64,000 nt of DNA from an uncultured Alphaproteobacteria bacterium (GTDB lineage Bacteria; Pseudomonadota; Alphaproteobacteria; Rhizobiales; Xanthobacteraceae), in contig CAVRIB010000004.1 of assembly GCA_963721135.1 (NCBI GenBank), positions 70,496 to 134,495 of the forward strand, read 5' to 3'. Shown one piece after another: positions 1 through 64,000 of this stretch. Both the position numbers and the translations under genes were made by a program. The notes under the pieces were generated by a model. It was not told the DNA's origin and made no database searches. It saw nothing but the letters and a program-made list of their open reading frames with translations. How positions within the stretch are numbered: the first letter of the stretch is position 1; every line of letters begins with the position of its first letter.

Positions 1-879
1 GCAGCGATCGCTGCGGCACGCGATGCAGCCGAGGCGGCATTGCGGGATTTGCAGACAGCTCAGGATCGCCTGGTGCAGACCGAAAAACTCGCTTCGCTCG
101 GCCAACTCGCCGCCGGCATCGCCCACGAGATCAAGAACCCGCTCAATTTCGTCAATAATTTCTCTGCACTCTCGGCCGAGCTGACCGACGAACTGAACGA
201 CGTGCTCAAGCCGGTCGCGCTCGACCGCAAGGTCCGGGGAGAAGTCGACGAATTGACCGGCTTGTTGAAAGACAATCTCGAAAAGGTGGTCCAGCACGGC
301 AAGCGCGCCGATTCCATCGTCAAGAACATGCTGCTGCATTCGCGCGAGGGTTCCGGCGAGCGACGGCCCGCCGATATCAACGCGCTGCTGGATGAAAGCC
401 TCAATCTCGCCTATCACGGCGCTCGCGCTGAAAAGGGCGAGTTCAATATCATCCTGCAGCGTGACTTCGATGCAGATGCGGGCACAATCGAACTATTTCC
501 GCAGGAAATCACCCGCGCGTTCCTCAATCTGATCTCGAACGGCGTCTATGCTGCGACCAGGCGCAAGACGGAGGATCAACAGCTTGGTTTTGAGCCAACC
601 CTCCGGGCAACCACCAAAAATCTCGGAAGCGCCGTGGAAATTCGCATTCGCGACAACGGCACCGGCATTCCGGCCGAGGTACAGGAAAAGATGTTCAACC
701 CGTTCTTTACGACCAAGCCAGCCGGTGAAGGAACCGGCCTTGGTCTCTCGATGACGCACGACATCATTGTGAAGCAACACGGCGGCAAAATCGACGTCGA
801 GACCGAGCCAGGCAATTTCACCGAGATCATTATCAAGTTGCCGCGAGCAACAATCCCGCACGACAAAGGTACAAATTGA
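1..879 (+). CDS. Sensor histidine kinase, C-terminal HisKA + HATPase part (5' truncated by window edge)
   Basis: Frame open from base 1; H-box AHEIKNPL, N-box NLISN, G1 DNGTGI, F-box FNPFFTTK, G2 GTGLGL. Confidence 0.95.
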   Translation, partial: AAIAAARDAAEAALRDLQTAQDRLVQTEKLASLGQLAAGIAHEIKNPLNFVNNFSALSAELTDELNDVLKPVALDRKVRGEVDELTGLLKDNLEKVVQHGKRADSIVKNMLLHSREGSGERRPADINALLDESLNLAYHGARAEKGEFNIILQRDFDADAGTIELFPQEITRAFLNLISNGVYAATRRKTEDQQLGFEPTLRATTKNLGSAVEIRIRDNGTGIPAEVQEKMFNPFFTTKPAGEGTGLGLSMTHDIIVKQHGGKIDVETEPGNFTEIIIKLPRATIPHDKGTN

Positions 880-1265
880 GTACCCGCATTCTCGTCGTCG
901 ATGACGAGCCCGATGTTGAAAGCATGTTCCGCCAGCATTTCCGGCGTGATCTTCGTTTGGGCCGGTTCATCATGGAATTTGCTCCATCGGCTCCGGCGGC
1001 AATTGAGCGCATCAGGCTTATCGCCGACCCGTCGCTGATCTTGATCCTGTCCGACATCAACATGCCCGGCATGAGCGGCCTCGAGATGCTACCGAAGGTG
1101 CGGGCTGAACGGCCGAACGTGCCAGTTATCATGATAACCGCCTATGGCGACGAGGATACCAAGCGGCAGGCTATCGCTCAGGGACCCGTTGGCCTGCTGA
1201 CCAAACCGATCGATTTCGTCTTGCTGCGCCAGGAGATCGATGCACGGCTTGATAAAGCAGCATAA
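876..1265 (+). CDS. Single-domain response regulator (receiver only)
   Basis: ILVVDDE, LILSDINMPGMSG (phospho-Asp), ITAY, LTKP; TTG start overlaps kinase stop. Confidence 0.93.
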   Translation: MSTRILVVDDEPDVESMFRQHFRRDLRLGRFIMEFAPSAPAAIERIRLIADPSLILILSDINMPGMSGLEMLPKVRAERPNVPVIMITAYGDEDTKRQAIAQGPVGLLTKPIDFVLLRQEIDARLDKAA

Positions 1266-1284
1266 CCGTCGAAATCTCTTCGAA

Positions 1285-1416
1285 TTTGCTGCAGTGCATG
1301 AGTCCGTTCGTGGCACGAAACGGACCTCCAGCGATGTCCGCTATCTGGTCGCTATCGGGGGAAAAGCAGACATGGGGTGGACGGTCCATTTCGGTAGCGA
1401 TTGACCCCAAGCGGAC
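1285..1416. repeat. Cluster of imperfect palindromes (GTCCG...CGGAC family), left copy
   Basis: tttgctgcagtgcatgagtccgttcgtggcacgaaacggac, then atgtccgct...agcagacat and ttgaccccaagcggac. Confidence 0.8.
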
Positions 1417-1502
1417 TTTTGATCCGCTGCGTCGCGACCTCTTCCCCTGCGTCGGCTTCACCGATTAGGATGGCTCTCTGTGCTGGAAGGCCGAGGGGAC
1501 CG

Positions 1503-2489
1503 ATGCGACGGCGCGAGTTCATCATTGGCGGAATGGCGGGAGCTTGGCCGCTGATTGTAGGGGCGCAACCAGCGGACCAAAGGCGGCTGGTCGGTGTGCT
1601 TATGGGGTCACGGCAGGATGACACCGTAAGCGAAGCGCATCTCACCACATTCCGCAACGGCCTTGCCGACTTGGGCTGGGTCGAAGGCCGCAACGTGCGT
1701 TTCGAGATCCTCCACGGAGCCGGCGACCGCGACCGGGTGCGGACAGGTGCGGTGGAGCTTGTAAAGCTCGCTCCGGACGTCATCCTCTCTTACGGTACCT
1801 CATCGACCGCTGCGCTGAAATCGGCCACGCAGTCGATCCCGATCGTGTTCGCTGTTGTCAACGACCCCGTCGCACAGGGGTACGTGCCGAATGTTGAGCA
1901 CCCCGGCGGCAATATCACCGGCTTCAGCTTCATCGATTATTCGATGATCGGCAAGGCGCTCGGCCTGTTCAAGCAGATCGCGCCCGCCGTGACGCGGATC
2001 GGCTTTCTGTTCAATCCCGACGACTATCCCTATTACGAGGTTTATCTGCGCTCGTTCAAGGAGCAGCGCGAGGCACTGGCGCTCGACGTGACGGCCATGC
2101 GCGCGCACAGCGACGCCGAGATTGACGCCGCGATCACGCAGCTGGCGGCGGTGCCGGGCGGCGGCCTGATCGCCCCGCCAAGCGCTTTCAACGCTGTGCA
2201 TCGCCACGAGATCATCACGCAGGCGCTGGCGCACGGACTCCCAGCCGTCGTTCCCTTTCGCGAGGCGGTCGCTGACGGCGGGCTGATGTGCTACGCACCG
2301 GACGAGACCGATATTTTTCGGCGTGCCGCCCCGTACGTCGATCGGATTCTCAAAGGCGCCAAGCCCGGCGATCTGCCGGTGCAGGCTCCGACCAAGTTTG
2401 ATTTCGTCATCAATCTCAGAACGGCAAAGCTGCTCGGCCTCAATGTGCCGCCTAACCTGCTTGCGATCGCCGACGAGGCGATCGAATAG
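1503..2489 (+). CDS. ABC transporter substrate-binding protein (ABC_sub_bind/TrpX-like), orphan
   Basis: MRRREFI N-terminus, LVKLAPDVIL, TQSIPIVF, PGGNITG, YVDRILKGAKPGDLPVQAPTKFDFVINLRTAKLLG. Confidence 0.92.
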   Translation: MRRREFIIGGMAGAWPLIVGAQPADQRRLVGVLMGSRQDDTVSEAHLTTFRNGLADLGWVEGRNVRFEILHGAGDRDRVRTGAVELVKLAPDVILSYGTSSTAALKSATQSIPIVFAVVNDPVAQGYVPNVEHPGGNITGFSFIDYSMIGKALGLFKQIAPAVTRIGFLFNPDDYPYYEVYLRSFKEQREALALDVTAMRAHSDAEIDAAITQLAAVPGGGLIAPPSAFNAVHRHEIITQALAHGLPAVVPFREAVADGGLMCYAPDETDIFRRAAPYVDRILKGAKPGDLPVQAPTKFDFVINLRTAKLLGLNVPPNLLAIADEAIE

Positions 2490-2496
2490 AGGTGTT

Positions 2497-2540
2497 TTTG
2501 CTGCAATGCATGAGTCCGGTTGTGGGCACAAAGCGGACAT
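2497..2540. repeat. Right copy of the palindromic repeat
   Basis: tttgctgcaatgcatgagtccggttgtgggcacaaagcggacat; direct repeat of 1285-1327. Confidence 0.8.
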
Positions 2541-2626
2541 GACTACGCGAACAAGTCCGTCCCGGCTTGCGTGAACGACAGCACCGGAGAGATGCAGCGT
2601 GTTCCAACCTGTGCGCGATGGCGGCT

Positions 2627-2833
2627 CTACGGGAGGCCCACTGTCCGTTCAGGATCGGCGGCGACGCGCTGGACGATGGCGTGCTCGCATTCAGGGCATT
2701 CGAGCGATCTAATCTCGAATCCCGGACTGCCCGGCGTGATGCGCGTCAACGCCATCTTGGCAAAACACTTCGAACAACGCGGGCGATCTATTGCCGAGGA
2801 TGAGACGCGTGGAGGCTTGCTAGGTGGAAACAT
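2627..2833 (-). CDS. Small zinc-ribbon-like protein (CxxC...CxxC)
   Basis: RPRCSKC...MALTRITPGSPGFEIRSLECPEC; 68 aa. Confidence 0.7.
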   Translation of the reverse strand: MFPPSKPPRVSSSAIDRPRCSKCFAKMALTRITPGSPGFEIRSLECPECEHAIVQRVAADPERTVGLP

Positions 2834-2917
2834 GTGTAAAGCGCACCGGTGATATTGGGATATGGCGCTGCAGTAAGACCATGGCCGGAAATCGATGTCG
2901 GTGCGGTACCCGACACA

Positions 2918-2931
2918 TTGCCCCAGATCAA
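2918..2931. promoter_or_regulatory. FNR/FixK2-type palindromic box
   Basis: TTGC-cccaga-TCAA fits TTG(A/C)-N6-(T/G)CAA. Confidence 0.55.
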
Positions 2932-2964
2932 CGAGACGAGTGATTTAATCCTTAGCGTTCATTA

Positions 2965-3048
2965 GAGCATTTGCCGAGCGGCACGGAGGGGTGTTGTTCC
3001 GGTGTTTGTGAGAGGCCCGGATACCTCATCCGGGCCTCGCTCTTTTTT
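2965..3048 (+). ncRNA. Candidate sRNA (~84 nt)
   Basis: -10 TAGCGT at 2953-2958, FNR-type box centred about 41 nt upstream of the inferred start, ends in an intrinsic terminator; no substantial ORF. Confidence 0.45.
3012..3048 (+). terminator. Intrinsic terminator
   Basis: Perfect 11-bp stem gaggcccggat/atccgggcctc followed by gctctttttt. Confidence 0.8.
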
Positions 3049-3297
3049 CAGCGACCAAGGAAACTGCCTCTTACCCCAAAGCGACGCTATGCTGAGCGAT
3101 CGAGCGTGGCCTCCGTGGGCGCGTCGCGAAGATGAAAACCAAACGGTTTCGCACAGTCGCGTGAGGCCGCCCGCCTCTACTGGTCGTCAACACCTTCTAA
3201 ATAACCCAACCGAGACGGTGGATATTGTGGGTACCTCCTAGAAAATATTTGACTAACCGCCATTTTAGAGCTGGTGGTGGCGTTCGGAGTTTACGAC

Positions 3298-3528
3298 ATG
3301 GCTGTTCGACCAAGCGATCTTGCAGAACGTATTTACAATCGGGTCGAACCGGGTGACGGGTTCATGCAGGAGACGCTTCGCCTGCCGGTTGAAGCGGCTC
3401 GTATTAGGGCTCGTGAGATTATCAATCAGTGTCCGCAGAGCGGTTACATGACGACTGTTGAGCATTGGCGGCAATTGCCCGATGGACAGATCGAATTCAT
3501 AACGCGGCGTCTGCGGACAGCAGATTGA
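3298..3528 (+). CDS. Small hypothetical protein
   Basis: GGAG RBS 8 nt before ATG; 76 aa ending VEHWRQLPDGQIEFITRRLRTAD. Confidence 0.7.
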   Translation: MAVRPSDLAERIYNRVEPGDGFMQETLRLPVEAARIRAREIINQCPQSGYMTTVEHWRQLPDGQIEFITRRLRTAD

Positions 3529-3533
3529 GGCCA

Positions 3534-3725
3534 ATGACCGGCGACCAATCCAGGCTCCTCAAGGTTGGCGACCGCGTTTGCTGGGGAGCCAAGACAACCG
3601 ATCTTGGTGCGGTTGTCAAAACGACTTGGAATGAAGTCACTATCGATTGGGACGACGGGCGCTCGACTTCAATCCAGCACAACGATATGGCGCAAGTCGA
3701 GCGGGTGCCGACGAAACTGATGTGA
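3534..3725 (+). CDS. Small SH3/KOW-like beta-barrel hypothetical protein
   Basis: GAGG RBS; LKVGDRVCW...G.V.....VTIDWDDG pattern; 63 aa. Confidence 0.7.
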   Translation: MTGDQSRLLKVGDRVCWGAKTTDLGAVVKTTWNEVTIDWDDGRSTSIQHNDMAQVERVPTKLM

Positions 3726-3828
3726 GGGCGTGGCACGTTGCGAAAAGAATAAATTGTTAACCCGCCGTCGATAGCGTATTTCGACGCGGGCTTCGCAACT
3801 CACACCGCGAATTTGGCTTGCAATACTT

Positions 3829-3860
3829 CCCGCCGGGGTGACCCGGCGGGTTTCTTTCTT
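3829..3860 (+). terminator. Intrinsic terminator
   Basis: Perfect 9-bp stem cccgccggg/cccggcggg, then tttctttctt. Confidence 0.8.
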
Positions 3861-3906
3861 GCGCAACTGGGGTTGTTTTGACTTTCTCTAGAGGCATATT
3901 TAGCCG

Positions 3907-4092
3907 ATGAAATATCTCGCCTTCGGCAGTACTGCCTTTTTCAGTGCTGCGCTCTTTGCTTTGGCTGTCGCCTATCTGGCCCATAGTGTGCTGGGTATCC
4001 CGCGCCATGCCATCCAGATTGACGCGTTGGGAATGGCTGCCTGTATCGCGGCATTCATTGGCGCGGCTGTGTTCGCCAAACGGCGGCCCTAG
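3907..4092 (+). CDS. Small two-TM membrane protein (61 aa)
   Basis: GAGG RBS; two hydrophobic stretches, basic C-terminus KRRP. Confidence 0.6.
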   Translation: MKYLAFGSTAFFSAALFALAVAYLAHSVLGIPRHAIQIDALGMAACIAAFIGAAVFAKRRP

Positions 4093-4164
4093 CATCGGTC
4101 GTCGGGCCGCGTTACCGATCGCGCGCCAGCTTCCGTCGTCTCCAATGAGACCCGACCGACGGCG

Positions 4165-4362
4165 TTAGGGCGCAGCTGCGGTAGGTGTTTTTCTATGCTT
4201 TTTGTGTAGCACTAAACCCAGCGATCGGGCCATTCGTCGCACGGATGCGGTTGGCCGACCGAGCAATTTTGCGATCTCCTCCGCGTTCGCTTTCGTCCTT
4301 GCACCGACTTCCAGGCGCTTCAGTTCCTGCTGCGACCAATTTTTTGGTGGGCGGGCCTTCAT
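4165..4362 (-). CDS. Small HTH protein (GcrA/Myb-like N-terminal pattern)
   Basis: KNWSQQELKRL...EEIAKLLGRPTASVRRMARSLGL; 65 aa. Confidence 0.6.
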   Translation of the reverse strand: MKARPPKNWSQQELKRLEVGARTKANAEEIAKLLGRPTASVRRMARSLGLVLHKKHRKTPTAAAP

Positions 4363-4538
4363 CTGTTTTTGCCTCAACCGACGGCCACACGGAACACAAG
4401 GATAGCGGGGCCATCCGTTACGACCTGCCGGCCGCGCGGTAGGGTGATCGGTTCGTCGAACCGTCGTTTTCAACCGCGATCAGCCGTCACGCAGCAGCCT
4501 TATCTTCCTCGTCGACACCGCGCGCACAAGCCTCTGCG

Positions 4539-5142
4539 TCAGAACGAGTCCCTGACCCTGTCCATCGCCGGGTGGCTTCTGTTCTTCACCTTGACCCAGT
4601 CGGGCGAGCGGCCGGCACTGTAGCGGCTCTCGCGGCGTTTCGAGACCATGCCTTCCAGCCCGAACTTGCAGGCCTGCTGTAACAGGTCGGGGCCGATCTC
4701 CCCCTGCTCGAAGTCGGAGACGAAGATGCCGTCCGGTCGCCGTGCCAGGAACCGCGCCAGGTTGTTCTTCCGCAGATGCAGGGGCAACCTGCGCAGGTCA
4801 TCGCCATCAAGCGCCAGGATGTCGAAAGGCATAGAGCTGGACCTCCTCGTCATGCCGGCGGCCATGCAGGCCGTTGAAGTCGGAGATGCCGTCGACGCCG
4901 AGCAGCATCGCCTCGCCATCGATCACGAACGAGGTTATCCGGTTCTTGAGCGCCGCCTCGACGATCAGCGGGTAGCGATCCGTCCAGAGGTGGCCGTTCC
5001 GGGAGAACAGCCGCACGCGCGTGCCCTCGCGCTCAACAATGAGACAGTAGCCGTCGTGCTTGATCTCATGAAGCCAACCCGGCCCGGCTGGAACCTTGGT
5101 TCCACGCGTCGGCAGGCACGGCTCAAATTGATTTTTCGGCAT
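4539..5142 (-). pseudogene. Short ATP-dependent DNA ligase (adenylation domain only), +1 frameshift at ~4825-4827
   Basis: Motifs EIKHDGY, VIDGE, LYAF/DIL (split by an extra base), GLEGMVSK, SPDWVKVK; ends without an OB domain. Confidence 0.85.
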
Positions 5143-5397
5143 GCCGGAAAGATAGGCTCGATCGGCCAAAATATCGAGAGCACGGCCCCGCCTTGGTGCA
5201 TATTTGGGGGCGACGGGGACCGTGCAGGTCGCCTCCTGGGGGGACGACGACCCATCAAGATAACGGCGCAATTAGTCGGCGTTCCCGGCCCAGATGAACA
5301 CATTACCGAGCGCGGGCCCGCTATCAGCCTCCAGGTCGCCAGTCCGGCGGCATGCGTTCGTGCCGATCGAAGCGCCAAGATCGGGCCATTCCTGGCA

Positions 5398-5595
5398 TCA
5401 ATGCCGCCGGCCGTCCTTATCGACCTCGGTGTTGAAACCTTTTGGCATTCGTGGCGAGGAACGGTCGTTGGTGCCATTGCACCGTGGGCACGGTGCCCCA
5501 GCGCCGCCGCAGGTGCATCGGTGCTCGCCTTCCCAAGGGCGGATTGGATGGTTCTCGCAGACCCAGCCGGAGTCCTCGCAGAGCGCGCACTTCAC
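5398..5595 (-). CDS. Small Cys-rich zinc-binding protein
   Basis: CALCEDSGWVCENHP...CTCGGAGAPCPRC; GTG start overlaps upstream stop (GTGA). Confidence 0.75.
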   Translation of the reverse strand: MKCALCEDSGWVCENHPIRPWEGEHRCTCGGAGAPCPRCNGTNDRSSPRMPKGFNTEVDKDGRRH

Positions 5596-5957
5596 GGGGT
5601 TGTTCCCGCAGCGCGCCAGTCTGGCGGCATCCGCTCGTGCCGATCGAAGCGGCGATACTTCTCGGCCGTCCATGCTTCCTGATCTCGCCACGCCTGAAAA
5701 TCCGCTTCGGTGCGCTTGGGCAGATATTCCCGCCATCCTGCGTCAAACGCCACGCGCGCTGCCTCAAAGCTTGAAGCGGTGCCGTAGCTCTGCTCGCCCG
5801 GATTGCTCCCCGGATAGAAGCCGCAATGCCACTCCCAGGGCTCGGATGTGTTGGCGACGCCCGATCGTTCCAAGATCAGGCCCACGCGCACGCCGGCATA
5901 GTGGACGTGCCACCGTTCGGGGCGATCGTTGACGCGCTTGCGGGTGAGGGCGGGCAT
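5592..5957 (-). CDS. Trp-rich hypothetical protein of the mini-ligase module
   Basis: WEWHCGFYPGSNPGE...TEADFQAWRDQEAWTAEKY; 121 aa, coupled to the Cys-rich gene. Confidence 0.75.
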   Translation of the reverse strand: MPALTRKRVNDRPERWHVHYAGVRVGLILERSGVANTSEPWEWHCGFYPGSNPGEQSYGTASSFEAARVAFDAGWREYLPKRTEADFQAWRDQEAWTAEKYRRFDRHERMPPDWRAAGTTP

Positions 5958-6063
5958 ACGCCATTGAAGCGCCGGCGAGGGCACGCCTGCAAGCCGCTAG
6001 GGATTGAGGCTCGACATCGTCGACCACCGACATAGGCGTGCGAAGCCGCACCATTTGTCTTTG

Positions 6064-6222
6064 TCATCTTGACGCTCGCGACCCGAGCCACAATCCCACG
6101 AAGGCGCCGACACCGCTGAGCAGCACTCCTGAATAGGAGAACATGCCGTCACCCCAGAGTTCGGGAATAAATCCACCGATCGTGGACCCAATAAAAATCC
6201 CTATCCAGATGGATGCTCGCAT
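6064..6222 (-). CDS. Small Gly-rich membrane protein (52 aa)
   Basis: IWIGIFIGSTIGGFIPELWG...LLSGVGAFVGLWLG. Confidence 0.65.
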   Translation of the reverse strand: MRASIWIGIFIGSTIGGFIPELWGDGMFSYSGVLLSGVGAFVGLWLGSRASR

Positions 6223-6345
6223 GGGTGCAAAATACCATAGCCAAAAGCACCGCGCGCGAAAGCCGCCCATGAGGGCTTGGCTAGCGTGTGCTTGGAACGT
6301 TCCATGAAGGACAATCTGTCCTAAGTTCACATGCTGCGAACTTTT

Positions 6346-6403
6346 CGGAACGGACGGGGAACTGCTTTAGCGCTTTCCCCAAGCGGGAAATTGTCAAACC
6401 GGC
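6346..6403. repeat. 58-bp direct repeat, copy 1
   Basis: About 52/58 identical to 6916-6973; internal ggggaa...ttcccc stem; TTGACA on the minus strand. Confidence 0.85.
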
Positions 6404-6462
6404 TGACTGGGGCGCGAAGGGCGCCGGTGCGGGCTTGGCCATTCGGCAAATCAGCGGACCGC

Positions 6463-6696
6463 TTAATCTTCCGGGAACAGCTTGTCGGTCGTTTTGTCCA
6501 AATGCCTCTTGGGGCTGGGATCTGGCAGATGTCCAACCAGCTCTCCGGAAAGCTTGTAAATGTTGCTGCCTTTGAGGTCGTAGAGCTTCTTTCCCTTCGG
6601 ATCGAAGATAGCCGGGCCAACGACGATCGCTACGAGAGTGCCACGACTATTGAATATATTGCCATCCACGACCGACCTCCTATCGAGGTACCCCAT
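6463..6696 (-). CDS. Small hypothetical protein with repeated short beta-hairpin units
   Basis: IFNSRGTLV / IFDPKGKKL / IYKLSGELVG periodicity; 77 aa. Confidence 0.6.
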   Translation of the reverse strand: MGYLDRRSVVDGNIFNSRGTLVAIVVGPAIFDPKGKKLYDLKGSNIYKLSGELVGHLPDPSPKRHLDKTTDKLFPED

Positions 6697-6868
6697 TATG
6701 GCAAAGGTTGCGCCTGTTGGGTGACGATAGCGAGACGAATCGCGCTCTCGGCTATTTCTCCCTTCACCTTCAGCCCCAGCTCGACCAGGCGGTGACGCCG
6801 GCGCAGTCGGTCGCGCATCGGGAGCCGACGGCGGCGGCGTCTCAGGGCCCGGATTCGCTTCTGCAATC

Positions 6869-6922
6869 TCACTTTTTTGTTTTCAATCCCAGCTCGACCA
6901 GGCGGCGGACGGCCTCGGAGCG
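6869..6922 (-). pseudogene. C-terminal remnant of a ribbon-helix-helix protein
   Basis: Reads RSEAVRRLVELGLKTKK*; in-frame TAG just upstream inside the 58-bp repeat; a second tail RLVELGLKVKGE at ~6752-6792. Confidence 0.55.
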
Positions 6923-6973
6923 GACGGGGAACTACTTTAGCACTTTCCCCAAGCGGCGAATTGTCAAATCGGC
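6916..6973. repeat. 58-bp direct repeat, copy 2
   Basis: See 6346-6403. Confidence 0.85.
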
Positions 6974-7440
6974 AAATCAGGAGCAGGCGGCTTCAATAAG
7001 TATGCGAATAGATGCGCGTGCGTGCGCGAAGGCCGGTCCCACCACGCAGCTAACCGAAGCAATGAACATGCTCAATCGGAACCGCATCACTTTCCTTTCG
7101 TCGCCGGTAGATCGACCCGGTCCTCACGGAATTCGGATTGGACCTTGGTCAAGCGACTTCGGCGCCGGGCGCGTCTTCGCCGGCGGGCCCGGTTCAGCCC
7201 CGGACGTGCTTCATTGCGTGCAATGAGCTTCTAAGAAATTGGCGGTAAATTGCGTTGAGGATGAAAACTAACATGATCGAACCCCACTGTTTGACCATCC
7301 CCCGTCTTTTAACGGATCTCCGTTTCTGGCCGGTTTCGAGCCGCTGGAAAATGGCTTCGTGCCGATCCCCAGAACGTTTCGCTGGGAACCAACGGCAATC
7401 AGAACCGGGATTGTCCTCTGATCGAATAGTGATAACCTTG

Positions 7441-7525
7441 TGCCGTCCTATCGCCTGACGTGGCGATGGGACAGTTCAACCCCTACTTTCACCCCCGTCC
7501 GGACCCCCTCCTGGGCGGGGGTTTT
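7441..7525 (+). ncRNA. Candidate two-hairpin sRNA with a C-rich anti-SD-like loop
   Basis: Hairpin 7445-7472; terminator-like stem 7491-7522 with loop ggaccccctcct and a short T tail. Confidence 0.4.
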
Positions 7526-7647
7526 GCATATCCGGGCGGGCAACGGCTGGCGTCTCATGTTCGGCGGCGGGCCGCGTCCTTCTTAACTTGGCGTTAACCC
7601 TGGCGAAGTGAAGCTCGGCCAATGATGCGAGCCAAGGGCGCTGACCA

Positions 7648-7881
7648 ATGGCTGAGGCCTCCGGATGGGACGAGTTGACCAGGTTTGAGCAGCGCGTGCT
7701 GATCAAGCTGTTCGGCGGTGGAACGGTCCGAAAAGAAAACCCCGCGGTCGTTGACGAACTACGGGCTCGGGGCTTCATCGACAAGAACAACGAGCTCGCG
7801 ATGCCGGGATTGTTCGTTCTCACGCTCGCGATGCGCCGCCAGCAGAAGGACGCGCTTGTGCGGCTCGGTCTCGCGGCGTAG
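7648..7881 (+). CDS. Small hypothetical protein (possible winged-helix)
   Basis: WDELTRFEQRVLIKL...VVDELRARGFID; 77 aa. Confidence 0.6.
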   Translation: MAEASGWDELTRFEQRVLIKLFGGGTVRKENPAVVDELRARGFIDKNNELAMPGLFVLTLAMRRQQKDALVRLGLAA

Positions 7882-8010
7882 CCGTCCATTCATGGTACGC
7901 TGGCTAGCCCTGCGCTGGCGCCGAGCGGCCGGGACAGCAAGCCCGCAACAGCCGGACTTACCAGCGGCCTTCTTAGAGTCATGGGGAGGCCGTTTGCTTT
8001 CGTGGGGGGA

Positions 8011-8259
8011 TCAGATCCTGGCCAACTGACCGGAATGCTCATAAGGATGCTTGTTGCTCAGCTCGAGATCAACGTAGCCGCTGTCGTCAATCCACTCATG
8101 AGGGCAATACCGAAGCTGCCCGCCTATCGAAAGCCCGTCTCTCCGGATCGCTTCTGGCTTACCGACACGGCCGGACCAAATGTTATCTCCCGGTCGGATA
8201 TTGAAGCGCATGGCGTCGAAAACTGCGGTATCGTTCCGAACTTCGGGGTTGTTCGCCAT
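8011..8259 (-). CDS. Hypothetical protein
   Basis: Protein-like C-terminal part of the 8011-8529 ORF (YCPHEWIDDSGYVDLEL); start chosen at ATG 8259. Confidence 0.45.
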   Translation of the reverse strand: MANNPEVRNDTAVFDAMRFNIRPGDNIWSGRVGKPEAIRRDGLSIGGQLRYCPHEWIDDSGYVDLELSNKHPYEHSGQLARI

Positions 8260-8463
8260 GAAAATCAGCCCTGCGGTCGACCGTACATCGCCCCGGTGCA
8301 ACGACGTCAGGCCCGCGAGAACGACTTGCATGCGCGGCAGGTTGCCTGCCAGGCAGGCAGCTTCAAGTTCTTCGTTCAATCGCCTGCGGACGGCGAAGCG
8401 TGTCGGGCTTATTATCAGATCCCTATTTGTTCGAATGGGTGGACGTCCCATGATACACGACTG

Positions 8464-8483
8464 TGTCCCAAGATTTGTCCCAA
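8464..8483. promoter_or_regulatory. Putative tyrosine-integrase arm-type sites
   Basis: TGTCCCAA direct repeat twice with 12-bp period, ~130 bp inside the att core. Confidence 0.5.
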
Positions 8484-8611
8484 AGGCCGCCAGAACGGCG
8501 TGGACGAAGAAAGATAACGGCGAACGCAATAAGGCGAGGCGTAGGCAATTCGGCTTGTTAATTCAGACGAATTGTCACGCGCGCGGACCGTGCGAAACGA
8601 GTGCGCGCGTA

Positions 8612-8656
8612 CTCCAAAACCGGGGGTCGCAGGTTCGAGCCCTGCCACTCCTGCCA
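8612..8656 (+). other. attR: 3' half of tRNA-Trp(CCA), not an intact tRNA
   Basis: ctCCAaa anticodon loop, T-arm ggttcgagcc, acceptor 3' strand and CCA; sequence upstream does not form the 5' half. Confidence 0.88.
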
Positions 8657-8723
8657 TTTAGATCAATAGATTAGGTTGCCATCCTCCCGAACACCTTGAG
8701 AATCGCGGTGCTCGTTCGACGGG

Positions 8724-9563
8724 TCAGCGATACGGCGACTTCGCCGGTAGCATATCAAGCGTCTCCCGGATGAAAACAGCCGGAATAATGATGCCGAGAG
8801 ATAGGTCCTTGTCCTTGTAGACGCCCGAATTGGCCTGAGCCGTGACCAGGCCGGCGAGAAATTGAATTGTCTCGCCCAAGTGGCTTCCCCCGGCGTAGTC
8901 GCGGTTTCGATCGACAAAGTAGACCGGACCGCCGCTGTTTCCCGGAAGGATGCGAAAATCGAGAAGCCAGTTCCTGGCTTCCTTCGAGGGAACGAGCGGA
9001 TAAGAGGCAAGCTTTCCGCTGCGGAGGATGGGATAGCCATATTGGCCGGCGGCAAACAGCGGATAGCCGAGGCAGAGCAATTCATCGCCCGGGTGAATTT
9101 CGAATTTCTTCAAGTCGCCGTCCTCGATCAACAGCCCGGCAGGGAGCGGTCTTATCTTCGCGAATGAAGCCGGCATTCTCATGTAAAGGGCCGCCACGTC
9201 GACCGAGGGGTGTTTGACGTAGAGCGGCTTGCCATTTTGGCGGATCGGGAACTCGTAAGGTTGCTCGCTGTACGTTCCGTTCTCGTTTCTTGAGCGGTAC
9301 ATCAATGTCGCGCGGTCGCCGGAGATGTCGTCGAGGACGTGGGCGGCCGTAATCAGAACATGCGCACTGCTGTCGCCGATCGGCTTTTCCATGATGAATG
9401 CAGTGCCGCTCGCCGTTTCTCCCGAAGTCTTTGCGCCGGGTCCCAACAACTGAAACGTCGTCTCCATCAACTGTGTGTTGATTTCGAATTCCTCGTCCTC
9501 AGCGCGGGAACCGGTCGCCATGCTCGCCACGATCAGGGTTGCCCAGATCAATTGCTTCAACAT
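8724..9563 (-). CDS. Secreted trypsin-like serine protease (no PDZ)
   Basis: Signal peptide; triad motifs LITAAHV, VDVAAL, PGNSGGP; GGAG RBS. Confidence 0.88.
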   Translation of the reverse strand: MLKQLIWATLIVASMATGSRAEDEEFEINTQLMETTFQLLGPGAKTSGETASGTAFIMEKPIGDSSAHVLITAAHVLDDISGDRATLMYRSRNENGTYSEQPYEFPIRQNGKPLYVKHPSVDVAALYMRMPASFAKIRPLPAGLLIEDGDLKKFEIHPGDELLCLGYPLFAAGQYGYPILRSGKLASYPLVPSKEARNWLLDFRILPGNSGGPVYFVDRNRDYAGGSHLGETIQFLAGLVTAQANSGVYKDKDLSLGIIIPAVFIRETLDMLPAKSPYR

Positions 9564-9850
9564 CGCGCGTCTCCGTGGCTCTGCCACTGGTTGTGTCCAG
9601 AAGCCGGCGCGCGGTTCATCAAAGCTGCAAGAGCGGTTGGCCGAAGGCCAGTTCAGTGCTCGGATCGCCAAAATGACCCCCTCTATCCCGCTGATTTGAC
9701 GGCGATATTGTTGGCGCCGCGCGGTCTTCGCCGGCGCGCGGATACCGATGGATCAACGCATGGCCGCACCGCTGCCGGCCGCTAGGCGGCGTGGCGCCAA
9801 GCTGATAGCGTTTTCATCTCGCATCGACTTTCAGCATCGGGGACAAGACC

Positions 9851-11269
9851 ATGGACAATCGCAGCGACATCTGGCGGGGCGTTGACGCGATCACGCCGCG
9901 GTTCATCGCGTTGAGCGACAGGGTCTGGGCGATGCCCGAGCTTTGCTACACCGAGGCGCGCTCCGCCGCCGAACATCTCGCCGAGCTCCGCCATCAGGGT
10001 TTCCGCATCACCGAGAATGCCGCCGGCATTCCCACCGCCTTGATGGGCGAATGGGGCGAGGGCGGCCCGGTCATCGCGTTCCTCGGCGAATACGACGCGC
10101 TGCCCGGTCTCAGCCAGGAGGCCGGTGTCGCCGAGCCTCGCCCGCTCGAGACCGGCGGTCATGGCCATGGCTGCGGCCACAATCTGCTCGGCTCGGCCGC
10201 GCTGCTCGCCGCCACGTCGCTGAAGGATTGGCTCGCCGCCCACAGGGTCAAGGGACGCGTGCGCTATTACGGCTGCCCCGCCGAGGAAGGCGGCGCTGCG
10301 AAAGCCTTCATGGTGCGCTCCGGTGCCTTCGAGGACGCCGACATCGCCATCACCTGGCACCCGAGCAGTTTTTGGGAAGTGACGGTGACGCCCTCGCTCG
10401 CCAATACGCGCGCGGATTTCATCTTCACCGGGCGCACCTCGCATGCCGCGGCCTCGCCGCATCTCGGCCGCAGCGCGCTCGATGCGGTCGAGCTGATGAA
10501 TGTCGGCGTGAACTACATGCGCGAGCACATGCCGAGCGACGCCCGCGTCCACTATGCCCTGCTCGACACCGGCGGCATCGCGCCGAACGTGGTGCAGGCT
10601 CATGCCCGCGTGCGCTATTCGATCCGGGCGCGCGACCTGCCCGGCATGAATGAGCTCGTGGGACGCGTCCACAAGATCGCGCAAGGCGCAGCCCTGATGA
10701 CCGAAACCAAAGTGGAGATGCGGATCATCTCCGCCGTCTCCAATCTCTTGCCCAATACCCCGCTCGAGCAGGCGCTCCACCGCGTCATGGAGGAACTCGG
10801 CCCGCCGCATTTCGATGACACGGACAAGGATTTCGCCGCAAAGATCCGGTCCACCCTTACCGAGCAAGACATCGCCTCGGTCTATCGCGCCATCGGGATG
10901 GAACCGACCGACAAGCCGCTGGCCGATTTCCTCGTGCCAATGGACGCCAAGCGCAACCCCCAGATCGGCTCGACCGATGTCGGCGACGTGAGCTGGGTGG
11001 TGCCGACCGTCCAGGTCCATTCCCCGACGGTTGCGATCGGCACCCCGTTCCACACCTGGCAGGTGGTGGCGCAGGGCAAGAGCCCGGCCGCCCACAAGGC
11101 CATGGTGCAGGCCGCCAAGGCCATGGCCGGCCTCGGCGTCAAGGCGCTGCTGGAACCGGACCTGATCGCCGCCGCCAAGGCCGACCTCAAGAAGCGCACC
11201 GCCCGCACGCCCTATGTCAGCCCCTTGCCGGCAAATGTTGCGCTGCCGCTGGATATGTCGTTGACGTGA
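9851..11269 (+). CDS. M20 family amidohydrolase (AbgB-like)
   Basis: LGEYDALPG, GHGCGHNLLG, GCPAEEGG, ITWHP, GSTDVGDVSW. Confidence 0.92.
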   Translation: MDNRSDIWRGVDAITPRFIALSDRVWAMPELCYTEARSAAEHLAELRHQGFRITENAAGIPTALMGEWGEGGPVIAFLGEYDALPGLSQEAGVAEPRPLETGGHGHGCGHNLLGSAALLAATSLKDWLAAHRVKGRVRYYGCPAEEGGAAKAFMVRSGAFEDADIAITWHPSSFWEVTVTPSLANTRADFIFTGRTSHAAASPHLGRSALDAVELMNVGVNYMREHMPSDARVHYALLDTGGIAPNVVQAHARVRYSIRARDLPGMNELVGRVHKIAQGAALMTETKVEMRIISAVSNLLPNTPLEQALHRVMEELGPPHFDDTDKDFAAKIRSTLTEQDIASVYRAIGMEPTDKPLADFLVPMDAKRNPQIGSTDVGDVSWVVPTVQVHSPTVAIGTPFHTWQVVAQGKSPAAHKAMVQAAKAMAGLGVKALLEPDLIAAAKADLKKRTARTPYVSPLPANVALPLDMSLT

Positions 11270-11527
11270 TCTTGACCTGAGCCGGCGAACAAATTTTTGG
11301 CAAGCTGGGGCGCGCTGGAGCCCGCTTTGGCCGACGATACGGCCGGATTGCCGAACCCGTGTGCGCCGGGGCGGCCGGTTGCCCAAGCGACAGCCAGAAA
11401 ACCTTCCGCGTCATCGGTAAGAAGAATTGACGCGCGGGGCGTTCGGTGTGCCATCTTCTTTCCCGGGAAATTCGGCGCGGCCGCGGGTAGCGGCCACCCA
11501 TCCACCTGAGAACCAGAGGAGGCGAGG

Positions 11528-13318
11528 ATGCTGGACAAAGAACTGCGAATGATGATCGACCGGGTGAAGGACGGCCGCATGAACCGCCGCGCCTTCATTC
11601 AGCGCATGATCGGTCTCGGCCTGAGCGCGCCCATGGCGACACAGATTCTCGCCATCGGCGGCGTCGCCATGGCGCAGAGCCCGTCGCCATACAAACCGAC
11701 CAAGCGCGGCGGCGGCGGCCCGCTGAAGCTGTTGTGGTGGCAGTCGCCGACCCTGCTCAACCCGCATTTTGCCACCGGCACCAAGGATCAGGACGCCTCG
11801 CGCCTGTTCTATGAGCCGCTGGCAAGCTGGGACGTGGACGGCAATCTCAACCCGATCCTGGCGGCCGAAATCCCGTCGGTCCAGAACGGCGGCCTTGCCG
11901 CCGACGGCAAGTCCGTCACCTGGAAGCTCAAGCCCGGCGTCAAATGGCACGACGGCAAACCCTTCACCGCCGACGACCTCGTGTTCACGGTGGACTACGT
12001 CAACGATATTGCCACGGCGGCGGTGAGCATCGCCGTTTACCGCGACATCAAGGTCGAGAAGGTCGATGACCACACCGTCCGCATCCTGTTCAACAGCCCG
12101 ACGCCGTTCTGGGCCAATGCTTTCGTCGGCGGTTACGGCTGCATCATCCCGAAACACCTGTTTGCCGACTACAAGGGCGCGAAATCCCGCGAGGCCCCGA
12201 GCAACCTGGCGCCGGTCGGCACCGGTCCCTACAAGTTCGTCGAGTTCAAGCCGGGCGATCTCGTTCGTGGCGCGATCAACGCCGACTACCACATGTCCAA
12301 CCGTCCCTATTTCGACACCGTCGAAATGAAGGGCGGCGGCGATGCGGTCTCGGCCGCGCGCGCGGTGATCCAGACCGGCGAATATGACTATGCCTGGAAC
12401 ATGCAGGTGGAAGACGAAGTGCTGCTGCGCCTCGAAAACGGCGGCAAGGGCAAGACCCTCTATGCGACCGGCGGCGATATCGAGTTCATCGCGCTCAACA
12501 GCACCGACCCCAATCTCGAGGTCGACGGCGAACGCTCCAGCATGAAAACCAAGCACCCGCTGTTTTCAGATCCCGCGGTGCGCAAGGCGCTGTCCCTGCT
12601 GGTCGATCGCGACGCTATCGTGAAGCACATCTACGGCCGGGCCGGGCTGACGACGGCCAATTACCTCAATGGCCCGCCGTCCGCTGTTTCCAAGAACACG
12701 AGCTGGGAATTCAGCATCGAGAAGGCGATCAAGCTCCTCGACGACGCCGGCTGGAAGCCGGGCCCCGACGGTATCCGCGCCAAGGGCGACAAGAAGTTGA
12801 AGCTGCTCTACCAGACCTCGATCAACGCGCCGCGCCAGAAGACGCAGGCCATCGTCAAGCAGGCCTGCCAGAAGGCCGGCATCGAGGTCGAGCTGAAATC
12901 GGTCGTGGCCTCGGTGTTCTTCTCGTCCGACGAAGCCAACCCGGATACCTACTCGAAGTTCTATTCCGACCTCGAGGAATTCCAGATCCCGATGACCCAG
13001 CCGGACCCGTCGCTGCAGATGAAGCGCTACATTTCGGCAAACGTCGCCACCAAGGCGAACAAATGGCAGGGGCAGAACTTCGCGCGTTGGGTCAACAAGG
13101 ACTATGACAAGGTGATCGAGGAGGCGGAAACCGAGACCGATCTGGTGAAGCGCGCCGCGCTCTATATCAAGTCCAACGATATGCTCATCGAGGATACGGT
13201 GTTCGTTCCGGTGCTGCACCGGCTGAAGGTGAGCGCGATTTCGAAGAGCCTGAAACCGGTGATCAGCGGCTGGGCCAACGACACCGACAATATCCAGGAC
13301 TGGTATCGGGAGGTCTGA
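11528..13318 (+). CDS. Peptide/nickel-type ABC transporter substrate-binding protein
   Basis: Tat-like RRAFI signal; family 5 motifs LKPGVKWHDGKPFTADD, PVGTGPYKF. Confidence 0.93.
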   Translation: MLDKELRMMIDRVKDGRMNRRAFIQRMIGLGLSAPMATQILAIGGVAMAQSPSPYKPTKRGGGGPLKLLWWQSPTLLNPHFATGTKDQDASRLFYEPLASWDVDGNLNPILAAEIPSVQNGGLAADGKSVTWKLKPGVKWHDGKPFTADDLVFTVDYVNDIATAAVSIAVYRDIKVEKVDDHTVRILFNSPTPFWANAFVGGYGCIIPKHLFADYKGAKSREAPSNLAPVGTGPYKFVEFKPGDLVRGAINADYHMSNRPYFDTVEMKGGGDAVSAARAVIQTGEYDYAWNMQVEDEVLLRLENGGKGKTLYATGGDIEFIALNSTDPNLEVDGERSSMKTKHPLFSDPAVRKALSLLVDRDAIVKHIYGRAGLTTANYLNGPPSAVSKNTSWEFSIEKAIKLLDDAGWKPGPDGIRAKGDKKLKLLYQTSINAPRQKTQAIVKQACQKAGIEVELKSVVASVFFSSDEANPDTYSKFYSDLEEFQIPMTQPDPSLQMKRYISANVATKANKWQGQNFARWVNKDYDKVIEEAETETDLVKRAALYIKSNDMLIEDTVFVPVLHRLKVSAISKSLKPVISGWANDTDNIQDWYREV

Positions 13319-13346
13319 CAACAGGCGTGGTCCGGATTGTTCTCTC

Positions 13347-14306
13347 ATGAGACAGTATGTCCTGCGTCGCCTCCTGATCGCCGTTCCCAGTCTGCTCGGC
13401 ATCTCGCTGGTGCTGTTCACCGTGCTCGCGCTCGCGCCCGGTGATCCGTTCTCGGACCTGGCAACCAATCCGAACGTACCGCCCGAAGTGGGCCTCGCAC
13501 TTCGGGCGAAGTTCGGCCTCGACGATCCGGTCTACATTCGCTACCTGCATTGGCTCGTCGCCATGGCGCAGGGCGACTGGGGCTTTTCCTTCGTCAGCCG
13601 GGTGAACGTCGACACGCTCATCCTGCAGCGGCTGCCGACCACGCTGTACGTGATCGGCTCGTCGCAATTGCTCGCGCTCCTGATCGCGATCCCGGTCGGC
13701 GTCTTTGCCGCCACCAAGCCCTATTCGCTGTTCGACCAGATCGCCAATACGGCCGCCTTCATCGGGTTCTCGCTGCCGACCTTCTTCACCGGCATCCTGT
13801 TCATCCTGCTGTTTTCGGTGAAGCTCGACTGGCTGCCGTTCGTCTATACGACCGACATCAATGCGACCGGCCTCGGCTGGGTCGCCGCGGAACTGAAACA
13901 GGCGATCATGCCCGTCATGGTGCTCGGCCTGTTTCAGGCGGCCTCGCTGACCCGCTTCGTGCGTTCGGCGATGCTGGACGTGATCCGCCTCGACTACGTC
14001 ACGACCGCCCGCGCCAAGGGCCTCGGCCAGAGGAGGGTGATCGTCAAGCATGCGATGCGCAACGCCATGATCCCGGTCGTCACTTTGGTGGCGCTGCAGG
14101 TGCCCGCGGTGTTCGGCGGCGCCATCGTCACCGAGCAGATCTTCCGCGTTCCCGGCATCGGATCGCTCCTGATTTCCTCCATTCTTGCCAATGACACCCC
14201 GGTGGTGATGGCCGTGACGTTCGTATTCGCCTGCCTTGTCGTGCTCTTCAACCTGATCGCGGACGTGCTGTATGGATGGCTTGACCCTCGCATCTCCTTC
14301 CGTTGA
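13347..14306 (+). CDS. ABC permease (DppB/OppB-like)
   Basis: LRRLLIAVP, GDWGFS, DYVTTARAKGL EAA loop. Confidence 0.93.
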   Translation: MRQYVLRRLLIAVPSLLGISLVLFTVLALAPGDPFSDLATNPNVPPEVGLALRAKFGLDDPVYIRYLHWLVAMAQGDWGFSFVSRVNVDTLILQRLPTTLYVIGSSQLLALLIAIPVGVFAATKPYSLFDQIANTAAFIGFSLPTFFTGILFILLFSVKLDWLPFVYTTDINATGLGWVAAELKQAIMPVMVLGLFQAASLTRFVRSAMLDVIRLDYVTTARAKGLGQRRVIVKHAMRNAMIPVVTLVALQVPAVFGGAIVTEQIFRVPGIGSLLISSILANDTPVVMAVTFVFACLVVLFNLIADVLYGWLDPRISFR

Positions 14307-15190
14307 GCGGCGCACGCATTCGCCGTGGCACGAGACCTGGCGGCGCTATCGCCGCCACCGGCTCGCGGTGGTCAGCGCGGTACTCCTGCTTGGCCTGATC
14401 CTGGCGGTGGTGCTCGGCCCGTTCCTGTGGCCGCTCGCCATCGACGACATCGATTTCAACGCGACGCTGCAGGGTCCTTCGCTCGCCCATCCCTTCGGCA
14501 CCGACGACCTGGGACAGGATCTTCTCGCCCGCATGATCTATGGCGGACGCATCTCGCTCGCGGTCGGTCTTGCCGCGATGATGGTCTCGGTGACGGTCGG
14601 CACCCTGGTCGGCTCGCTCGCCGGCATGTCGCGCGGTGCGCTCGGCCACGTCCTGATGTGGCTCACCGATCTCTTTCTCTCGCTGCCGCAACTGCCGCTG
14701 CTGCTGCTTTTGATCTACCTGTTCCGCGACGGGCTCAAGGCCGTACTAGGCCCCGAGGGCGGCATTTTCATTCTCATCGTGCTGGTGATCGGCGGACTGC
14801 GCTGGATGCCGGTTGCCCGCCTCGTGCGTGCCCAGTTCCTCTCGCTTCGCGAGAAGGAATTCGTCGAAGCTGCGCGTGCGCTCGGCGCAAGTCCGCTGCG
14901 GCAGGTGGTCCGCCACATCCTGCCGAACGCGGTCGGACCCGTCATCATCGCCGGGACGATCGACGTCGCCGCCGCCATCATCGCCGAATTCGACGCTCTC
15001 CTTCCTCGGCCTCGGCTTCCCGCCTGATATCCCGACCTGGGGGCGGCTCTTGTTTGACGCCAAGGATTATCTCGACATTGCCGCTCACTGGGCCCTGTTT
15101 CCGGGAGGCGCCATCTTCATCGCGGTCGTGGCCATCAATTTCGTCGGCGACGGGTTGCGCGACGCGCTCGATGCGCGGCAGGTGATCTGA
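14272..15190 (+). CDS. ABC permease (DppC/OppC-like) with +1 frameshift at ~14989-14990
   Basis: HPFGTDDLGQD, EFVEAARALGA; AE|STLSFLGLG split by an extra T (gaattcgacg). Confidence 0.88.
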
Positions 15191-16170
15191 TGGCGCCCTT
15201 GCTCGCGATAAAGGGCCTGAAGACCCACTTCGCCACCGACGACGGCATCCTTCAGGCCGTCGACGGCGTCGACATCACCATCGAGAAGGGCGAGACGCTC
15301 GGCGTGGTGGGGGAGTCCGGCTGCGGCAAGACGGTCACCGCGATGTCGATCCTGAAGCTGATCGCCATGCCGCCGGGCCGCATTGTCGAAGGCGAGATCA
15401 TGTTCGAGGGCCGCGACCTCGTGCCGCTCACGAGCCACGAGCTGGATGACGTCCGTGCCAGAAAGATCGGCTTCATCTTCCAGGAGCCGATGACCTCGCT
15501 CAACCCTGTCTTGACCGTCGGCGAGCAGATCGCCGAAAGCCTGCGGGTCCATGAGGGGTTGTCGAACAAGCAGGCGTTCGCCCGCACGGCGGAGATGCTG
15601 AAGCTGGTGCAGATTCCCAACGCGGACGCGCGCGTGCATGACTATCCGCATCAGTTCTCGGGCGGCATGCGCCAGCGCGTCATGATCGCGATGGCGCTTG
15701 CCTGCAAGCCCAAACTCGTGATCGCCGACGAGCCCACCACCGCGCTCGACGTGACCATCCAGGCGCAAATCCTCGACCTGTTGCAGGACATGAAGCAGCG
15801 CTTCGGCATGGCGGTGATGCTGATCACCCATGCCATGGGCGTGGTCGCCGAAACCGCGCAGCGCGTGGTGGTGATGTATGCCGGCAAGATCGTCGAGGAG
15901 GCGAGCGTCGACAGCCTGTTCGCAGATCCGCGCCATCCCTATACCCAGGGGCTGATCCGCTCCATTCCGCGGATCGACCTCAACGGCGGGCGCAAGATGC
16001 GGCTGGAGGCGATCGGCGGGACCGTGCCGATCCTGATCAATCCCGCCCCGGGTTGCCGGTTTGCGCCGCGCTGCCGCCACGCCATGCGCATCTGCACCGA
16101 AAAAGAACCGGTGTTGCGCGAGATCGCACCGCGCCATCGCATGGCCTGCCATCTCGGAGAGACGCCATGA
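15190..16170 (+). CDS. ABC ATPase (DppD/OppD-like)
   Basis: [30 protein letters not shown]. Confidence 0.95.
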
Positions 16171-17150
16171 GCGATCCTTCGATGAGCGCACCGCTGCTGC
16201 AAGTCACCAATCTCACGAAACGGTTTCCCGTACTGGGCGGCCTGTTGTCGCGCGAGGTCGGCAGCGTTCATGCGGTGGACGGCGTTTCGTTCACGGTCAA
16301 TCGCGGCGAAACGCTCGGGGTGGTCGGCGAGTCCGGCTGCGGCAAGTCCACCACCTGCCGCTGCGTGCTGCGCCTGATCGAGCCGACCTCGGGCGAAGTC
16401 ACCTATGACGGGCAGGATGTGCTGGGCCTCGGCGGCCATGAACTGCGCGCGCTGCGGCGCAAGATGCAGATCGTGTTCCAGGACCCTTTCGCCTCCCTCA
16501 ACCCGCGCATGACGGTCGGTGCGATCCTCGCTGAAGCACTCATCATCCACAAGCTCGGCGCCACCGCGGCCGAGCGGGAGGATCGGGTGGCAAGCCTGCT
16601 CGTCAAGGTCGGGCTGAAGGGCGAGCATATGCGCCGCTACCCGCACGAATTTTCCGGCGGCCAGCGCCAGCGCATCGTGATCGCGCGCGCGCTCGCAGTC
16701 GAGCCCGAGCTCGTCGTCTGCGACGAGCCGGTTTCGGCGCTCGACGTCTCGATCCAGGCGCAGGTGCTCAATCTTCTGGAGGACTTGCAGAGCGATCTCA
16801 ATCTCACCTACCTGTTCGTGGCTCACGATCTGTCCGTGGTGGAGCACATCTCCGATCGCGTCGCGGTGATGTATCTCGGCCGTATCGTCGAGCTGGCCAG
16901 CGCCAGCGAGCTTTATCGCCACCCCCAGCACCCCTATACGCAGGCGCTGCTTTCGGCGGTGCCGGTGCCCGACCCGAAAATGAAGCGCGAGAGGATCCGC
17001 CTGCAGGGCGATGTGCCGAGCCCGATGAACCCGCCGCCGGGCTGCCACTTTCACACCCGCTGCCCCATCGCCGAGGCACGCTGCCGGCAAACCTCGCCCG
17101 AACTCAGGCAGGGCAACGACGGGCATTTCGTGGCTTGCCATCTGGCGTGA
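16167..17150 (+). CDS. ABC ATPase (DppF/OppF-like)
   Basis: [26 protein letters not shown]-terminal GCHFHTRC. Confidence 0.95.
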
Positions 17151-17199
17151 TGCGCGCCGGCAGGGGCAAGGCGTTAGACCGGTCCAACCGGCCGGCACC

Positions 17200-17228
17200 T
17201 TGACCTTTGGCCGCTTGCGCAGTACATA
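17200..17228 (+). promoter_or_regulatory. Sigma70-type promoter of secE-nusG
   Basis: TTGACC-N17-TACATA. Confidence 0.6.
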
Positions 17229-17400
17229 GCCGCCACCTGCTGCCGGCCCGCTGATAGCGGATATCCGGCGCGGCTTTGAATTCCCCGGAAACAATCGAGC
17301 CCGCTTGCCGGCTCATCCTTCAAACGAGGGCTGGGCGCTAGCGGGCTGTTCGGATTCCGGAAATCTCGTCAATCGTCTGACAACGCGGATCACGTCAAGG

Positions 17401-17592
17401 ATGGCTTTCAGCCCGTTCAAGTTCCTGCAGGAAGTGCGCTCGGAGACCGCCAAGGTCACCTGGCCGACCCGCCGCGAGACGACGATCACCACCATCATGG
17501 TGTTCGTGATGGTCGCGATGGCTTCGATCTTCTTCTTCGCCGCCGATCAGCTCATCGGCTATCTCGTCACCTACGTGCTCGGGATGCACTAA
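17401..17592 (+). CDS. secE: Preprotein translocase SecE
   Basis: FLQEVRSETAKVTWPTRRET plus one TM. Confidence 0.95.
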   Translation: MAFSPFKFLQEVRSETAKVTWPTRRETTITTIMVFVMVAMASIFFFAADQLIGYLVTYVLGMH

Positions 17593-18146
17593 TGACAACC
17601 GTCGCCACCCAAACCATGGACAAGCGCTGGTACATCGTCCACGCCTATTCCAACTTCGAGAAAAAGGTCGCCGAATCGATCCGCGAACAGGCCAAGCAGC
17701 GCGGGCTGGAGGAACTTTTCGAGCAGGTGCTGGTACCGACCGAAAAGGTCACCGAGGTGCGCCGCGGCCGCAAGGTCGACGCCGAGCGCAAGTTTTTCCC
17801 GGGCTACGTGCTGGTCAAGATGAAGCTGACCGACGAGGCCTTCCATCTCATCAAGAACACCCCGAAGGTGACCGGTTTCCTCGGCGCGGAAAACAAGCCG
17901 ATGCCGATTTCGGAGACCGAGGCCATGCGCATCCTGCACCAGGTGCAGGAGGGCGTGGAACGGCCGAAGGCCTCGGTGACGTTCGAGATCGGCGAGAATG
18001 TCCGCGTCGCCGACGGCCCGTTCGCGTCGTTCTCCGGCGTGGTCGAGGAAATCGACGAGGCGCGCTCGCGCGTGAAGGTCGCGGTTTCGATCTTCGGCCG
18101 CGCCACGCCGGTCGAACTGGAATTCGGTCAGGTCGAGAAGGTCTGA
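17592..18146 (+). CDS. nusG: Transcription factor NusG
   Basis: WYIVHAYSNFEKKV, FPGYVLV, KOW, IFGRATPVELEF. Confidence 0.98.
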   Translation: MTTVATQTMDKRWYIVHAYSNFEKKVAESIREQAKQRGLEELFEQVLVPTEKVTEVRRGRKVDAERKFFPGYVLVKMKLTDEAFHLIKNTPKVTGFLGAENKPMPISETEAMRILHQVQEGVERPKASVTFEIGENVRVADGPFASFSGVVEEIDEARSRVKVAVSIFGRATPVELEFGQVEKV

Positions 18147-18153
18147 TCGCACT

Positions 18154-18245
18154 GTCATTGCCGGGCTTGACCCGGCAATCCATCTGCTTTCGCAAGACAT
18201 TTTTTTGCGAAGAGGATGGATGCCCGGGTCAAGCCCGGGCATGAC
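18154..18245. repeat. CGTC-type REP doublet
   Basis: gtcattgccgggcttgacccggcaatcc...ggatgcccgggtcaagcccgggcatgac. Confidence 0.9.
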
Positions 18246-18281
18246 AAAGGAGAGCAAGTGGCGAAGCCGCTTGGAAAGAGC

Positions 18282-18329
18282 CGTGGGAGGAGACGGATGA
18301 TCGCCAGTCATCCGTTAAACCGTACCACG
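18282..18329 (+). promoter_or_regulatory. Putative L1-binding leader of rplK-rplA
   Basis: Stem cgtgg/ccacg, asymmetric purine-rich loop, perfect 8-bp stem acggatga/tcatccgt, just 5' of rplK. Confidence 0.5.
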
Positions 18330-18378
18330 GTCCTGTGAAGCCTCCGGAATGGTCCGGAAGCAACATGAGGAGTGCAGA

Positions 18379-18807
18379 ATGGCAAAGAAAGTGACCGGAT
18401 ACCTGAAATTGCAGGTGCCGGCGGGGGCCGCGAACCCATCGCCCCCGATCGGCCCCGCGCTTGGTCAGCGCGGCCTCAACATCATGGAATTCTGCAAGGC
18501 GTTCAACGCGCAGACGCAGAAGGAAGAAAAGAATACCCCGATCCCGGTGATCATCACCATCTACGGGGACCGTTCCTTCACCTTCGAGATGAAGACGCCG
18601 CCGATGTCGCACTTCCTCAAACAGGCCGCCAAGATCCAGTCCGGGTCGAAGGCGCCTGGCCGCGACAAGGCCGGCAAGGTGACGAAAGCGCAGGTGCGCG
18701 AGATCGCCGAGAAGAAGATGAAGGATCTCAATTGCGATACCATCGAAGCGGCCATGAAGATGGTCGAGGGCTCCGCCCGTTCGATGGGTCTGGAAGTTGC
18801 GGGGTAG
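18379..18807 (+). CDS. rplK: 50S ribosomal protein L11
   Basis: [18 protein letters not shown]. Confidence 0.98.
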
Positions 18808-18813
18808 GGCGCC

Positions 18814-19506
18814 ATGGCCATTGGAAAACGTTTGAAGAAGGCCCGCGAAGGCGTTGATCGCGAAAAGCTCTACCCGCTCGCCGAGGCCGTCAAGATGGTC
18901 AAGGAACGGGCGAAAGCGAAGTTCGACGAGACCATCGAATTGTCGATGAATCTCGGCGTCGATCCGCGCCATGCCGACCAGATGGTGCGCGGCGTGGTGA
19001 CGCTGCCGAATGGCACTGGCCGCAGCTTGCGGGTCGGCGTGTTCGCCCGCGGCGCCAAGGCCGAAGAGGCGAAGGCCGCGGGCGCCGACGTCGTCGGCGC
19101 CGAGGACCTCGTTGAAAAGGTGCAGGGCGGGCAGATCGATTTCGACCGCTGCATCGCCACCCCCGACATGATGCCGCTGGTCGGCCGTCTCGGTAAGGTG
19201 CTCGGGCCCCGCGGCATGATGCCGAACCCGAAGATCGGCACCGTGACCATGGACGTCACCTCGGCCGTGAAGGGCGCCAAGGGCGGCTCGGTCGAGTTCC
19301 GTGTCGAGAAGGCCGGCATCGTTCAGGCTGGCGTCGGTAAGGCCTCGTTCTCGGAAGAGAAGCTGGTGCAGAACGTCAAGGCGCTCGCGGATGCGGTCGC
19401 CAAGGCAAAACCGGCCGGCGCCAAGGGCACCTATATCCAGCGCGTGGCGGTTTCCTCCACCATGGGGCCGGGCGTCAAGGTCGAGCCCGGCAGCCTGCAC
19501 GATTGA
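18814..19506 (+). CDS. rplA: 50S ribosomal protein L1
   Basis: [25 protein letters not shown]. Confidence 0.98.
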
Positions 19507-19532
19507 TCTTGGCGGTGCGGTAGGGTGAATTT

Positions 19533-19566
19533 AAGGGGCGGGACGGGGAAACCCGTTCCGCCCTTT
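19533..19566 (+). terminator. Intrinsic terminator after rplA
   Basis: GC stem with GAAA loop followed by ttt. Confidence 0.7.
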
Positions 19567-19593
19567 CATTGAGACACGTGTGAATCTATCGTC

Positions 19594-19682
19594 CGTCATG
19601 CCCGGGCTTGTCCCGGGCATCCACGTCCTTGTTGGCGTTGCGGGCGAAGACGTGGATGGCCGGGACGAGCCTGGCCATGACG
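19594..19682. repeat. CGTC-type REP doublet
   Basis: cgtcatgcccgggcttgtcccgggcatccacgtc...gacgtggatggccgggacgagcctggccatgacg. Confidence 0.9.
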
Positions 19683-19695
19683 ATAAGGGCGAAGA

Positions 19696-20649
19696 ATGCC
19701 GGACAAAGTCCTGATCTATTCGCGTTTCCCCAAGGCGATGATGGTGCGCTTCGGCGAGCGCTTCGAACTCCTGGACGCCGGCGGAAAGCCGCCGAACGAA
19801 GTCTTCAGCACCGAGCAGCTTTCCGGCCTCCGCGCCATGATCACCTCGGGCTCAACGCGGATCGGCGGGGCCGCGATGGATGCCTTGCCGAAGCTCGGCG
19901 CGATCGTCTGTTACGGCACCGGCTATGACGGCCTCGATCTGGCGGCGGCCGCCAAGCGCGGGATCGCCGTTGGCAACAGCCCCGGCGCCAACGCGGCCTC
20001 GGTCGCCGATCTGGCGGTGACACTGATGCTGGCGGTGACGCGGCGGCTGTTGCCGGCCGAAAATTACGTCCGCAGCGGAAATTGGGCGGCGGCAAAACCC
20101 TCGCCCCTGATGCGTGCGCTACCCGGTAATCCCGGCCGCAAGGTCGGCGTCTACGGCATGGGCGAGATCGGCCGCAAGATCGCCGACCGGCTCGCGGCGT
20201 TCGAGTGCGGTGTGGCCTATTTCAGCCGCAGCCGGCACGACGTGCCGTATCGATATTTTCCGAGCCTGGAGGCGCTGGCCGAATGGTGCAGCGTGCTGAT
20301 GATCGCGGTGCGCGCCGGACCCGAGACACACCACATCGTGGATGCCAATCTCTTGCGAAAGCTCGGCAAGGACGGCTATGTCGTCAACATTTCCAGAGGC
20401 TCGGTGATCGACCAGAAGGCGCTGCTCGCAGCCCTTGAGGCGGGAGAAATCGCGGGCGCCGGCCTCGACGTCTATGAAAAGGAACCGCACGCGCCGGACG
20501 CGCTCACCGCTTTGCCCAACGTGGTTTTGACCCCGCATGCCGGCGGCCATTCGCTGGATTCGCATATGGCGATGCAGGACTGCGTGATTGCCAATCTCGA
20601 GGCGTTCTTTGCCGGAAAACCGCTGCCCTATGCGGTACGTGGTTCCTGA
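19696..20649 (+). CDS. D-isomer 2-hydroxyacid dehydrogenase
   Basis: GVYGMGEIG, NISRG, DVYEKEP, TPHAGG. Confidence 0.93.
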   Translation: MPDKVLIYSRFPKAMMVRFGERFELLDAGGKPPNEVFSTEQLSGLRAMITSGSTRIGGAAMDALPKLGAIVCYGTGYDGLDLAAAAKRGIAVGNSPGANAASVADLAVTLMLAVTRRLLPAENYVRSGNWAAAKPSPLMRALPGNPGRKVGVYGMGEIGRKIADRLAAFECGVAYFSRSRHDVPYRYFPSLEALAEWCSVLMIAVRAGPETHHIVDANLLRKLGKDGYVVNISRGSVIDQKALLAALEAGEIAGAGLDVYEKEPHAPDALTALPNVVLTPHAGGHSLDSHMAMQDCVIANLEAFFAGKPLPYAVRGS

Positions 20650-20713
20650 ATCCGGCCGGTTCGGCCTGAATTTGCCGGGAACTCCTGATGGCTCAGAGGC
20701 GTCGAATTAGGCC

Positions 20714-20742
20714 TTGGCAATCCCGCAAAGACCCGTTAGATA
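20714..20742 (+). promoter_or_regulatory. Sigma70-type promoter of rplJ-rplL
   Basis: TTGGCA-N17-TAGATA. Confidence 0.55.
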
Positions 20743-20924
20743 ACGCCGTCCGGACGTGCTGGCTGTTGCTGGCACGTCCGTGCTCGCATTCCGAAAACCC
20801 GATCGGTCAGGAGATCATTCCTTTCAGGACATCCGCATGGATTGCTCGAAAGGATGACAGAACCCGTCGTTTTGGAGGCATGCAAGCAGGGGTCCTTCGG
20901 CTTTTGGCCGGATGGCCTCGAAAT

Positions 20925-21003
20925 CCTGTCCGAGACTGCAGGCGCCCGCGGTGAAACCGAAAGTTTCTTCAACGGCTTAATTTCACAGCCTGCATAGACG
21001 GGT
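20925..21003 (+). ncRNA. L10 leader (ribosomal protein autoregulatory element)
   Basis: gtccgagactgcagg...ttaat...cctgcatagacgg pattern upstream of rplJ. Confidence 0.75.
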
Positions 21004-21236
21004 GAAGACCGGATTTCGCCCTCAACCCGCGGCAATCGCGGGGTGCGGGCCAATTTGGTTCGAACCTCGACACCCCGTCGCCCTCTCACGGCGCGGGAGG
21101 GCAGGCTTTTCAATGTCGTGCTGCCCGAAGTGTCTTTGAAGGCTTGACAGCCTCGAGGTCAGGTTCGGGCGGGACGATGGGTGCAACCCGGCGGTCCTGC
21201 CATCAGGCAAAGGCCGCCAACCGGAGAGAGCTTGCT

Positions 21237-21755
21237 GTGGAAAGAGCGGCAAAAAAGGACGCGGTCGAGGCGCTGAACGGTCTGTTCAAGGCCACAAGCG
21301 TAGCGGTCGTCGCCCACTATTCCGGCCTCACCGTGGCCCAGATGCAGAAGCTGCGCATGCAGATGAAGCAGGCGGGGGCGTCGGTGAAGGTCTCGAAGAA
21401 CCGTCTCGCCAAAATTGCTCTTGAGGGCACGGACGTCGTTGCCATCGGCTCCCTTTTGAAGGGGCCGACCGTGATCGCGACTTCAAAGGATCCGGTAGCG
21501 GCGCCGAAGGTTGCCATCGAGTTCGCCAAGACGAACGAGCAGTTCGTCATTCTCGGCGGTTCGATGGGCAAAACCGTCCTGGATGTGAACGGCGTCAAGG
21601 CGCTCGCTGCGCTTCCGTCGCTCGATGAACTGCGCGGCAAGATCGTCGGCCTCCTGGTGGCGCCGGCAACCAAGCTCGCGCAACTCGCCAACGCGCCCGC
21701 AGCCAAGCTCGCGCGCGTCATTCAGGCCCATGCCTCAAAGAGCGAAGCGGCCTGA
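21237..21755 (+). CDS. rplJ: 50S ribosomal protein L10
   Basis: GTG start after GGAGAG; [26 protein letters not shown]. Confidence 0.97.
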
Positions 21756-21813
21756 CGCCCTTCGCAAACATCAAACCTGGTTCGAACCAATTAAGCTTCA
21801 AGGAACAGATCAA

Positions 21814-22185
<372 letters not shown>

Positions 22186-22625
22186 TTGCGCGGGTCCCGG
22201 GGCCCTCGGGCTCGCCGGGACCATGCAAAAGGCGTGCGAAGGGGCGGCCCGAAGCACGCCGAACACGAAAAAGTGTGGGGATTCGCGGGCTTGCCCCTCG
22301 AATCTCCACGATTGCCATCCCATATCGGGACGGCAGCACGAAAGCACGGCTTGAGGCAGGGCGGCGGCGTTTCTTCCGCAAGCCGTTGGGAGATAGGCAA
22401 TTTCGGGCTTTTGCAGTCCGTGAAACAATGGTTGTGACGGGCGGGTGCGATTCGGTCGCCCCGCGCGTCGTTTTGCGTTTTGAAGGTCTGAAGAACAAAT
22501 TCAGGACACAAATCCTGAAAATTGCGCTTCCGGCCATCGAGATGGATCGAAATTCAACCCGGGGGCGGTGGCAGCCGCGCCTCGGAAGGTTCGCCCCACA
22601 AAGGGCGACGAAATGAGAGGCCACG

Positions 22626-26744
<4,119 letters not shown>

Positions 26745-26864
26745 GGATCAGGCCCGGCGCTTGCGCCGGGCATCCGCGCCGCGCCCGGACGTTGGGCGGG
26801 GCGCGTGGCGGAACAGGAATTTGGAATTTGCTGCCGGTGACGACCGGCACGCGAGGAGAAGACG

Positions 26865-31064
<4,200 letters not shown>

Positions 31065-31088
31065 CCAAGCGAATTCAGGCTGTTACGG

Positions 31089-31114
31089 AAAAGGCCGGCG
31101 CCAGCCGGCCTTTT
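31089..31114. terminator. Intrinsic terminator after rpoC
   Basis: aaaaggccggc-gcca-gccggcctttt. Confidence 0.85.
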
Positions 31115-31244
31115 GCTGTTTTTCGGCCAGTGTGGCTTTGATACCCTTGCTTGTTCATCTTCCCTTCAGGGTAAAAAGCGCTTTCCTGAGCGGGGTTTAG
31201 AGCGGACCGCCAAGGTCAGGCGGCAGGGGCATCACGGAAAACAC

Positions 31245-33302
31245 ATGTTGGATCTTGCAATCGTCGGCGGCGGGCCGGGAGGCCTGATGAGCGCCTGGTA
31301 TCTGAAAAAGAAGCTGGGCGAGCTTTGCCGCGTCACCATTTTCGAGGCCTCCGACCGGCTCGGCGGCAAGGTGCTGACGCGCAAGTTCGATTCCGCGCCC
31401 GCGATGTATGAAGCGGGCGTTGCCGAAATCTATGACTACTCGATGACAGGACCCGATCCCTTGCGCGAATTGATCCAGCATTTCGGGCTGCAGACCATCC
31501 CGATGGATGCCGAACAGGTCCATCTCGACGGCGAATTGCTGAACGACGTGTCGGGCATGCGCCGCAAATACGGTGCTGCGACCGCGGATGCGATCGAGGG
31601 CTTCCGCAAGAAGTGCACCGAGATGGTGTCGCCGGCCGAATATTACGAAGGCGTCGGCGCCCACGACAACGAGCATCCCTGGGCCTACCTCACGGCCGAG
31701 CAACTGCTCGACCGCGAGGTCGACGACGCGACCGCGAAACGCTTCTTCAAGGTGATGGCGCATTCCGACATCGCGACCGAAAGCCACAACACCAACGGGC
31801 TGAACGCGCTGAAGAACTTCGTGATGGATGTCGACGGCTATATCGGCCTCTATTCGATCCAGAACGGCAACGAGCAGCTCATCGAGTGCCTGCAGTCCGA
31901 GGTCGAGGCGGATATCCAGCTTAACCACCGCGTCCTCAAGGTCGGCAAGACCGAAAGCGGCCGCTATCAGCTCAAGATGATGAACGGCAAGGGACCGGAG
32001 ACGCGGGATTTCGATCTCGTGCTGATGTGCCTGCCGCACTCCTGGCTTGCGACCATGGGCTGGGACGGCGAAGAACTGCGCAAGTCGATGGTCAAGCACG
32101 TCGCCTATTTCGACCGCCCGGCGCATTACCTGAGGGTCTCGATCCTGTTCGACGAGCCGTTCTGGGGCGAGAAGATCCCCGGCGCCTGGTTCATGTCGGA
32201 GGCGTTCGGCGGCTGCTGCGTCTACAACGAAGGCGCGCGCCACGACGTCGGCAAGCACGGCGTGCTGAACTGGCTGATCGCGGGCTCGGACGCGCTGGCC
32301 TACGCCAATCTCAGCGACCAGGAACTGATCGACGCCGCGTTGAAGTCGCTGCCGCGCTCGCTGGGCGACGCGCGCACCCATTTCATGGAGGGGAAAACCT
32401 GGCGCTGGCTGTCCTCGGTGAATGCACTGCCCGGCGGCATACCGGCGCGCGACGTCATGACCAATCATCGGCCCGAGCCGAAGCAGCATCCCGGCCTCGT
32501 CGTGGTCGGCGACTATCTGTTCGATTCGACGCTGAACGGGCTTCTGGATTCCTCCGACGCCGCCACCGACATCATCGTCACCGAGATGATGCGGCTGCGC
32601 CGCGCGCGCGGCGCGGACGGCAAGCCCGCGTCCGACAAGATCGACCGCGCCTATTTCGAGAATTACCGCGGCCTCGGTCCCTACAGCGAGGTCTGGAGCC
32701 AATTCACCGATCCCGATTACCTCGCCGATCTCATCAGGATCGTCTGGAATCCGGACCATGGGTACAAGCTCCTGGTCGCGGGCTCCGCCAGCGGCGAACT
32801 GGTCGGCGCGTTGCGCGATCGCGGCATCGACGCGTGGGGCATCGAGAACAACCGCGCGATCCACGCCAGGACGCCGGCGGCGCTGAAGAAGTACAACAGG
32901 CTCGGCTCGATCGTCGACATGCCCTTCAACGACGGCGAGTTCGATTTCGTGTTCGAGACCAGCCTGTGCCACGTCGCGGAAAAGCGGGTGGGACGCGCGA
33001 TTCGGGAGTTGAACCGCGTTGTAAAGACGGGGCTCATGTTCGGATCGGTGACTTCGGACATGGAGCCCGCGCTGATCGATCGCTACGATCTGCTCCGCGG
33101 TGTAAGGAAGCTCGGCACCTGGTGGGAATGGTCGGAGATTTTCTTCAACAATGGCTTTGACCTGGCGATGCACCGTCACGACTGCGCGGACGAACTGTGG
33201 TCGGCGACGGTCGCCGCCAACAAGGGCGGTCCGGATCAGTGGTATGCGGACCCCGACAGCCTGCGCTATTCGTTCTTCGACAAGGTTGAAGACGACGATT
33301 GA
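31245..33302 (+). CDS. Flavin amine-oxidase-like FAD oxidoreductase fused to a C-terminal class I SAM-methyltransferase-like domain
   Basis: LAIVGGGPGG, EASDRLGG, YEAGVAE, VVGDYL; C-terminal LLVAGSASG, DAWGIE, DMPFNDGEFDFV, ELNRV. Confidence 0.85.
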   Translation: MLDLAIVGGGPGGLMSAWYLKKKLGELCRVTIFEASDRLGGKVLTRKFDSAPAMYEAGVAEIYDYSMTGPDPLRELIQHFGLQTIPMDAEQVHLDGELLNDVSGMRRKYGAATADAIEGFRKKCTEMVSPAEYYEGVGAHDNEHPWAYLTAEQLLDREVDDATAKRFFKVMAHSDIATESHNTNGLNALKNFVMDVDGYIGLYSIQNGNEQLIECLQSEVEADIQLNHRVLKVGKTESGRYQLKMMNGKGPETRDFDLVLMCLPHSWLATMGWDGEELRKSMVKHVAYFDRPAHYLRVSILFDEPFWGEKIPGAWFMSEAFGGCCVYNEGARHDVGKHGVLNWLIAGSDALAYANLSDQELIDAALKSLPRSLGDARTHFMEGKTWRWLSSVNALPGGIPARDVMTNHRPEPKQHPGLVVVGDYLFDSTLNGLLDSSDAATDIIVTEMMRLRRARGADGKPASDKIDRAYFENYRGLGPYSEVWSQFTDPDYLADLIRIVWNPDHGYKLLVAGSASGELVGALRDRGIDAWGIENNRAIHARTPAALKKYNRLGSIVDMPFNDGEFDFVFETSLCHVAEKRVGRAIRELNRVVKTGLMFGSVTSDMEPALIDRYDLLRGVRKLGTWWEWSEIFFNNGFDLAMHRHDCADELWSATVAANKGGPDQWYADPDSLRYSFFDKVEDDD

Positions 33303-33432
33303 TGCCGCGCGCCTGACGCCGGATCTTGCACCCGGCTCTTGATGGACAGGGTTGCCTTCGTTCCAGGTGCCTGCCATGTAGGTTCGCACTGCCGCGGCCG
33401 GTTTGGCCCAACTGCCTATGGGTGAAGTCATT

Positions 33433-35475
33433 GTGCCAAAGGTCACCGCGCCCAAGGCGTCCCCGACAGACGACCAGTCCGCCATTCCCGACGACGTAGC
33501 GGCGCCGGTATCCGATGGAGCGCCGGTCAATGTTGGGCGGACATCGCGCCACCAGGCAAATGCACGAGAATCAAACCCCGCAGCCGCGCCTCATGATGAT
33601 GAGGACGAGGATGAGGTCGATATTGATGATGACGAGGAGGACGACGACGAAGAGGATCTTGTCGTCTATACCGCTCGCGAAGCTGCGGGCGCGATCGCAA
33701 CGATTCTTGCCTTCATTCGGCCACTGCTCGGAAATTACCGGAGAGCCCTGATTGCCGTTGGCCTCGGCCTGCTGGTCGAGACGTTGTTCAACGTTATCAT
33801 GCCGCTCAGCCTCAAGTTCCTGATCGATGACGCTCTCGGTGAGGAAGATTTCCTGGCGTTGCTCTGGATTTTGTCGGCGTTGGCTGTGGCCGGCGTGATT
33901 ACGTCGGTGATCTCGGTATGGTACGAACGCTGGGACGCGCGGCTGTCGTCATCGATCATCTCGGATGTCCGGCTGCGGCTGTTCGATCATGTCCAGAATC
34001 TCCCGTCGGCATTCTTCGCGCGGACCAGGCGGGGAGAGATTTTATCGCGCTTCTCGGTCGACCTGGCGTCGTTCGAAGGGGCGATGGAAACCCTGGCCAA
34101 CACCGCCCTGTTGCCCGCGATGGAACTGGTCGCCGGCATTGTTCTTATGCTTTTCCTGAATTGGCAACTCGCGGTTGTGGCTTTGCTGGTGCTTCCGATC
34201 ACGCTTATCGGCCCGCGTATCCTGACGCCGAAGGCGGTATTGGCGGGCTACGAGCAGAAGGTCAGCGAGTCCGCGATCCTTGGAATGGTGCAGGAAAACA
34301 TCGCCGCGCAGGCGGTGATCAAGGCCTTCAGTCTGCAGGGCCGCGCACGCGGCTGGTTCACCTCGCGCAACACGGAAACGCGCAAGAAGATCGAGGCGTC
34401 CACGTTCCTTTCGAGCATGGTCGAGCGTTCGGTCACCATCGCCGTGCTGCTGCTGCATCTCACCGTTTTGGGCATCGGAGCCTATCTGGCGACCAAGGGC
34501 CGCATCACGATCGGAACGTTCGTGACGTTCGAGAGCGCGTTTTGGGAGATTTCCTACAACATTTCCCATCTGATGTCTTACATCCCGGTATCGATTCAGT
34601 CTGCTGCGGCGGTCCGGCACATGCAGGAAGTGCTGGACGAGCCGACCCGGGGCGCCGATCGACCGGGGGCGCCGGACCTGCCGCGCATCACCAATGACAT
34701 CACCTTCGATCACGTGACCTTCAAATATGAAGGCAGCCAAACGCCGGTGCTCGACAATTTCAGCCTCAAGCTCAAGGTCGGCAAGACCATCGCGATCGTC
34801 GGCCCCAGCGGTTCCGGCAAGAGCACGCTGCTCAACCTGATCCTGCGCCTCTACGTGCCCGACGAGGGACGCATCACCATCGACGGCGTCGATATCCGCA
34901 AAGTGACCCGCGAATCGCTGCGCCGGAGCATGGCCGTGGTGTTCCAGGAGAACATGCTGTTCAACATGTCGATCAGGGAAAACATCCGGCTCGGCAAGGA
35001 GGGCGCGACCGACGAGGAGGTCGTTCAGGCGGCGCGCAGGGCCGAAATCCATCGCTACATCATGAGCCTGCCGCAGAAATACGACACTCCCGTAGGCGAG
35101 CGCGGCGATACCCTGTCGGGCGGGCAGCGCCAGCGCATCGCGATCGCGCGCGCCGTCGTCCGCGATCCCTCGATCCTTTTGCTCGATGAAGCGACCTCGG
35201 CGCTCGACCAGACCACGGAAGCCGCGATCAACCAGACGCTGCTGAAACTCGCCAAGGGCAGAACCATGATCTTCTCGACTCACCGCCTGACCTCGGTGGT
35301 CGATATGGACGAGATCATCGTGATTTCGGGGGGCCGGGCGATCGAGCGCGGCTCGCACGCCCAACTGCTCGCCGCCAACGGCGTCTATCGCAAGCTCTGG
35401 GACGACCAGAGCCACACGCCGCATCAGACCGACGGCGACGAGGATGATGACGACGACGAGGAGGACGAGGACTGA
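33433..35475 (+). CDS. Fused TMD-NBD ABC exporter with acidic N- and C-terminal tails (start uncertain, 33403-33433)
   Basis: TM region, GPSGSGKS, LSGGQRQR, LLDEATS; DDEDEDEVDIDDDEEDDDEED and DEDDDDDEEDED tracts. Confidence 0.92.
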   Translation: MPKVTAPKASPTDDQSAIPDDVAAPVSDGAPVNVGRTSRHQANARESNPAAAPHDDEDEDEVDIDDDEEDDDEEDLVVYTAREAAGAIATILAFIRPLLGNYRRALIAVGLGLLVETLFNVIMPLSLKFLIDDALGEEDFLALLWILSALAVAGVITSVISVWYERWDARLSSSIISDVRLRLFDHVQNLPSAFFARTRRGEILSRFSVDLASFEGAMETLANTALLPAMELVAGIVLMLFLNWQLAVVALLVLPITLIGPRILTPKAVLAGYEQKVSESAILGMVQENIAAQAVIKAFSLQGRARGWFTSRNTETRKKIEASTFLSSMVERSVTIAVLLLHLTVLGIGAYLATKGRITIGTFVTFESAFWEISYNISHLMSYIPVSIQSAAAVRHMQEVLDEPTRGADRPGAPDLPRITNDITFDHVTFKYEGSQTPVLDNFSLKLKVGKTIAIVGPSGSGKSTLLNLILRLYVPDEGRITIDGVDIRKVTRESLRRSMAVVFQENMLFNMSIRENIRLGKEGATDEEVVQAARRAEIHRYIMSLPQKYDTPVGERGDTLSGGQRQRIAIARAVVRDPSILLLDEATSALDQTTEAAINQTLLKLAKGRTMIFSTHRLTSVVDMDEIIVISGGRAIERGSHAQLLAANGVYRKLWDDQSHTPHQTDGDEDDDDDEEDED

Positions 35476-35696
35476 GCGCGAAATTTTGCTTCCGCACCGA
35501 TTCGGTGGCGAGGCGGTAGGAGGCTTCGAGCAACCGATCGGGCGGGGAGGGGCGATGGACCCCTATAATACCCGGGTAAAATAGGCAAGTCCGCGCCTTC
35601 CGCAGTGGTGGGACCCGCTCGCGAGGCGCGCGGCAAACCTTCGCCGAGAGGCCGATTCTTTAAGCCCCAGAGGCGTTTCTCGGCTTGTGTTTCGCC

Positions 35697-35725
35697 TTGA
35701 CTTGACTATCTACCGTCGATACAAA
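35697..35725 (+). promoter_or_regulatory. Sigma70-type promoter of the str operon
   Basis: TTGACT-N17-TACAAA, about 400 nt upstream of rpsL. Confidence 0.6.
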
Positions 35726-36126
35726 CCGCGCACTTAACGGCAGGCGGTGAGCGACGCCAGCGTCGGAACGGATCACCCTTTCGGCCCTTCGGGACCGGGA
35801 CGGGCACCAACCTCGACGAATGCTGCTCAAACGCTGTCGAATATAGCTAGGCAATGCCAGGACGATATTGGTTCTCTTGAGCGAGTTCTCTTGAGATTGA
35901 TTTCGGATGCATGACCTCGGTGGCCGACTGGGCAGCTTGCGCTGACCGGTCCTGACTGCGGTCCTCTGTGGCGTCGAAGCGCTTTCCGCTCAGCAATGAG
36001 TGGTTGGCGCAATTTCGTTTTGCGCGGGTGTTTTTCGCACGTCGCGGACGGGTGGGACCGATACTCCCGGGAAGAATTTGCGGAGCCGGCGTGCGGTTCC
36101 GCGCGAACTAAAGGGTGAAGGCCGAC

Positions 36127-36498
36127 ATGCCGACGATCAACCAGCTGATCGCAAGTCCGCGGGAAGTACAGAAGTCGCGCAAGAAGGTGCCGGCGCTGCA
36201 GCAGTCGCCGCAAAAGCGCGGTGTCTGCACGCGCGTCTACACCACGACGCCGAAGAAGCCGAACTCGGCGCTCCGCAAGGTGGCCAAGGTGCGGCTGACC
36301 AACGGCTTCGAGGTGATCGGCTATATCCCGGGTGAAGGCCATAACCTGCAGGAGCATTCGGTGGTCATGATCCGCGGCGGCCGCGTCAAGGACTTGCCCG
36401 GCGTGCGCTACCACATCCTCCGCGGCGTGCTGGATACCCAGGGCGTCAAGAACCGCAAGCAGCGCCGCTCCAAGTACGGCGCCAAACGTCCGAAATGA
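36127..36498 (+). CDS. rpsL: 30S ribosomal protein S12
   Basis: [23 protein letters not shown]. Confidence 0.99.
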
Positions 36499-36514
36499 CC
36501 GGAGCGTAGCGATG

Positions 36515-37083
<569 letters not shown>

Positions 37084-37118
37084 AGTCAGCGAAACGAACG
37101 GAATTTAAGGAACAGCCC

Positions 37119-39191
<2,073 letters not shown>

Positions 39192-39230
39192 TTGTCGTTG
39201 ACGGCAGTTAACGACTGAACGGAGAGTCAA

Positions 39231-40421
<1,191 letters not shown>

Positions 40422-40492
40422 AGCGAATAGGGAGTAGGGAGTAGCGAATAGGGCTTTTCTTCTGTTCGCTATTCGCCATTCGCCACTCACCA
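40422..40492. repeat. Heptamer-built inverted repeat, copy 1 (after tuf)
   Basis: gcgaata gggagta gggagta gcgaata...tgttcgc tattcgc cattcgc cactcac. Confidence 0.85.
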
Positions 40493-40506
40493 GAGAAAGC
40501 ACGGCA

Positions 40507-40815
40507 ATGAACGGCCAGAACATTCGCATACGGCTCAAGGCGTTCGACCATCGGATTCTCAATTCGTCGACGCGTGAGATCGTGAACACGGCGAAACGGA
40601 CCGGCGCGCAGGTTCGCGGACCCATTCCGCTGCCGACCCGCATCGAGAAGTTCACCGTCAACCGTTCGCCGCACGTCGACAAGAAGAGCCGCGAGCAATT
40701 CGAGATGCGCACCCACAAGCGCCTGCTCGACATTGTCGATCCGACGCCGCAGACCGTGGACGCGCTGATGAAGCTCGATCTCGCGGCCGGCGTCGACGTC
40801 GAAATCAAGCTCTAA
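40507..40815 (+). CDS. rpsJ: 30S ribosomal protein S10
   Basis: [17 protein letters not shown]. Confidence 0.99.
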
Positions 40816-40863
40816 CGTTTAAGCCGTCCGGACACTCGGACAGAAAGAACAGGAAGCACGCCG

Positions 40864-41589
40864 ATGCGCTCCGGAGTGATCGCACAAAAGGTCGGGATGA
40901 CGCGGGTCTTTACGGAGACCGGCGAACATATCCCCGTGACCGTGCTGAAGCTGGGCAATTGCCAGGTGCTGGGTCACCGCACGACCGAGAAGAACGGTTA
41001 CGTCGCGCTGCAGCTCGGTGCCGGCACCCGCAAGACCGTCTACCTGCCGAAGGCGGAGCGCGGCCAGTTCGCCGTTTCCAAGGTCGAGCCCAAGCGCAAG
41101 GTCGCCGAGTTCCGCGTGTCGCAAGACGCGCTGATCCCGGTCGGCGCCGAAATTCTCGCCGACCATTTCGTGGTCGGCCAGTTCGTCGACGTCACCGGCA
41201 CCTCGGTCGGCAAGGGCTTTGCCGGCGGCATCAAGCGCTGGAATTTCGGCGGGCTTCGCGCCACCCACGGCGTCTCGGTTTCGCACCGTTCGATCGGTTC
41301 GACCGGCCAGCGTCAGGATCCCGGCAAGACCTTCAGGAACAAGAAGATGCCGGGTCACATGGGTGTCGACCGCGTCACCACGCTCAATCTTCGGGTAGTG
41401 CAGACCGACGTCGAGCGCGGCCTGATCCTGGTCGAAGGCGCCGTTCCCGGCTCCAAGGGCGGGTGGATCGCGGTGCGCGACGCCGTGAAGAAGGCGTTGC
41501 CGAAAGACGCGCCGAAGCCCGGCAAGTTCCGCCTCGCCAATGGCGGTGAACAGGCCGCCTCCGCGCCGGCCGAGCAGGAGGGCGCGTGA
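40864..41589 (+). CDS. rplC: 50S ribosomal protein L3
   Basis: [22 protein letters not shown]. Confidence 0.99.
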
Positions 41590-42209
41590 TGGAACTGAAG
41601 GTCAAAACGCTCGAGGGCAAGGAAGCTGGCTCCGTGCAGCTTTCCGACGAGATTTTCGGTCTCGAGCCGCGCAAGGACATCATCGCGCGCTGCGTGCAAT
41701 GGCAGCTCAACAAGCGCCAGGCCGGCACCCACAAGACGCAGGGCCGCGCCGACGTCTGGCGCACCGGCAAGAAGATGTACAAGCAGAAGGGCACCGGCGG
41801 CGCGCGTCACGGCTCGGCCCGGGTTCCGCAGTTCCGCGGCGGCGGCCGCGCGTTCGGTCCGGTGGTGCGTTCGCATGCCACCGACCTGCCGAAAAAGGTT
41901 CGCGCGCTCGCGCTCAGACACGCGCTTTCCGCGAAAGCAAAAGACGGCGGCCTGCTCGTGATCGAAGCCGCCAAACTCGAGGCCGCCAAGACCAAGGCGC
42001 TGGTGGGCCACTTCTCGGGCCTCGGCCTCACCAACGCGCTGATCATCGACGGCGCCGAGCTGCATCAAGGTTTTGCCACCGCCGCCCGCAACATCCCGAA
42101 CATCGACGTGCTGCCGATCCAGGGTATCAACGTCTATGACATTCTGCGCCGCCAGAAGCTGGTGCTGACCAAAGCGGCCCTCGATGCGTTGGAGGCGCGC
42201 TTCAAATGA
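41589..42209 (+). CDS. rplD: 50S ribosomal protein L4
   Basis: [18 protein letters not shown]. Confidence 0.99.
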
Positions 42210-42505
42210 AGAACATCGATCCGCGCCATTACGACATCATCCTTTCTCCGGTCGTGACCGAAAAGGCGACGCTTGCCTCCGAGCACAACAAGGTGCTGTT
42301 CAAGGTCGCTGCCAGGGCCACCAAGCCGCAGATCAAGGAAGCCGTCGAAAAACTGTTCGACGTCAAGGTCAAGAGCGTGAACACGCTGGTGCGCAAGGGC
42401 AAGACCAAGGTGTTCCGCGGCAATTTCGGTTCGCAGTCGGATGTGAAGCGGGCGATCGTGACCCTCGAAGAGGGCCACCGCATCGACGTCACCACCGGGC
42501 TATAA
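42206..42505 (+). CDS. rplW: 50S ribosomal protein L23
   Basis: [19 protein letters not shown]. Confidence 0.98.
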
Positions 42506-42517
42506 GGCGACAGAGCG

Positions 42518-43351
42518 ATGGCACTCAAGACATACAACCCCACGACGCCCGGCCAGCGCCAATTGGTGCTGGTCGACCGCTCGGCGCTCTACAAGGGCAA
42601 GCCGGTCAAGGCGTTGACCAAGGGCAAGCAATCCACCGGCGGCCGCAACAACAACGGCCGTATCACCGTGCGCTTCCGCGGCGGCGGCCACAAGCAGGCC
42701 TACCGCGACGTCGACTTCAAGCGCACCAAGCTCGACATGCCCGCAACCGTCGAGCGGCTGGAATACGATCCGAACCGCACCGCCTTCATTGCGCTCGTGA
42801 AGTATTCCGACGGCACCCAGGCCTACATCCTGGCCCCACAGCGTCTGGCCGTCGGCGACACCGTGGTCGCGGGCAGCCACGTCGACATCAAGCCGGGCAA
42901 CGTCATGCCGCTCGGCAACATGCCGATCGGCACCATCATTCACAATGTGGAATTGAAGATCGGCAAGGGCGGCCAGCTCGCGCGCTCCGCGGGAACTTAT
43001 GCCCAGATCGTCGGCCGCGACCAGGACTATGTGATCATTCGCCTGAATTCCGGCGAGCAGCGCCTCGTTCACGGCCGCTGCGGCGCCACCATCGGCGCGG
43101 TCTCGAATCCCGACCACATGAACATCTCGATCGGCAAGGCCGGCCGCAAGCGCTGGCTCGGCCGCAAGCCGCACAACCGCGGCGTCTCCATGAACCCGGT
43201 CGACCATCCGCTCGGCGGCGGCGAAGGCCGCACCTCCGGCGGCCGTCACCCGGTGACCCCGTGGGGCAAGCCGACCAAGGGCAAGAAGACCCGGTCGAAC
43301 AAGTCGACCAACCGATTCATTCTCATCAGCCGCCACAAGCGGAAGAAGTAA
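42518..43351 (+). CDS. rplB: 50S ribosomal protein L2
   Basis: [21 protein letters not shown]. Confidence 0.99.
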
Positions 43352-43363
43352 GGAACGCCGGAC

Positions 43364-43642
43364 ATGGTTCGTTCAGTCTGGAAAGGCCCGTTCGTCGAAG
43401 GCTCGCTGCTCAAGAAGGCAGACGCCGCGCGCGCGTCCGGCCGTCATGACGTGATCAAGATCTGGAGCCGCCGCTCGACGATCCTGCCGCAGTTCGTCGG
43501 TCTCGTGTTCGGCGTCTACAACGGCCAGAAGCATGTGCCGGTATCGGTCAACGAGGAAATGGTGGGTCACAAGTTCGGCGAGTTCTCGCCGACGCGGACC
43601 TTCCACGGCCATTCTGGCGACAAGAAAGCCAAGAAGGCTTGA
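43364..43642 (+). CDS. rpsS: 30S ribosomal protein S19
   Basis: [15 protein letters not shown]. Confidence 0.99.
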
Positions 43643-43653
43643 GGATTTAGGCG

Positions 43654-44034
43654 ATGAGCAAAGCAAAGCGCGGGCGGACCCTCCCCGACAACGAGGCCAA
43701 GGCGGTCGCAAGGATGCTGCGGGTGAGCCCGCAGAAGCTCAATCTCGTCGCGCAGCTGATCCGCGGACGGAAGGCTTCCGCGGCGCTCGCCGACCTGCAG
43801 TTTTCGCGCAAGCGGATCGCGGTCGACGTCAAGAAATGCCTGGAGTCGGCGATCGCGAACGCCGAGAACAACCATGACCTCGATGTCGACGACCTGATCG
43901 TCTCCGAGGCGCATGTCGGCAACGGCATCGTGATGAAACGTTTCGCCCCGCGCGGCCGCGGCCGCTCGGGCCGTGTCTTTAAACCATTCTCGCAGCTGAC
44001 GATCGTGGTTCGTCAGGTCGAGGCGAGCGCCTAA
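43654..44034 (+). CDS. rplV: 50S ribosomal protein L22
   Basis: [17 protein letters not shown]. Confidence 0.98.
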
Positions 44035-44054
44035 AGCGGGCGCGGGAGAGAACG

Positions 44055-44753
44055 ATGGGTCAGAAGATCAATCCGATCGGGCTGCGTCTCGGCATCAACC
44101 GGACCTGGGATTCGCGCTGGTTCGCCGGCAAGAACGAGTACGGCAAGCTGTTGCACGAGGACGTCAAGATCCGCGAGATCCTGCACAAGGAATTGAAGCA
44201 GGCGGCGGTGGCGAGAATCGTGATCGAGCGCCCGCACAAGAAGTGCCGGGTGACGATCCATTCGGCGCGTCCCGGCGTCGTGATCGGCAAGAAGGGCGCC
44301 GACATCGACAAGCTGCGCAAGAAGGTCGCCGACATCACCGCCTCCGACGTCGTCATCAACATCGTCGAAATCCGCAAGCCCGAACTCGACGCCACCCTGG
44401 TCGCCGAATCGATCGCCCAGCAGCTCGAGCGCCGCGTCGCGTTCCGCCGCGCCATGAAGCGCGCGGTGCAGTCGGCGATGCGTCTCGGCGCCGAGGGCAT
44501 CCGCATCAACTGCTCGGGCCGTCTCGGCGGCGCCGAAATCGCGCGCATGGAGTGGTATCGCGAAGGCCGCGTGCCGCTGCACACGCTGCGCGCCGACATC
44601 GATTATGGCGTTGCCACCGCGTTCACCACCTTCGGCACCTGCGGCGTCAAGGTCTGGATCTTCAAGGGCGAAATCCTCGAGCACGATCCGATGGCCCAGG
44701 ACAAGAAGATGGCCGAGGGCGAGGGCTCGCGGCCGCGCCGTGACGCGGCGTGA
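44055..44753 (+). CDS. rpsC: 30S ribosomal protein S3
   Basis: [25 protein letters not shown]. Confidence 0.99.
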
Positions 44754-44787
44754 GGCGGCCATTGACAAGGTTTGAGGGCTCAACGCC

Positions 44788-45201
44788 ATGATGCAACCAA
44801 AGAAAACGAAATTCCGGAAGGCGCATAAGGGTCGCATCCACGGCCTTGCGACCTCGGGCGCGACATTGTCGTTCGGCCAGTTCGGCCTGAAGGCGATGGA
44901 GCCCGACCGCGTCACCGCGCGTCAGATCGAGGCGGCCCGCCGCGCGCTGACCCGTCACATGAAGCGCGCCGGCCGCGTCTGGATCCGCGTCTTTCCCGAC
45001 GTTCCCGTGTCGAAGAAGCCCGCCGAAGTGCGCATGGGTTCCGGCAAGGGTACACCCGAACTGTGGGTGGCGCGGGTCAAGCCCGGCCGGGTAATTTTCG
45101 AAATCGACGGGGTGACCGTGCAAACCGCGAAGGAAGCGCTCGATCTCGCCGCCGCCAAGCTGCCGATCAAGACGCGCTTCGTCGAGCGCATCGTGGAATA
45201 G
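44788..45201 (+). CDS. rplP: 50S ribosomal protein L16
   Basis: [17 protein letters not shown]. Confidence 0.99.
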
Positions 45202-45205
45202 GGAA

Positions 45206-45418
45206 ATGGCCATGGCCGAGATGAAGACCGCCGACATCCGCGCGATGAGCCCCGATCAGATGGAGGACGCCATCCTCAATCTGAAGAAGGAGCGCTTCAA
45301 CCTGCGCTTCCAGCGCGCCACCGGGCAACTGGAGAACACCTCGCGGATGCGCGAAGCGCGCCGCGATATCGCCCGCATCAAGACCATCGCCGCGCAGCAG
45401 CGCGCGAAGAAGAAGTAA
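45206..45418 (+). CDS. rpmC: 50S ribosomal protein L29
   Basis: [20 protein letters not shown]. Confidence 0.97.
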
Positions 45419-45429
45419 GGGGCTTCAAG

Positions 45430-45678
45430 ATGCCGAAACGTACGCTTCAGGGCGTGGTGGTCAGCGACAAGCAGGCCAAGACGGTTGTGGTGCGGGTGGA
45501 TCGCCGCTTCACCCACCCGATCTACAAGAAGACCATCCGCCGCTCGAAGAACTATCACGCGCACGACGAGAACAACGAGTTCCATCCGGGCGACATGGTT
45601 TGGATCGAGGAGAGCAAGCCGATCTCGAAGTTGAAGCGCTGGACCGTGGTCCGGGGCGAAGCGAAGAAAACCGCCTGA
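45430..45678 (+). CDS. rpsQ: 30S ribosomal protein S17
   Basis: GVVVSDK, HPIYKK, KPISK. Confidence 0.98.
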
Positions 45679-45751
45679 GGTCGGTTGGCGAACCGATCCG
45701 GGCTGAAAATTTGAGCGCATGCTTTGCGCAGAAAGAGGACGAGGTGCATCA

Positions 45752-46120
45752 ATGATTCAGATGCAGACCAACCTCGACGTGGCCGACAATTCAGGCGCAC
45801 GCCGTGTCATGTGCATCAAGGTGCTTGGGGGCTCCAAGCGCCGCTATGCCACCGTGGGCGACGTCATCGTGGTGTCGATCAAGGAAGCGATTCCGCGCGG
45901 CAAGGTGAAGAAGGGCGACGTGATGAAGGCCGTCGTGGTGCGGGTCCGCAAGGACATCCGCCGGCCCGACGGCTCGGTGATCCGCTTCGACCGCAACGCC
46001 GCCGTGCTGATCAACAACCAGTCGGAGCCGGTCGGCACCCGCATCTTCGGACCCGTCCCGCGCGAGCTGCGCGCCAAGAACCACATGAAGATCATCTCGC
46101 TTGCGCCGGAGGTGCTGTGA
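45752..46120 (+). CDS. rplN: 50S ribosomal protein L14
   Basis: [16 protein letters not shown]. Confidence 0.99.
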
Positions 46121-46436
46121 TGGCCGCCAGGATCCGCAAGGGCGACAAGGTCGTCGTGCTGATCCGGCCGCGACAAGGGCCGCACCGGCGAGGTGTTCGA
46201 GGTGCGTCCCGACGCCAGCGTCGCGCTGGTGCGCGGCGTCAACCTCGTCAAGCGTCACCAGAAGCAGACCCAGGCCCAGGAAGGCGGCATCATCTCCAAG
46301 GAGGCGCCGATCCACCTGTCCAACATCGCGATCATCGGCAAGGACGGCAAGCCGACGCGCATAGGCTTCAAGATTTCATGCGGATGGCAAGAAGGTACGC
46401 TACGCCAAACGCTCGGGAGCAGAGATCGATGGCTGA
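46120..46436 (+). CDS. rplX: 50S ribosomal protein L24 with two +1 frameshifts (~46163 and ~46374-46376)
   Basis: [10 protein letters not shown]|TGRDKG...EAPIHLSN...GFKI|HADGKKVR; removing two T restores 104 aa. Confidence 0.93.
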
Positions 46437-46989
46437 GACCGCAACATACGTGCCGCGCCTGCGCGCGGAATACGACAAGAAGATCCGCGGCAAGCTGACC
46501 GAACAGTTCGGCTATCGCAACGTCATGCAGGTGCCGCGGCTCGACAAGGTCGTGCTCAACATGGGCATCGGCGAGGCCGTCAACGACCGCAAGAAGGCGG
46601 AACTCGCGGCAGCCGACCTGTCGCTGATCGCCGGCCAGAAGGCGGTGGTGACCTATTCGCGCATTGCGATCGCGACCTACAAGCTGCGCGAGAACCAGCC
46701 GATCGGCTGCAAGGTGACACTGCGGAAGGCCAAGATGTACGAGTTCATCGACCGGCTGGTCAACGTCGCGCTGCCGCGCGTGCGCGACTTCCGCGGGTTG
46801 AACCCGAAGAGCTTCGACGGCCGCGGCAACTATTCGCTCGGCATCAAGGAGCACATCATCTTCCCCGAAATCGACTTCGACAAGGCGGGCGAAACATGGG
46901 GCATGGACGTCACGGTATGCACCACGGCGCGCACCGACGACGAGGCCCGCGCCTTGTTGACCGCATTCAATTTCCCGTTCCGGCAGTGA
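46429..46989 (+). CDS. rplE: 50S ribosomal protein L5
   Basis: [23 protein letters not shown]. Confidence 0.98.
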
Positions 46990-47033
46990 GACGCTCTTAA
47001 GCCTCTCAAACGCGGAAACGTAAGGAGCCAAGC

Positions 47034-47339
47034 ATGGCAAAGAAGAGTTCGATCGAGAAGAACAACCGGCGCAAGCGGATGACCAAGAACGCCGCCGCCA
47101 GGCGCGCGAAATTGAAGGCGATCATCGCCGACAAGAAGAAGCCGATGGAAGAGCGCTTCGCAGCGACGCTGAAGCTTGCCGAGATGCCGCGCAACTCGTC
47201 GGCGACGCGGATCCGAAACCGCTGCGAGATCACCGGCCGTCCGCGCTCGATCTATCGCAAGAACAAGATGAGCCGCATCGCGATGCGTGAATACGGCTCC
47301 AAGGGCCTCATTCCCGGCCTCGTCAAGTCGAGCTGGTAA
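47034..47339 (+). CDS. rpsN: 30S ribosomal protein S14 (long, Zn-independent type)
   Basis: [24 protein letters not shown]. Confidence 0.98.
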
Positions 47340-47351
47340 GGAGGTCGTCAG

Positions 47352-47750
47352 ATGTCAACGCACGATCCGATCAGCGATCTCATCACCCGCATCCGCAACG
47401 CGCAAATGCGTGCCAAGCCCAAGGTCTCGACCCCGGGCTCGAAGATGCGCGCCAGCGTGCTCGAGGTGCTCAAGACGGAGGGCTATATCCGCGGCTACGC
47501 CAGCGTCGAGCATGCCTCGGGACGCAGCGAGCTCGAGATCGAGCTGAAATATTTCGACGGCGAGCCCGTCATTCGCGAGATCGAGCGGGTGTCGAAGCCG
47601 GGGCGGCGGGTATACGCTTCGGTGAAGAACCTGCCGCGCGTCAACAACGGTCTCGGCATTTTGGTGTTGTCGACGCCGAAGGGGATCATGGCCGACCACG
47701 ACGCGCGCGACGCGAACGTGGGCGGCGAAATTCTCTTCACGGTGTTCTGA
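47352..47750 (+). CDS. rpsH: 30S ribosomal protein S8
   Basis: [25 protein letters not shown]. Confidence 0.99.
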
Positions 47751-47833
47751 TGCGCATTCAGGAATGCGCATCAGGTTTTGGTTTGACGCGTTTTCTACGG
47801 CGAACCGCTATCCACTTCGCCGGAAAACGCTAG
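47748..47833. repeat. 12-bp perfect hairpin plus Rhizobiales-type interspersed palindrome in the rpsH-rplF spacer
   Basis: tgatgcgcattc-ag-gaatgcgcatca; then gcgttttc...ggcgaa...ttcgcc-ggaaaacgc. Confidence 0.75.
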
Positions 47834-47848
47834 GGAGAAGGATCAGCC

Positions 47849-48382
47849 ATGTCACGCATCGGCAAGAAGCCCGTGACGGTTCCGTCGGGCGTTACCGCGA
47901 CCGTCGAGGGACAGACCGTCAAGATGAAGGGGCCGAAGGGCCAGCTTTCGTTCGTCGTCCATGACGACGTCGAGGTGAAGTTCGAGAACGGCGTCGTCAA
48001 GGTCGCCCCGCGCGTGACGACCAACCGCGCGCAGGCGATGTACGGCACCGCACGCGCCCAGATCGCCAACCTCGTCGCCGGCGTCACCAAGGGCTTCGAG
48101 AAGAAGCTCGAGATCAACGGCGTCGGTTACCGCGCCACGCTGCAGGGCAAGAACCTGCAGCTCGCGCTCGGCTACAGCCATGACGTGGTGTTTCCGATCC
48201 CGGAAGGCATCGCGATCACGGTGCCGAAGCCGACCGAGATCGTGATCGTCGGCAACGACAGCCAGCGCGTCGGCCAGGTCGCCGCCGAAATCCGCGGCTA
48301 TCGTCCGCCGGAGCCCTACAAGGGCAAGGGCGTGAAGTACGTCGGCGAATTCATCTTCCGCAAGGAAGGCAAGAAGAAGTAA
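47849..48382 (+). CDS. rplF: 50S ribosomal protein L6
   Basis: [17 protein letters not shown]. Confidence 0.99.
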
Positions 48383-48393
48383 CGGAGCCGGTC

Positions 48394-48756
48394 ATGTCGC
48401 GAATCAAGGTTACGAATGCCCGGCGCAAGCAACGCGTGCGGCTGTCGTTGCGCCGTTCCGGCGGCGGCCGTCCGCGGCTGTCGGTATTTCGCTCGTCGAA
48501 GCACATCTACGCGCAGGTCATCGACGACCTGAAGGGCGAGACGCTGGCGTCGGCCTCTTCACTCGAGAAGGCGATGCGCGAGAGCGGCAACACCGGCGCC
48601 AACATCGACGCCGCGAAAGCGGTGGGCAAGCTGCTCGCGGAACGCGCGGTCAAGAACGGCGTCACCGAGGTGGTGTTCGATCGCGGCAGCTACCTCTATC
48701 ACGGCCGCGTCAAGGCGCTCGCGGATGCCGCGCGCGAGAGCGGACTGAGTTTCTAA
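48394..48756 (+). CDS. rplR: 50S ribosomal protein L18
   Basis: [17 protein letters not shown]. Confidence 0.98.
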
Positions 48757-48819
48757 CGGAATTGAAGGGGAGGGCGTAACGCCCTCACAAGGCAAGTCTT
48801 TTAAGGATCGGAAAACACC

Positions 48820-49392
48820 ATGGCAGGTGAACGCGAACGCGGTGGCGGCCACAGGGGCGGCCGGGAAGAGCGCGACAGCGAGTTCGTCGACAAGCTCGTC
48901 CACATCAATCGTGTGGCGAAGGTCGTCAAGGGCGGCAAGCGCTTCGGCTTTGCGGCGCTGGTCGTGATCGGCGATCAGAAGGGCCGCGTCGGCTTCGGCC
49001 ACGGCAAGGCGCGCGAAGTCCCCGAGGCGATCCGCAAGGCGACCGAAGCGGCCAAGCGCAACCTGACGCGGGTGGCGCTGCGCGAAGGCCGCACGCTGCA
49101 TCACGACATCGCCGGCCGGCACGGCGCGGGGCGCGTCTATTTGCGCGCGGCGCCAGCCGGCACCGGCATCATCGCCGGCGGCCCGATGCGCGCGGTGTTC
49201 GAGACGCTCGGCATCCAGGACGTGGTGGCGAAGTCGATCGGCTCGTCGAACCCCTACAACATGGTTCGCGCGACCTTCGACGCGCTGAAGCACCAGGATT
49301 CGCCGCGTTCGGTCGCCGCACGCCGCAACATCAAGGTGTCGGCGCTGCAGGCGCGCCGGGTCGGCGGCGACGCCGAAGCGGCCGCTGATTAG
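48820..49392 (+). CDS. rpsE: 30S ribosomal protein S5
   Basis: [20 protein letters not shown]. Confidence 0.99.
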
Positions 49393-49430
49393 ACAAATCG
49401 CGCTCTTCGCGCGTTATGGAGTTTACCACG

Positions 49431-49625
49431 ATGGCCAAGGCCGCAAAGACGATCAAGGTCGAGCAGACCGGCAGTGCGATCCGCCGCCACCATTCGCAGC
49501 GCGCGACGCTGATCGGGCTCAAGCTCAACAAGATCGGCCGCGTCACCGAACTGGCCGACACGCCAGAAGTTCGCGGCATGATCGCCAAGGTTCAACACAT
49601 CGTCCGCATCGTCGGCGAGAAGTAA
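49431..49625 (+). CDS. rpmD: 50S ribosomal protein L30
   Basis: [15 protein letters not shown]. Confidence 0.96.
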
Positions 49626-49646
49626 GACAGACAAGGAGACAGGGCG

Positions 49647-50135
49647 ATGAAGCTCAGCGATATCGCCGACAATGCCGGCTCGCACAAAAAGCGGATGCGC
49701 GTCGGCCGTGGCATCGGCTCCGGCAAGGGCAAGCAGGCCGGCCGCGGCGGCAAGGGCCAGACCGCGCGTACCGGCGTGCGGATCAAGGGTTTCGAGGGCG
49801 GCCAGATGCCGCTGCATCGCCGCCTGCCCAAGCGCGGCTTCAACAACATCTTCCGGCTCGAATTCGCCGAGATCAATCTCGACCGCCTCCAGGAGGCGAT
49901 CGACGCCAAGCTGATCGACGCCAAGGAACCTCTCAACGTCGAATCGCTGGTCAAGGCCGGCGTCATCCGGCGCGCCAAGGCCGGTCTGCGGCTGCTCGGC
50001 CGCGGCGAACTCAAGGCCAAATTGAATATCGAGGTGCATGGCGCCTCGAAATCCGCCGTGGCGGCGGTCGAGAAGGCCGGCGGCACGGTGAAAATCCTTG
50101 CCCCCGCCAAGAAGGACGAAGGCAAGGCGGCGTAA
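49647..50135 (+). CDS. rplO: 50S ribosomal protein L15
   Basis: [17 protein letters not shown]. Confidence 0.99.
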
Positions 50136-50286
50136 CATCTGCGTCATCGCCCGCCATCCGGCGGGTGTCTGCGCGACAGAACGATGGACTTATCAGGGCC
50201 GAGCACCAAATAATGTCCGGCGTCTGCTGAATGCCCTGGAGGCCTCGGGGCACGACAGCGCGAAGGGCGGCGGGAGAAAGCCAAAC

Positions 50287-51618
50287 ATGGTCTCAGCAGC
50301 GGAACAACTGGCGGCAAACCTCAACTTCGGCGCGCTGGCAAAGGCCGACGAACTGAAGAAACGGATCTGGTTCACCCTGGGTGCGCTCCTGGTTTACCGG
50401 CTCGGCACCTACATTCCGCTGCCGGGCATCGATCCCGCCATCTGGGAACAGGTGTTCAAGACCCAGGCCGGCGGCATTCTCGGCATGTTCAACATGTTCG
50501 CCGGCGGCGGCATCCACCGCATGGCGATTTTCGCGCTGAACATCATGCCGTATATCTCGGCTTCCATCATCATTCAGCTTCTGACCACGGTGTCGCCGCA
50601 GCTGGAGGCGCTGAAGAAGGAAGGCGAGGCCGGCCGCAAGACGCTGAACCAGTACACCCGTTATCTCACCGTGCTGCTGGCCGCGTTCCAGTCCTACGGC
50701 ATCGCCGTGGGCCTGCAGGGCGCCGGCAACGTCGTCAGCGATCCCGGCCTGTTCTTCCTGATCTCGACCACGGTGACGCTGACCGGCGGCACCATGTTCC
50801 TGATGTGGCTGGGCGAGCAGATCACCTCGCGCGGCATCGGCAACGGCATTTCGCTGATCATTCTCGCCGGCATCGTCGCGCAATTGCCGACTGCGCTCGG
50901 CAACATGCTGGAACTCGGCCGCCAGGGCGCGCTGTCCACCGGGCTCATCCTGATCGTGATCGTGATGGCGGTTGCCGTGATCGCCTTCATCGTCTTCATG
51001 GAGCGCGCGCAGCGCAGGCTCCTGATCCAGTATCCGAAGCGCCAGGTCGGCAACAAGATGTTCGAGGGCCAGTCCTCGCATCTGCCGCTCAAGCTCAATA
51101 CCTCGGGCGTGATCCCGCCGATCTTTGCGTCCTCGCTCCTGCTGCTGCCGACCACGGTTGCGAATTTCAATGCGGGCAGAGGCCCGGAATGGTTCCAGTG
51201 GCTCACCACCCAGCTCGGCCATGGTCGCCCGCTGTTCCTGATTCTCTACCTGGCGCTGATCGTGTTTTTCGCGTTCTTCTATACCGCGATCGTGTTCAAC
51301 CCGACCGAGACCGCCGACAACCTGAAAAAGCACGGCGGCTTCATTCCCGGTATCCGGCCGGGCGAACGCACCGCCGAATATATCGACTACGTATTGTCGC
51401 GAATCACGGTGATCGGCGCGGTCTACCTCGCGATCGTCTGCCTGATCCCGGAAATCCTGATTTCCTACGCCGCGGTGCCGTTCTACTTTGGCGGCACCTC
51501 GCTATTGATCGTGGTCAGCGTGACCATGGATACGGTGGCGCAGGTTCAGGGCTATCTGCTCGCCCACCAGTATGAGGGGCTGATCAGGAAGTCGAAATTG
51601 CGTGGGCGTCGCCGCTGA
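50287..51618 (+). CDS. secY: Preprotein translocase SecY
   Basis: GIGNGISL, IPGIRPG, GGTSLLI. Confidence 0.99.
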   Translation: MVSAAEQLAANLNFGALAKADELKKRIWFTLGALLVYRLGTYIPLPGIDPAIWEQVFKTQAGGILGMFNMFAGGGIHRMAIFALNIMPYISASIIIQLLTTVSPQLEALKKEGEAGRKTLNQYTRYLTVLLAAFQSYGIAVGLQGAGNVVSDPGLFFLISTTVTLTGGTMFLMWLGEQITSRGIGNGISLIILAGIVAQLPTALGNMLELGRQGALSTGLILIVIVMAVAVIAFIVFMERAQRRLLIQYPKRQVGNKMFEGQSSHLPLKLNTSGVIPPIFASSLLLLPTTVANFNAGRGPEWFQWLTTQLGHGRPLFLILYLALIVFFAFFYTAIVFNPTETADNLKKHGGFIPGIRPGERTAEYIDYVLSRITVIGAVYLAIVCLIPEILISYAAVPFYFGGTSLLIVVSVTMDTVAQVQGYLLAHQYEGLIRKSKLRGRRR

Positions 51619-51839
51619 CGTCGAGTATGCGTTTTCTGCCGTTTCGCGGGAGGAAAACACCCGGGAACGGGAACTTTGAGCCTCGTCTCTGATTCAGATC
51701 AAAGTGGAGGCTTTCAGTATGTTGCATCGCTTTTCGCTGTCTGCGCTCGGCGCTGATTGTGGTTGGCGCTGGACTTGGCGTATTTTGAAAAATGCAAGGT
51801 GCGCGGCCAATCGCTCACCGAGCCGGGGGGCGAACAAGG

Positions 51840-52670
51840 ATGAGACTGATTCTTTTGGGACCGCCGGGGTCGGGCAAGGGAACCCAGGCCCAGCGGCTGG
51901 TACAGCGTTACGGCATTGTCCAGCTCTCCACCGGTGAAATGCTGCGCGCGGCGGTGGCGGCGCAGACGCCTGTCGGGCTCAGGGCCAAGGACATCATGGC
52001 CTCCGGAGGCCTCGTGCCGGACGAGATCGTGATCGGGATCATTTCCGACCGGCTCGATCAACCCGACGCCGCCAACGGCTTCATCCTCGACGGTTTTCCC
52101 CGCACGGTGCCGCAGGCCGAGGCGCTCGATGCGCTCCTGAAGAAGAAGCGCATGAAGCTCGACGGCGCCATCGAACTTCGCGTCAACGAGAGCGCGCTGT
52201 TGCAGCGGGTCGAGAATCGGGTCGCGGAGATGCGCGCGCGGGGCGAGAATGTGCGCATCGACGATACCCCGGAAGTGCTGACCAAGCGGCTTTCGAGCTA
52301 CCGTCAGCTGACCGAGCCCCTGATTCACTACTATTCCGAGCGGCGCAACCTGCTGACGGTCGACGGCATGATGACCATCGAAGCCGTCACGCGCGAGATC
52401 GACCGAATCCTGGCCGCGATCGGGGCGGCCCACGCCAGGGCGGCCAAAAAGCTGGCGACCGCCAGGCGGACGAAACCGGCCACGCCGATGGCCAAGAAGG
52501 GGGCGGTTGCCGCCCGGAAGGGGGCCAGAGCCTCCGGTAAGGCCGCCAAACCGGCTGCCAAGGGCACTAAAAAGGCGGCTCGCAAGGCGGTCCGGGGGTC
52601 TCGGGTCCGCGCCGCCGTCAGGGGCGGGAAAGCCGCAAAAAAGACTACAAAAAAGCGGGCTAAAGCATAG
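51840..52670 (+). CDS. adk: Adenylate kinase with long Lys/Ala/Arg-rich C-terminal tail
   Basis: [23 protein letters not shown]; low-complexity basic tail after the catalytic domain. Confidence 0.97.
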
Positions 52671-52676
52671 CAGCGG

Positions 52677-52706
52677 TTGACGAAACCAGTTTGAATCCTT
52701 TAATAA
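52677..52706 (+). promoter_or_regulatory. Probable alpha-operon promoter
   Basis: TTGACG-N18-TAATAA. Confidence 0.5.
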
Positions 52707-52850
52707 GCCCTATCCAAGTCGGATAGTTTTCCAACGATGCCGGGCCCCGGGACAACCTGGGGGAAGGGCGTCGTGTTCGCGTTTGCGGACACCTGCCCGA
52801 AATAGCTGGAACATGGCCGGTCTTGGCGACCGGCGACAGGAGAGAAGTCC

Positions 52851-53219
52851 GTGGCCCGTATTGCCGGCGTGAACATTCCGACCAACAAGCGCGTGCTGAT
52901 CGCGCTCCAGTACATCCATGGCATCGGCCAGAAGAACGCGGCCGAAATCCTGGAGAAGGTGAAGATTCCCGTCGATCGCCGCGTTTCGCAACTGAGCGAT
53001 CAGGAAGTGTTGCAGATCCGTGAAGTGATCGACCGCGACTATATGGTTGAAGGCGACCTGCGTCGCGAGGTCGGCATGAACATCAAGCGTCTGATGGATT
53101 TCGGCTGCTATCGCGGCCTGCGCCATCGCCGCGGCCTGCCGGTGCGCGGTCAGCGCACCCACACCAACGCGCGCACGCGCAAGGGGCCGGCCAAGTCGAT
53201 CGCCGGCAAGAAGAAGTAA
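52851..53219 (+). CDS. rpsM: 30S ribosomal protein S13
   Basis: [23 protein letters not shown]. Confidence 0.99.
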
Positions 53220-53288
53220 TTGGCGAGTAGCGAATGGCGATTGGCGAGTAGGGATCGATCCTTGCTATTCGCTATTCGCCACTCACCA
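53220..53288. repeat. Heptamer-built inverted repeat, copy 2 (after rpsM)
   Basis: gcgagta gcgaatg gcgattg gcgagta...ctattcg ctattcg ccactca. Confidence 0.85.
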
Positions 53289-53351
53289 TTGGCCTCGAAG
53301 GTGTAGCCGCTGGCATTACGGCGGCGTTGAGATCGTTGGAAAGGTTTTGGA

Positions 53352-53741
53352 ATGAGCAAGGAAGCCACCCGCGTACGCCGCCGCGAGCGCAAGAACATCG
53401 CCTCCGGCGTAGCGCATGTGAATTCGTCGTTCAACAACACGACCATCACCATCACCGACGCGCAGGGCAACACCATTGCCTGGTCGTCGGCGGGAACGAT
53501 GGGCTTCAAGGGCTCGCGCAAGTCGACGCCCTATGCGGCGCAGGTCGCGGCCGAAGACGTCTCCAAGAAGGCGCAGGAACACGGCATGCGCACGCTGGAG
53601 GTTGAAGTTGCCGGTCCCGGTTCGGGCCGCGAATCGGCGCTGCGCGCGCTGCAGGCGGCGGGCTTCACCGTCACCTCGATCCGCGACGTGACGACGATCC
53701 CGCACAATGGTTGCCGTCCGCGCAAGCGCCGGCGGGTGTGA
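53352..53741 (+). CDS. rpsK: 30S ribosomal protein S11
   Basis: [22 protein letters not shown]. Confidence 0.99.
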
Positions 53742-53846
53742 GCGGTTTGCCGCAGGCGGCGTTTGCCGCGCTGCGGTTTTGAGAATTTTTCGGGCGCGGA
53801 CCGATCCGCGATTTCCAACGCCAGTACAGGCAATTCAACTGGCATG

Positions 53847-64000: not shown

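Follow-up and report, generated by a model that had tools for sequence, protein, structure and literature searches.

Direct repeats around an orphan PF04392 gene as probable members of a mosaic family of extragenic 3' trailers in Xanthobacteraceae

The two direct repeats that flank an orphan ABC substrate-binding protein (SBP) gene in a 64-kb stretch of a Bradyrhizobium-like genome (hereafter the window, contig C4:70496-134495) probably belong to a dispersed, mosaic, extragenic repeat family resembling REP, BIME and RIME elements, in which every copy trails the 3' end of the gene that precedes it, in that gene's orientation; judging from the sequences compared, we give this reading a probability of about 0.6. 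The SBP gene would thus only look packaged, with a complete repeat copy trailing the preceding receiver gene and a shorter copy trailing the SBP gene itself standing side by side. The initial annotation of this DNA had instead taken the SBP gene and its repeats for a gene cassette moved through single-stranded hairpins, an interpretation that is, taken as a whole, partly supported.

The order of genes in the neighbourhood is the 3' part of a sensor kinase gene, a receiver gene and the PF04392 SBP gene (Table 1), and the kinase and receiver genes are the only ones upstream of the SBP gene within the window. The kinase ORF begins before the window, near C4:68357, and its N-terminal part, judged by eye, consists of three GAF-like repeats and a PAS-like region followed by HisKA and HATPase_c. 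The kinase-receiver pair is a paralogue, at 76-78% on the nucleotide level, of a conserved kinase-receiver-receiver operon. The SBP begins with MRRREFI and ends with ADEAIE, and its membership in PF04392 is scored at 141 bits against a gathering cut-off of 25.9. A Pfam scan of six ORFs at 2630-5929 detects no ABC permease or ATPase domain, a DNA-ligase domain being the sole match, in agreement with the orphan status first assigned to the gene. Looked up as exact proteins, the SBP and the receiver protein match no record, and the start codon chosen here may differ from that of a record. A DNA search with window positions 1430-3300 found no close SBP orthologue in 400 genomes of the genus, the best match being 67% at the nucleotide level, and a search with positions 300-3000 found no orthologous locus in 40 relatives, 24 of them of the same genus. 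Likewise, a second SBP locus with a headed repeat (C15:454800-455600) has no orthologous locus in 400 genus genomes; these orthologous-locus searches together covered about 425 genomes of the genus.

Table 1. Genes and repeat modules at the orphan SBP locus (positions in the window)
Feature	Position	Strand	Evidence or remark
Sensor histidine kinase, cytoplasmic, 3' part	1..879	+	Pfam HisKA + HATPase_c
Receiver-only response regulator, 129 aa, stop 1263-1265	876..1265	+	Pfam Response_reg, E 2e-21
Head (H), copy 1, TTTGCTGCAGTGCATGAGTC	1285..1304	+	19 nt past receiver stop; motif in 18/62 genera
Module A, copy 1, GTCCGTTCGTG-G-CACGAAACGGAC, bulged hairpin with conserved TGGCAC	1302..1325	+	ssDNA fold
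Module B, copy 1, GCGATGTCCGC...GGGGGAAAAGCAGACATGG, inverted ends ATGTCCGC / GCAGACAT	1331..1375	+	Aligned with ~10 other genome copies
Module C (tail), copy 1, GGTCCATTTCGGTAGCGATTGACCCCAAGCGGAC	1380..1417	+	Alignment of genome copies
Orphan PF04392 (ABC_sub_bind) SBP, 328 aa, stop 2487-2489	1503..2489	+	Pfam E 5.5e-41
Head (H), copy 2, TTTGCTGCAATGCATGAGTC	2497..2516	+	7 nt past SBP stop, 8 nt to TTGCTGC
Module A, copy 2, GTCCGGTTGTGGGCACAAAGCGGAC	2514..2538	+	ssDNA fold

The direct repeat around the SBP gene is real. TTTGCTGCARTGCATGAGTC is present twice in the window, at 1285 and 2497, and the two matches to TTGCTGCARTGCATGAGTCCG (1286-1306 and 2498-2518, both on the + strand) compare with a chance expectation of 0.01 in 64 kb; a repeat search delimits a 29-nt direct repeat at 1285-1313 and 2497-2525 with 90% identity. 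One copy follows each gene stop, as had been noticed, with gaps from the stop to TTTGC of 19 nt for the receiver gene and 7 nt for the SBP gene, and the spacing of copy 2, counted as 8 nt to TTGCTGC, falls inside the family range of 8-10 nt. Copy 1 (1285-1417) is complete, and copy 2 (2497-2540) consists of the head and module A only, modules B and C being absent or degenerate past 2540, where the nhmmer match stops at model position 50. Module A folds as ssDNA into a bulged hairpin in both copies, at -8.5 kcal/mol (z -2.8) in copy 1 and -7.1 kcal/mol (z -3.3) in copy 2, which bears out the hairpins described at the outset. The two additional units noted earlier at the left site correspond to modules B and C, but folded alone they are no better than shuffles (z -1.0 and -0.04). 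The head and the tail of the element are not complementary to each other. By inspection, the integron core GTTRRRY is absent from both copies, as the initial annotation had said, since GTTCGTG and GTTGTGG do not fit it. Neither copy contains a sigma-70-like promoter or an intrinsic terminator, and Rfam 15 gives nothing at the gathering score in the whole window and nothing at E<=5 in 1230-2620.

The genome searched comprises 6.55 Mb in 29 contigs and is 91% complete. An nhmmer profile built from the first matches detects 22 headed copies and about 50 further matches to the hairpin part only. Tens of copies, not hundreds, is a low count for a REP family. Alignment of the copies shows that the complete element is about 135 nt long and has four parts: the head H (TTTGCTGCRGYGCATGAGTC), module A (...TGGCAC...CGGAC), module B (GATGTCCGC...GGGGGAAAGCGGACATGG) and the tail C (...CATTTCGGTAGCGATTGACCC-N5-CGGAC), of which the anchor TTGACCC-N5-CGGAC is found again in other genera. 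A headless variant begins with CGACTTCCG and continues to TGGCAC. The modules occur as H+A+B+C, H+A, A+B+C and headless variants, and subfamilies exist, so that the family is extragenic, dispersed and built of variously combined modules in the manner of BIME and RIME. Most of the family lies on contigs that are lower in GC and rich in IS elements. Among copies of this genome that differ in module A or stand behind unrelated genes, modules B and C are near-identical; between genera these two modules diverge. Such homogeneity of modules B and C within a genome could equally mean recent transposition of a non-autonomous element.

The placement of the copies relative to genes is not random. Every copy points the same way as the gene that precedes it, and the genome contains 28 ORFs of PF04392, 24 of them with an intact 3' end, of which 16 are followed by the repeat, eight by H+A and eight by headless A; in these last eight genes the headless A always lies within a few bases of the SBP stop. 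The repeat is absent behind three of the 24, which are translationally coupled tandems with an ATGA overlap, and behind five more, four of which are on the higher-GC contigs C2, C3 and C28. Decayed SBP 3' ends precede three more headed copies. The head also trails a paralogous kinase gene three times with a common spacer and a paralogous receiver gene twice, and the spacing from stop to head is characteristic of each of the kinase, receiver and TPR-protein contexts. Since the kinase copies share the spacer, gene and trailer were copied together. A genome-wide motif search had been suggested with the expectation that the repeats trail the stop codons of variable genes: they do trail stop codons, non-randomly and in tight linkage with PF04392, but the genes are not variable, since SBP genes predominate, joined by a single kinase/receiver family and a single TPR-protein family.

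The same evidence bears on the window itself. Positions 926-1407, which cover the receiver gene and the element up to its tail, match C19:87702-88184 at 73%, and behind that stretch, instead of an SBP gene, come an ORF that by eye resembles an outer-membrane protein and a gene of antitoxin type. Because this paralogue of receiver and repeat has no SBP gene behind it, copy 1 can be assigned to the receiver gene as its own trailer. Copy 2 is the SBP gene's own trailer in truncated form. The SBP gene is therefore flanked by repeats because two units of gene plus trailer adjoin.

The trailer extends well beyond this genome. When up to one mismatch is allowed, 30 of the 151 genomes sampled from the family, and 18 of its 62 sampled genera, contain the 19-nt head (reversed control, 0), and the exact head occurs at at least 119 loci in records named Bradyrhizobium, Afipia, Pseudolabrys, Rhodoplanes and Xanthobacteraceae/Hyphomicrobiales, many of them MAGs, a set that was picked by the motif itself and whose head conservation is therefore partly by construction. 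An SBP-type end (...IE, stop) precedes the head in 55 of the 113 usable foreign copies, and among these 55 a gap of 9 nt between stop and head is the commonest (32 copies), followed by gaps of 8 nt (11) and 10 nt (five). HMM searches combined with the detection of remnants place an intact SBP gene upstream of 41 and clear remnants upstream of 18 of 116 foreign copies. The other recurrent upstream genes encode a kinase ending in PRTSQR and a TPR protein ending in EGLRKAGLPE. Downstream of the foreign head an SBP gene is seldom found (9/122), indicating that the element is a trailer and not a leader. Our literature search found no paper with the head motif and none on the expansion of PF04392 in Bradyrhizobium.

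What is conserved in the trailer is its primary sequence. Across 81 aligned copies the conserved part reads (GATGCTGT)TTGCTGCGGTGCATGAGTC, followed by about seven variable bases and TGGC(A/C)C, with TGGCAC at least 90% conserved in the alignment, and the 5' part (GATGCTGT)TTGCTGCRGYGCATGAGTC-N7-TGGCAC is common to many Xanthobacteraceae. RNAalifold detects no covarying pair in the aligned copies, and the consensus fold reaches -2.7 kcal/mol. Pairing at the stem of the window copies reaches 60.2% of cells and, after column shuffling, 59.7%, with 168 out of 500 shuffles doing as well, and 79 foreign copies folded singly show no excess stability (mean z -0.23, with 11% below -2). With no conserved hairpin, the repeat family is not defined by a site that is read through its structure, as attC is.

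Several other identities of the conserved sequence were considered and rejected. As a small ORF (MLFAAVHES..., MSA..GGKADM..DPKRT), the element loses its frame with the gap of 8, 9 or 10 nt, has common indels and gives no Pfam match. A group II intron was suggested by foreign copies that continue with GTGCAGG... or GTGAAGG..., and Rfam intron models match elsewhere in one such locus and not at the junction. On inspection, the head contains the TGGCAC of a sigma-54 promoter but no GC at -12, it resembles an FNR/FixK box only as the asymmetric TTGC-N6-GCAT, and it does not fit an NtrC or NifA site. A genome-wide search with 11-mers for a trans RNA complementary to the head returned noise only.

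The insertions and rearrangements at the repeats point to their modules as sites of DNA joining. An IS110-family element of 1.4 kb, with the Pfam domains DEDD_Tnp_IS110 and Transposase_20, is present in five copies (C11:96628, C15:456507, C15:469858, C4:19790 and C20:150828), and all five are inserted at ...CCGGTNTT/GGCAC (TT/GGCAC, the slash marking the insertion point) of a headed or headless module A; related IS110-type insertions are present in other genomes. A 221-bp MITE with the ends GATACTGTTGAAAAAGTC is inserted in module C, and MITE-like ends follow TGGC(A/C) in other genomes. Duplication breakpoints lie in the last SBP codons (C10:35523 / C4:176359, 4.35 kb at 94%), in module A (C5:13062 / C5:27383 and C4:63100 / C10:80446) and in the tail of module C (contigs C14 / C17), and in several duplications differing left flanks are joined to identical right flanks at the repeat. 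Insertions of IS or MITE elements, together with homologous exchange between repeats, explain these breakpoints. The idea that the repeats are places of DNA joining thus holds in so far as they coincide with the breakpoints of recent duplications, but the breakpoints fall at several positions and not at one crossover.

A Y1/HUH transposase (Y1_Tnp, RAYT, PF01797) is absent from the 91%-complete genome, the controls being positive. Integrase-family matches number 14, and the PF00589 integrase nearest to the window, a 216-aa tyrosine recombinase (C4:63160-63810), lies some 6.8 kb before the first position of the window and adjoins a decayed SBP gene with a degenerate head. This recombinase was considered as the partner of the repeat and rejected, its relatives lying within 2.5 kb of only four of 122 foreign head loci; the co-occurring tyrosine or HUH recombinase that had been anticipated is thus not borne out.

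Descent alone does not account for the trailer. The trailer-bearing SBP paralogues of this genome have 29-45% amino-acid identity to the SBP of the window, and the headed ones are scattered on the paralogue tree (five changes for five rows; the terminal branches measure 0.5-2 substitutions per site), and by eye the trailers of the genome seem far more alike than the paralogues they follow. Neutral co-duplication does not yield such a pattern, which suggests that either the head is under purifying selection while conversion homogenises the rest, or the element is re-seeded within genomes. Under our preferred reading of a mosaic family of 3' trailers, selection would maintain the head for sequence-specific recognition, which would most likely take place on the mRNA 3' end, since the head is strand-specific and stands at a fixed, family-specific distance from the stop; the copies would be homogenised or re-seeded within the genome by gene conversion or by an activity acting in trans.

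Tentatively, the head together with TGGCAC might be a cis-element that has not been described before, either a 3'-UTR site for an RNA-binding protein or sRNA that co-regulates PF04392 genes, GAF/PAS kinases and TPR signalling proteins across Xanthobacteraceae, or the end of a new non-autonomous element that homes to 8-10 nt from the PF04392 stop.

A MITE- or REPIN-like non-autonomous element that inserts just past the ...GTGATCGAATAG end of PF04392 genes and a few other targets, with the head as the end recognised by a transposase acting in trans, is a rather unlikely source of the family. It would account for the scatter of headed SBP genes on the tree and for genome copies that are, by eye, far more alike than the ancient paralogues, as well as for modules B and C being near-identical within a genome and different between genomes. 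In addition, spacer and head together start with GATGCTGT, which equals the 8-nt left end of the resident IS110-family element but may do so by chance, and the copy at C4:176359 retains only GAATAA of the SBP end before the trailer. However, in the aligned copies head and tail do not form terminal inverted repeats and no target duplications flank the element, no filled and empty pair of sites was found, the genome has no RAYT, and the kinase-plus-trailer units share their spacer and hence were copied with the gene.

It is quite improbable that the trailer is a plain relic, that is, an ancestral SBP 3' flank that is functionless and immobile and was carried along in gene duplications. The characteristic spacing from stop to head in each gene family and the duplication of kinase plus trailer and of receiver plus trailer as units would agree with it, but neutral descent could not have held a 19-nt non-coding head near-invariant across 18 genera and behind paralogues of 29-45% identity. 

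Least of all do the data favour a cassette system in which units of SBP gene and attC-like folded ssDNA site are moved by a tyrosine or HUH recombinase: the co-oriented copies behind stop codons, the bulged hairpins of both window copies, the recent duplications with one breakpoint in or at the edge of a repeat, and a CMD-family gene between two partial copies (C5:13041-13952) in a block that is duplicated elsewhere would suit it, but it is made highly improbable by the lack of hairpin conservation, by upstream genes dominated by the single family PF04392, by breakpoints at at least three different positions, by a genome with no Y1_Tnp and no recombinase linked to the repeats, by the lack of any array of unrelated genes beside an integrase, and by the assignment of copy 1 to the receiver gene. 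Every testable feature counted against this reading, and it is not supported.

Orphan PF04392 binding proteins number in the dozens in Bradyrhizobium and related bacteria. Unusual in the present family are its near-invariant, non-palindromic head and the constant spacing at which it stands behind the stop of PF04392 genes. The presence of the head behind SBP, kinase/receiver and TPR-protein genes in at least 18 genera marks these genes as a group, and gives a starting point for tracing their regulation or rearrangement. Since the modules are preferred landing sites of IS110-family elements and a MITE, they also help to explain the scrambled accessory regions of these genomes.

Comparison with known repeats places the family closest to the extragenic mosaic elements. 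Unlike a MITE, the element has neither terminal inverted repeats nor a target-site duplication. Like an integron attC site, it stands behind a gene, is co-oriented with it and forms an imperfect hairpin in some copies, but it has no R''/R' cores, no RYYYAAC/GTTRRRY ends and no intI/attI/Pc platform, and its upstream genes are not diverse; the relation is the reverse of that in attC, because here the sequence is conserved and the folded structure is not. With REP/RAYT elements (REPINs) and the GTAG/CGTC REPs it shares its shortness, its extragenic position, a conserved 5' tag followed by a potential stem-loop, and its being a target of IS110/IS1111-type elements (Di Nocera et al. 2013, PMC3733652), whereas it lacks the GTAG/CGTC tag, a conserved stem-loop and a Y1 transposase, and its copies number in the tens, compared with the more than 100 copies of a 20-40 bp palindrome that characterise such REPs. 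Br-REP1 and Br-REP2 of Bradyrhizobium japonicum USDA 110 are 3'-UTR repeats with the consensus CCGGAATCTCGAGATTCCGG and CGAGATTCCGGGTTCGGCTCTT-CGAGCCGCCCCGGAATGA, common to related genera and with copy number and flanking palindromes that vary by strain (Hahn et al. 2016, PMC5082802). The present family is like them in its 3'-UTR position and in being shared by related genera, and differs in its sequence, which is unrelated when the consensus is compared by eye, in being rarer and in being specific to gene families. The likeness is greatest with the BIMEs, the REP clusters of E. coli, and with RIME, the Rhizobium-specific intergenic mosaic elements, which we liken by description: these, too, are extragenic, 100-200 nt long, composed of few modules variously combined, some of them palindromic, often placed just 3' of genes, present in tens of copies and hot spots of IS insertion and rearrangement. 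The present family differs from both in that its best-conserved part is the non-palindromic 19-nt head with TGGCAC, and in that it is tied to a few gene families, PF04392 foremost, with a constant spacing behind the stop.

The insertion point of a 1.4-kb IS110-family element, which has the ends GATGCTGTGGACGGCTCC...GGAGCCGTCCACACAT and encodes a 343-aa DEDD transposase, is identical in all five copies found in this genome, lying between TT and GGCAC of module A in the repeat family (head plus modules A, B and C) that trails stop codons. Related elements occupy the same point in other genomes (foreign loci L080, L082, L096, L146 and L148). In foreign loci a semi-conserved spacer, GATGCTGT, precedes the head, and the left end of the IS110-family element opens with the same 8 nt. 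This identity could be either chance or a relic.

The C5 copy of a 221-235-bp MITE interrupts module C between ATTG and ACCC, and similar ends (GATTTTGTTGCAAAAGTCG) follow TGGC(A/C) of module A in foreign genomes. The B. erythrophlei loci L101 and L102 resemble a pair of paralogous sites, one filled and one empty.

Features in and around the repeat modules (C-numbers are contigs of this genome)
Feature	Position	Remarks
IS110-family element copies (approximate)	C11:96628-98040, C15:456507-457900, C15:469858-471250, C4:19790-21180, C20:150828-152230	all outside the window
MITE, 221-235 bp	C5:26270-26490 and about five others (C14:4222, C15:457967, C19:50780, C24:496848, C4:60800)	inverted ends GATACTGTTGAAAAAGTC
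Block with a carboxymuconolactone-decarboxylase-family gene (134 aa)	C5:13041-13952	gene between a head+A+B copy and a partial A+B+C copy
Second copy of the 891-bp block	C5:26493-27383	inverted, 100% identical
866-bp repeat	C4:63100-63966, C10:79581-80446	C4 copy upstream of the window, about 6.5 kb away
Tandem PF04392 genes	C5:20251-24472, C4:61107-62851	
Three consecutive integrase-family ORFs	C24:488086-492490	

The 891-bp C5 block containing the carboxymuconolactone-decarboxylase-family gene occurs twice. The second copy interrupts the start of a gene beginning MSTHRLAAILVAD, which stands immediately after a TPR-protein gene. The 866-bp repeat encodes a 216-aa tyrosine recombinase and starts within module A, at ...CTCTTGGCAC, and its C4 copy is preceded by a frameshifted gene for a substrate-binding protein (SBP) with a degenerate head. 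The tandem PF04392 genes are joined via ...ATCGAATGA..., where the stop codon overlaps the next ATG. This overlap amounts to translational coupling, and it may be the reason for the near-universal use of GAA as the last glutamate codon.

The head ends in an invariant GAGTC (window 1300-1304 and 2512-2516), which matches GANTC, the sequence that CcrM methylates in Alphaproteobacteria. In the headless variant, where module A lacks the head, GACTT stands at this place.

The kinase-receiver pair at window 1-1265 has a 76-78% paralogue in the same genome (C3:44401-45372), a conserved operon of the order kinase-receiver-receiver. In place of the second receiver gene, the window has the repeat followed by the SBP gene. 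On inspection by eye, the full-length kinase seems to be cytoplasmic and contains a PAS-like region along with three GAF-like repeats. The G+C content is 55-64% in window 1-10000 and 66-67% in 10000-12000, and ARAGORN found no intact tRNA gene in window 1-12000. The triplet of integrase-family ORFs on C24 resembles a recombinase-in-trio element.
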